A stretch of DNA of 64,000 bases from Azolla caroliniana (lineage: Eukaryota; Plantae; Polypodiophyta): assembly GCA_043228905.1 (NCBI GenBank), contig JBHGNT010000005.1:24738001-24802000 (forward strand). The letters are read 5' to 3'. Within the stretch, counting starts at the first letter, position 1. Each line of letters starts with the position of its first letter. The translations under genes were made by a program, and so were the position numbers. This document shows positions 1-64,000 of the stretch, piece by piece. A model generated the notes under the pieces. The model was given only the letters and a program-made list of their open reading frames with translations, ran no database searches and was not told where the DNA came from.

Positions 1-1239
1 ATGATGTAGGAATTCAAAGAAATATGGATCTATGTGTGTCCTTTTGTTCAAATATGTGTTACATATGTATGTGATAGCTGAATAGATCTCAATCTAGTAA
101 CTGCAACAAGCAAGCAAGCAAAAACCTAGGACTTGTAAGGGACACGTTTCCTCAAATGATTTTACTATGGAAATGTTAGTGAGTTCATTATTTTTGAAAC
201 CTTGAATTGATAACCATATTTTGGATAGCCTAACCTCTTTTATCCCTTGGTGATCATGCCTTGAGCCCTTACATTATGGAGCAACTAGTAAAATAGTGGC
301 ACATGCAAATTGAGCTCCAATGCACAAGTACCATGTTAACAAATTATATAGCTTTACCACTAGGGTGCAAACGTAACATTTACAAATATAAAAAATTGTC
401 TTTCCTTAATACCTCAATTGAGAGGCATATCCCACATATTGAGACTAGGTAATGTGCTCATCAAAAGAACCATACACTATAATGAAATGGTTATTATGAG
501 GCCACATCGATGACCTTGATTAGCATTACATGTCAATGGTAAAGAGACAAATATACAACCCCAACTAGCAATGTATGTCAATTTCAATCCTTTGTTCAGT
601 GAAATCAACTAAAGAGCTCAATTGACTAGTGAAACTCAGTAAAATATAAGGACTAGCAACTTGGACAACCAAGAGGATATGAATGCACTAAAATTAGAAG
701 TGTATGAGAATAAGACTCAGGTATTATTCATTTTGCATTTCTCACTTATTTTATCATTTTATTTGTCTTGTATATAAATATAGAGAGAGTGCATGTGTGT
801 GAGCGCATAAACAATCCAGTTTCAATGTTCTTTGTTGTTTCTTAGTCTATGTCGACCATTTGTGTGCCAAGGATCTATTGTGCTTGTCCTTTTCTTATTG
901 ATTACACTTGTTCTTTGCATACCCCCTAGTTGAACTTTGATCTCCTTAAGTGAGGTTCACTTTAAGCAAATAAAACTTTTTGTTTGTTGTGAGGATTACA
1001 TGAATTGTGGTCCGGAAATTTTTGTTTTATCATTTGACTACATGATTTATGATGCATCTTGTATCGGTGAAAGAACGCGTGATTACACTTTCGTTTTACT
1101 AATGAATGTCTTGTCAATTTTGGTCTCAAATGATTTTGAAATGAGGTTGCTTGTATTTGTAAAAGAATGAACAAATGCACTTTAGTTTAGCAATAAATAT
1201 CTTGTCAATTTTGGCCTCAAATGATTTTGAAATGGGGTT

Positions 1240-1266
1240 GGGGGGAGGGGGGGGGGGGGGGGGGGG
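1240..1266. repeat. poly-G tract (G-quadruplex capable), preceded by a ~41-bp direct repeat at 1109-1149 / 1200-1240
   Basis: Near-uninterrupted G run; tcttgtcaattttgg(t/c)ctcaaatgattttgaaatg(a/g)ggttg occurs twice just upstream. Confidence 0.85.
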
Positions 1267-3236
1267 CGGGTCGCTCCCAATTGGCATGACCTTATCTTGG
1301 TCCTAGGATTATATTTTATAGTGATCACGGATTGAGAAATTGTGGGATGTGTAGTGATCGTATGTTTTTATTCTCTCCTCTATATACTGCAACCAACAAT
1401 TTAAGTGAATGATAATAATAAGGTTTGAACTAAGAGCCCAAGGAAAGAAATTATGAACACATATATGTACATATTTATGTATGTTGCTTATGCATACAAA
1501 AGTGAGAGTTGTTTCTGAGCAGATGAATCACACCTCCTTGAAAGGGAAGGCTCGTGGCATTGATCCCCATTTCAAGATATAAACTTCAAAACGATACTTC
1601 CCCATGCTCGTAACCAAAGTCTAACAATACTATTTTACTACATATTTTATATCCCTCACAAAATAGTGTCTTTGAACATTTCCAAGACATAACGTTACTC
1701 CTTTAATTGAAACCCTACATCTAATCATTTCAATCTCAAGGCACACATAGTGATAGATTTCGCCCACCTTTTTTGTCTTGATATGGTGCAAGAAAGTGGC
1801 GTGTGGGGTGCATCCTCTCATATAGCATGGGGAGGTCGAATGATTGTTGCCACATCAATCCTTTTCTTTTCTTTTCTTTTCTTGTTGGGCTGCTAGCAAT
1901 TGTCTAGCTTCTGCTACCAACTCCCCCATCAATCCGTCTAACTTTATTGTAGCCGATAAGTAGCATTAATCATCTTTATCGGTATGAGTTGCACACCTAT
2001 AAGAGCAATCCAATGCTTATTGGTAATTGCAAGGGTGTTTTTATTATATAAGATGTATTCTTGTCTAATCTGACTTGTTGTGGAAAGTTAGAATGTTTCT
2101 GGAACTTACTTCCTCTTTCAATTTTTTAAAAGTCCTTCTATGGCATGAAGAAAATACATGTTTATCCTTGGCATAATGGACAAAAGTGTCATATGGAACA
2201 AAGGGTGGCTGAACTAATTATAAAGGTAATCACAATCAATCTCAAAAATCGCATGATTTGGATAGAGAGAAGCACATGATCTCATCTTGCCTACAAAACT
2301 ATGAATTTTTCTTAGTTTGGAGCACCTATGAAATTCATTACCAATAGTAGTTTATTACACTCTTGAAATGCAACATCTTGTGTTTGTCACTATCTACGTG
2401 GAATTTATCGTGAAATGCATCAAACTATTAGGAAATTCTTTATCCCATTAGGGCCTAGTCTTAACAACAACTAGAACATGCCTTGAACTTAGGAGAGTAC
2501 TTACAAATTGTTGACTACTTTTTGTCATATTTTATTCTTAACAAGTTAAGAAGTTCAACCTCTCATTTAATTGAAGGGTACTTTGATCCTAAACAATGCA
2601 TGCATGTAATTGGACTTAATTCCAACATAGAAAGATCAATCATCAAGTAATAAATAAGATCATGTTCAAATTTCTCCATCGGCTTCAAGCGCCATGCTAT
2701 ATTATATATTTGTCAATGACTTTTATTGGCCTCACACGGATCAAGGAAACCACTCTCTTGATAGCATGATGAGTAAGGTGAACACATTCTATTGAAGTTC
2801 GGCCATAGATAAATATTCATGACTCATTCATTAACTACACTTGATTTCGAAAACCCCATGTGGTACAAGTATGAGCAACTATTGGCAAATCACAATAAGA
2901 AAACACCTTCATCCATGAACATATGGGGCATACATCTTTGTATTATTCAAAAAATATTTTGAGAGATTTCTTATGTCAATACATAGTCTAACTTCATGGT
3001 GCCTCCATTTTGCCAGACATATCCAAATGCCTCTAAAATGCTAGCATGTGGTCCATTCATTAAAATTAACTCTATATATGTATCAATATTCCAAATCTCC
3101 TAGTTGTGCTCCAAGTACATATTGTATCTCGACAAACAATTATATGCCTTTTGTCATCTCTGTGCATATTTCTAAGATCTCGAGCTCATCTACACTTGTT
3201 AGATTAACTATTTGTTTGTCATAAGTAGGTGGATCC

Positions 3237-3367
3237 AACTGTAGATGAATTGGAGATGGATCCAAGTGCCGAAGAATAATTATAACGGGTGGTCAAGTAT
3301 TTTATGCTTGACCACCCGTTATAATTATTCTTCGGCACTTGGATCTATCTCCAATTCATCTACAGTT
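3237..3367. repeat. 131-bp inverted repeat (64-nt arms, 3-nt loop); hairpin RNA/MIRNA-like or foldback MITE
   Basis: aactgtagatgaattggagatggatccaagtgccgaagaataattataacgggtggtcaagtat-TTT-atgcttgaccacccgttataattattcttcggcacttggatctatctccaattcatctacagtt; only 2 non-Watson-Crick pairs. Confidence 0.95.
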
Positions 3368-4454
3368 TGTGCTTGTGTGTTGGGGGGCGATTGAGTATTT
3401 TATGGCAAACCTAACATCAAACTCATTGATGGACACTTGAAAGTTGAACCCACCATTGCAACATCTTGTTTATAAATTTGAGTATTTCATGTTGAATGCC
3501 AATGTATCATGTAAGTCATGTTGAGGCAATTTCTTACTAAGCGCGCTACCTTATATTATTTAATATTGTTGTGTCATGGTTCATTAGGGGGTGATAAGGT
3601 TTGTGTTCTTCATGTACGAGGATGGACATTGAGCTCACATATGTATAGCTCAAGTGGGAACCCATGTAATTCTACCCTTGTGGAAGCATTATGGTCCATG
3701 CATGGCATTGAGATATTTCTCACAATCATTTGGTTTGAAGTTGATATCATAATAGCATTGCCTGAAGTATCTCGATTTCTCATTTTGAACATCGATTACT
3801 CATTGCATTACCTTGCAAGGTTGTCTTGAAAAACAAATACCTTCACACAATTTAATGTGATGACCACTAATACACTCTAGAAGCAACATTCTATCAGTGT
3901 GTTTCTTCTGGAGTGTGTGAAATTTTCATTGAGTTTGAGATCTGCATCATTCATCTTTATTCATTTATGTTGTCACTTTCTTTTTCTTTTCCAAAACAAA
4001 AAACTCCATCCATTAGTTATAAAATTATACAATTGTGAATGTTATAACTTATAAACAAACCATAAAAAGGGGCTCGATAGTTTCATCGTATGTTGTCACA
4101 TTTTTAAACCAATTAACATTGGCATGAATGATCCATTCATGCAAGTCGCCATCTCAAGTGGTAACTCAAATTCCAAGGGTTTTTTTGTATGGCCTTTCAC
4201 ATGAAGTTTATTATCTACGTTTGTTCTTGTCCTCGCCTAATCTACCCTCCACAAAAGGCCACAACGATTCATTAGCAAACAACTATTTGGTACCTCTCTT
4301 TATTTCCTATATTGCATAAAAGTGGTTAGGCTATATAATGTGTAAGGTTGTTGTGTTCATGCTCAAGCGATACTCTAGCCTAAAACTAACATCGTTGGTG
4401 GTTTCTTACCCAATATTAAGAGGGTATAAATATTATTAAGTGGTTGGAAACTCC

Positions 4455-4910
4455 TCATCCAAAACCTAAAAGTTGGTATGGTTTCTAATTTGAACATATT
4501 CTTCTCACATTTTTCATTCAAGGTAACTCGTAGAGGGATTCTTTTTCAGAGCACATAGCTACCAAATTACCACCAATGAATGGCACACATGTACACTCAA
4601 ATATGTGTAGATCGGTAAAAAATTGGTTCACTTTTAATTTATATGATACACCCTTTCCATTTTGTTGTCCATTTAGTACAATATATTCAAAGCTCATGCA
4701 AAAACCTAAAGGTTGGTATTTCTCTAAGGAGAGGTCACGTTTTTTACATTTTTCATTCAAGGTAACTCGTAGAAGGCTTTTTATCCAAAAGCACGTAGAT
4801 ACCAAATCACCACCAATCAATGCAAGTACATTCCACCATGCGTAAATTATTAACGAACCAATTCAAAATTCCCTTTTTGTGATACACCCTCTCCATTTTG
4901 TTGTCGCCTC
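4455..4910. repeat. Degenerate tandem duplication, period ~240 bp
   Basis: aaaacctaaa.gttggtat, acatttttcattcaaggtaactcgtag and gatacaccct.tccattttgttgtc each recur about 240 bp apart. Confidence 0.8.
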
Positions 4911-7900
4911 AATGCAACATTCCAAAGATTCTTAAAAATGTGAACACAATTTGGTTGCTATGTAGACATAGTTAATATAGACATACCAACAAACACTAGA
5001 AGTTAGAAATTATTACATTTTTCTCTTTCATCCTTAAAACAAATAATGGTTTACTCATGTGGACTAGAAGACAAGCTCATGTTGTTTCAAGGAATTGTTC
5101 CAAGGGTAGATTCCAAACTGTTTCGCTCAAGTACTTGGAATTGCGCAAGCACAAGGAAAGCAATGACAATAGTTTACATGTTTTTCAATATATTAGTTAG
5201 TGGAAAGCATCTTATACATATTATGACAGAGTAAATTGGTGTAGTCTATAACATAGGGTTTGCATATTGTGCGGGGAATGAGACCCGTAAGGCATAGCTC
5301 AAAAGTCCACATGTATTTGCGTGTGAATGTCACTTAATTGAATGGATGTGATATAGCATAGTTTATGTAGAAATTACATTTGTTCAAATCTGATCATTTG
5401 CTCAATTGCCTTCATCTCAAATATGGCGTAATTCTAGAATATAGATAAACTTTACGTCTTTTTATACAAAAGTTGTATTATAACAACAAAGTCTATGGGT
5501 CTTCTTAAGAAGATGTGCATATGATCCAAAAGTTGCCAATCCATGAAAAAATGGTTTCAAACAAAAATACTAATACTTTTACAAAAAATCAGATATAATT
5601 TGTTTCAATTCCAACAATGAGAAAGAGGAATTGTGAGAAATGATCAAATAGGATTTCCGTTATAGTGATTAAAACACATAAACAACTCAAAATGATAAAT
5701 CACTGAAAACAAAAATATACACTACAACAATGCACAAGCAGACAATTAGTTCTGACTATTTGAACCGAAAGGTTTCTATCCACTAACCAAAACTTTTAAG
5801 TATGAAATGGGAACTCATATTTGTAATTGATAAGTTTCTATTTCAACAATTATGACCACAAAGTGAGTTTAGTTTCAAAAAATCTAGTTCTTCGGGATGA
5901 ATTATTTCGCAAACACTTACAATGATAAATTCTTGTCCTATATAAAGAGGATATTGGATCTCATGTTTTACTAGAGTGGATGCATGCCATATCAAAACAA
6001 TAATAAACCCTCTCATACTTTATGATTTTGTATCTGAAGCAGGTTTAATCAAACCAACGAGTGGTATATGTGTCCTTATTAAGGATTATTAAGTTACTTC
6101 ACATAAATGCTAAGCCTAACTTCAAATGCGATAAAAGCAATTCTATTCATGTGCATGTCTTCTAGAGTACACAAATTGTGTTTTCAACATGTTTTCGCCT
6201 CATAAATTTGTTAAGGTGGAAGAAGAAACTTTTGTCAATATATTGAAAATGAGCATTGAATAGTGGCCAAAAGGAGAAGGAATATAGGATGTTATCCACG
6301 AACGGATCTACTTATATGATTAATGATTTCAACCTTCATATCTTGATAAAAAAACAAGTCCCTCACATTGTTTCCTATGCGCCACCTTCAAAGACAGACA
6401 TTCATGAATTTGCTATATATCATTATTTTGTTCTTTAAAGAAACAATCTTTTGCTCAAAAATGTTACCACAAAGTGATTGTTCATGACAAAAACACTAGT
6501 TGTGGCTCTTTGCTTATTTTAACTAGAAATTGCTATAAAATTAGTTTCACCATCTTTTATTAAAACTACATGGACGTTCCATTTATTTGTATCGTTCCAT
6601 TACATTTCGTAATAAGAGGCAATGCATTTCATTGTGTTATGCATGTAGTGACTTGCGTTTTTCAATTGAGAAAAGCTTTCAATCAATAGGCAAACATCAA
6701 TTTTTTGGAAAAATAAAAATAAACAAAGTAGGCAAACATCATTAAATGGAGAATTTCTACCTAACAAATTGGGCATCAAGCCAACAAATTGTACTTCTTC
6801 TTGATGTTCTAAAAAAACATTTCTCTTTTTTCTTTCGGAATGAGGGTAACCCATGGACATTGGTTAGTCTAGCCCCCTAGCTTATGCAAGGGGTTTGCTT
6901 CACTTCAGCTTGGTTTGAGTTTCTTAAGTTTAGCACATGTGAACATTTGTATATAGCTAAGACTAGTACAAAAAAAATGTCACATCTCATTACAAGGTCT
7001 TTGCCAAATAGCTTGGGCCACTGTTCCTTTCTCCAAATATATAAGAAATGAAAAGTACAACCTGAATGAGAAGCTTAATTCTATTTTCCACATAAAAAGT
7101 AGAGAAAGTCTTGAAGGCATTCATTGATATTGGCAAATCATACTTCTAAAATGAAAATTTCCCTTTATTATTACCAATAGTGGAAAGAAATTGTCGAGAC
7201 TCGAGGGTTGAGACTTCATAATTCATATCTACTTCATATTATAATATCCAACACCATGGATTGAAGAATATGAGAATGAAATGCAAAACAAAACACAAGA
7301 ATTATTTATGAGATAGTTTCATATCCAAAATTGGTTGCCTCTCAATCATAGATATTACAAATTATAGGTTGAATTTACATTGTGTACCAATAGGTATCAT
7401 ATGTACACTAAACAAAGTGTACTTGGAGGGGTCCAATGAATGTTGTATCCTAAATCATCATTGGATTGATGTGGTGTTGTAGCATTCATGGTTGGGTTTG
7501 GGGGTTGGGGGAGGCTCTATGCCACGTGGTTTTGGTCCCACTTAGTAAGACAAAAAAGGCAAAATGAAGACTCATCTGCATCCCTCGTCCCCCATTTCCC
7601 AAAACGATTGTTTGCATTGCATTTGCATTAAGAGAAAAATAAAGATTTCAGGTAGGATGTTGAGAGGTGAGAGATTACTCTTCAACGGACATTCATTTGT
7701 GTGGCATATATCATTGCCATAAGCTATAGGGATTGTAAGATTGTTTGGAAAGCTTGTCATCCCTCTTGGCGAATGGCTCAAGTTTCACCAAAAATGTATT
7801 GGAAAACAATATTGCTTAGAGGCAAATGGATGTAAGAACACATAGTTGTGGATATTATGTAAATTGGTATGATTAGGGTAAAAAAAGAGGTGTAAGTACC

Positions 7901-8876
7901 CTAAACATTACGACAATATAAATATTGAAGTATTAGGCATGGTAATTACATATCAAAGAAATTCACATTACCCTTGGTGATATGTGTTGATAATAAATAT
8001 CTCATATGGTGAGTCGTGACAAAAGGTGCTCTCTTGTTTGTTTCTATATTAAAGTTGGCGAGGATCACACTCCATATACAACTTACAAAGTTACAAGTAC
8101 TGTTTCTTGTTTAGAAAACATATCACCTCTTGCCCTTGGTAAAAAGAAAAATAGAGAGACATGGGATTAAATTTTAATCTTGATTGATAGTGGGGTTTTG
8201 AACACTAATGTGATTTAGACTAAAAGATTAATTAATTATCCTGCTGAAGTTGTGTGTCTTTTTCTTTGGAGCAATAAAGGGTTGTTCTATTGAACAAAAT
8301 ATAGAAGGTTGGTCATAAAGTAAACTTTTATTGTCCATGCATTGTACCCTTTACTTAGTCCGAAATTCTCTCTCTTTTGTGTGTGGTCTAAATATGTCAC
8401 ACACACACATACAAAACATAACATGGATACCGTTCATGCATACATAGCCACATACATATATATATAACACAACGTGTAACATACAATATACACACTTACC
8501 ATTCATGGGAATAAAAACATATGGTACATGAAGGCCTCATCAAAGGGTAAACCCAAAATAATCTACATGTTGAATTGGACACTGATTGTACAATATTCCT
8601 ATGATTGCAAATAATCCATATTGTGTGCAAATTCTAGTATCAAGCCCATGCAAAAAGGGATGGTGAGGGGCTCAAAGTGTTGTGGTAAAAACTAAAGGCA
8701 ATGAGTTAGACACGCTTTTGAAAGCATTGAGCACGAGAACTAAAACTAGTGCCGAGTGTTCTCGACTAATAGCTACAAGAAAAGGATATCACACGAAAAG
8801 GATCTGTAGAGTAGAGGAGAGGAGAGTTGAGACCGGAGAGTAGATACACACACACGGAGTTGTATGGATGCATGTT

Positions 8877-8956
8877 CATACATACATACATACATACATA
8901 CATACATACATACATACATACATACATGCATGCATGCATACATGCATATGAAAGTG

Positions 8957-8990
<34 letters not shown>
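8877..8990. repeat. Compound microsatellite (CATA)n/(TGCA)n/(CA)n upstream of the HD-Zip gene
   Basis: Directly visible. Confidence 0.95.
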
Positions 8991-8992
<2 letters not shown>

Positions 8993-9626
8993 TCAATCAT
9001 GCATCATGGTGATGAGATAAGTGATTGGTATGATTGAATGAATAAGGGTAAGATATTATGCTAAGAGTCTTAAGAGGTGAGGGCCACCAATAATCTCTTG
9101 TATGTCTTGTCAACCCTCCCCTTCCCTTTCTCTTTTTGTCTCCTCCTCCACTTCTTCTTCTTCTTTTACTTGCATTTTCTTCAATACACACCCCTCACCA
9201 CACCATTGATAGCTTATGCTAATGTAGTTTGCATATAATCTCTTGCTATTTCTAACCATAGCCATAGCTTGCTTCTTATATATATATATATAGATGTAGA
9301 TATATATGCAATGTTATGGCCATGCTCTTCCAGTATGCTACTTAAAAAAGTCTAACCCTTCTTCTTCTTCTTCTTCTTCTTCTTCATTATGTGTTTAAAC
9401 CTCTGACCCATCTATCCATCCATCCATCATCATCACCACCACTAAGAATGTGGTGATTTACTCTAAGTAGACAGAGATCAAATCAGTATGAGAGAGAGAG
9501 AGCAGTAGGAGGAGGAAGGATTTGATCATCATTGTTAATCATTAGTAGTTGTAGAAGTAGTAGTAGTAGATTCTGAAGTAGAAGTGGTTGGTTGGGTTAG
9601 TAAGGAAGTGATCAAATTCTGGGTTC

Positions 9627-9827
9627 ATGGCATTATGCCTTGAAATTCCAATTGGATTCAAGATGGCTAAGCAGGTATTGATCCATGCTCATGCTCATGC
9701 TCATGCTCATGCTCAGGTTCAGGCTGTCATACAGATTTCCACTGGAGTTAACCCTGCCCACAACCACTCTAATACTTCTCTCCTCCATTACAACCGCAAC
9801 TCTTCTTCTTCTTCTTGCTTCCAATAA
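9627..9827 (+). promoter_or_regulatory. Candidate upstream ORF (66 aa) in the HD-Zip I leader
   Basis: ATG...TAA ORF MALCLEIPIGFKMAKQ... ends about 150 nt before the main ATG, within a CT-rich leader-like region. Whether it is transcribed is unknown. Confidence 0.35.
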
Positions 9828-9974
9828 CACTCAATTTCTTCCTCCTCTTCCCTCTTCCCTCTTCCCTCTTCTCTCTTCTCCTTCTTCCTTTACTCTGTTC
9901 TTTCTTCTCTTTGGAATACATTCAGTCAGATTGAGTAGTGTACATATACATCACACACATATTTATGTAATTAT

Positions 9975-12527
9975 ATGCAAAACATGGCATGGAGGCTTAA
10001 TAATACTTCTCATAATCTGGCCATGGTTGGATCATCATCACCACCACCACCACCAATACCATTGTATCATGCTGCTGCTGCTGCTGAAACAGGGGACATG
10101 AAATTGGTCCATAACAATATACCTCCCATTCCTGGTAATTTTCTCTTCATTCTTTACTCATTCATTCATTCATTCTTCTTCTTGGGTTCATACTTGATGA
10201 TGTCCACATACAATTCCCGTGGACATTGCGAATTTTCGGACCTCCGGACATTTCAGAGGTTCGGACTAACGATATTATAAATTCTACGAAGCTCATCTTG
10301 ATGTTCAAACACACACCAAAACTCGATCGGGAAGTGGGCTCTATCCCAGTGTTAGCCCATCACCCCTTAGTGTGCCTTGGCTAGGTATGTCCTACCCCAT
10401 GCCTAGGCCCTACCCCATAAACCTCATAATGTTGAACAATACCCACTATATTTGAGGATTGACACGGGGCCAAGAGTTGGCTCTCTTTCCTATGTCGGAA
10501 ATTGGGATTGGTACGTTTCCAACTTATAGCCCCATGCTTCCCATTATGCTAGCCTCGAGCTAGCTAGCACGGCCTATATGATGACTTTAGTTCGTCTAAG
10601 AAGAAGTTGGTGGTAACACATAGCATCATATGTTAAACATGGGGTCTCATTACCCATATAGGAAATGAAGATCAACGTGTTTTTTTACTTGGAGCCCCGT
10701 GGTCTACATCACACTAGCTAGCTCGGCCTATATGATGACTTTAGTTTAGTCCATCTAAGAATTTGGGGTGTGTTTATGGAAAGAATCGTTTGTTTAAAAT
10801 GAGGTCTTCTTCATTAAAGGAATTGGCACTGGATCGAATTAGTTGTGCAACTCGCATAACAATGCCCAACACTTGTTTTGTGTGTAGGGATATAAACAAC
10901 TAGTAAGTGTGGCCCCCTTCTTTTCCCACATGGAAAAACAAATGTCTCTATAATTTATTGTGATTTTTGTGTACGTATGTATGGCATATATATGGAGAGA
11001 GAGAGGGAGGGAGCAAGAGATTGTTATGGCTTCAATTATGTAATATGTGTAGATCAATTCAATGCCACCATGGCATCTGCATCGCAATCTCGAAAGCGCA
11101 AGGTACCACATAAACAATTAATAACCCGAGAAATTCTTGATTGCAATATTGATGATGATGAATTGCTCGATGAAGACGATATCAATGACTTGGACTTGGA
11201 CATGGATGACATTAAAGTTTCTCGTCATGGTAACATGAACAACATGGTGAAGAAAAGGAGGTTAACTAGTGAGCAAGTGAAGTTCCTCGAGGCGAGCTTC
11301 AACGTGGATTTGAAGCTTGAACCCGAGAGAAAAGCATTGATTGCGAAACAATTGGGGATACAACCTCGACAAGTTGCAATTTGGTTCCAAAACCGAAGAG
11401 CTCGATGGAAGAACAAGCAACTTGAGCATGAGTACGAGGCTCTGAAGCTCAAATATGAAGCTTTGGTGAAAGACAATGATTTAAAGAGAGATGGTGCCAT
11501 GATGGAAGAAGAAAATAAAAAACTACACTTAGAGGTACTTGGCTTCCACTCTTTTGTTTTCCTCATTTTATTAACTTCTCTTCAGTTTTGATAGTTTCAA
11601 TGTATTGAGTAGGATAGATCTCTTTAAGGAGTCTATTGTTTTGACAAGCTTAGTTTTGAAAACCATAAACCTTGGGTTAAAAGCATGTCTGCATGGTTAG
11701 GGCCTACCACATATTGATTATTTTTTTATGTAACATTGTTTTTCATGCTAAAAAGAATAACTACAAAAAAACCTCGAAGCTTAGAAAAATTAAGTTGTTT
11801 TTTATTCTAAAATATTTATGATTCTATCCTAATGAATCTCATTGCAATCCTATTTCCTCAAGTTCCTTTGAAAACTCTACATTAGTTTGGTTTAGGAGAC
11901 ACCTGTCTTCCAGAAAACAACCAAATCAATGTATATGTTGCTTCTACATTTAGAATTTTTGGGGTGACTTGTTAGAACCTCGAATACATTGCTTTGGAAA
12001 ATTTGAAAATTTGATCTCATATGTAGCATAGGTAGCGCTTGAAGAAGCTCCCACCTATAATTTGATCGAGATTTCCTTTGTAGGTCGCACGCCTCACTGC
12101 CCTATTGTTGCGACAAACTGATGAGACTCGACGTGGTGGCATCAAATCTGCCCATGCCAAGGTCAATGGTATAAGTAGTGGTACAGAAACAACGAAAATG
12201 TCACCAGATTTAATAGACTCTGATTCCGAAAGTGGTTCTATGAAGGAGCAACTAAGTGCCAAGTCAGAGCTTGCATCTCCAACTAAGTCTTCAATCGATG
12301 AACAAAGTGAAATGCAAGGATCATCATCTCAAAAACAATACAATGTTTGTGAATTTTGTGATCATCAACATCCGATTCTCTTGGCTCAAGATGAGACTAT
12401 TATGTTCGAGAACAACCATCGCACATTCATGTTTCACCAATTCGTGCATGGATTTAACGGCACAACCGAAGAGCTCTTCTCACATTGGGAGGATCAAGCA
12501 CATGCATTCACCATATGGGGTGGGTGA
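9975..12527 (+). CDS. Homeodomain-leucine zipper class I transcription factor, 361 aa; exons 9975-10134, 11053-11534, 12084-12527
   Basis: Homeodomain [17 protein letters not shown]...LEPERK...[25 protein letters not shown] followed by a leucine zipper. GT-AG introns have matching phases (1, 0) and the spliced length is 1086 nt. The acidic/aromatic C-terminus ([17 protein letters not shown]) resembles an AHA motif. The start codon could alternatively be 9984 or 10023. Confidence 0.9.
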
Positions 12528-14013
12528 TACATTAAATAAGGCTACCAATATAGCTATGCATTTAGTTAGAAGTACAGTCTAAGCCATGCATATATACATA
12601 TATACACACATACGTGTATATCTATATATTCATTTCCCTTGCAATTTATTGATAAATCATGATCTAGTATGATTAAGTTGCATTCTTCATAATTTAGTAA
12701 ACTCCCATGGCCTTCGAAAAGTGATTCTCAAAATGGCATCCTTCCGAATCCTCCAAAAAATTTCCCAAGGGAGTTTACATATGTCTTGGTATGAGTTTGA
12801 GTGATTAAATGTCAATGTGAAACCATTGTATATTTTTTATCCCTTTTTTCAATATGAACACTAGAAAATGACCATAAATATGTGATTGCATTAAACTCAG
12901 TTTTTTGTTGACCCCACTCATGATTCTTTCAAGCTAATTTCCACATCACCACTTGGAAACTTATACGAATGCTTTAACTATAAACACTGATCCTTGAAAG
13001 CAGAAAGCTAAAGTAATGCTCTCCTCGTGATTTGACAATGTTGTATCATTGGTCGACTTATCACAAAAAAAGAAGATACGTTGATCTACTGCTCTGAGTG
13101 TTGATTTGCTTTAGTTTTGATTTTTCTATTTGGGTTACACATTCAAATCTCTTGAAACGATTGTGGACAAAAGTTGCAGACATGAGAAGAGAGGTAACTT
13201 ACCAACCACCAAATTTATGGTATGCCATGCATCATCAATCAAATATCTCATGCAAGTTATGAACCACCAAATGCTTTCCTTTAAATGATCCTGAACAAAA
13301 GGCCACATTTATATTGGTAGGTATTGCACGTCAAAAAGGCAAAACTTTCATAGGACCCAATTTTTATATTAATAGTGTTTGTCATTATGGAAAAGGAAAG
13401 AGGCTAAAATCATTCTTTATTCCCAAGAAAAAAACAAATGAAAAGAAAGAGATAGAATTTTGTTAGGTATATGCGGAGAGATTATACAAAGAGAACTTAG
13501 CAAAAGACTTGAGTTTTTCTTTATTTCCCGGAATCTACTCGTCAAACCGACGAAAAGGGAACAAGTTGATGAATTGACCATACAAACAACTGTGCAAATG
13601 CAACATATATTTGAGAAAAAGCAGGTGAATTTGCCCCTATGATTGCTCAAATATTAGACATCTTTTCTCTTTTGGGGGGTTTAACGATGGACATGTCTGA
13701 AAATAATGAAAATCTAGGAGCATTTGGGTAGATAAAGAGAAACTCATGGCTATTTCCTAGTTTCCTCCCCTATATATTTATGGCCGACAAATATTTTATG
13801 TTAGCATAAGATGTCCTTTATTATCAATGAATTATCAATGAATGTATTACTGGAAATAAAACAATATTGTAAAAAGTTGAAGAAGATTTCATTTCTACTC
13901 TCTAATTAGAGTCATTTCAAAAAACGTTTGAGAACATGAGATAAGATAATGCTCAAACTACAAATAAAAAAATGTGAATATTTCTCCTTTGTAGATGTTA
14001 CCAATATGAAGAC

Positions 14014-14347
14014 AATCCAGCAAGTTTTGAAAGCAGTGATGTTGAAATTCAACATGTAAAATATGGAACAATAAATTTCCAAATATCACTAAGAAGAATA
14101 ATTACATTGCCTACACTTAATTGCACTTTCCCATTAGGTAGACACAAAAACATGTTTCACCAATTTGTGCGCCTTTGCCCAATCCAGCAAGTTTTGAAAG
14201 CATTGATGTTGAAATTCAACATGTAAAATAGGGAACAATAAATTTCCAGATATCACTAAGAAGAATAATTACATTGCCTACACTTAATTGCACTTCCCAT
14301 TAGGTAGACACAAAAACATGTTTCACCAATTTGTGCTCCTGTGCCCA
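14014..14347. repeat. Tandem duplication of ~167 bp (2 copies, high identity)
   Basis: aatccagcaagttttgaaagca...caccaatttgtgc.cct.tgccc repeated back-to-back. Confidence 0.9.
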
Positions 14348-15169
14348 GTGAAGGTATTATAGCCTTAAGAGGGGTGTGAAACACCTTGACGAATAATTTA
14401 GAGTAACTCGGTTTGTAGAATGTTTTGAGAGGCATTTGAGAAAGACAACCCACAAATGATTGGAATCGTTAGTGTTGATGTTCAACAACAAAAATAAGAA
14501 AATTTATAGTTGGGAAGAAAAGTGTACATTGTGGCAATCCCAAAACATGTTTCATTAGTATGTGGCATGTGCATATTGAAGTTTTTTTTTTTTTTTTTTT
14601 TCCAAAAAAAATTCTACTTCCATTAGTTAAGAAAAAGTACATGGAATAATATACAACTCATATGTTACAAGCCACTTTACAATGGCTACAACAAAACATC
14701 ATGTATAAATGAAGCAACTAAGCCTCATCACATAATTACTTGACAGACGCCCATCAACATGAGCCTCACACACCCACATTTAGCAAAGACACCCGCCAAT
14801 CACTTCACAATTCAGCACCTACCTCTATGTTTGGTACCCTAGGAGGGAACAACCATCGGGGAGGTTGATATATCCACTTTGTAAAGGTAAAGAGGGATGT
14901 TTGACGGATCAGCTATTGAGAGATGACGTTCAACAAACAAGACTGTAGTAGAGATGAGAGTAGAGACACGCAGATCTTTGGTGTACCCAACCGCCTTGAT
15001 TGGTACACAAGAAAAAAAAGGTTATTATATTAATTAACCTTACAAAGAAAGTGGTGTGTTCACATTACAAAAAAAAAAAGGTGTCATGTCTAGGTGAACA
15101 ATGTGTTCACATATACGAATAATTACCTAATTTGTGAACTACGGGCCTTTACACCTAACAACCTCCCAC

Positions 15170-18100
15170 TTAAAGGTCCGATGTGAACATTGAAGTAACT
15201 CCCACTAACTGTATGCAATGCTCATGTTGAGCTTTGCCAAGACTTTTAGTGAGAATATTTGCAGGATTATCCTGTGTTTTGATCTTGGTCAATGTGACTA
15301 GACCATCCTCCAAAACTTGTCTGATAAAGTGATGTCGCACATCAATGTGTTTGGTGCGCGAATGAAACATGGCATTCTTAGCCAGATACACAGCACTCTG
15401 GCTATCACATCCTAACACAGGAGTACTAACAGACATGCCAAGATCTTCACCAAGTCTGCTAAGCCATATAGCTTCCTTTGAAGCTTCTGTAGCTGAAATA
15501 TATTCAGCTTCAGTAGTACTCAGTGCTACAATCTTTTGCAATTTGGAGCACCAAGACACTGCTCCACCAGCAACTGTAAATATATACCCGCTAGTAGACT
15601 TACATGTATCCAAGTCACCTGCCATGTGTGCATCACAATATCCCTGCAAATTTAATGCACCCTTCCCATAGCATAAACATTTTCTCTGTGTACCTTTAAG
15701 ATACCTGAAAACACACTTGACAGCCTCCCAATGTGCTTTCCCGGGATTAGACATATAGCGATTAACAACTCCCACTGCATAAGCAATATCTGGACGAGTA
15801 GCTACCATAGCATACATTAGAGAACCACATGCTGATGCATAAGGAATTCCCTTCATAGCATTGATTTCCATCTCATCCTTTGGACAATCAACCTTGCTGA
15901 GTTTAAGGTATGACGGCAAAGGAACTCCAAGGAACTTTGCTTCTACCATATTAAATCTGTTAAGCACTTTTTCAATGTACTTTTCTTGTGACAAAAACAA
16001 CAATTTGTCTTTTCTGTTTCTACTGATTCTCATGCCCAAAATATGCTCTGCATTTCCCAAATCTTTCATAGAGAAGACCAATTTCAGTTGATCTTTTAGA
16101 GCATCAAGACTAGTCTTTCTTTTCCCAGCTAGCAACATATCATCCACATATAGAACAAGTATGATAGGACTGTCATCGATATCCTTTTTCGTGTATAAAC
16201 AATGATCTACATAGCTACGATCAAAGCCTTGAGAAAGCATAAAAGTATCAAACTTCTTATACCACTGTCGTGGTGCTTGTTTTAGGCCATACAAGCTACG
16301 TTTTAGTTTGCATACCAAATGCTCCTTGTTAGAGACTACAAAACCCTCAAGTTGTTTCATGTAGATCTCTTCATCAATATCACCATGCAAAAAAGAGGTC
16401 TTTACATCCATTTGGTACAACTCCAAATTAAGCATTGCAGTGAGAGCAAATAGCACACGAAGTGTTGTCATCTTCACAACAGGAGAGAAGACCTCTTGGA
16501 AGTCAATACCTTCCTTCTGTGCATAACCCTTGGCAACTAATCTTGCCTTGTATTTTGGTTTCCCTTCAATTTCCTTTACCTTGTAAACCCACTTATTTGG
16601 AAGAGCTTTCCTTCCTTGAGGTAAGGACACAAGATCCCATGTATCATTTGCATATAAAGATTTTATTTCTTCTTGCATTGCAAGCTCCCACTTACTGCTA
16701 ACTTCACATGACATTGCCTCCTTATAAGTAAGAGGTTCACCCTCATCTGACAGCATGACATAATGCAAAGAGGGGTCATATCTATATACCTGCCTCCTTG
16801 AACGATTAGACCTACGTACCCAATGATCAATATTTTCTGGGATTGGTTCTAAATTTGGAGGAAAATCATTTTCAACACTTTCTGGCTGTTGCGAACCATG
16901 TCCAGCATGTTGTTCGACATCTATATTTTGTTCTTCAGTACCTTCATCTCGTTGACCAATATCTTCATGAGCATCTCTTTGCTGTCCAACTTCTTGTAGA
17001 AAGTAGTGTGCGGAAGCAGGTATGAAGACAGAACAGAGGAAGGAAACTCAGGTTCAATGGAGAGCTTGGGCTTACACGGTATACGCGGGAGAGACAGAGA
17101 GAGAAACACAAAAAACTATATTCAATAATAATACTCAGTCTATACATAAGACGTGCTCAGTGAGCACTTTTATACAAGTCCTGGAAGGACTGACCGAAGT
17201 ACTGATAGTACTTCAATGCTCATCAAGAGCTCCTACACTAACTCCCAAATATATTCCTCACAGAATATCTTTCCTAACGACCTCCCGGTTTACGCACTCG
17301 GCCTAACCGATCCGATCCTCGGCTTCTTCAGCCGATCCGGCCGATGTTGAGCTTGTCTCTCAACACTTCTTCTGGCTCAAAGATAACCGGTTGACCATCA
17401 TATTCAACCTTTGGTATAGCATCATGAGGTTTATTTTCAGATTTTGTGGATGGCTGTAGATGCTGAAATGTAACGCTCTTATAGTTCCCAACAGAGGAAC
17501 AAGCATTTTTCAACAATTTTTCTTCATTAAAAACAACATCCCGGCTGCGTACAATTTTTCTGGACTGAGGTAACCAAATCCTATAGCCCATTTCATCTTC
17601 ATCACCATAGCCCATAAAAATGCCCATGGTGGACTTAGCATCGAGCTTATTTCTCAGCTCACTTCTAATGTGTACAAACGCATCACAACCGAAAATTCGT
17701 AAATGGTCATATGAAGCTGGTTTGCCAGACCAAACCTCCTCAGGGATTCCATTTTTTAAGGACTTGTTGGGAGAATGATTACATATATGAACCGCGGTTT
17801 TTAATGCTTCTCCCCAAAATTCATGAGGGAGATTACCTGTGGACAACATGCATCGTACTCGCTCACACAAGGTCCTATTATACCTTTCTGCCACCCCATT
17901 TGATGAAGGGTTATATGGAGCAGTAAGCTCTCTTTTAATACCATGTAAGTCACAATAAGACTTAAATTCTGCAGATGTAAACTCACCCCCATTATCTGTT
18001 CTGAGACATTTCAGTTTTGTCCCTTTTTGAGTAGTCACAAATGCATGAAAAGATTTAAATGCATCAAATGCATCACCTTTTCTTTTCATCAAGTACACCC

Positions 18101-19756
18101 AAATCTTCCTAGAATAATCATCGATAAAAGAAATAAAATATGCAGCACCACCCAAGGATTTTACAAGCATGCTACATACATCAGAATGCACCAAATTTAG
18201 CACATTTGGTTTACGAGAGATACCAGAATAATAAGAATTTCTCACTTGTTTGCCAAATAGACAATCATTACAAAAAACCAGCTTTGATCCTTTAACATCA
18301 AATCTTTTTAAAGCAGAAAGGACTTCAAGTCCTTTTTGGCTCATATGTCCTAATCTCTTATGCCAAAGCTCTAAACGAGAGTCGAATTCAGCAATAGCAA
18401 GAAACTTTCCAGGTAAAGCTTTGCATTGCAAACAGTACAGAGTGCCCTTTTTGCAACCTTTCACACAATAACCATAGATCCTTTCTTTAGTTTCCATAAT
18501 CCACCACCGAATAATGTGGTGTAACCATGCAAATCCATCTATCCTACAGATAGCAAGCTTTTCTTTATGCTAGGTACATACCTAACATCTTTGAGCACAA
18601 GCTCTTGACCATTATCCAAAGACAAGTGTATGGTTCCAATACCATCAATATTGCAAGCACTATTGTTACCAAGATAAACTTTTCCATAACTGCCTGCATC
18701 AAATGTGGTAAAGCACTCCAAACATGGAGTAACATGAAAAGAAGCCCCAGAGTCTACTATCCATGTCTGTGTCAATCCATCATTGATTGACAATAAAGCA
18801 TCAATAACATCTGTTTTGGTGATTTGCATGTCTTGAACATGAGCTATAAAGGCATCATCTGTAATACAAAGTACATCACCATCTTCACCAGATAGGTCTT
18901 CAATGATAACATTTGAAGCCATATTAGCTTTCTCTGTTGTATTAAACTTATCCTCTTTGTTTTTCTTCTCTCCTACATTCTTCTTCCTTTCTAGTTCCAT
19001 CTTCCAATATCTACAATCAGGTTTCTTATGACCTTTACGGCCACAATGATAGCAAGTGATATCTTGTTGTTTTCCTTTCCCTCTACTCTTACTTCTATTT
19101 CTTTGTCCTACATTTGGGTTCCTCTTATCATATCTCCCCCTAATATTGTATGCTGAACCACTACCTTCTCCGCTAGATTGTCTTCTAATCTCTTCACTAA
19201 GAATAGAGCCCCGCACACCATCGAAGGTCAAGGTGGGGCTATTAGATAGTGAAACAACTAATGTTTCCCACGAATCCAGTAAAGTCATAATTAGGAAGAT
19301 AGCTTTAAGCTTGTCATCAAAAGCTGGTAATCTTGAATCTTGTAGTTGGGAGAGAGTACCTGTGAATAAAGATAGATGCTCTGTTGCACCTTTCGACTCA
19401 TCAAGCCTCATACTAACAAGTTTTCTCATCAAATGCACCTGATTCACAGGAGTAGTATTCTCGTAAGTTTTCTTAAGTTTCTCCCAAACTTGATGGGCAG
19501 TAGTCAAGCCCTTTACATCTACAAGAATTTCATCAGAAACAGCCATTTTAATATATGTAATGGCTTTCTTATTCAGAGTGTTCCAAGCATCATTTTCCAT
19601 GCTCTCTGGTTTCTTTTCTACAAGAGCATCTTCACAATCTCTTAGAAAGAGGATGCCTAACATACGCTCTTTCCACAATTCGAAACCTTTTCCATCAAAT
19701 CTCTTGATTTCAAAGAGGCTTTTCACTTCAGCTGAAGTGGAGGCCATTGCTCCCAA
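15170..19756 (-). pseudogene. copia gag-pol polyprotein, disrupted
   Basis: Zinc knuckle CYHCGRKGHKKPDC, protease WIVDSGAS, integrase HSDVC..IDDYSR..RTDNGGEF..NGVAER, RT LYVDDML, RNase H. Lesions: TAG at 18539-18541, a frameshift near 18460 and a solo-LTR insertion. Removing the solo LTR restores the frame (...FEPEEVGQQRDAH...). Confidence 0.93.
16995..17365 (-). mobile_element. Solo LTR (371 bp) inserted in the copia pol region
   Basis: TG...CA ends with CTTCT target-site duplication (16990-16994, 17366-17370). The minus-strand start TGTTGAGAGACAAGCTCAAC resembles the LTR start at 48444. Confidence 0.92.
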
Positions 19757-20071
19757 GATTTATGACAGATGCCTTCAGAAATTGAGCAAAATACCAATAG
19801 GAAAGGGTTTGACAGATTTTTTATTTTTTTTTGTTTTTATTTTTAAAATCTGTGTTTTCTGCTGATTCTGAATCTAAAGAAAAACAGCAAAGTAGAGGAA
19901 AGAGATTTGGCTTTGATACCAGTTAAAGGTAAAGAGGGATGTTTGACGGATCAGCTATTGAGAGATGACGTTCAACAAACAGGACTGTAGTAGAGATGAG
20001 AGTAGAGACACACAGATCTTTGGTGTACCCAACTGCCTTGATTGGTACACAAGAAAAAAAAGGTTATTATA

Positions 20072-21311
20072 CAGTAGACATTCGGTTAAGTGCGTGCCCA
20101 CATAAGTGCACCATTCTATTAAGTGCGCCTTTTTTAGTGGTCAAAATCCGGATAAAAAAAATTACATTGTTTCATGACGAAATTACATCAAACCAAGTTA
20201 AAACTATGTTCCAAACATTCAGAAAACAACGAAAGGAGCTTCTGTGGGTATGTCTATGTGTGTGTCATATGTGTGTGTTTACGATTACAAGGACATCCCA
20301 CAAGTTTAGTCACACAGGAACCAAGAAGTGTTATGGTAACGAGAGCGAGTCCAAACATTAAGAAAACAACGAAAGGAGTTTCTGTGGGTATGTCATGTGT
20401 GTCATGTGTTCTACATGTGTGTGTGCGTGTGTGTGTTACGATTACAAATCTGTGATTTTGATTCTTGATTAAAGAACATAAGCAAAGAATGGAAAACAAA
20501 TCTTGATGATCGTGAATAGTCAAGTTTTGTAGCAATTGGCTGTGAACGTGAGCTCTCCTTCTCCACGCGCAACATATCCATCTGTTCTCCTTTTCTTTCT
20601 GTGTGTGCCTGTATCACATCTGTGTGTGCTCTTTTCTTGCATGAAGAAAGCCTCTCTCCCTCCCTCTCTCTTTCTGTGCATCTTGTTTAGATGACAAAAG
20701 TTGCAGTCGGTGATCTATCTGTTGCTCCCCCTCTCTCTTTTCTTGTCTCCTCCATCTGTACTTCAATTCCTCAAACTTGCTGCCACTAGGAAGAAAACGC
20801 AAGAAAAAATCCCATCGCATGATGCATCCAAGGAAGCTCATTAGGTTTGTTGCATAATGGATGTATTTCTCAGATGTAGCAAAAAGACAAATACCATCTA
20901 GAACCGAGAAAGAAATTGAAGAGTGTGTATGGTGAAACTAGAAACATTTTAGGTTAATTTAACACATAAATTGATCACTTTTCTTATCAAGAATTGTATG
21001 ATTAGCATACAGAAGGAAAAATATTTAAGAAAACCCTAAAAATTTCCCAAAAACCCTAAAATGTTTGAGAGAAAGAAATTGAAAAGTATGAATGGTGGAA
21101 CTAGAAACATTTTAGGTCAATTTATCACATAAATTTATCACTTTTCTTATCAAGATTTGTATGATTAGCATACAGAAGGAAAATATTTCAAAAAACCCTA
21201 AAAATTTCCAAAAAACCCTAAAATGTTTCAGAAAACCCCTAAGTGCGCAGCTCAGTTAAGTGCGCACTTCTTCCTTGCGTTCAAATTGCGCACTTAACCG
21301 AATGTCTACTG
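20072..21311. mobile_element. Non-autonomous Tc1/mariner-superfamily (pogo-like) DNA transposon, 1240 bp, inserted in the copia 5' LTR
   Basis: Perfect 23-bp TIRs CAGTAGACATTCGGTTAAGTGCG with TA target duplication; the empty site is visible in the sister LTR. Internal ~163-bp direct repeats (about 20907-21230) carry AAACCCTAAA motifs. No transposase ORF was recognised. Confidence 0.93.
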
Positions 21312-22634
21312 TATTAGTTAACCTTACAAAGAAAGTGGTGTGTTCACATTACAAAATAAAAAGGTGTCCTGTCCAGGTGAACAATGTGTTCACATATACG
21401 AATAATTACCTAATTTGTGAACTACGAGCCTTTACACCTAACACTTTGCATTGCCATCCACCATCTGTAACATCGGGGAACCTCTCCATTTTAGAAGGAA
21501 ACATACTGAAGTTATTATGACTTTAAGAGGAGTGTGAATTGCTTCCATGAGTATTTTGATTTATATGTTCTAAACTATCCACTTACAAAATAACTTTAAT
21601 GTGTCCATTTATAAATATGTTTCCAATCTATCAATTAAGAAAGCTATCAGCTTCTGTTGACATTCTTTTCATAATGTTTATAGAAACTTGATTTGTACAT
21701 AACATACAATGGGATAATGAAATTAAAGTTGATATTCTCATATGCAAATAGCACAATGGGGAAGCACTTTGATTGTTATAGTCTTGCGTGGTTACACATT
21801 CTCGCAAGTAAATCTTGAATACTTTTAGCATTTGTGTGTGTGTATGGTTAGTAGTTCTAGGTCTCATGCCACTTATGTTAAATTCATCATCCCTTTATAA
21901 AAGAGTGTGCATGTACATCTCTTGCACTTCTCATCATCTTTAGTGTGGTCGACTCACGAAATTATGTGAGGGTTGTGTGCAATTATAGCACAGTGCATTG
22001 CTGAAAACTTGTTTGTTTCAAAGAAGAAGAAGAATGGACAAAAGTGAGAGAGTTTGCCCATACCTGCATAAACAATGTTCAATGGGTTTTTTCCCAAAGT
22101 CACAGTATAAATTTGTACAAGATGTTTGTGCCATCATAGATGAAGAAAATTTTTCTTTCATGATATTTATGCTCCATGTTTCACTTCAAGCCATGACATG
22201 GTTATAATTTGGTGGGTCAACAACCTCATTGTCTCGGGGAAGGGTGATGCATACAAAATCTTTGGCAGGTGGATACCGAGCAACCAACATGTCGAAGAAG
22301 TGCACACAACACAATTGGGCGGGTTGAATATTATACCAAAGTGAACCCAAATTTAGTTGTCGTAGCACGCATGGGTGACCAAGTGGTGGCTAATCGAATT
22401 AAAAAGCAACAAGGAGTGCGTGCACAAAATGGAAGTAAGTGGGTCGCGATGGGCCTTTATACACCCACCAATGAAAGCTCGAGAGAATGCATGGTCAAGC
22501 CACGACTATTGAAGCAGCAGGCAGGGCGCTTGTCATACGAAAGGATAGCAGGGCACATAATTTCTTCATACTCTATTCCTATTGTTTCAGACATGAGTAG
22601 TAAAACCCGAAGCCTATGTATGTGCAAAGCGCAA

Positions 22635-22866
22635 TCCGGACAACCGGAGGTATGTCCGGCCAATCGGAGGTATGTCCGGCCAATCGGAGCTATTTGTCTG
22701 GCCAATCGGAGCTATATATCCGGCCAATCGGAGTTATATGTCCAGCCAATCGGAGCTATATGTCCGGCCAATCGGAGCTATTTGTCCGGCCAATCGGAGC
22801 TACCTGTCCGGACAATCGGAGCTACCTGTCCGGACAATCGGAGCTATTTGTCCGGCCAATAGGAGC
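22635..22866. repeat. Minisatellite, ~22-bp unit TGTCCGGCCAATCGGAGCTA(T/C)N, ~11 copies
   Basis: Directly visible; ends about 120 bp upstream of the PPR ATG. Confidence 0.95.
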
Positions 22867-22987
22867 AATGGCGGGCAGGTCATGGGAGAGACATGTCTCT
22901 CAATGCTTCTAGACTCTAGTCTCTTCTAGCTACCATAGCTATTACCTCAGTGTTTGTGTCTGTACATCCACACACAGTCTAGCATGG

Positions 22988-25594
22988 ATGGCCTCTTCAT
23001 CATACATGGTGGACACATCCCTCCTCCCAAATGAACGAGCATGGACATCTGCCCTGCTCCTCTGCATCACATCACAGGAATGGACCCAAGCTCTTTCCCT
23101 CCATCGCCAAATGCAAGAGGCATGTACACTCCCCACACACTTCACTTTCCTACCCCTCCTCAAAGCTTGCTCTAAGCTTAAAGACCTCAAAACAGGAAGG
23201 CTCCTGCATGCCCAAATCAATGGATTGCACTGTGGCCATCACCTTCTTGTATGTAGGAGCTTGGTGGGCATGTACGCCAAGTGTTGCGCTCTCCCTGAAG
23301 CTCGAGATTCCTTCTTCGAGCTCCCTGAGAGAAATGTGGTCTCTTGGAACACTATGATATCAGGCTATGCTGAATATGGCCCTCGAACACATGCACTGCA
23401 ATGTTTCGAGCAAATGAAGTTCGAGGGCTTCTCCCCTAACGATGCCACCATAGCTTCGATGTTTAAGGTATGTGGAGCCATGGAAGCATATAGTAAAGGT
23501 CACGAAATTCATATGATGTTGCTTATGCTTAAGAATAAGAAGGATAAGAATGATGATGGTTGTGGTGCTGACGATGATGGTCTTTGTCATGATGATTCAG
23601 AGATTGGATTGTGCGTTGGAAATGCATTGATTGGAATGTATTCGAGAAGGGGGGGGTCATGCGAAGCTGCCCGAGTGGTATTTGATGGCCTTGTGGATCG
23701 AGATGTCGTCTCTTGGACTGCCCTTATTGCCGGATATGCTGAACATGGCTCTGCCGAAGAAGCCTTAATTTGCTTTGAAGCCATGAAATCCCATCACATA
23801 GCTCCAAATTCAGTCACTTTTGCTTGCATCTTGAAGGCTTGCGGTAGGCTTGGAGACATGCAAATAGGCCAAGAAATTCATGTGGATATAGTACAAGAAG
23901 GGTATGAATCAGATTTAACTGTTGGGAATAGTGTGGTTGGGATGTATGTGAAATGTGGTTCGATGGTCCAGGCTCGGGATGCTTTTGATGAGCTGAAGGT
24001 TAGAGATGTGGTGTCATGGACGGCTCTTATTTCTGGATATGCTGAAAATGGCCAAAGTGAAGAAGCTTTGAACTCTTTTGAGAAGATGTGTCTAGAAGGC
24101 ATACCCCCGGATGCTGTCACATATGCATGTTGCCTGAAAGCTTGTGATGGCATTGGAGCCATAGATGAGGGCCGAATATTACATGAGAAGCTCGCTAGTG
24201 ATGGATTTGAGAGTGAGATTTCTATCAGCAATACATTGATCGGAATGTATGCAAAGTGTGGGCTTTTACTGGAAGCTGAAGATGTGTTTTACTCACTACC
24301 AGCTCGAAATGTTGTCTCATGGACGGCACTTATTGCAGGATATACCGAACATGGGTCTGGCCAAGATGTACTCAAACATTTCGAGCAAATGCAGCATGAC
24401 GGAATCACGCCCAATGAAGTAACATATTGTTGTGTTCTCAAAGCTTGTGGAATCATTGGGGCAGCTCGAAAAGGTCAAGAAATTCACTTGGAGATCTCAC
24501 AGAAAGGAATAGAGTTAAGAGATATGTCACTTGGGAAAACTCTTGTGGGCATGTATACCAAGTGTGGATTGCTTTCCAAGGCTCAGGATGTCTTCGATAA
24601 GCTTGTGATTAGAGATGTAATGTCATGGACATCGATGATTTCTGGCTATGCCGAACACGGGTTCGGTCACGAAGCACTGAATTGCCTTGACCAAATGCAA
24701 CGTGAACAGGTTGATTTGAATGTGATCTCATATGTTTGTGCCATAAAAGCTTGTGGAAATATAGGAGTATTAGCCAAGAGCTATAAATTACATGCAGAGA
24801 TTATTTTCAAAGGTTTTGAACGAGAGATTTTGGTTGCAAATAGCCTCATTAGCTCATATGCAAAATGTGGTGCTTTTGAAGAGGCATGGCTAATCTTTAA
24901 TAAGTCTCCTGTTCAAGATGCTGTCTCTTGGTGCTCAATGATGAAAGGATATGCTTTGAACCAGGAACCAATGATGGCTCTTAATTGCTTTAAAAGTATG
25001 AAAAAACACGGCATCCATCCTGATGCCGTGACATTTATATGTCTTCTCAATGCATGTTGTCAAAATGGCATGCTCCTTGAAGCATACCAATATTTCGAAG
25101 AAATGGAAGCTTTGTATGGAATTGTACCATCCATAGAACACTATTCTTGTATTGTGGATATCCTTGCAAGGTCGGGATATTTATATGAAGCAGAGCATTT
25201 CCTTGAGATGCTTTCTCCGCCCCCCGAAGCAACATGGACAGCTTTGCTAAGTGCTTGCAAAATGTATGGAGATGAAGAAGTAGGGATGAGATGTTTTAAG
25301 CTGCTTGTGGAGTTGAATCCCAAAGATGCAACTTGGTATGTGATGATGTCGGATATTTATTTAAGTGTGGGGAAGTTGGAGGATTCTTTGCGGATTGAAG
25401 AGATGAGAAAACTTGCACGAGCTGATAAAAAGCCCGCCATTGCCTTAATAGAATTAGATAACAAAATTCATGAATTTCTGGTGGGAACTAATCAAGAAAC
25501 AAGAAATTCATCAACCATGCATAAGTTGGTGCGTAAGATGAAAATGGACGGGTATTTATTAGACCTTGATCTTTCCAAGATTCAATTCTCTTGA
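22988..25594 (+). CDS. PLS-class pentatricopeptide repeat protein with E domain and KP box, lacking the deaminase core (868 aa)
   Basis: Repeated P-L-S triplets (NVVSWTALIAGY / PNSVTFACILKAC / VGNALIGMY), E motifs, then KKPAIALIELDNKIHEFLVG...GYLLDLD and stop. No HxE or CxxC. Confidence 0.93.
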   Translation: MASSSYMVDTSLLPNERAWTSALLLCITSQEWTQALSLHRQMQEACTLPTHFTFLPLLKACSKLKDLKTGRLLHAQINGLHCGHHLLVCRSLVGMYAKCCALPEARDSFFELPERNVVSWNTMISGYAEYGPRTHALQCFEQMKFEGFSPNDATIASMFKVCGAMEAYSKGHEIHMMLLMLKNKKDKNDDGCGADDDGLCHDDSEIGLCVGNALIGMYSRRGGSCEAARVVFDGLVDRDVVSWTALIAGYAEHGSAEEALICFEAMKSHHIAPNSVTFACILKACGRLGDMQIGQEIHVDIVQEGYESDLTVGNSVVGMYVKCGSMVQARDAFDELKVRDVVSWTALISGYAENGQSEEALNSFEKMCLEGIPPDAVTYACCLKACDGIGAIDEGRILHEKLASDGFESEISISNTLIGMYAKCGLLLEAEDVFYSLPARNVVSWTALIAGYTEHGSGQDVLKHFEQMQHDGITPNEVTYCCVLKACGIIGAARKGQEIHLEISQKGIELRDMSLGKTLVGMYTKCGLLSKAQDVFDKLVIRDVMSWTSMISGYAEHGFGHEALNCLDQMQREQVDLNVISYVCAIKACGNIGVLAKSYKLHAEIIFKGFEREILVANSLISSYAKCGAFEEAWLIFNKSPVQDAVSWCSMMKGYALNQEPMMALNCFKSMKKHGIHPDAVTFICLLNACCQNGMLLEAYQYFEEMEALYGIVPSIEHYSCIVDILARSGYLYEAEHFLEMLSPPPEATWTALLSACKMYGDEEVGMRCFKLLVELNPKDATWYVMMSDIYLSVGKLEDSLRIEEMRKLARADKKPAIALIELDNKIHEFLVGTNQETRNSSTMHKLVRKMKMDGYLLDLDLSKIQFS

Positions 25595-25890
25595 GGATTG
25601 TACCAAAATTTGCTTATGCCAAATCCACTATCAATGTTGATTCAAGAGGCGAGAAATTCGTCAAAGTTGGTGTGAAAGATGAAAATAGAATGGTACTTAC
25701 TGGACCTTGATCTATCGAAGATTCATTTCCCTTGAGGATCAAAACATAACTTGTTTTTACAGAATCCATCATCAATGTTGATTCAAGAGGTAAGAAATGT
25801 CAACATGCATAAGTTGATGCAAGTGACGAGAATGGAAGGGTACTTATCGAACCTTCATCTGTCCAGGATTCACTTCTATTGGGAATCAAA
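25490..25890 (+). repeat. Three diverged tandem copies (~140-150 bp) of the PPR C-terminus and stop region
   Basis: tcaaga...agaaat...aagttg.tg...aatgga.gggta.tta...acctt.atct.tc.a.gattca.ttc recurs at about 25492, 25641 and 25782. Confidence 0.85.
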
Positions 25891-26012
25891 CCAATGATAT
25901 TTTTGGCCATTATGATGGGGTTGGCGGTCACATTTGTGGTGACCATGGAGGAGATGACCCTAATGCTTGTACCATAAAGATGCATGGGCCTATAACATCA
26001 TGGTGCCTCTGT

Positions 26013-26133
26013 TACCAATCTTGAGTCTCTCGTACAGATCAAAATATCTATGGTATGAATCATGTGCCTCTGATACCAATCTTGAGTCTCTCGTACAGAT
26101 CCAAATACCTATGATACGAATCATGTGTCTCTC
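26013..26133. repeat. 60-bp tandem duplication
   Basis: taccaatcttgagtctctcgtacagatc.aaata.ctatg.ta.gaatcatgtg.ctct twice. Confidence 0.85.
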
Positions 26134-27142
26134 TACTACATTGGGTCTTTTGAGCATAGAAAAAGTCAGGGGAGTGTGGCTAGTACTTGTTATTGTCCAT
26201 ATATTAATGCAGGCACACTATATAGGGTGCACCACCTCACATGTGATCTAAGAGGTTGTGATCAACCAGATTGAATTTTGGGCACTGCAGGTAGAGGGCT
26301 ATAAATGTGGATTAGGTTAGGAGAGATTGAGACGAAAACCTTTTAGCATGGGGATGAACTGAAAAATATGGACGGGAAACTCAATGGGTGAAGGGGGGTA
26401 AGGGTGGTAGATGGTCATGTTTGCAACAGGTGGCTAGATGGGGTAGGTTTGGGCTGTGAGACACCAAGGGTGGTGTAGAAGACAGTGGTGTAGAAGACAT
26501 GCAGGTCATTTGGACAACATCATGAAAGGTGAACACAATAGTGTATATATCTGTCACTCCCCATTGTTATTGACAAATAAAAAACCATTGAAGGTGATTT
26601 CCATGATTTACAATGCCATAATGGACAAAACTTGATATAACTTTCTATCAAAGCTATAAACCTCTACATAAATTTATATCTTTAGACATAAAATAATTGA
26701 TCAGTTATCCAATACCGTCTAAATGAAAAGAGCAACATGGCAGCATCAGTATATAATCACAAAATATTTTGAATCCAAGACATTGATCATTACAACAATA
26801 AACATGGCTTTGATATACCAACCAATCTTTGACATCTGATGCCTTAGCAAAATATTTTATTGCAATGGGTGAACATCCTTCAAAATGATTCGAAGGGCTG
26901 TCCATCAAACAAACAAATCATCTTGAAGCAATGAGGCTGTGTATGGGATGGGCTTCTGCCCTTCTCCCCTCACTATCAAAACTGTATCTTATGCAGCTTT
27001 TTGGTAGTTTACTCATTTTCTTTCGTTTGTTATTCTCGTAGATGAGGACATCCTCTCTTGATGGGCCTCAGTATTTTGGACTTTTCCATAAATTATATAC
27101 ATCTTGTTTTCAATATTTCTCAGAAAATAGTAAGCCTAGTTG

Positions 27143-27316
27143 TTGGCTTTTCTTTTCTTTTCAGCTGCAATAGTGACCTCTTCCTTGCAGTTCATATTCA
27201 TCATAACTTCGCCTCAAGTATTTTGGACATTGGCTTTTATTTTCTTTTCAGCTGCAATAGCAACCTCTCCCTTTCAGTTGATATTCATCCTAATTTTGCA
27301 TCATGGATCTTGGGCA
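27143..27316. repeat. 87-bp tandem duplication downstream of the DYW:KP gene
   Basis: ttggctttt.ttttcttttcagctgcaatag...cagtt.atattcatc.taa twice. Confidence 0.8.
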
Positions 27317-27503
27317 CGAGTAATCTTCAAATACTAGCCTCAATCCCATGATGAAATAGAATCTGAGACTTCCTTCACTTGCTTGACAAAGTTATACCTT
27401 AACATGCCAAGTGGTCACTGACACTACTGCAGCATTAGTATTTTGGTGATTCATAATTCCTCTTTGCCCAACAAAGAGATAGACCTACCCATGTTTACAA
27501 TGA

Positions 27504-30500
27504 TCAGAAAGCATCTCCACAAGAACATAATCCATCCTTAAAGTGATGAATACAGCAATCATCTCGAAGAATGATTTCACGCTTTTCGACATGGGATAAG
27601 ATCTTACTTGTGTTATGACAATCACTACACATCCTTAGATTCTTTGTCACATGTAAAGTCACCCCTGGACTAGTACTCAGAAGTCCAAAAGCCAAGGCTA
27701 ATTTCTCAGCATGTTCACATAATGCCGACTCCTTCCCGACATCAGCACGTGAATTTAAAACTAAATCAAGGTTAGGAAGATGACCTTCTTTTTTCAGAGA
27801 TGAACTCATACTATTCAAGCACTTCAAAACCTTATCATATCCATGTTCATCATTGCCAACCACAAACTCATGTATCTTCTTATCGACCTCTATCAATGCT
27901 TTGGCAGGCTTTTTAGCTGCCCCAACATGCTTCCTTAGTTCCTCTATCCACATCACATCATCCCATCTACCAGCAGTAGCATAAATATCAGCCATAAGGA
28001 CATACCAAGCAGCTATGTCTGGATTTATATCAACAAGCTGCTGAAAGCATCTCGATCCTAGTTCCAGTTCTCCATATGTTTTGCAGCCACTAAGCAATGC
28101 ACTCCACGTTCCCTCTGATATAGGACAACACATTGTAATGAACTGCTCTGCCTCATATAACCTACCTGATCTTGCTAGGAGATCGATAATGCTGGTATAA
28201 TGCTCTGTTTCCGGCATGATGCCATACTTATCTCTCATCACCTTGAAATATTCTTTGCCTTCATGCACAAGGCTCGCATGGCTGCATGCAAGAAGAAGAC
28301 ATGAAAATGTGATGGCATCTGGCTTCACCTTGTCCTCTTGCATGTCCTCAAAATACTGCATTGCCTTTTGACCTTTGTGATTAACACCATATGCTTTAAT
28401 CATTGTGCTCCATGCAACAACATCGCGAACCTGCAACCTATCAAATACTTCCTGAGCCTCTGAAACTGAACCACATTTAGCGTACATGCTGATCAGAGCA
28501 TTGCTCAAAGAAGGCTCCAAATTGAATCCACTTCGCCTGAGCTTCACATGGATTTCACGCCCCATGTCTAAAGCTCCTAAATGACCACAAGCTTTGAAAA
28601 TATTGATAAATGTCACAGTATTAGGAGTCTGACCTTGCATCTGCATTTCATCAAACAAATTTAATGCTGCTTGGCTGGGTTCATGTTCAACAAATGCAGA
28701 GACTAGTGTGTTCCATGACACAATATCCTTACGCAAGAGCTTCTTAAACACTTCTTCTGCATCGAAAAGTAAACCACATCGACCATACATTCCAATCAAA
28801 CTATTACCTGCATGCAAATCAGTTTCGAGTCCCCTAAATACAATCGCCGTGTGTATTTCTTGGCCTTTCTCAACTTCCTCAAGAATCCCATATGCTGTCA
28901 GTGCACAAATAAAAGTGATTGAATTGGGTGCAATGCCATCTTGTTCCATCAAATCAAGATACTTAATTGCTTCTTTATACAGTCTATATTCAATATACCC
29001 AGTGGTAAGTGCAGTCCACTCCACAACGCTTCGTACACGAAGCTTATCAAAGGCATTCTGTGCCTCTGCGACTGCACCCAACTTTGCATACATGCTGACA
29101 AGAGTGCTTCCCACTGCAGGATCTTTTTCAAGCCCTCTTTGCACGATATCCGTATGTTCTTTTCTTGCTTTATCAAGATCTCCTAAAATACAACAAGCAT
29201 TCAAGCTGCATGCAAATATCACAGCATCAGGTGATATGCCTTCAAACTGCATGCTTTCAATATAATCCAATGCTTGTGCGGCAAGTCCATGATCGGCAAA
29301 TCCTGCGATTAATGACGTCCATGATGCAGCATTTTTCACAGGCATGTAGTTGAAAACGTGCTGGGATTCCAAAACAAACTCACATTTTGCATACATCCCG
29401 ATCAAATGATTTGAAATTGATAAATCGTTTTCAATGGCAGTTAGCACGACTTCCATGTGGATTTCTCGTCCTTTATCTATCAATCTTAAGATGCCACAAG
29501 CTTTTAAACTACTAGAGTATGTGACAGAATCAGGAGATACACCCTGCATTTTCATCTCTGCAAAGCAATTCAAAGCTTCTTCACCATCTGCAGAGTCTAC
29601 ATAACCTGCAATCAGAGTATTCCATGACACAACATCCCTATCAGGTAATCTCTGAAAAGATTCACGTGCATCTTCAATTGATCCACATTTTGCATACATG
29701 CAAACTAAAGAGGTTCCAGCAAAATTATCTCTATCAAGCCCCTTCATAACCAATTCTGTGTGTAATTCATAACCTTTTTCTATAATACCAAGAGCACCAC
29801 AAACCTTAAAGGTGCCTGAAAATATGGAACCACTAGGATTGACACCTGCTAGTTTCATTTGGTCAAATAATTTTAGAGCCTCATTCTGAGGTCCATGTTC
29901 AACATATCCTGCAATAAGTCTACTCCACGAAAGCTCGTCTTGATATGTCAGCTCCTCGAAGACTTCCAACGCCTCTATAAGCATCCCGCACTGGGAATAC
30001 ATATCTATTAAAGCTGGCGCAATGGAAGCATGCTTATCAAAACCGTGATGCAAAACCTCAAGATGGATATTCCAGCCTTTCTCAATATCTTTAAGTTTTG
30101 TACAAGCTTTTAATAGAGCTAAAAATGTATGGACACTAGGATTGATGTTATCCTCTTGCATCTTCCTATGTAAGAGAAAGGCATGGTTTATAGCCCCGTG
30201 TTCACCATGTCCTAGTATGAGAGATGTCCATGAATGTTCTTTGCGGTGAGCCAACCTGTAGAACACAAGTTGTGCATCAAGTATGCTTCCACATTCCACA
30301 AACATTGGGACAATATAGTTCTCCACGGCTTTATGAGTCGAGAGACCATTGCTGCAGACATGCAGATAGATAGACCTTGCGTATGCTAAGTTTTTGGTCT
30401 TCCTGCATCTTTGCATGATTATGATTGTATTCTCTATTGAAGTTGAACCAGTTTCCCATACCTTAAGTACATGAAAAACTTCTTCAGAAGTTAGTGGGAG

Positions 30501-31358
30501 CTCAGCATTACAACTTTCCCGAATTTCAAATGAATGGGTTTCTGAGCCTGATGATTCAACATTTTCAGCTCTATCAAATATTTTGACCACATTGTATCCA
30601 TGGTTGCTTACATTTTCAACATGCTCTTCAGCTCCATCAAATTTTCGCACCACGTTCCATCCATGGCCCTCGACACCTTCAAAGCCATTAAACTTATGTA
30701 TTATATTCCATTCATGGTTTCTCAACTTTTCAACATCTTCAACTCCATTAAACCTTTGTACCACATTGCACAAATGGCTTCTTCCCTTCTCAACATCTTC
30801 TTCAACTATACCATATTGTTGTATCGCATTGAATTCATGGCTTTTCACCTTCTTGGAAAATCCTTCTGTGTCAACATCCTCGATTGTATCAAGCTTTTGG
30901 ACAACACTTCCCACCTTCTGAATATCTTCTTCGACTATATCAAAATTCCGTCTTACATTGCATCCATGGATACTCCCTTTCTCGAAAAACTCGGCTTTCT
31001 CAACGTCTTCTTTAGCTATATTAAAACGGTCCGACTCTATGGTGTATCCATAAACTCGCACCTTGTCAAAAAACTCTGATTTCTGTCCATTTCCAAGCAT
31101 ACTACTAAAAACTAACGTAGCATCCTTTTCACATGGAGAAACTGACCAAAAACGAGATTCGTAAGCATACCTGAATCCATGGAAGCAGAGGCAGCGACTT
31201 CGGTTTCTGGATGTAAAACTTAGCGAAGGAATGGTGGGTCTGGCAGAGGAGGGTCGAGGGGTAGGAATTAGTCTGCAGATGGCGTTGTGCAGGCACGGAG
31301 AGTTACAAGGAGTAGGAGAAAGAAGAGGAGGAGGAGAAGCAGAGGAAGAAATCTGCAT
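27504..31358 (-). CDS. PLS-class PPR protein with DYW:KP deaminase-like domain (1284 aa); candidate organellar U-to-C RNA editing factor
   Basis: Ser/Pro/Arg-rich transit-peptide-like N-terminus, long PLS array and E motifs. KKPAKALIEV replaces the PG box, followed by HAEKLALAFGL, KNLRMCSDCH and HHFKDGLCSCGDAF. Confidence 0.95.
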   Translation of the reverse strand: MQISSSASPPPLLSPTPCNSPCLHNAICRLIPTPRPSSARPTIPSLSFTSRNRSRCLCFHGFRYAYESRFWSVSPCEKDATLVFSSMLGNGQKSEFFDKVRVYGYTIESDRFNIAKEDVEKAEFFEKGSIHGCNVRRNFDIVEEDIQKVGSVVQKLDTIEDVDTEGFSKKVKSHEFNAIQQYGIVEEDVEKGRSHLCNVVQRFNGVEDVEKLRNHEWNIIHKFNGFEGVEGHGWNVVRKFDGAEEHVENVSNHGYNVVKIFDRAENVESSGSETHSFEIRESCNAELPLTSEEVFHVLKVWETGSTSIENTIIIMQRCRKTKNLAYARSIYLHVCSNGLSTHKAVENYIVPMFVECGSILDAQLVFYRLAHRKEHSWTSLILGHGEHGAINHAFLLHRKMQEDNINPSVHTFLALLKACTKLKDIEKGWNIHLEVLHHGFDKHASIAPALIDMYSQCGMLIEALEVFEELTYQDELSWSRLIAGYVEHGPQNEALKLFDQMKLAGVNPSGSIFSGTFKVCGALGIIEKGYELHTELVMKGLDRDNFAGTSLVCMYAKCGSIEDARESFQRLPDRDVVSWNTLIAGYVDSADGEEALNCFAEMKMQGVSPDSVTYSSSLKACGILRLIDKGREIHMEVVLTAIENDLSISNHLIGMYAKCEFVLESQHVFNYMPVKNAASWTSLIAGFADHGLAAQALDYIESMQFEGISPDAVIFACSLNACCILGDLDKARKEHTDIVQRGLEKDPAVGSTLVSMYAKLGAVAEAQNAFDKLRVRSVVEWTALTTGYIEYRLYKEAIKYLDLMEQDGIAPNSITFICALTAYGILEEVEKGQEIHTAIVFRGLETDLHAGNSLIGMYGRCGLLFDAEEVFKKLLRKDIVSWNTLVSAFVEHEPSQAALNLFDEMQMQGQTPNTVTFINIFKACGHLGALDMGREIHVKLRRSGFNLEPSLSNALISMYAKCGSVSEAQEVFDRLQVRDVVAWSTMIKAYGVNHKGQKAMQYFEDMQEDKVKPDAITFSCLLLACSHASLVHEGKEYFKVMRDKYGIMPETEHYTSIIDLLARSGRLYEAEQFITMCCPISEGTWSALLSGCKTYGELELGSRCFQQLVDINPDIAAWYVLMADIYATAGRWDDVMWIEELRKHVGAAKKPAKALIEVDKKIHEFVVGNDEHGYDKVLKCLNSMSSSLKKEGHLPNLDLVLNSRADVGKESALCEHAEKLALAFGLLSTSPGVTLHVTKNLRMCSDCHNTSKILSHVEKREIILRDDCCIHHFKDGLCSCGDAF

Positions 31359-31454
31359 CTCGTGGAGATATGGATTGCATCCTGCACAGAATTTGTAAAG
31401 CCTTAGTTTGTCCGAATTTCTGATGGATGGATATCTTCTGTTTTTCTTTTTCTT

Positions 31455-31455
<1 letters not shown>

Positions 31456-31494
<39 letters not shown>
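31456..31494. repeat. (GA)n microsatellite ~100 bp upstream of the DYW:KP ATG
   Basis: Directly visible. Confidence 0.95.
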
Positions 31495-31496
<2 letters not shown>

Positions 31497-31549
31497 CTAC
31501 TATCGTCTTCTTCTGGGGTCAAATAATATGACCTAATGAGACCAAAAAT

Positions 31550-31764
31550 ATTACATTTCACTACTGAATACATTTGAGAGTGAGTAGTGACTCTCAATGT
31601 TCAAGAACTTTACCAATGAATGTTGTAATCGAGAGTGCACGTTGTGGTTGTGAGAAAATTTCGTGCAAGGATTGGGCTCGGTCGAAGAGATGTGAAAAGC
31701 AAGGTCGAATATGATCAAAAGGCAGAGCATTGTATCAATGTGTGATACTCTGAATCGTGAATTT
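31550..31764 (-). mobile_element. Short 3' fragment of the RTEX-like LINE family
   Basis: Highly similar to 35698-35825; encodes DSEYHTLIQCSAF. Confidence 0.85.
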
Positions 31765-31766
31765 GA

Positions 31767-31798
<32 letters not shown>

Positions 31799-32937
31799 AG
31801 AAAAAAAACCAAGAGTGGAGAGGGGAAGAAGAAGAAGCGAATTTGTTTTTGTTGTTGCGCTCTCTATCGGCAATGGAATTGGGCATAAAGATAAAGTGTT
31901 AGCAAGCCCTCGATTAGAGCTTCGTAACAAGATATAGCAAGTTAAATTTGGTGGTTTGTACAAGCAGCAACAATAGAAATAAGGAATCTTGTGTTGTCAA
32001 CATCCACATACTCAACACACATTGTGGGTCTTTCATTGTCTTCATCATCTTCGACCTCTTTAATCGGGTGAGTTCTGATTGTCTCTCTTGTTCATGGAAA
32101 ATTGTTTTTATCTTGGATCGAAATCACATAAAGAATAATGGATATAAACATAAATTGCTCACAAATTATGGGGGACATCGATATGGAAACAATTAATCCA
32201 AAAAAGAGTAATGTGATGGTTGAATGTAATCATGAAAGGGAAGACATTGGAAGCTCTAAGAGGTTTAAGGGTATTGAGGAAATTAATGAGAAAAAATTTA
32301 CATATGCCGAAGTAATACATGTAGATGAGGTTGACAAGGATCATTGTAATTGGGATAATTTATGGGGAATTGCCAATACGTTGTTGTCTGATATTGTGGA
32401 AGAAAACGAAATGAAGTGAAAGAATGCATTGATGAGGATGTGCATGATATGGAAGTTGATGCTAAGGCAGTGTTGCAATCTTTTGATATATTCTATGATC
32501 GTGCGGTTATATTATTTTTTACTAGGAAAATCCCATACATCAATTGGATTAAACAACGCTTGAGGTTAAGGGCAAGTCGAAGGGGAAAGCAATGAATATG
32601 CAACTACATAGTTTGTCTACTACTCCCGAGACTACTTGGCAAGGTAATTCACAAACTAGGGAGGGTTCTCGAAAAGTTCCTTGGCAACGACAATTTAGGG
32701 ATAAGGGATTACCCCTTCACCTTCAGTTTGATTCATTGGGACGGGTTGTAAATTCATCGAATTCTCGAGGTTTTCGTCAAGCGGGAGAACCTAAACACAA
32801 TATTTCGATATACAACCCTAAGGATGTGTGTTGATGAATCTCAATCTACGTTTGAACATTCAATCATGGATGATCTTGAGCAACTTGCTTGGGATTCATT
32901 GGCTATGGAGGTTCTGAAGTTGGATGTTTGGACATGG

Positions 32938-33313
32938 TGTTAGGATTTCGGTCCCTCCGGATGGGATATGATGAGTACCCGGAGGACCTGGTGAGAACCG
33001 GATGATGGATACCCAACAACGGAAGACCCGGTGAGACCCAGATGATGGATACCCGGTAAGGAAGACCCGGTGAGAACCGGATGATGAGTACCCGATAAGG
33101 AAGACCCGGTGAGAACCGGATGATGCAGGCCCGGTGAGAACCTCTCACCGGATGAAGGGAGATACATGTAAATATGTTCCAGAGAGCCCACTGGGGCTAT
33201 ATTTGTAAATAGCCCGAAAGGCATATTGGTATAAATATGACCTAGGGCAAACTCTTGGTGGTGTGGTCATTATTTTGTATAGAGTTATTGGTGTAACTGT
33301 TGTACAACGTGTA

Positions 33314-33371
<58 letters not shown>

Positions 33372-35697
33372 TTTGTTGTAACCGCCGCCAGGCGAAGATT
33401 GTGAGCACGAGGTCGTTGCCTCTGTGTTCCCCTCTTGTATTCCTCTTAGACATAGTGATAGTTTGGAGCTTGTGGGCTCCCGTGGTTTTTCTCGTTTAGG
33501 GTTTTCCACGTAAACATACTGTGTACTCTCTTTTAGTGTTTTCTTGTGTATACATGCATCTATCTCCACATTCCCATTTCTGTGTTTGTAATTCTCAATG
33601 AAGTAATTGAAGACTCGGTTATGGCCGAGCATAATTCCGCATAATCTCACAATCTGGTATCAGAGCAAAACAACACAGAAAATGGAAGATTCGTTGGGAG
33701 GCATGTTCAAGCTCACCAGCTCCAACTACTCAGTGTGGAAGTTGAAGATGAGGGACATGCTCGTGGTTAAAGATCTCTGGTTGCCTGTTCAGTTCGGGGA
33801 CAAGAGACTGGACAAGATCGATGCCAGGATATGGGAGGTGATCCACATGAAGACAACGGCGTACATACGGTGCTTCATCGACATGAGCCTGTACAACAAC
33901 TTTAATGAGGAGAGTACGACTCATGAGCTCTAGGAGAAGATCAACATTATGTTCTAGAACAAAAATGTTGTTAATTGGGTTTCAGTTCGGAAGCTAGTGC
34001 AACTCCAGTACCAAGATGGCTCCAACATGGCGGAGCACATGAATGCCTTCCAGGGGTTGATTCACGAGGCAATATCGTTGGAAGTACCTCTCGCCGATGA
34101 GGTACTAGCACTGCTCCTGCTTGGTTCCCTCCCGTATAGCTAGGAGACGTTGGTTGTCACTATGGGCAACGCCGGGCTGGAAGGAAAACAGTTATCCCTA
34201 GCAAGAGTCAAGTCGAGCTTGCTAGATGAGAGGCGCGTCGGAAAGACAAGGATACGAGCTCCGACTCCAGAGGACTCCTTACTGAATCGGAACAAGGAAG
34301 ACAAAGGAACTTGAGTCCCCAGAACCGGGAAAAGTCGGGGACACGGTCAAAGTCAAGGGGAAGGCCCACTTGCTTCTACTGTGGGAAGCCGGGGCATTTC
34401 TAGAAGAACTGTCGGCATTTCCGGAAAGACAAGGAAACCGACAGTACCGATTCAAAGCGGTCACCGGACCGGAACGGTAGAGACCGGAGGGGACCGGACC
34501 GGAAGGGAACGACGACAATCGCGACAAGTGAAGAAGAGTTGATGCTCATCACCGAGGAGAGTGAGTTGAACCTTGCCGGCGACGAGACAACGTGGGTTGT
34601 CGATTTCGGAGCGTCATTCCACCTGACCCCGGACCGGAAATGCTTCTCATCCTACACAACCGGTGATCACGGCTATGTCCGGATGGGGAATGAAGGTACG
34701 TGCCAAATTGTCGGCATAGGAGATGTGTGGTTGACAACACCAACCGGATGCAAGCTGCTGCTGAAGGATGTCCGACACGTTTCGGAGGTTCGACTGAACC
34801 TGATATCAGCCGATTAGCTAGATGATGAAGGCTACACTACATGGGTAGCATCCGGAAAGGTGTCATGAAGTTTAGCAAGGGGAGCCTGATAGTGGCTCGG
34901 GCCCGGATGGTCAACACATTATACCTAATGAATGCCCGGATATGTCCGGAAGAAGTGAACATTGCATCTGACACTACCGGTGAGCTGTGTCACAAGAGAC
35001 TGTGTCACATGAGCGAGAAGGGGATGAAGAGGCTTGCGGATGACAACCTCATTCCGGTGAAGGATGTGCATCTTGAGAGATGCACTGATTTCCTGGCTGG
35101 TAAGCAAAACCGAACCTCCTTCCTCTCAAGACCATCGATGAGACGTAATGCACCACTGGAGCTGGTGCATACCGATGTGTGTCAAGTGGACACGAAGTCA
35201 CATGCCGGATCGCAGTACTTCGTCAAGTTCATAGACGACCACAGCCGGAAGTTGTGGGCCACACCATTGAAGACGAAGGATTAGGTTTTATCCGTCTTCA
35301 AGGAGCTCCACGTCAGAGTGAAAAGAGAAACCGGCCGGAAGCTGAAGGCGGTTCGAGTAGATAACGGAGGAGAATACCGGGGGCAATTTGAGGAGTATTG
35401 CCGCTTGAAGGGAATCTGGCTTGAATTTACTGTGCCGAAGACGTCGGAACTAAACGGGCTGGCCGAGAGGATGAACCAGACCATAATGGAGAGGGTCTGG
35501 ATTATGCTAGCACATGCAAAGCTACCCAAGATGTTTTGGGCTAAGGCGCTGTCAACAACGACGTATGTGATAAGCAGATTACCCTCAGTACCCTTGGACG
35601 GAGACTCACTGCAGAAAGTATGGACTGGTAAGGATGTGTCTTACCGACATCTGAAGGTGTTCGGGTGTCTCGCTTATGTGCATATTGCAAAGGACCG
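32938..35697 (+). mobile_element. 3'-truncated Ty1/copia element: LTR 32938-33651, PBS 33655-33666, degenerate gag-PR-IN
   Basis: TG...CA LTR containing a ~39-bp tandem repeat and a (GA)n tract, perfect TGGTATCAGAGC PBS, gag MEDSLGGMFKLTSSNYSVWK, WVVDFGAS, RVDNGGEY, NGLAERMN. Ends abruptly after the integrase core. Confidence 0.92.
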
Positions 35698-38490
35698 GAG
35701 TGCACATTGTGGTTGTGAGAGGAATTCATGCAAAGATTGGGCTTGATCGAAGAGATGTGGAAAGCATGGTTGAATATAATCAAAGGCAGAGCATTGTATC
35801 AAAGTGTGATACTCAGACTCGCGAACTTGTTTAGGGCAAAGTGTGCATAGCCGACCACTCTCATCACTTGTACCCCAACGCCATGTTTCACATCGCAATG
35901 CAAGTGAGCTAAGTCGCATGGAAGCAATGGTTCGAATGGAAGATAACGATATGGGCTCTACCATGTATGGATGTGTACGATTTCCCCGTTCCGCAAAGAA
36001 TATGGTTTTGTAGTTAGGTGCAACATGTGTAGTATAATGTGTGAAGTGTGAGCCTCCACATTTGTCCCATGTCATGATACATTGGCATTGCAAAAATGAC
36101 TCATTTACTGAGGAATCTATTGATGCATCATGAAGCAAGTGTCTCGCATCCCATCTACCAAACCATTTTTCTATATCTTGCATCCAACCGGAACACAAAA
36201 TTTTGCTTTTATGCGTCTTTTGGATCTTTTTGCTTGCTTGCCACGCAATTTTAGGAAGTTGATGTGAGGGACTTTTTTGAACCTTAAGCACATATTCAAC
36301 AGCCCTTTCCATGGCCATGATCTCAATGGGAAGCGATCCCGTCTCAAGGAGGAGGAGGGTGTAGGGCGTTTGTTTCTTCACTTGTAGAAACTTGGTAAGA
36401 AAATGCTTTTGGACATTTTCAAACTCTTTCCACATAGATTTAGGGATGCTACCGCCCCATACTTCCACCCCATAGAGAAGAACCGGTGTCACCAAAGTGT
36501 CAAAAAGATATTTCTTGAGGACCCAACACTTAATATCTCCAAGATTGCATGTGTTCTCAAATGCATAGTATGCTCGCTTGCCCGCCTCTAAGCGGCGTGT
36601 AGCACATTCATTCCATCTATGATTTGAAGGAACTTCAAGGCCAAGATATTTGAAGCTTTCCACACATTCAAGTGGCTCATTGTTGTACATAATGCATGGT
36701 TTATCTCTTTTTTGGCTCTTCACAAGCATAATCTTTGTTTTAGAGCTATTGACACTTAATTTAGTATGCATGCAAAATTTTTCCAATGCCTTCATAAGCT
36801 TTTGTGCATCTCCTAAAGTATTTGCAAAAAGCACTACATCATCTGCATATAGCAAAAGCATAATCACAACATTCCCAATGGCAACTTCTTCAACACATTC
36901 TTCCTTTGCAAAGTTGGTAACCATTTCTTCCAATTCATCAATGCATAGACCAAATAGTGTTGGTGAGAGTGGGCATCCTTGCTTAACACCAATAGTGCTT
37001 TTGAAAAAATCTGAAAGTTTATCTCTCATGAGCACACAACATATAACCTTCTCATAAATTCGGGAAATTGCAAGCATATATTCACTTGGCACCTCAAGTT
37101 CTTCCATTCGCCTCCAAAGATGCTCACGAGGTACCATATCAAAAGTTTTCTTGAAGTCTACAAAGCAACAATATAAACCTTTACCTCTAAGGCGACTTTC
37201 CTCCATTAATACTCAAAGGGTGATAAGGTGATCAATGGTGCTATGGTGTTTCCGAAAGCTAGCTTGTCCATAAGCTCTCTTACCACTTTTTTCAGCCCAT
37301 ACACTTATCTTTGATTCCATTATACATCCAAATAGTTTTGCCATTAATGAGCCAACCATGATGGTTCGATAGTTGTTTATATTATTTATATCTCCACCTT
37401 TATGTAAAGGTTTGATCCAATTTGTAGTCCAATCGTACGGCATACCATGTTGCAATGCATCATTAAACATATCGCTTATCCATATATGTGCTTCCTTTCC
37501 CGTCCATTTGAGCATTTCAACCTTTATACATTGAAGATTGCTTGCCTTTCGAGAGGCCAATTTCTTAAGTCCTATGCATATATCTTCAATTGTAAAGAAG
37601 GGAGGCATATGTGAAAGAGAACCATAACACATCATCTTTCCGACAAGAGATAACTCATATAAATTCTTACAATGCATAGACAAGTTGTGAAGAGTTAAGT
37701 CACCATAATTCTCAACACGTTTTCCCATTAGATTTCCCCAAAATTTAGCACATGCATGTGCTTTCTCTTGCGTTTGGATAAATTGTTGAGTAACTTCCCA
37801 TATTCTTCTCTTTCTTTGAATAAGCCTTTTATACTCATGCAAATGCTTTTGGTAATTCTCTTTATCCTTAACTACATCCTAAACCATAAGGCACTTTCGA
37901 GCTTCACGACATTCTTTATCAAACCATTTTTTCCTAAGTTTCTTGATGCATTTCCAAGATGTGCGGTTGGTCGAAAAACATTTGTTTGTACATGAGAGAA
38001 TGGCTTTCTTGAAAGCTTCCCATTTGCATCCTAGTGTGGCACCATGTTGTATCTTTGTCATTTGTAACATATCCTCAACCATCTTGGAATACATGGGTGC
38101 TCGCTTAAGGTTCATGGTCAAGTGTGTTTGTTTATTATCTTCAATAGCCTTCTCACAATCAAACCTATGCATACATTTGAGATCAATACATAAAGGCCTA
38201 TGATTGGATTCCGGTGTCCTTTCACCAAGTGAGATTTTATGTATACAATCCAAAATACCTTCGGAAAGTAGCACATAGTCAATCACACTATTTCCGTTGT
38301 GTTTTCTACATGTAAAACCATTAGTGTTGGGCCATAAGGAAATACCATTTGCAATAAGCAATCCGGTACTATTGCACATTTGTAGGAGTAACTTCCCAAA
38401 TTGGTCTGTATCTTTTTTCATCGCTAGAAGAGCGGTTATACATTTGCATATCCTCTTGCATCCTTGAGATATGTGGCATGAAAGATTCAA
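35698..38490 (-). mobile_element. Non-LTR retrotransposon (APE-RT-CCHC; RTEX-like), truncated at both ends
   Basis: End of the endonuclease (SVIDYVLLS..SNHRPL), KWFDKEC, RT CFVDFKKTFD, GVKQGCPLSPTLF, LLYADD, C-terminal CTLC..H..C. Two in-frame stops and one frameshift. The clade assignment is tentative. Confidence 0.88.
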
Positions 38491-40713
38491 TTGTGCTGGA
38501 GGGGTTTACTGATATTGCAAAGAGGAACATTTCCTCCTTGCGCCCTTCTTTATGCAACTGACGTAGCGAAATGGTTGTCATCTTCTGAGTTGACCCTTGG
38601 GTTTGTCGACACTGGATTTCTATTGTTCTCCAATCTATGTCTGGGTTATGTAACTCGAACCACGGTAATCCTAAAACTATGGGATGTTCTGGGATACTAA
38701 TAATATTAAATGATACTACACATGCTAAGTTATCTAGGACAATATTAATGGGCTCTAACTCTTCTATGATATTTCCGGAAGCAATGGGACGTCCATCAAT
38801 GACTACTATAGAGGCTGGACACTGGAGTTTTCTTAGGGATATCTTATGAGCTTGAGCAAATTTCTTATCCATAAAGCAAGAGTTAGCTCCGGAATCTAGG
38901 AGTGCTAGGACATGTATTGGAGGGGTACTTTTAGTACTAACTATTACATGGGCTATGAACACATCACTAACTTGCTTAGAGGGAATGGAACCACTAATGG
39001 GTTGCACAGATCTAGGGCTGTCCAACCAAACGGCTCCTATTTTGGCTGGACTTAGTCGTTTAACTCTTCTTCTAACTGACTAAGGACATCAAATTTGTTT
39101 GCTAGATCTGGGCTATTAGTACTATTAGGACTATCAGATATCCCTACTGAAATAGGCTCGGGTTTAGTACAATTAGAACTATCGACTATTTGGTTTACTT
39201 GTCTTCCTGGCCTATGGGGGCAATTTATTGCAATATGTCCTGGTCCACCGCAGTAAAGACATAGTCGATATGCACGGCGTCACTGCTTTTCTTCTTCGGA
39301 TAATGGCCCTCGACGACGTGTAGTGTCAATCTCCATCGGAGTCGGAGTATTCGCTGGAGGCACATTATATGACTCCCTCGGAAAAGGTCTTGCTACCGAG
39401 GAATAGGTGGGCTCTGATCTTGCCCTCGGCATCTGTAGTTGTCGTTCCGAACGTCGCTCAAAGAGGCGGTTGTCACATCTCACCGCGCGATTGATTGCTT
39501 CTGCTAAGGACTTTGGCTCTTCGGGGAAGGTCAAGAGTAAATCCTTGACATCGTTGCGTAAACCATAACGGAATTGCTCCATGAACGCTTGATCATCCCA
39601 AGGGATACCGGCGGCGAGTAGGCGAAAATTTGCAGTGTATGCGGAGGCTGGACGGTCACCTTGGCGTAATCGCCGAATTTTGTTGATAGCGGTCCTGATG
39701 TTGTCAGTATCTCCGAAACATGCTTTAAACTCACCTAGAAACTCTTCAAAATTGTTGAGTAACGGAGATTCCTTTTCTAATAGTGGAGCGAACCATGCCA
39801 ACACTGAGCCACTTAACAATGTGCCTACTAAACCCACTCGTGATGCATCAGTGGGATATCGGGAAGGATGCATTTGAATAACTAATCGTACCTGGTTAAG
39901 GAACCCTCTAAACTGCGATCGCGTTCCATCGAACTTCGTGGGAAGGCCAATCTTGGGTTCTTTATGAATCCCTTGTGTTTCGGGCCCTTGTTGTTGCATT
40001 GCTACGATGGTTGCTTCGAGTTGTTGCACGCATAACGCAAGTTCCCCATGTTGTTGTTGCGTTTGTTGCTTTTCTAAGGAGATTTGCTGAAGATCCCCCA
40101 ACAACTGTTGGTTTTCTTGTTCCAAAGCATGGAACTTCTCTTTCAAGCATTGAAATTCTGAGAAAACATATTGATATTCTTCAGCGCTAACAGTGGCCAT
40201 GGGATGAAAGAAAAGAGGAATAAGAGATTAGTAGGAAATGAGAGAGACAAAAGGTAGGAAAAATTGGTTCAAACTGTCAGGAACGGTACTAAGACAGAGA
40301 AGGAATTCGTACTAAACGAAGGATTAGTACTATGAGAGGTGTAGAACTTCTTTGAGAGAAGGAAGAAGTGAGCGAGATGGAGAGAAAGAGAGAGATCGAG
40401 AGAGGGAGAGAGTGATGATAAGAAAGATATGTATTATGCGAAGAGAATATACAATGGTGGCTAAAAGGCTTAAGACTGGCGTTGAACCAATTTGGTTCAA
40501 CATAATGCCTAGTGCCCTCTTTTATAGTGTTTTCAGGAGTAATCCTGAAGCTTCTAGAATGTTCTAGAGAAATCTGGAATATACATTAATTTCCTATAAT
40601 AAAATGTAAATGAAAATAACATCCTACGTATTACAATAGATGATATAATGGTCAAGAGCTCAACCCATATAACCTAAGGCCATGGGTTCGAGTCTTGCCA
40701 TATCATGATAACA
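38491..40713 (-). mobile_element. 5' half of a Ty3/gypsy (chromovirus/Tcn1-like) element: LTR 40275 to 40621 or 40713, gag 39052-40200, protease to ~38491
   Basis: PEG10/Ty3-like gag (PTKFDGTRSQFRGFLNQ, LRQGDRPASAY, PTPMEID) with CLYCGGPGHIAINC knuckle and one premature TGA. Protease ALLDSGAN..IVLGLPWF in the -1 frame. No tRNA PBS. Confidence 0.9.
39013..39064 (-). promoter_or_regulatory. Predicted -1 programmed ribosomal frameshift signal
   Basis: G_TTA_AAC heptamer (39058-39064), 6-nt spacer, 11-bp stem GTCCAGCCAAA/TTTGGTTGGAC. The -1 frame is open into the protease. Confidence 0.8.
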
Positions 40714-43485
40714 TCCTACTTATGCTCGATCTAATGTGGTACATGTGAAGCAAGGGGATGAATGGATAGTGGATCCTACTACAATAATTGACATATGTGT
40801 TCATTACTTTAAGGAGTTGATTAGCCCACAATTGTTAATGACAAATGAGGTGAGTAGAGCATGTCATGAGTTTTATGATGTGGTTGGATATATAGTGCAT
40901 GACCTCATTAGTCATGAATTGGATGCGGATTTCACTAAGGATGAGGTGAACACATATTTAAGGCATCTTCCTAGTGGTAAGAGCCCTGGTTGGGATGGCT
41001 TGACAAATGAAGTTTTTAAGCTATATTCAAACATTTTTAAGGGGCCCTTAACTTTGATGTTTCAATTTTCTTGGGATTCTGATCCTATGCCTCAATCTTG
41101 GAAGGTTGGTCTAATAATTAAATTAGTTCCAAAGGTGGCATCTCCCGAGTCATTTCATCAATGGAGACCTATTTCTTTGATGGGGGGGTTGTATAAGATA
41201 TTTACAAAGGTCTTGGCAAATAGATTACAAAAGTATTTGCCAAAGTAATTGATACATCCCGCCCAATATGGTTTTATTGTAGGTAGGAATATAATTTCAT
41301 AATGTGTTGAATGTTCAAATGACCATGGATTATGCTCGAAACACTCATCAAGAACTCATTATGGTGCAATTTGATTTGGAGAAAGCTTATGATCATGTTA
41401 ATTGGTCCTTTGTTTCTGTGTTAATGCATACAATGGGCTTTGTGTCTCGTATGTCTCGCCTCATATTTGTATTAGGACAAGATATGGTGTCTCGAGTAAT
41501 GCTTAATGGGGGAGTTACAACAGATATTGCCCTTAGAAGATCCGTTCGTCAAGGATGCCCTCTTAGGCCATTGTTGTTTGCTATTGTTACTCATCCCTTG
41601 TTAGTGATGTTATCAAGGCTTGCAACAAATGATGACATTATGGGTCTACACCTTCCGTTTGGAGGACAACTAGTAGCAAGCTTTGGCTAATGATTCTTTC
41701 ATGTTTCTACAAGCCTCACAAGAGAATCTTGAGAAAGGGATGCTTGTATGGAACCAATGTGCATTGGCTTCTGGATTACATATTAATTGGATGAAGTCTA
41801 GTCTCAGATCATGTATTGAAAGGGATGTGGAATGTTTAGGATGGCAAGGATCCGTGGGGAAGAAAGGCGCTATTTTTTTACACTTGGGCTATCCATTAGG
41901 AATGAATGTTACAAATGGTCAATTGATTAAATGGATGTCTAGTAAGTTTAGGGATAAGTTCATGTATTCAAAGTCACAATCTTGGCCATTGCATGTACGC
42001 TTGAAGGTTGTACAATGTATTATGGAACCCATGATATTATATTACTTGCCATTGTTGCCATGGATAAAGAAGACTTTGCATTTTGTTTTGCAACCTCTTC
42101 GATATTTCTTGTGGAAGAAGAGGGATAAGATGGGAATCAGTTGGGCTACGTAGAATCATCTAGCAGCCCCTAAGAACTTGGGGGGAACTGGAATATTGAA
42201 CTTATTTAAGCATATGATGGCTCGTAGATTTTCATTATTACAAGACATGTGTTCAAACTCACACCCATGGATATCTATTGGTCAATATTTCATTAAGAAC
42301 AAGGGTTTAACACATGGGAGGACAATGATTAAGGGTTCATGATGGTAATTACTTAATGGATGTATTTCACTTAGGATTTCGGGCTCTACATGTGTTCAAC
42401 ACTTGGTTACCTCATGGCAAGAAGCACTCTTGTTACCTCATCTAGTAAAGAGCATTGTAATTCTTTGCAAAAAGAGTTGCTTGTGTCTTCTCGGGTATTA
42501 TGTTGGCCAGGATAGGAGAGATTGTGCTCTCAATTTAATCGTTTGTTTCATTTGGGGGTCAAAGAGGTGGGAGATATAGTTGACGCTCCATCTCAAAGAA
42601 TTTTGGAGTTTGTTGAAGCACGACAATTATTACCCATTCCGCCTAATTATGGGTTTATTTGGCAACAACTAAAAAATATTTCATTGATGCAAGGTCCCTT
42701 AACTCTACAAACAGGAGAACAAACATGGATTGATTGGTGTTTACAGGGTCAAACGTCGTTATTACAAGTGACTACTAATATTTTGTATCATTGCTCTATT
42801 GAGTATCTTGGATGGTTATCATCTAAGGCTGAAGAAGATTGGAGAATACACAAATTTGATCATGGGTGGTGGCAAATCTTACAACATAGTTGGCGTTCTA
42901 AATTGCCACTTGTAGCAAAGGTCTTCATTTGGAGAGTTTTGATTGGAGGATTGCCTTTGGGATTAGCTCTAAAGCATCGTAGACTAGCAACAGGTAATCG
43001 TTTTTTTTGCACTGTTCAAATGGAAGATAGTAGTCATTGATTTTGGAGTTACTTTTCTCAAATTGAGCAAGTTTTATCACAATGTTATTTGACACCTAGA
43101 TAGTGGGTGTTTGCACAATTTACATAGGTTGACCTAAAATAAGAGATGGAGATTGTTTTTCTATTTTTGAGATATTGGGGATTGCGTCATAATTGGAATA
43201 TGCCCAATGCTTTTGTATTCGATGGTAGACATGGAGTGAAAGCATATCTACGAAAGTTGAAGGGAGTACTAATATGGCAATTTTCTTTATTGGAGCAAGT
43301 GGAAATTCTTTACTCGGTGGAGTGTTCGTGTTGCCTATTGGCAATTCAACATGTTCCACTACCCATATAGTGTAGTTAGTTGGTGACCATAATCCATTGT
43401 CACATCCATTGTAAGTAGTGTTTTTTACACACATGTATTAATATAATTGTGTGTTTTCACCAAAAGAGAGAGAGAGAGAGAGAGA

Positions 43486-43841
43486 ATGGTTGTTTGCACA
43501 ATTTACACAGGTTGACCCAAAATCAAAGATGGAGATCGTTTTCCTATTTCTGAGATATTGGGGATTACGTCATAATTGGGACATGTGCAACGCTTTTGTA
43601 TTTGATGGTAGACATGGAGTGAAAGCATATCTATGAAAGTTGAAGGGAGTGTGACAATTTTCTTTATTGGAGCAAGTGGAAATTCTTTTCTCGGTGGAGA
43701 GTTCGTCTTGCCTATTGGCAATTCAACATGTTCCACTACCTATGTAGGGTAGTGTAGTTAGTGGGTGACCATACTCCATTGTCACACCCATTGGAAGTAG
43801 TGTTTTTCACACACATTTATTAATATAATTGTGTGTTTTCA

Positions 43842-43893
<52 letters not shown>
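43486..43893 (+). mobile_element. 5'-truncated second copy of the L1-like 3' end, followed by (GA)n
   Basis: Near-duplicate of about 43104-43465 (MEIVFLFLRYWGLRHNW); (GA)n at 43845-43893. Confidence 0.88.
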
Positions 43894-43895
<2 letters not shown>

Positions 43896-46800
43896 TGGTG
43901 GACAATTGGTGGCACAAGTATTGGTTGATGATTCTATGTTACTACAAGCCTCATAGGAAAATCTTGAAAGGCGTAAGTTTGAGATCTAATTTTCTTGCGT
44001 TGAGGGTAGCATATAAATTGGAGGAAGACTTGCCTTACTTCTTGTACGGAGAGTGATTTGTTGGCTAGTATATTTTCATTATTATGAGATATATGTTAAC
44101 AAGATCAACCATGGATATCTATGATGCAATATTTTGTTGAGCATGAACAATTGGTGCATGGAAAAACAAAGATTCAAGCATTGTGGCGGCCATTACTTAA
44201 TGGACGTATTCATCTAAAGATTTAACATTCTATATGCATGCAATAATTGATAAGGTCATGCCAAGATGCATTATCTTTTTTTGAATAGGCACCATCAAGT
44301 GATTGAGAATTTCATAATCCATTACAAAATGAATTGCTCGTTTATTTCTTGAGTGTTGCATTGGCATCAAAAATAGAATTTAAGGTCTCAATTCAACCGT
44401 TTGATTGGGAGTTGTCGATTGGGGCCATGCGGTTGATAATGAATCTCAAAGGTTGTTGAAATTTGAAGATGCCAAACAATTGTATTCCCCCAAATTATGG
44501 ATTTAGCTAGGAGAAATTACAAGACATATCATTGTTGCATGGATATTTGCCAATCAAAACAAATGTTGCACCTTGGTTAGATTGGTGGTTACACGATGGT
44601 ACACGCTTGTCACGGTTCACTACAAATATGTTGTATCATCATGCAATAACATCATTATCTTGTCTATCACCTTAAAGGTAGAAAAGGTGTGGAATGTATG
44701 TAAGTCGAATTCAAGGTGATGACAATTATTACAACATGGTTGGCATTCCCATTTGCCATTTCGTGCGAAGGTATTCATATGGAGAATCATGATTGGTGGG
44801 TTCCCATTAGGTTCAACATTAAAGAGACGAGGACTAGGGTCAGGTACATGCTTCCTTTGCATCATTTCATTGGAGGACAATACACATAGGTTGATTAAAT
44901 GTCCTATGACACATATCATTTAGGCGTACTCATCAAACATTTGACAAGTTTTAACCTATTGTTATGGCCTCAACAATGGGTTTTTCTCAGTGTTAGAGAG
45001 ATCAAGCTCAACTAGATTTAGTTAGTCAACCATGTAACTTCGTAGTTACTTCGATAGAATCTAATTAGAAGTGTTGACTATAACGCCTTAAATAGGGCCT
45101 TGTACTTAAGTAGGATATTCTAGATCCTCCACTCCCAATGTCATTTAATATAGGACTTACACAGTTGTACCTATATTCTCCTCACACATGTGCACCCTTG
45201 CACATGAGGTCTATATATACCTCATTGATGATATTTTTGTATTTGATGATGATGATGCTTTCTAATATAGTTACTCATCCCCCATCTTGTGTTGTTCATA
45301 AGCGTATCTTCCTCTCTCTCTTCCTCTCACACACATACACATACATATCACTTAATCTTCCGCTCAACTAATCTCATAATTAGGTACTAATTAACCCGTA
45401 GTTAATCACCTAATTCTTAACATGGTATTAGAGCGTGTGGTTTAGAAAATCCACTAAGCCCACCCGACTCTGTGATTGTGTGTTCGAGACGTTGACGACA
45501 AAATCTGGTCATCGGCTACCGTAGTGCCGCTACGTAGCACGAGTACGTGATCGAAGGAAGAAAATCGAAAAAGGAAGACACTACAATGAACATGAACAAC
45601 ACAAATGGGTAGCTCGCTCCCTAGTGAAAAGCTAGACCGGAGCAATTACTCATCTTGAGTGTACAAGATGACCCAATACCTCGTCGGCCAAGGGTATTGG
45701 AGCTACATCAACAGCGCACAAAAAAATTGACCCGACTCGAAGAACGTCGACTATGCAACATGGGAGCAAGCGGCGAGTCGAGTCATGTATTGGTTGGCAA
45801 CATGTGTCCACAACCACATGCTTAGCCACATTCGAGACGCCAAGACGCCTAAAGAAGTGTGGGAGAACTTAAAGAAAATGTTAGCCGCCAACACAATCGC
45901 ACAAAATCTTCAACTCCGACAAGAGATCAACAACATTCGGCAAAAAGACATGTTCGTGTTAGACTACACCGCCAAGATCAAGAGCATTTGCGACTCACTT
46001 GGCTCCATCAAAATAAACCTCGACGAAGACAAAATGGTTCAAGTATGCTTGGGCAGCCTCGCACAATGATTCGACTCGTTGAGGACAGCAATCTTGGCGA
46101 GGGAAAACCCTCCTTCGTTCTTCAACCTTCAACCAATGCTCATGGTTGAAGAGAACCATGTCGAAACCAAAACCAAGGCATCGGAAGGACAAATGTTCTT
46201 TCCAAATTCGGATGGTGGCCGAGGACGAAGTCCAAGCGGTAGAAGAGGTCAATTTGGCCCATTACACGAAGGGAACTCAAACCTTCACGGAAGCCATCGA
46301 GGAACCTTCGGAAGAAGGGGGCGCTTCCATGTCGAACAAGGTCGGCAAATGAGGCCCACAACTTGCAAGTATTGCGGAAAAATCAGCCACCGCGAGGAGT
46401 GCCGAAAAAGAAGAAGCGAGTCGACTTCGACAAGCCGACAACTCACAAACTACGCCAACAACTCCGAATACGACGACTACGGTGGTCTATTTGTAATGAG
46501 TCATAGAGCGAACTCTATGAGGGCCTCCGACTCCACAAGCACCTCCAACTCGGAAGACGTGTGGTTCTTTGATTCCGGCACCTCACATCACATGACATCC
46601 CATGGAGAGTGGTTTAGTGATTTGTGCACAGATGATGGACCTGACGTCATAGAGACGAGTGATGACACCATACATCCGATTCGGCACATCGGCAATGTCC
46701 CATTCGGGAAAGAATGCGAGCAAACTTGTATCAAGAATGTCTTGCACGTGCCCACAATAACGAAGAATTTGGTCTCGGTCAGCCAAATCGTGGAGCAAGG

Positions 46801-49207
46801 CATGCAAGTTCGCTTCAACAACGAAGGTTGTTTCATCGAGAAAGATGGCCGACTCATAGCCAAGAGACGGAGAGATGGTCGCCTGTTCATCCTCGATTCG
46901 AACAAAGTGAAATCGTCCATGTATGCCAAAGGTCTCAAAACCAAGACAAGCCTCGAGTTGTGGCACAAGAGAATCGGCCACATAAACCTCCAACGGCTCC
47001 GAGCTATACAAACAAAGGGAGTCGTCATCGGACTTCCGACCTTCGAGTCGACCGAGTATGTGAAGCATGTCAACTCGGCAAACAACATCGACTCCCATTT
47101 ACGAAGGAGAGCTCCGCGAGCAAAGGCCTCCTCGACGTCATACATTCAGATGTATGGGGACCAACTCGTACGCCGACGATTGGCGGATGCCGATACTACG
47201 TCACCTTCATCGATGACTACTCGCGCTACACGTGGATCTTCTCGATGAAGAAAAAGAGTGAAGTGTTCTCCCACTTCCAAAAGCTCAAGGGGCAAGTCGA
47301 AAAAGAAACCGGTTGGCACATTCGATGCCTACAATCGGATGGAGGAACGGAGCACTTCTCCGATGAAATCACCTCCTACCTCCAAAGTGAAGGCATTTGG
47401 AGAGAATTCTCATGCCAACACACACCCCAACAAAATGGAGTCGTCGAAAGGAAAAATCGGCAAATACTCGAGGTAGCACGCGCCATGATGCATGAGAAGC
47501 ACATGTCGAACTTCTATTGGGCCGAAGTGGCATCCACGACCGTCTATCTCATGAACTAATGCACCACCAATGGAGTGCATGAGCTAACTCCCTACGAGCT
47601 CCTTGTCGGAAGGAAACCGATCCTGTTGCACCTCAAGGTGTTCGGAAGCATTACGAATGTACGCATCCCGAACAAACAACGACAAAAGCTTGAGACGAAG
47701 TCAAAGGAATGTATCCTCATAGGATACTCGTCCGAGAAGAAGGCATACAAGTGCTACAACCCTTCTACCCGAGCGGTTCAAGTAGTTGAGACGTAGTCTT
47801 CGACGAGTCTACATCCTAGTACGCACCAGAGACAACTTCGACTCCGACTCCGCTCAACCCAGAATCCGCCGAACAAGAGGTAGAAGATGGAGATCGCTTC
47901 GAACACATGTTCGAAGAAAGTCTGATTTCGACAATGCTTAGTAAGCCACAAGAGCCCCCGCGCGACCCAAATACATCGCGGCCAAGTCTGAACTTGGACA
48001 AAGGCAAAGGTAAGATGCCCGAATACGAAGTCGACCACCCCGACGATAGTGATTCAGATGTGTCGTATCGGCTCCCTCACTAGACAGTGAGTTTGGTGTA
48101 CCCATCATGCGGACACCTAGAGTAAAGAAGGCGCTCACATCGGCGAGTGAAAAACTTTGACGCTCTTCTAGAGAGAAGAATCTCGTCACTCAGCTAGGCT
48201 ACAATGAGTACATGGCCCATGATTATGCCTTTGCGATGAAGGTTGCGGCCGGACAAGAGCCCGAGCGCTCTACAGAAGTGGCTCGTGACCCACGATGGGT
48301 GAAAGTAGTCGACCCAAGCCTTCGTCACAGGCTTGAGGGGGAGGAACCGAAACTACCACGACGCAGAAGCTGACATCGAAAGTCAGACAACGCCAAAAGC
48401 AAAACCTGATGTCAAATGCCTCACACTTGAGCTTGAGGGGACGTGTTGAGAGATCAAGCTCAACTAGAGTTAGTTAGTTAGTCAACCATGTAACTTCGTA
48501 GTTACCTAGATAGAATCTAGTTAGAAGTGTTGACTATAACGCCTTAAATAGGACCTTGTACTTAAGTAGGATATTCTAGATCCTCCACTCCCAATGTCAT
48601 TTAATATAGGACTTACACGATTGTATCTATATTCTCCTCATGCATGTGCACCCTTGCACATGAGATCTATATATACCTCATTGATGGTATTTTTGTATTT
48701 GATGATGATGATGCTTTCTAATATAGTTACTCATCCCCCATCTTGTGTTGTTCATAAGTGTATCTTCCTCTCTCTCTTCCTCTCACACACATACACACAC
48801 ATATCACTTAATCTTCTGCTCAACTAATCTCATAATTAGGTACTAGTTAACCTGTAGTTAATCACCTAATTCTTAACACTCAATATGTTCAAAATGGTCC
48901 AAATGACACGCTAGAGATATTGTTCCAATTTTTACGATATTGGGGACTGCAAGACAATTGGAATATGCATATTGCTTCATGTTTGATAGTAGACAAGGGG
49001 TGAAAGCCTTATGTGGATTTTTTGGATGTTAGAGCATCTAGAGATTATTTCCTCAAGTGCACATTTAGGTTTTCTATTGGCTTTACATGACGTCCATCTC
49101 CCTACATAGGATAGGTAGGTAGAGGAGACTAAGACGTTGTAACAAGTGGATATTTCATACAATTAATATAATTGTGTGCTTTTGGCCTAGAGAGAGAGAG
49201 AGAGAGA
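43894..49207 (+). mobile_element. Third, more diverged 5'-truncated L1-like copy (43894-44990 plus 48879-49188), followed by (GA)n and interrupted by a copia element
   Basis: Colinear similarity to about 41668-43465; same terminal taatataattgtgtg motif before (GA)n at 49189-49207. Confidence 0.82.
44991..48878 (+). mobile_element. Non-autonomous Ty1/copia element lacking RT/RNase H; LTRs 44991-45422 and 48444-48878
   Basis: TG...CA LTRs roughly 95-96% identical by eye, CTCAG/CTCAA target-site duplication, PBS TGGTATTAGAGC, PPT TTGAGGGGACG. Degenerate gag, PR (WFFDSGTS) and IN (HSDVWGP, QSDGGTEH, QQNGVVERKN). Confidence 0.93.
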
Positions 49208-49275
49208 TTTTGAAGACACCTTAGAAAGCATCTAGTTTGGTGGTAGCACACACTGTCGAGATCGGATCTTAGGTC

Positions 49276-49620
49276 TGTGAGGAAGATATCCTAAAATGTA
49301 TAGACAGAACGTGAAAAACAACAAATACACAATATGCACAATGTTTTACGTGGAAACCCCTAGCAAGGAAAAACCATGGGCAACACAAGTTTCACTATAT
49401 CAAAATACAACACTCTCTCATATCAAAGTGTATCAGCCACACAAAGATCTTGGTGTCTAGTCTGTTTCAACTATAGCACCACTCACACACTCTATCTCTT
49501 CTCTGATACTCTCTATTTTCATATAGTTTGCCCTATGTGTATTTATACTTATACGTAGTATGGGCTATTTACAAATATGTCTGTTATTATTATTATTATT
49601 ATTTGATAATAACACTAACA
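49276..49620 (-). mobile_element. Probable solo LTR related to the LTR at 32938-33651
   Basis: TG...CA ends; shares tacgtggaaaccc / aaaaacca.ggg / tcactat / gggctatttacaaatat motifs in reverse orientation. No target-site duplication found, so the ends are uncertain. Confidence 0.55.
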
Positions 49621-51301
49621 AACTTTAACAAACAATGACATTTCAAGTGAATCTCTCTCTTATAACAAGACATGTTTTTACTATGGGGATCTACGCATGA
49701 GACACAATTAGTATCAATCCTCATACTAGACCACCTTAATTATTTCTTGTTAAAAGATTGCTCTAATATCTAAGCTACATTTCATAGTTGAATCAAATGA
49801 TAATATTTCATTTGCTAATTGAAATTTTAAAGGATTTTAACTCCTTTTTCAAGAGGTAATGAAAATGTTTGCTTCCCTTTGTTATTTTAATCCAAGATCA
49901 TCATAGCAATGTAATTGTACCGATGATTTACCTTGGAAGATTTAGGGTTCATTGAGAATTAAAATCAAGATTCCCACTAAATAAATAGGTGTTATAACCA
50001 ATTAGCATGTGGAAGCTATAGAACATAGCCAACCCAAAATCACTTTTTGTGTGCATTAAAGCCAACCCACTCATATGTGCCTTTGAAGAGGTAAGAAAAA
50101 TGTTTTCATCCATTTCAGATTCTATTCCAATATCATCATAGCAATGTAATTGAACCAATTATTTAGCATGGACGATTTTTGCTGCATTGAAAATTAAAAT
50201 CAAAACTTCCACTTACCAAATAGCTTTTGCAACCAACCAGGCAATCCAAAATCACTTTTTGCATGCATTAAAAGCCAATTCACCCACGTGCACTTTTCCA
50301 TGCATTCAAATCATTGAATAGAAGCAGTTTTCCATATCCGTAATAGTGTCGATCCAACTACCTACATTCTTTTTCCAAGTATTGTTCCATAAACATATGT
50401 AGCTACCAACAACTTCATTTACCATCAAGGAACCAATTAATAATGGGATGCTATAGATGGCAACCTTGTTACCAAATTTAATCTTACACATATGTTGGCT
50501 TACATCAAACACTACATTGCTAACTTTGTTCTTTTATCAAACCACTTTCTATCCTAACTTGCAAGCTTATAATTTTTATTAAACTCTAAAAGCATAGAGA
50601 CATTGGCAAATCATTTAGCTTATCTTTGGCAGATAGTACGAGCACATCCTTCAAACAAATAAGGAAAATTCAATAACTTTTATTGTAGAAAATAGTCGAG
50701 AATGTTTTCAAATAACCTAGATGCTTTCGGTAATCAGCAAAATTCCTTGCTCTAGTTACTTGCTAGCTTGGATGCAAGATGAGTTTGAGGAGACAATCTT
50801 TATTTTCTGTATGACTTCAAATAAGAGATTAGCGGATTTAGCTTTCCTTCTAGCTGAGCTTTTGTGATGTAATAGACACAAGCAAAATTTCAATGTACGT
50901 TAGTAAAGTATGGCCCGTTTGCATTTTTTAAATGAATCTACTTTAATGTACTGTACACAAGTAATAGTCAGAAAATAAGATACACTTTGTAATTACAAAG
51001 TATAAAAATAAAAATTGACCTGAAAATGCTCGCCATATTAAGTCACAATATCAATATAAATGACTAAAAATAGCTCCATCTTGAAGCTTTTACATTGATG
51101 TGGTGTCTTATCAAAACCATGCTGAGAGAAAGAAAAAATAATACAACAGGTGGCAAATCAGCTGAAGAAATGAAATGAATGAAATTGGCTCGAGACAGGC
51201 TTTTAAAAAAAGGAAAGAAAATTGGAGAAAAAAACGTTAGGTTAAATGTGCCCCAATTGCAAATTTGGTATAATGATGATAATATCCATCTTTGAAGAAA
51301 T

Positions 51302-51430
51302 TCAAAGCAGCTTTCGCAGCCTTTGTGACGGCCACTGCAAAAACCTTAGGCGATACTTTTCTGTGTAGGAGGTCCATGTTCTCTCGTTTCTATATCTCCT
51401 CTCAATCTGCATTGATTTGTCCATATACTT

Positions 51431-51501
<71 letters not shown>

Positions 51502-54500
51502 GAGCAAAGATGTGAAAACAAATTGGGAGCAATAGAAGGATTTCATTCTCAATGTAGGGTATCAATATTTCAGTGGACATTGAATGCCTAGTTTACCATC
51601 TAACACTTGGTTTAACAAAGAATGCAAGGCTCATATCAAAATTTTGACGCTTGCAAAAGATAAAAATGAAAAAGCCCTAATGTTGTATCAATATGGAAGA
51701 ATGAAGAGGAGAAAGAAGAGGGAATATTATCAAATGCAACAAATATTTAAACTCCAACCAAAGTTAGCATGGAGACAACTCAAGGGAAAAAAGAAGATAT
51801 AATCGGTTAATTCACCAATGATGAGATGGACCAAGATGTACATAAGCTTTATATGCATGACGGTGTCATGATGTGGCGTGACAGAAAAATTAGCAAAAGG
51901 GGGACAATCACGAAATGCAAATATGTATAAAAGAAAATAAAAAACAATAAAGGAAAAGTAAATGGCCTAGTGGTTAGAGCCATTCACTATGTAAAAGGGG
52001 TGCAGAGTTCAATTCACTGTCAGCATGAATAAAAGAATTGTCACTAACTTTTCATTTTTGATGCAAAGTGAGAATAATATGCATTTAACGCAGAATGAGG
52101 CGCCTCTCTCTATACGGAAGGAGAGGAAGAGGGCTCATTTAGGGGTTCTTTTTTTGGCATTTTGAGTCGGCTTGGGGAGAAGGAGCTCTTCATTTCGACA
52201 TTAGTAGAATTTCTTTGCGTTAAAGTATATTTTTTGGATTATTTCCACTTCTCTACTGCCTCTTTCTACTTGGGAGAGTTTCAGACTTCTCCACCACGAG
52301 GAATGTTGCAAGTTAACGACTTCGAGGAAGGGTTCGGCTAACTCACGCAGTGATCATCAAAGGGAGCACGAAGCGGCCCGAGAACACTACTACAATAACG
52401 AGGCGCCGTTGCCGCCAATAGTAGTTGCGGTCCACTCAACTCAACTTCACCAGGCTCCAACCCTCCCTTCATTCTTGTCTAAGCTCTAATCTTTGTAAAA
52501 AAAACCGTACTTATGGCATTTCATTTGGTGAACCCTATTTTGTTGTAAAGAAACTCTTATTCTCTAACTAATCGATATATTTTTGAGCAACACTCTTGTG
52601 TTCGTGTTGTTAATCCATTGTAGTTAGTGCTATTCTCGTGAGATTAGCAATAATCGTGTGCTAATCAGCCCTACAATGTCACATGTGTATGGGAGTGAGG
52701 AGCGTTAAGAGGTGCCCATCACTCAAGCATTCATCTCATCCCAAACATTCGCCTCGTTCCAAGCATTCGCCTCCGAACATTCACCTCGTTCGAGGCCTCG
52801 CCTTGCTTGATCGTTCGCCTCATTCGAGCATTCACCTTGAACATTCGCCCTCCTTGGTTCTAGCCCCTCGTGGTTCCACTCAAGTAGCACACACACATGC
52901 GTTACAAGAGAATAATGTAACCAAAGTGATACTTGAGGATGGTCTTGGGATTAACGGCCCTTTAGGTTTCTCTAACTAAACTAGAAAACGAGTTTATAAT
53001 ATTTAATATTTTCTAATTTTTGTTAAAGTTGTACAGCCTCGTTTTTAGAGCTACATTACAACTTCTAAAAGAATATTTTGTAGTTTGAACGGGATCCTTG
53101 TACGAGATTCCACTCAGCATTGACTAGGGGTATTTATGAGGCCATAACTTAGCTGTCACATCAGCATTTAAAGCTCTTCTTCTAAGACCATATTCTATAC
53201 ATATGTGTGCACTCCTACCTTGTATCTTTTTTGAAGTAGCAGGATTTTGTTTTGCGGAACTGGTTCTGCTTTAATCCCTCCTATGTGTTAAACCCCATAA
53301 TTGTTTTTTAGTTTCTATATCTCTGCCCTTAGATATTTCAGAAAACTGCCATCCTATCTTCTACTTCCTTATGGATGGGATGTTGTTCATTGATATGGTG
53401 GTCCAAGTGGTGCGTTATGTATTAGAAGTGTAGGGTGGCACTAACTCACTCGGGGTATGGAATGAAATATAGAAAATCCAAAGTTGTTGTTATGAGCCAT
53501 ACAAAGAGTATATAGAAGTATATCACAAAAGTCAAGTATATGCCTGATCATAGATAGATTGCCACAGGGTTGGAACATCGGGACGCTACAAAAAACTAAT
53601 AAGAGCAAAATCCTCTCATTTGGCTGGGTGCTTGACATTATGAGATTCGTTTAAAAAATGGGGAGTAAAAGACGTAATGGTGCTCTTAGGTGATGCTATA
53701 AAATATGTTATCCACAAGGGTCAATTACTAGAGGCACTAAGCATGAAATGAAAAGATACTAAAATGTAAAATTTGGAATATTACATTGCAAATGTTAACC
53801 CCAAATGTTGGCCCAAATACTTCTTTGAGAATGTATCCACCCATATCTTACTATCCCCATGAGCCTTGGCTCTCAACGAGCCTTAACACTTCTTCAAACT
53901 CGCTCACACAAGCTAGGTATTGAGGTTGGCATCATCGCCCAAGTATGAAGATATGCAAGGTATGCAACTAACAATTGGCAACGTTTCGGTTCGGTTTGAA
54001 AAGGTTAAAACCGAACCGTTTAAATTTTTTGAAACCTGAACTGAACCGAACCATGGAACCGTTAAACCGAACCATTAAAAAAAAGTTCAAACTGTTAAGC
54101 CATTAAACTGGTAAAACCGCGGTTTTGTGGTTCGGTTTCGATTTTCATCTTGGGTCAAATTTTAAATTTTAAACTTTAAAAATTTTGAAAATTTTAAAGA
54201 TTTTCCTAAAATGTGAGAATAAGTCATGAAAATGAAAAGATTGTTTAAAAGCAAATTTTTTTACTTTTTTTAAAAAATTAAAAAAATACAAAAAAACAAA
54301 AAATAAAAAACCATTAAACCATTTAAACTGCAGTTTCTAACTGTTGAAACCGAACCGAACCATTTAAACTGTTAAGCCGCAGTTTCGCAGTTCAGTTTTA
54401 TATGCAGCAAAAACCTAGTGGAGGATGAATATCACTTACTTCTTGTGTGCCCAACATGTAAGGTGATTCACGAGAAGCATGACAACTTGTTACAGGCATG

Positions 54501-57500
54501 ATAATTTTAAGTGTCATACTAAAATCTCCACTAAGAAGGGTAAGCACAAATGTGCATGCATTATTTTCACATCGAGAGTTTTTACTTCAAAGTAATAATT
54601 CCCCTCTTCTTAACGAGAAATAAAAGATGATATGTTAATTTGGTTCAATAGTTCAAATTGGCATCCTAGTGGACAACAAAAATACCTTATATTCTATTCT
54701 CTCATTCACTTGTAATTTACAAACAAATTCTTTTCGTCCAAGCACACTCTGCAAAGGCATCAAGCAATACAATTTAAAGCAAAAATGGTTTGATAATGAA
54801 TTTCATGAAGCTCAAAAGTGCCTTACGAGTTCAGAAGTACTCAAGGATAAGCAAAATTATCAAAGGCATTCATGAGAATTATGGCAAATTACTCAACAAT
54901 TTCTCCAAACGCAAGAGAAAGCACATACATGTGCTCAATTTTGGAGAAATCTTAAGGGGGAACATGCTGAGAGTTATGGTGACTTAACTCTTATGGACTT
55001 ATCTATGCATTATAAGCACATATACACGCAATCATGTCCCAAAAAGATGGCATGCTATGGTTCTCTTTCACATAGTCCTCCCTTCTTTACAATCAAAGAT
55101 ATATGCATAGGAAGATGTATGCATATGACTTAAGAAATTGGCCTATTAAAAGGCAATCAATCTTCAATACATAAAGACCAAAATGCCCAAACAAACGGAA
55201 AAGGAAGCACATGTATGGATAAGTAATATGTTTAATCCTACATTGCAATATGCGCATGCCTTACATTTGGAGGACAAGTTGGATAAAACCTTTACGTAAA
55301 GGTGGACATGTAAAAATAATGTAAACAATTTACCATGCAAATCATGGTCGTTAATTCCTAGATTTATAGCGTCGTCTACTCATGTAGCAGTGGCGAATAA
55401 TAAATCTATATCTCATTTCCATTTGAAAAGAAAACGAGACATAGATCTATGAAGCATCCTTGAGGATACAAAGGGTAGGTATTTTTAGGTGGCGTAAGTC
55501 CAACAAAAAAACTCTGCCAACTTGACAATCAGTTCAAGCAACAGATCAATTACATGGACAAGTTGGTTTTCAAAAACACCATAGCACCAACAATCACAAA
55601 GTAGAAAACTGAGAACTCGAAGGATTTGGAAAGATTTATAGAGACCTTTAATCACAACGATTTCCCACGTGACAAGGAGCAAAGCATCAGTAACCCAGGA
55701 TATAATTCAGGCAAAGATGGAAGCAGCAAGGCATTAATCTGATCAGTTACTAGTATCCAATAGCTTTGGGAGCTCCCTAAACGAAGGTACTTAAGGTTGG
55801 GACTTATGTCATCGAAAGAACTTGTTGAACATGGAGATATTCATCGTTGGTATGTTGAAATGCAACCATGGGTCGAGTCACATAGCATAAACATAAATGC
55901 ACTACACCCATTCCAATATACCTTAGATTGTCCCCATCTAATTATGACCAAAGTGAAAATTAATAGTGGTGCAATGTTCATAATTATCATACCTTGTCAA
56001 TCTTCCCATTCTTAAGATGATATTGAACACCTGACCAATCGATGGATTGAGTGAAGTGAGAATATACAGCCGAGAGAGGATACAAAAGGTTATCAACAAT
56101 AAGAGCCAAAAACACCTGCAAATCCATGAGATAAATATAAGTTTTGAGACATGAGGTACACAAACATACCTAAGAATCTCATGTCCTTTGAATTCTATAC
56201 TTACAATGAACCAGTTATATGACCGTGTTGAAAATTGTTCTTGTTCCGGTGACAAAGCATTACATAAATTTATCTCCACTCTCGAAATGTTCCAAAGAGA
56301 GACCATTTCAATCATAGCACATAGAAGGTGACCACATGCAAACATAAAACCTGCAATATTTAGAAATCAGGACTTTTTGAAAGTTTGAGATATAAACATG
56401 CATATGTCTATGTCTATGTCTATGTCTTTATGTGTATATGTATGTGTAAGTGCCTGTGTTTGTGTGTGTGTCGGTTAATGGGGATGGGGATGGGGATGGG
56501 GCTGCGGTCCGCATCCACGTCCATATTCATGGATGTGGATGTGTATGGGTATATGCATATGCATATGAGCAGCACAACCCTGGTCTACCAAATCAAACCA
56601 CACATTACCGCTATATATTATAAAACGAAAAAGCATGGCCCTGGTCTATCGGCTTAAACTAAAGCATTATCTCGTGGTGGCAACTTAATGACTTAATGGT
56701 TTCTGAATCCTCATTTAAAGTAAGTATGTGAAGGTTTAAAATTAGGAAAATACAAGCTATTTCATATAGCAATATTTCTCCCTCCTACTCTAATCAATCA
56801 CTTTTACGAAATTACACGGTATTTATAGCTCGTTGAGTTATTTCTCTTTACTAATTCTTCTCTTTCGATGATTGGCTTCTGAATATTAATCCATCACTAT
56901 CTTTGCAAATAAGGGGCAATGAATCACATTATGGTTTCCATGCAAATGCCTTGTCTCTTAATCAGTATTGCATTAATCAGATACAATACATTCTCAATAC
57001 AATAAGCAGGACAGTCACATGGGTTATGTTCACCTTGTGCATGCAATCATATGCCATTTTAAATGAATACATAATTTATATATATATATCAATAGAAATC
57101 TAACAAACCAATTGTGCATGAGCTCTTCTCAAGGTATGGACTGCCGATAATGAATCTGAGAAAAGAAAGTAACTGCAATGTTGACATGGCAAAGGGCAGA
57201 ACGAAACTCCACGACAGCCAACAGTGTGAATAAAATAAAGCTCTGTTCATTAACCAATTCACATGTGTGTTGTATGACTCTAAGACGAATGTTTGCTTTC
57301 GCAGATAGTTCCAGTACCTGAAGTTCAATGGCAGTAGAAATCAGCACAAAGGTCCCTCTATTTACTGCACTGGTATTTTGAATTCAAGAAAATGAAAATC
57401 TCCTTACTGTAAGAATGTGATATTCTTAGCAAGTGGATGGATAAATATTGCTACTGGAGGAGAGCTTATTATCCTCTTGTTAGCTCCTGGTCCAAGATGA

Positions 57501-60500
57501 GAGAAAACATTACAAAAATATAGATAATGAAACTAAACAATGTCATATCATTATGATTTTGAAATTATAGGCAGAATTGTACTTGAAAAAGTCTTTGACA
57601 GAGTAGATGTAGCAAGGTTGCTTTGACATTAGTTTTGATTTCATTTTTCAATTAATATAACCCCACTTTTCACAAACAAGAATGATGAAAAAAGAAAGAA
57701 ATAAAGAAACTCAATATAATGGTTGCACATTGGATGAAGCCTAGCTAAAAATTGACCCTCCCACAACTAGTATGCATGTTCGCACACTCCACCATACTAA
57801 GGAGAATCGTGGTGCCATGGGTGTCATATAATTGTTAATATACAAAAGGGCATTTCAGAAGGGAATAAGCCCATACAAGATATCTGAGAATTGTGACCAG
57901 TGTCCAAGAGCTCCCTAAACAAAGGTACAAGGTTGGCACTTATGTCATCAAAACAACTTGTTGAACATTGAGATAGTCATTGTTGGAATATTAAAACGCA
58001 ATAATGGTTAAGAGTAACATGGCATAAGCATGCATCCATCACCCCCTGTTTTATATAAATTGGATTTTGCCAATCTAAACATGACCAAAGCAGAAAGAAA
58101 AGAGTGACCCAAACTGCTATTATCTAATTGGATAATGTAAAAACATGGATCACCCCCGCCACATCTCTTGGTAGGAAGATGGTCCACTATAAAGCACGCT
58201 CTTTACACACTTCAGAGGATGGATTTATCACCACGTCCTCTTATATGAACATACATATATCCTATGAATTGCACAATGTGACGGGGAAGCTTCAGACCTC
58301 TTCATATCAGTTAGAGATTGAGGTAGGCAGATATGCCCATAGACCTCTAGAAGAAAGAATTTACCAATGGCATCATCGAGGAGTGGAATCTAAAGAACAC
58401 ATGTTTGCCAATATACAAATTTCCTTGAGATGAGAGAGAGATGTCATTGCCTCTTTAAATGGAATATGAGGACCAACAGTGCTTGACGCTGTTCTTGTTA
58501 GAACTCGAGAGACATTTGGAGAGTTGTTGAAGGACAACAATACAATCACACAAGCTCATCAACAAGAATAATCACAATTTTCTCTAGCCCCATCAACCCT
58601 ACCCATGCTACAAGTCAATCAATGGCTACAAAAGTGGGTTCCCAACCAGCACAATGCAACAGGATTGCAACAGATCCGCCAATAGAAATGTGTCATGCAG
58701 GTAGGCCCAGCCACGTGGACCACAATCTCGCTACCCTTGTCATCAACAACTTAAGGGCACTATCTCCTGCCATCATAGGTGTTTTCCTCACTTCTGAGAT
58801 TTCTCCATTCTGGATTGACCAATGCTAGAGATCTTTTGAAGACAAAAATTACAATTTATTTGACTTGAGAATCTTACATGTATAGATAATGGGATTCTCT
58901 AGTCACTTCTATTTTTATTTAGTTTCATTTATGTTGGTTTGTTGTCGTCAAAGACAAGATAATAATTTCAGATGTAATATCTTGTTTGGTCTTACAGGTC
59001 TTTTTAGCCTCTTAAAAGACATTATATCTTTCTTCTTTCCTTTCATAGTATATAGAATTTGCATGTTTTTCGATGTTGCGTAGTGGGACAGCGAAAAAAG
59101 TCGTGGCAAGTTCTATGTGTTTTGTGAACAAGTCTGTTCTTTTGGTTTACAGGATGGAACTCTGGTTGAGTCTGTGTGATAGAGAGTTCCACGGTGATTG
59201 TTTTTTCTCGGGGTGCCTTTGGTTCTTATTTACCTTTTTTGGTTAGTTCAGTATTCTTAAGACTTGTGTAACCCTCATTTCATTCTTAATACTTTCATTC
59301 ACCATGTGTGAATCAAAACAGTGTACACATCCTTCAATTTCAGTATTTCAAGAAGAGATAGCATATTTCATGTATTAAATAATCATGACATCTAATAGGA
59401 ATACACCATACCTGCAACAGCTGCCAGTGTCATATCATCTGAGTAGCCACCGCATCGTAACCCAGTCACCATACCATAACGGTCCTCCCGGAAGTCGTCT
59501 GCATGCATCTGGAAACCATTCTTACAAACCTGTAAATCTTGCTAAAAGAGGCACAAAACTCAACGAAACAAAGATTATGAAGAAGTTACCATCATGCATC
59601 CTCCCCACAAGAAGAAGGTTCGACCACCAGTAGCAAAGCCCATTGAGCAAGGCTAGGACATCAAACAAAAACAAATATATAATATCTGCAAATAATCTCT
59701 AGTGATATCAAATAAGATTTTTCAGTAGTACCATGTGATATTCAAACATGCAATAGCTACCCAAGCTTCCAGATGGAATATCGAATGGATAGCCTGTCAA
59801 AACAAAGATCTATAAATTAAAATGTCAGTGGCAATATCGATAGATTCATATGAAAATAAGAAGTGAGCACAATTATCTGCAATGGTACCTTTGGATCCTC
59901 TTCCATACATGCAACTAGAGCTCCTATTGTGCCAGGATGGAGCCTCACATCGTCATCTAAGAATAGGACATACTTGGATTGCACATGCATTGCAGAGATA
60001 CCTGCCTATCATACATGAAACTTGGTTTCAGGGCAAGGGTGAATCATTATTTGAATAAGTTTGTTTCACATTCATAACATAGATAAAAACCAAAACCCCA
60101 CCCATCACTGACTTGCAAAGGTAACCAACATGACCCCTAACCTAAGACCAAGCGGCAAAAAACTGTGACATTTCCACTTCCTTGATGACCAAACTTCAAA
60201 TTCTTATTAAACTTGCAGTCAGTTCATCAAATCCCTGTATCCTAAGCTGTATTCTAAATGCCTAACCTGTATTCTATGCTTTAAGGAATTCTTCACTTTC
60301 AATTTGAATTTGTATGGCATTCAAAAAAAGGGAGGAAAAATATGTCATGATACACTAAAAAGAACTTTAGGGAATAAAAAGGGGTGCGTAAATCTCAACA
60401 ACTTTTCTGTTTCTTTTGGAAAAGTAATAGCAAGTGAAGGTGAAAACAGTGTGGCAATGAAACATACAATAACACAATTGTGCAAACACACACAAACATT

Positions 60501-63246
60501 GATCAGATAAAAGATAGTTATTCACCAGTTGATTGTGTATCTTCTGACTGCATGTAGTTGACAAGCCTGCTACAATTATTCTAGCTGCAAATTGACCCTG
60601 AATCAACAAACAACTCAATCATTAAAGTGGCAAATTCTTCTGATTAATATCAAGGAATCATCAGAAGAAATGGTAAGTAATACCCTAATAATATCCAACA
60701 AAACCTTAGACAGTACAATGCAACCTCATTCATGAAATGTAAAAGCAAAAAACTAGTTTGAATAACATTAAGGAAATTTTAACAACATAATCTAATAATC
60801 TCTGACAAAATCATAGACAGTAGAATTCTCTACAAGCAGGCAATCCAACCCTATAAATTTAACAATTACTTGATTGCTATAGTGGGAAAATCATATGATT
60901 AACATAAGAGAATTATTTAGAAGAATGCCAGGCCAAGTATATCATCATTTCAAATTTAAGAAAAATTTTAAGCCCACTAATTTTGAACTAACCTGTAATT
61001 CTTTTAATAATTCAGATGCTGCAGAGTATGCTGCATCCTTTTCACTTTCAACTATAAAGAAAAACTCCACTGGCCCACCATATAGAGATATAAGCTGCTC
61101 GGAGCAGGGCAAGAAGTGTAAATTACTCAGAGTAACCAAAACCAAAGAAATCAATCTATATTGGTATTAAAACCAGGTCATAATTATGTTCGGCAAAGTA
61201 GCATGCCTGAGTCCTCCAATTATTTACACTGTGCTCAGAAACACCCTTCACTGGCATTATTACAGATACACAAGGCAGATTTTCTTGTACAGAATGCTCT
61301 AGATTATTGATATCTGGATAAAGAAATGAAAGACTATTCCCTTTTTGTTCAGCGTCCTTTATTTTCTTCAGCTCCTTGTTCCTTCATATTCACAACAACA
61401 TAAATTTGATGCATAGGATTGCAAAAATACTGAAGATTTTGTGACTCAAAAAAACAATATACTACCTTACTAAAGCTGCAAGCATCCAACCCAGGGCCAG
61501 GAACAAGCATATTACACATCCCTGGCACACATGCCAACCAATCAGGATCATGTCAAACTTTCATATGCATACAAGTCATTATATATCTGACTTCTTCCTT
61601 TCCAAACCCACATGGACATTTTGCAAGGAGACAAACCAACCAAAGACTCATTTCAGCAAAAAAAATGACATATAGTATCAACCAAGTTATCAAAAGTCGA
61701 ATTGATGAAATTCAACAAGGTGTGGGTAAGACTGGTTGTAATGTTGAGTCCATTCAGATAGTCAAATGCATAGTTGCCTAATTATTGACATACATGAATG
61801 GATGAACAAGATTCCAATTGTCTCTATCTACTATCTAGTGAAACCAAATTGAGGGAAAAAATACTTGGTTAGCTTAACTTTCCAACACTGTGAAATGACT
61901 TAAGAGGTGTAGAATAAGTGAGAGCCTTTGAAATATGGGAGAATCAATCGTGCTAATCTTAAAGGTTAATTTACTAGCTAGAAACTAGGCCCAGCCTATG
62001 CTTTGGTCTCTGGCATACTCTTGTGTTGATATGGAGGGGTTCCGAATGGAGAGTCATGCTCAAATATTTATAGCCCATGGCAAAACCATTGATGTTCTTC
62101 AAGATGTTATTACTTCAAATTATACATACATAAAGATAGTGTGCATGACTGTCTATGATCCATTTTGAAATGAATGCAAAGGAATTTCCTAGCACCTGAC
62201 TCAGAAAAAACGTTCTACTGCATCCACCATTCGGTAACTCCCCACATGTGTGTGTGTGTGTGTTAAGAGATGGCAATTATAAGACATTGCATTCCTCATT
62301 CTCACTTTACTATAAATGTTATTTTTATAGCTCCTACCTAATGCAATCTTGAGGTGACCTTGTACATATCCAACCTTCACTGGTTCTCTCTATCTTTCTA
62401 GTCGTGACGTTTCTCATAGAACAAATTGAAAGCTGTCCTTTTATAATGTATCATCCACACTAATCATGTCCACACTCGTCCACCAGAAATTGAACACCCA
62501 CAGCACCTATGTTCCTACAACATGGAATTAACACAGTTTCTTCTCCTTAAAGGTCAAATGACACTTGAGGATTTTACAAATGTCCAGCTACATTGGTCGT
62601 GCACATATAATCTGTCCACCCACACTGGCCTTATAAACACATGCCAGCCAGTACACCATACATCCTTTCCAACTTTGTTAACTTAAGTTAGATCTCTCAC
62701 ATTCTACATTTCCTTGCTTTGCTGAGGCACGCCCCATTAAATTATGAACCAAGAAAGACTGAAGACATCATGGCATGAAAGAGAACCAGTAAAACCACTA
62801 GATTCAAGTCAGATCTCGCATTTTTCTCTCTCAATAAATTATTTTTATAATCAACAAAGAAATTTTCTCCATCGATAACCATTTTTTTTCTTCATCAGCA
62901 AACTCTTTACCTCCATTAATAACCTCTGAGTAACAGGTTACATGTTTTCTCCGTGAATAACTAATTTTCAGCCATAACACAAGTGAACACAAGGGAATTG
63001 AACCTAACTCGCCCAAAGTCATAAGCGAAGCATAAAACGCGCAAAACAGAAATGAACTAGAAAGAAAGGAAGTATCATAAGAGAATACCGAACCAGAGGT
63101 AGAAATAAAACCAAAACATTTGAAGAGCAGGGTTAGGGCTCCACAAGAAGAAGACATACCTGGAGCTGGATAGCGATGGCGAGAGGGTGGGAGGATAGAT
63201 CCATGGCGGAGGAGAGACAGAGATCGATTCGGTGAAGAAGAGCCAT
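51302..63246 (-). CDS. GCS: Glucosylceramide synthase (ceramide glucosyltransferase, GT21), 502 aa; exons 63160-63246, 61466-61521, 61207-61381, 60993-61094, 60526-60597, 59889-60005, 59732-59809, 59590-59652, 59412-59508, 57408-57486, 57109-57317, 56205-56350, 55993-56115, 51302-51406
   Basis: Motifs SLYGGPVEF, AGLSTTCSQKIHNQL, YVLFLDDDVRLHPGTIGAL, FFLWGGCMMMHADDFR, GGYSDDMTLA and YWNYLRKQTFVLESY match plant GCS as recalled. All exon phases are consistent (1509 nt). The last exon was chosen because it begins with IERR. Confidence 0.92.
51435..51498. repeat. (TC)n microsatellite just inside the last GCS intron
   Basis: Directly visible. Confidence 0.95.
51500..51870 (+). mobile_element. Degenerate RTEX-like LINE fragment
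   Basis: PSNTWFNKECK...KRRKKREY...PKLAWRQLK resembles the KWFDKEC linker region. Confidence 0.6.
51876..53160. mobile_element. Putative LTR-like insertion with tRNA-like A/B boxes
   Basis: (c)GTGACAG...CTGTCACA inverted ends, TGGCCTAGTGGTTAGAGC..GAGTTCAATTC at about 51963-52015, short aagcattcgcctcgttc repeats. No clear target-site duplication. Confidence 0.4.
53640..54640 (+). mobile_element. 3' fragment of a LINE (C-terminal CCHC region), interrupted by a MITE
   Basis: RSHKLGIEVG...CKVCNKNLVEDEYHLLLVCP is reconstituted after removing 53969-54400 and one target-site copy. Confidence 0.7.
53969..54400. mobile_element. hAT-like non-autonomous element (432 bp)
   Basis: 8-bp target-site duplication TATGCAAC/TATGCAGC, TA...TA ends, clustered AAACCGAACC subterminal motifs around an AT-rich core. 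TIRs are degenerate. Confidence 0.7.
54720..55350 (+). mobile_element. Degenerate fragment of the RTEX-like LINE family
   Basis: Reverse-complement similarity to about 37340-37990 (KQKWFDNEF, tttacaat..aagatatatgcatagg, aaaggaagcacat.tatggataag). Confidence 0.8.
57780..58900 (+). mobile_element. LINE 3' fragment in GCS intron 9; a related piece lies at about 55770-55960
   Basis: LQTSSYQLEIEVGRYAHRPLEERI..ESKEH; the gagctccctaaac.aaggtac...cttatgtcatc.aaa.aacttgttgaacat block is shared between the two sites. Confidence 0.7.
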
Positions 63247-63543
63247 GGATCTTTCCAGATGAATTGAAACAGAGACAGAGACAGCTCGCCCCTCGCTCTG
63301 GAGGGAAGAAGATCGTGCGCTGTCGCGCTGTCGTCTTTATGTTTTTGGCTTTTTGGCTTTTTGCTTTTTGCTTTTTGCTTTTGCCTTTTTGCGTTTCTTG
63401 TTCTTTTATTTTGGAGTTTTATTTTTCAGCTTTAATTCTTTCTAAGTTCCTATGTCCAGGTACATATTTCTTAGCTCTATTATATTATTCTCCTCATTTT
63501 TTCTCTGTTTTCCTGAACTATCACAATCCATTAGTTCTCCTAC

Positions 63544-64000
63544 TGTTCGGTCATGTGTGTGGCTCGACACACAATAGAATGACCTTATCGCCGACTCGCC
63601 CAGCTCTTAGAGCACACAAGTTTCGGCACGTTGTCGTGAAGATTTCCGGCTATGGTGTGAAACCGGGGTGGAATGGGCAAATCGGTGATGTGCAACATGT
63701 GCACGTGTATACTAGGAAATGGTGTGTAGAAAGAAGAGGGGAATTTTATCCCACATTGTAAGGTCCCTCCCTCCTTGGGCTATAAAGGGAAGGGAGGGGT
63801 CACTTATGAGGTTGTTGCCTATTTTGAGGGAGAGAGGCATACCACTTAGGTCGAGGGTTTCCTATTTGGTTTTAGGGTTTCGGTTAAGGTTTTCTTCTTG
63901 GGTTTTCCTTTAGGGTTTTCTCATAGTCGTTTGGTGCAGCCATGGCGGCCACCATTGTAAAGCGTTTATGTTTCCTTAAGCTAACTTGTTGAGCATCTTG
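63544..64000 (+). mobile_element. Possible LTR start ~300 bp upstream of the GCS ATG, running off the window
   Basis: TGTT start, shift to higher GC, tcccacattg...ctataaaggg arrangement typical of plant LTRs. No second LTR or PBS within the window. Confidence 0.35.

Follow-up and report, generated by a model that had tools for sequence, protein, structure and literature searches.

The window analysed here is a 64,000-nucleotide stretch of the Azolla caroliniana genome (GenBank assembly GCA_043228905.1, contig JBHGNT010000005.1), and all positions refer to it. It holds two convergent PPR genes, which we refer to as gene A and gene B; they are separated by a spacer of 1,909 bp, and both can be read without the need for an intron. 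The locus has the following features:

22988..25594, plus strand: gene A, an intronless PLS-class PPR ORF of 868 aa (ORF list, Pfam, motif segmentation)

25421..25594, plus strand: KP box KKPAIALIEL and DYW:KP N-terminal stub of gene A (orthologue alignment, KP profile)

~25455..25880, plus strand: tandem repeat with a 141-bp unit, ~3 copies (TRF plus sequence; outer limits approximate, set by eye)

25595..26080, plus strand: probable 3' UTR of gene A (right ends of contigs near 26077-26081 in runs X2, X6 and X8; their RNA nature is a guess)

26200..26780, no strand: intergenic gap with almost no contigs in four runs (bin depth 0 to 0.65)

26782..27503, minus strand: probable 3' UTR of gene B (left ends of contigs at 26782-26938 in runs X1, X2 and X8, continuing into the gene; their RNA nature is a guess)

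27504..27914, minus strand: DYW:KP domain of gene B, with KKPAKALIEV, HAE, VTKNLRMC, CSDCH, DDCCIHHF and a GDAF end (PF14432, profiles, structure matches)

27504..31358, minus strand: gene B, an intronless PLS-class PPR ORF of 1284 aa (ORF list, Pfam, motif segmentation)

The initial annotation of this DNA described two intronless PLS-PPR genes lying tail to tail and 1.9 kb apart, each with a KP box and only the minus-strand one with a DYW part. All of this holds: the ORF list returns exactly the same coordinates, the boxes read KKPAIALIEL in A and KKPAKALIEV in B, and CEHAEKLA, MCSDCH and a terminal GDAF occur in B. The Pfam models PPR, PPR_2 and E_motif match both proteins (E_motif at residues 760-822 of A), and DYW_deaminase (PF14432) matches only B (8.7e-31, residues 1192-1283). 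Contigs from four small runs, whose RNA nature is a guess (three organisms, mostly 0-7% diverged), span both genes and extend about 490 nt past the stop codon of A and 720 nt past that of B; this layout makes transcription of both genes likely.

The gene B product begins with an N-terminus rich in S, P and R that carries tandem repeats of ~20 aa, followed by 23 PPR motifs (L-S, six PLS triplets and P2-L2-S2), E1, E2 and a complete DYW:KP domain. DYW:KP proteins are known from ferns, lycophytes and hornworts (Gutmann 2020 and Gerke 2020, cited by PMC9478123), and both the features of the domain and the U-to-C activity of consensus designs have been described (PMC9478123). Like these proteins, B has the KP box, HAE, the TKNLRMC lysine, CxxCH, DDCC and the GDxF end; it differs in its long, repeat-bearing N-terminal extension. 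The N-terminal box of its domain has Lys-Pro, vs. KKxPGxSWIE in PG-type matches. It reads HAE, as do most KP matches in ferns, whereas PG matches mostly read HSE; in DYW:KP proteins, Ala or Cys replaces the Ser of HxE (PMC9478123, PMC11845758). Its C-terminal triplet is not DYW, and most fern KP matches share its GDxF ending.

The active-site lysine of B, in VTKNLRMCSDCH, becomes residue 88 if the final 133 residues are numbered on their own. Its partner in the alignments with 9kfx and 7w86 is the lysine of KNLR, and this shared motif suggests that K915 of OTP86 and K194 of DYW1, reported as critical (PMC11713852), are its counterparts; this lysine is essential (Lys88 of KP6; PMC11845758, PMC11713852). 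The domain aligns end to end with the solved DYW domains 9kfx, 7w86 and 7o4e (E from 6e-40 to 2e-26). The solved domains (OTP86 7o4e/7o4f, DYW1 7w86 and the synthetic PPR-DYW 9kfx) are all of the PG type, with HSE and a DYW end, but the zinc-binding H, E, CxxC and C-terminal H/CxC are likewise in place in B. Relative to PG domains, KP-type domains are recognised by a deletion of three to four residues, a missing xHP and a length of 132-133 aa. At the deletion site, typical fern KP domains have a gap of three residues but B and its orthologue P0001 one of a single residue (GNDEH-GYD), and the domains of these two proteins are two residues longer than the typical 133 aa; the SHP motif is absent from both. 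P0001 is 73% identical to B over 885 aa and retains the PPR array, although its box reads KRRA where B has KKPA. The dN/dS of B is 0.15-0.22 overall and 0.05-0.10 across E1-E2-DYW.

We propose that B is a self-contained editing factor, in which the PPR array would pick the RNA site and the C-terminal DYW:KP domain would do the chemistry, most likely U-to-C. Only consensus designs of DYW:KP proteins have been assayed (PMC9478123, PMC11845758) and no native ones (PMC11845758), and the fern-based design KP6 performs C-to-U editing too; it is therefore the direction of editing by B that we infer.

Assignment to the KP class rests on several lines of evidence. The B domain scores 215.5 bits on the KP profile vs. 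153.7 bits on the PG profile (62 bits apart), the tail of A scores 39.9 vs. 25.4 bits, and the tails of four A orthologues score 12-22 bits better on KP than on PG, although the PG profile set consists mostly of seed plants, and taxonomy may account for some of the difference. Across 116 matches from ferns and lycophytes, a motif table separates proteins with the KP box, HAE and GDxF from those with PG, HSE and DYW. The phylogenetic tree splits PG from KP with support of 100/99; B falls inside the fern KP clade, and the A family forms a clade of its own (100/100) nested within it. The KP-typical three-residue gap is present in A and its orthologue P0167. The initial annotation had called both genes KP-type, and profiles, tree, motifs and alignment all agree, with neither C-terminus clustering among PG-type DYW domains.

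Gene A has an array of 18 P/L/S motifs followed by P2-L2-S2, E1, E2, the KP box and a stub of ~55 aa. The protein ends with MDGYLLDLDLSKIQFS immediately before the stop codon, ~55 residues into what would be a DYW:KP domain. No match to PF14432 was found for a deaminase core in A, and a tblastn search of the region downstream of the gene gave no trace of the missing part of the domain; thus, the loss of the domain is ancient. Among the 116 matches, a KP-type stub was found only in the A family, in P0134 and in one weak partial match, P0183. The other DYW-less fern PLS proteins in this match list mostly end earlier, in E1 or E2. At the other end of the protein, the PPR motifs of A start after only ~15 aa; across A and all its orthologues, this lead is 5-15 residues long. 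No obvious targeting peptide was seen in A or its orthologues, and import into an organelle is our assumption.

At least four A orthologues exist in other ferns, including Adiantum capillus-veneris GOP47_0019264 and Ceratopteris KP509_22G068500. The four are 755-838 aa long and 52-59% identical to A, all lack PF14432, and in the alignment all terminate within a few residues of the endpoint of A. Gene A evolves under purifying selection (dN/dS = 0.10-0.17). Its RNA recognition code is particularly well preserved: of the 25 code columns of the A family, which correspond to position five and the final position of P and S motifs, 21 are invariant, compared with 231 of the 572 other columns (Fisher p = 1.5e-5). 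In the Azolla protein, two code positions differ from the orthologues (KD instead of TD in S-motif 513 and CD instead of SD/TD in P2), and the orthologue alignment reveals a low-complexity insertion of 21 aa. Within the stub, the KP box, IHEF.VG and G(H/Y)..D(L/V)D are conserved across the family.

The 141-bp tandem repeat at the stop codon of A was absent from the initial annotation. TRF reports it at 25523-25798, with a period of 141 and 80% matches. Each unit comprises the last ~33 codons of A and ~42 nt past the stop. The stop codon sits in the first copy; copies 2 and 3 belong to the 3' UTR and leave the protein unchanged; short ORFs within the repeat echo the C-terminus of A.

We consider it probable that A and B are independent editing-factor genes of the fern KP lineage, neighbours without being partners, and that A needs a DYW:KP domain provided in trans by another protein. 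The A orthogroup is old, spread across ferns and descended from a DYW:KP protein, with everything beyond the initial ~55 residues of the domain lost. Given the conservation of its code, A would still read a specific RNA, yet it cannot catalyse editing alone. Most likely it marks the site and recruits the DYW:KP domain of another protein, and this donor need not be B. Since A keeps only ~55 residues of the domain, it resembles the E+ subclass, on the KP side. The E+ proteins of flowering plants (such as CRR4, with DYW1, DYW2 and MEF8 acting in trans) are editing factors; A likewise stops soon after E2 and keeps the N-terminal part of the DYW domain, and its PPR array is full, with the recognition code conserved. 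On the other hand, its stub is KP-type, not PG-type, and somewhat longer, reaching G(H/Y)xPDLD. MORF partners are described as a seed-plant addition (PMC13386178).

As a general idea, a DYW-less KP-type protein that borrows a DYW:KP domain in trans is plausible. A 2025 study of water ferns found that full-length DYW and DYW:KP proteins are far too few for the editing sites and that many fern PLS proteins lack a deaminase; for those of Salviniales, it proposed that a DYW or DYW:KP donor acts in trans (PMC12548569). No obvious C-terminal signature showing the donor type of a PLS protein was reported there (PMC12548569), whereas the A orthogroup carries such a signature in its KP-type box and stub.

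A less likely explanation, although one to be taken seriously, is that A works without any deaminase, as an RNA-binding protein that stabilises or blocks an organelle transcript or promotes its translation or splicing; its stub would then be a structural cap and not a docking site. PPR proteins have well-established roles outside editing (PMC12548569), and a strongly conserved PPR code in a protein with no catalytic domain would suit such a role. The stub also evolves faster than the PPR tract (dN/dS ~0.25 vs. ~0.13), and most DYW-less fern PLS proteins in the match list stop sooner than A. However, the conserved motifs of the stub are conserved in full DYW:KP domains as well, which points to a retained function related to that domain, and the E+ proteins that share this architecture in flowering plants take part in editing.

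The initial annotation had suggested that the two genes form a linked specificity factor and catalytic donor. Under this explanation, A would recognise the site, its neighbour B would be its specific DYW:KP donor in trans, and linkage would keep both together. On the one hand, A lacks a deaminase yet has a KP box and stub, a complete DYW:KP domain lies 1.9 kb away in B, and the transcript-like contigs seem to cover both genes in the same runs. There is also a precedent for split factors in CRR4/DYW1 (cited in PMC11713852), and trans donors have already been proposed in ferns (PMC12548569). On the other hand, A and B are only 41.7% identical, each being at least as close to other KP-type proteins of ferns, and the tree does not resolve them as sisters. 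The two code strings disagree at several of the aligned P and S motifs, and the predicted RNA targets differ as well. The known trans donors DYW1, DYW2 and MEF8 have no PPR motifs or about five; a dedicated donor of that type should serve many sites, with a PPR tract that is very short or lacking altogether, whereas B has a full array of 23 motifs, which its orthologue retains, and a predicted target of its own. Synteny does not favour pairing either: in Adiantum, the one other genome checked, where intergenic distances are long, the 10-kb flanks of the A orthologue hold no PPR gene. Likewise, none of the listed Ceratopteris matches of B is on chromosome 22, the site of the A orthologue. A distance of 2 kb between eukaryotic nuclear genes gives no mechanistic gain, and with the extremely large number of PPR genes in ferns, some should be neighbours by chance. 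With no support beyond adjacency, we regard the pairing of A with B as quite improbable; their adjacency could reflect co-regulation.

The other suggestion of the initial annotation, that A is a decaying inverted paralogue, is the weakest: although the missing deaminase, the 3' end scrambled by tandem duplication, the 21-aa insertion and the two altered code residues might point to a pseudogene being lost, the intact ORF of 868 codons, the endpoint common to four orthologues, the low dN/dS, the near-invariant code, the transcript-like contigs over A in related organisms and the ancient loss implied by the missing downstream fossil make decay extremely unlikely. The KP lineage of both genes and the complete DYW:KP domain of B stand, and neither explanation first offered for the pair holds up well.

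For the study of U-to-C editing in ferns, B adds one more intact native DYW:KP candidate. The idea of a linked pair, which gave the locus its striking look, is unsupported. A is the more useful of the two genes: its KP ancestry is readable, its truncation point and RNA code are conserved as far as Adiantum and Ceratopteris, and its orthologue in a model fern could be knocked out. We tentatively suggest, as a possibility that we would not yet favour, that the A orthogroup represents trans-dependent specificity factors for U-to-C editing, the first such class that could be recognised, with the KP box and ~55-residue stub serving as a docking signature for a DYW:KP donor. If so, this signature would show which DYW-less fern PLS proteins serve reverse editing, and the Ceratopteris orthologue would provide a conserved test case for the action of DYW:KP domains in trans.

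The initial annotation described two intronless, convergent PPR genes that both carry a KP box, with a DYW domain in only one of them, and open reading frames and Pfam searches confirm this layout. The stop codons of gene A, a PLS-type PPR gene ending in a KP box and a stub of about 55 residues, and gene B, a PLS-type PPR gene with a complete DYW:KP domain, are separated by 1,909 bp, and DYW_deaminase (PF14432, 8.7e-31) is detected by Pfam in B only, not in A. The C-terminal sequence of gene A is ADKKPAIALIELDNKIHEFLVG...MDGYLLDLDLSKIQFS, followed by the stop; gene B contains, in order, the motif strings AAKKPAKALIEV...CEHAEKLALAFG...VTKNLRMCSDCH...DDCCIHHFKDGLCSCGDAF. The best protein matches come from ferns (Adiantum capillus-veneris, A. 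nelumboides, Ceratopteris richardii, and transcriptome contigs); the database does not contain the proteins of the window itself. An Rfam scan of 21000-33000 gave no match. The features of the locus are:

22651-22866: 22-bp minisatellite, 9.9 copies, 89% matches, ending 122 bp upstream of the gene A start codon
22988-25594, plus strand: gene A, intronless ORF, 868 aa; PPR, PPR_2, E_motif (Pfam)
22988-23035, plus strand: N-terminus of gene A
~23525-23590: 21-aa insertion of gene A, residues ~180-200
~25455-25880: 141-bp tandem repeat, ~3 copies
25997-26132: 61-bp tandem repeat, 2.2 copies, 90% matches
27504-31358, minus strand: gene B, intronless ORF, 1284 aa; PPR, PPR_2, E_motif, DYW_deaminase (Pfam)
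31456-31494 and 31765-31798: (AG)n and (GA)n microsatellites, just upstream of the gene B start

The 22-bp minisatellite produces a spurious 197-aa ORF at 22269-22862. The 141-bp unit is a duplication of the last ~33 codons of A plus a trailer of ~42 nt. The stop codon of A sits within the first unit; the ORF is therefore closed in that copy, and the additional copies are 3' UTR. In run X8, a contig connects 25754 back to 25680, pointing to another arrangement of the 141-bp copies in a related organism.

Both genes are likely transcribed, although the run type (RNA) is not stated in the records. Contigs of four small public runs, from three organisms and four studies, were placed on 24000-29999, where the longer ones differ from the window by ~0-7%. 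Coverage extends over A to ~26080 and over B from ~26780, and 26200-26780 is essentially contig-free in all four runs; this is how two transcripts that converge, with 3' UTRs ~490 and ~720 nt long, would be expected to lie. A genomic-shotgun origin is hard to explain, because assemblies of 57-95 Mb reach a depth of 9-30 on this one nuclear fern locus. The 61-bp repeat coincides with the end point of the transcript-like contigs over gene A.

DYW:KP domains are recognized by an N-terminal box with KP in place of PG, an HxE motif in which Ala or Cys replaces Ser, the loss of xHP through a small deletion, a variable terminus that replaces DYW, and a conserved active-site lysine (PMC9478123, PMC11845758, PMC11713852). 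In B, the box reads KKPA and HxE reads HAE, the lysine lies within TKNLRMC, and the C-terminus is GDAF; the domain can be aligned over its full length with the solved DYW structures 9kfx, 7w86, and 7o4e, and its zinc ligands are present. The motifs of 116 matches to the B C-terminus fall cleanly into two sets: fern proteins mostly combine HAE and GDxF with a K(K/E)(P/R)A box, and the others have PG, HSE, and DYW. In the comparison of DYW:KP and DYW:PG profiles proposed in the initial annotation, B falls on the KP side, scoring 215.5 bits vs 153.7 bits with profiles built from these two sets (B orthologue excluded; PG training set mostly from seed plants), and the PG-KP split in the tree has support of 100/99. 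The gap at the KP site spans one residue in B and in its orthologue P0001, vs three in typical fern KP domains. By its motifs and its position in the tree, B is a DYW:KP protein in which the deletion mark is only partly present.

Over 885 residues, B shares 73% identity with P0001, a contig from a JGI data set. B has 23 PPR motifs, and its dN/dS ranges from 0.15 to 0.22 overall and from 0.05 to 0.10 across E1-E2-DYW. Code positions are the same between B and P0001 in 21 of 27 cases vs 72% elsewhere, a difference that is not significant and comes from two sequences only. From its class membership, B would be expected to convert U to C; no assay of a native KP protein is reported, and KP6, a fern-based design, is also capable of C-to-U conversion (PMC11845758). 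Between its S/P/R-rich N-terminus and the PPR array, B contains tandem repeats of ~20 aa (residues ~90-290; 30490-31090) with the pattern H.(W/Y)N(V/I)V.KF(D/N)G.E.VE, and TRF reports a 63-bp period at 30564-30682 in this region.

In a search with full-length A, four proteins stand out by identity and coverage, and PF14432 is absent from all of them:

P0142: 838 aa, 59% identical to A
P0152: 835 aa, 57% identical to A
P0167 (Adiantum GOP47_0019264): 834 aa, 55% identical to A
P0228 (Ceratopteris KP509_22G068500): 755 aa, 52% identical to A

In the alignment, the ends of A and these four orthologues differ by only a few residues and lie just past G(H/Y)xPD(L/V)D. In the A-family tails, the KP profile exceeds the PG profile by 12-22 bits, the three-residue KP gap is present in A and P0167, and the five sequences form a clade (100/100) nested within the fern KP clade; therefore, the A family is descended from a DYW:KP protein. 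In the tree, the window copy branches off outside the group containing the Pteridaceae orthologues. On these comparisons, the catalytic part of the A family was lost before the divergence of these ferns. Searches for a DYW fossil downstream of A, of the Adiantum orthologue, and of the Logan orthologue gave only chance-level matches (E > 3), and tblastn with the B domain found no catalytic remnant anywhere between the two genes. A short out-of-frame stretch after the A stop, LEDCTKICLCQIH, loosely resembles the KE.ALC.H segment, a similarity too weak to be claimed. The N-termini of A and its four orthologues share the pattern MA.L.ER.WTS and begin only 5-15 residues ahead of the first PPR motif. 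None shows an evident organelle targeting peptide; for a presumed organelle RNA factor, this is unusual.

The suggestion that A is a decaying paralogue is refuted: the orthologues share an endpoint, and A is constrained because dN/dS in its family is 0.10-0.17, its RNA-reading residues are conserved, and no domain fossil lies downstream. Among these residues (fifth and last of P and S motifs), 21 of 25 columns are identical in all A-family sequences vs 231 of 572 other array columns (Fisher p = 1.5e-5). With S2 placed at -4, the P/S code of the family predicts a target with -21 Y, -19 U, -18 A, -16 U, -15 G, -13 Y, -12 A, -10 G (read by KD in the window copy), -9 A, -7 U, and -6 G. The cleanest dN/dS estimate, Adiantum vs P0142, is 0.15-0.17 (dN 0.165, dS ~1.0) and is better than the ratios between the window and the orthologues, where dS is saturated (2.1-3.4) or undefined. 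Purifying selection is seen in both genes, with dS saturated in the deepest comparisons. A is best described as an old conserved truncation, not decay. Code changes in the window copy relative to the orthologues are KD for TD and CD for SD or TD. The second L motif of this copy also contains KNKKDKNDDGCGADDDGLCHD, an insertion of 21 aa that is acidic and of low complexity and that all four orthologues lack.

The initial annotation also proposed that the two genes form a linked specificity factor and catalytic donor. Adjacency alone favors this, and the codes, the tree, the identity, the B array, and the Adiantum and Ceratopteris loci argue against it. The identity between A and B, 41.7%, is no higher than that of either protein with many other fern KP-type proteins, and they are not resolved as sisters in the tree. 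Several aligned motifs carry different P/S codes in the two proteins; therefore, A and B should bind different RNAs. The known donors DYW1, DYW2, and MEF8 have little or no PPR tract; B, because of its long PPR array, is probably a site-specific factor itself. The synteny check, carried out in one genome, found no other PPR sequence within 10 kb on either side of the Adiantum A orthologue, and none of the Ceratopteris relatives of B among the matches listed is on chromosome 22, which holds the A orthologue. Complex prediction for A 645-868 with the B DYW domain (1146-1284) gave an ipSAE of 0.01 in both runs, a value that weighs neither for nor against binding. As candidate orthologues of the pair, the Ceratopteris neighbors KP509_20G040700 and KP509_20G040800, both of which match B, were rejected at only 38-41% identity to A/B, as was Adiantum GOP47_0014019 as a B orthologue (only 42%). 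A word search for donor proteins consisting of DYW:KP only gave 21 short proteins. Those of KP type start within S2, E1, or E2 and have no presequence, so that they resemble pieces of longer genes and do not bear on the existence of such donors.

We consider it most likely that B binds its own organelle RNA site and edits it via its own DYW:KP domain, and that A binds a separate site conserved across ferns. Because A has no deaminase, it most likely recruits one in trans. The main rival, a non-editing RNA-binding role for A, we consider unlikely. For recruitment in trans, the A-family stub is a suggested contact for the donor, because the motifs that it conserves (KP box, IHEF.VG, and G(H/Y)xPD(L/V)D) are common to full DYW:KP domains. 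This mode would be the E+ logic of flowering plants moved to the KP lineage, and it agrees with the proposal for water ferns (PMC12548569).

In a sample of 116 fern and lycophyte matches, a KP-type stub is found only in the A family, in P0134, and, as a weak partial match, in P0183; most DYW-less proteins in this sample end earlier, in E1 or E2. P0134 (Adiantum GOP47_0027851, 1112 aa) is a second, independent KP-type truncation: it lies on a branch separate from the A family, combines a KP-like box (RKMPAKAAIQV) with a stub that reaches domain position ~67, just before HxE, and scores 43 bits with the KP profile vs 20 with the PG profile.

DYW:KP proteins, E+-type truncations, and the trans-donor idea for ferns (PMC12548569) are already published, and B adds a new member to a known class. 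No C-terminal signature was reported for DYW-less fern PLS proteins (PMC12548569), and A carries a KP-type box and stub. The A orthogroup may add a KP-type C-terminal signature to that picture.
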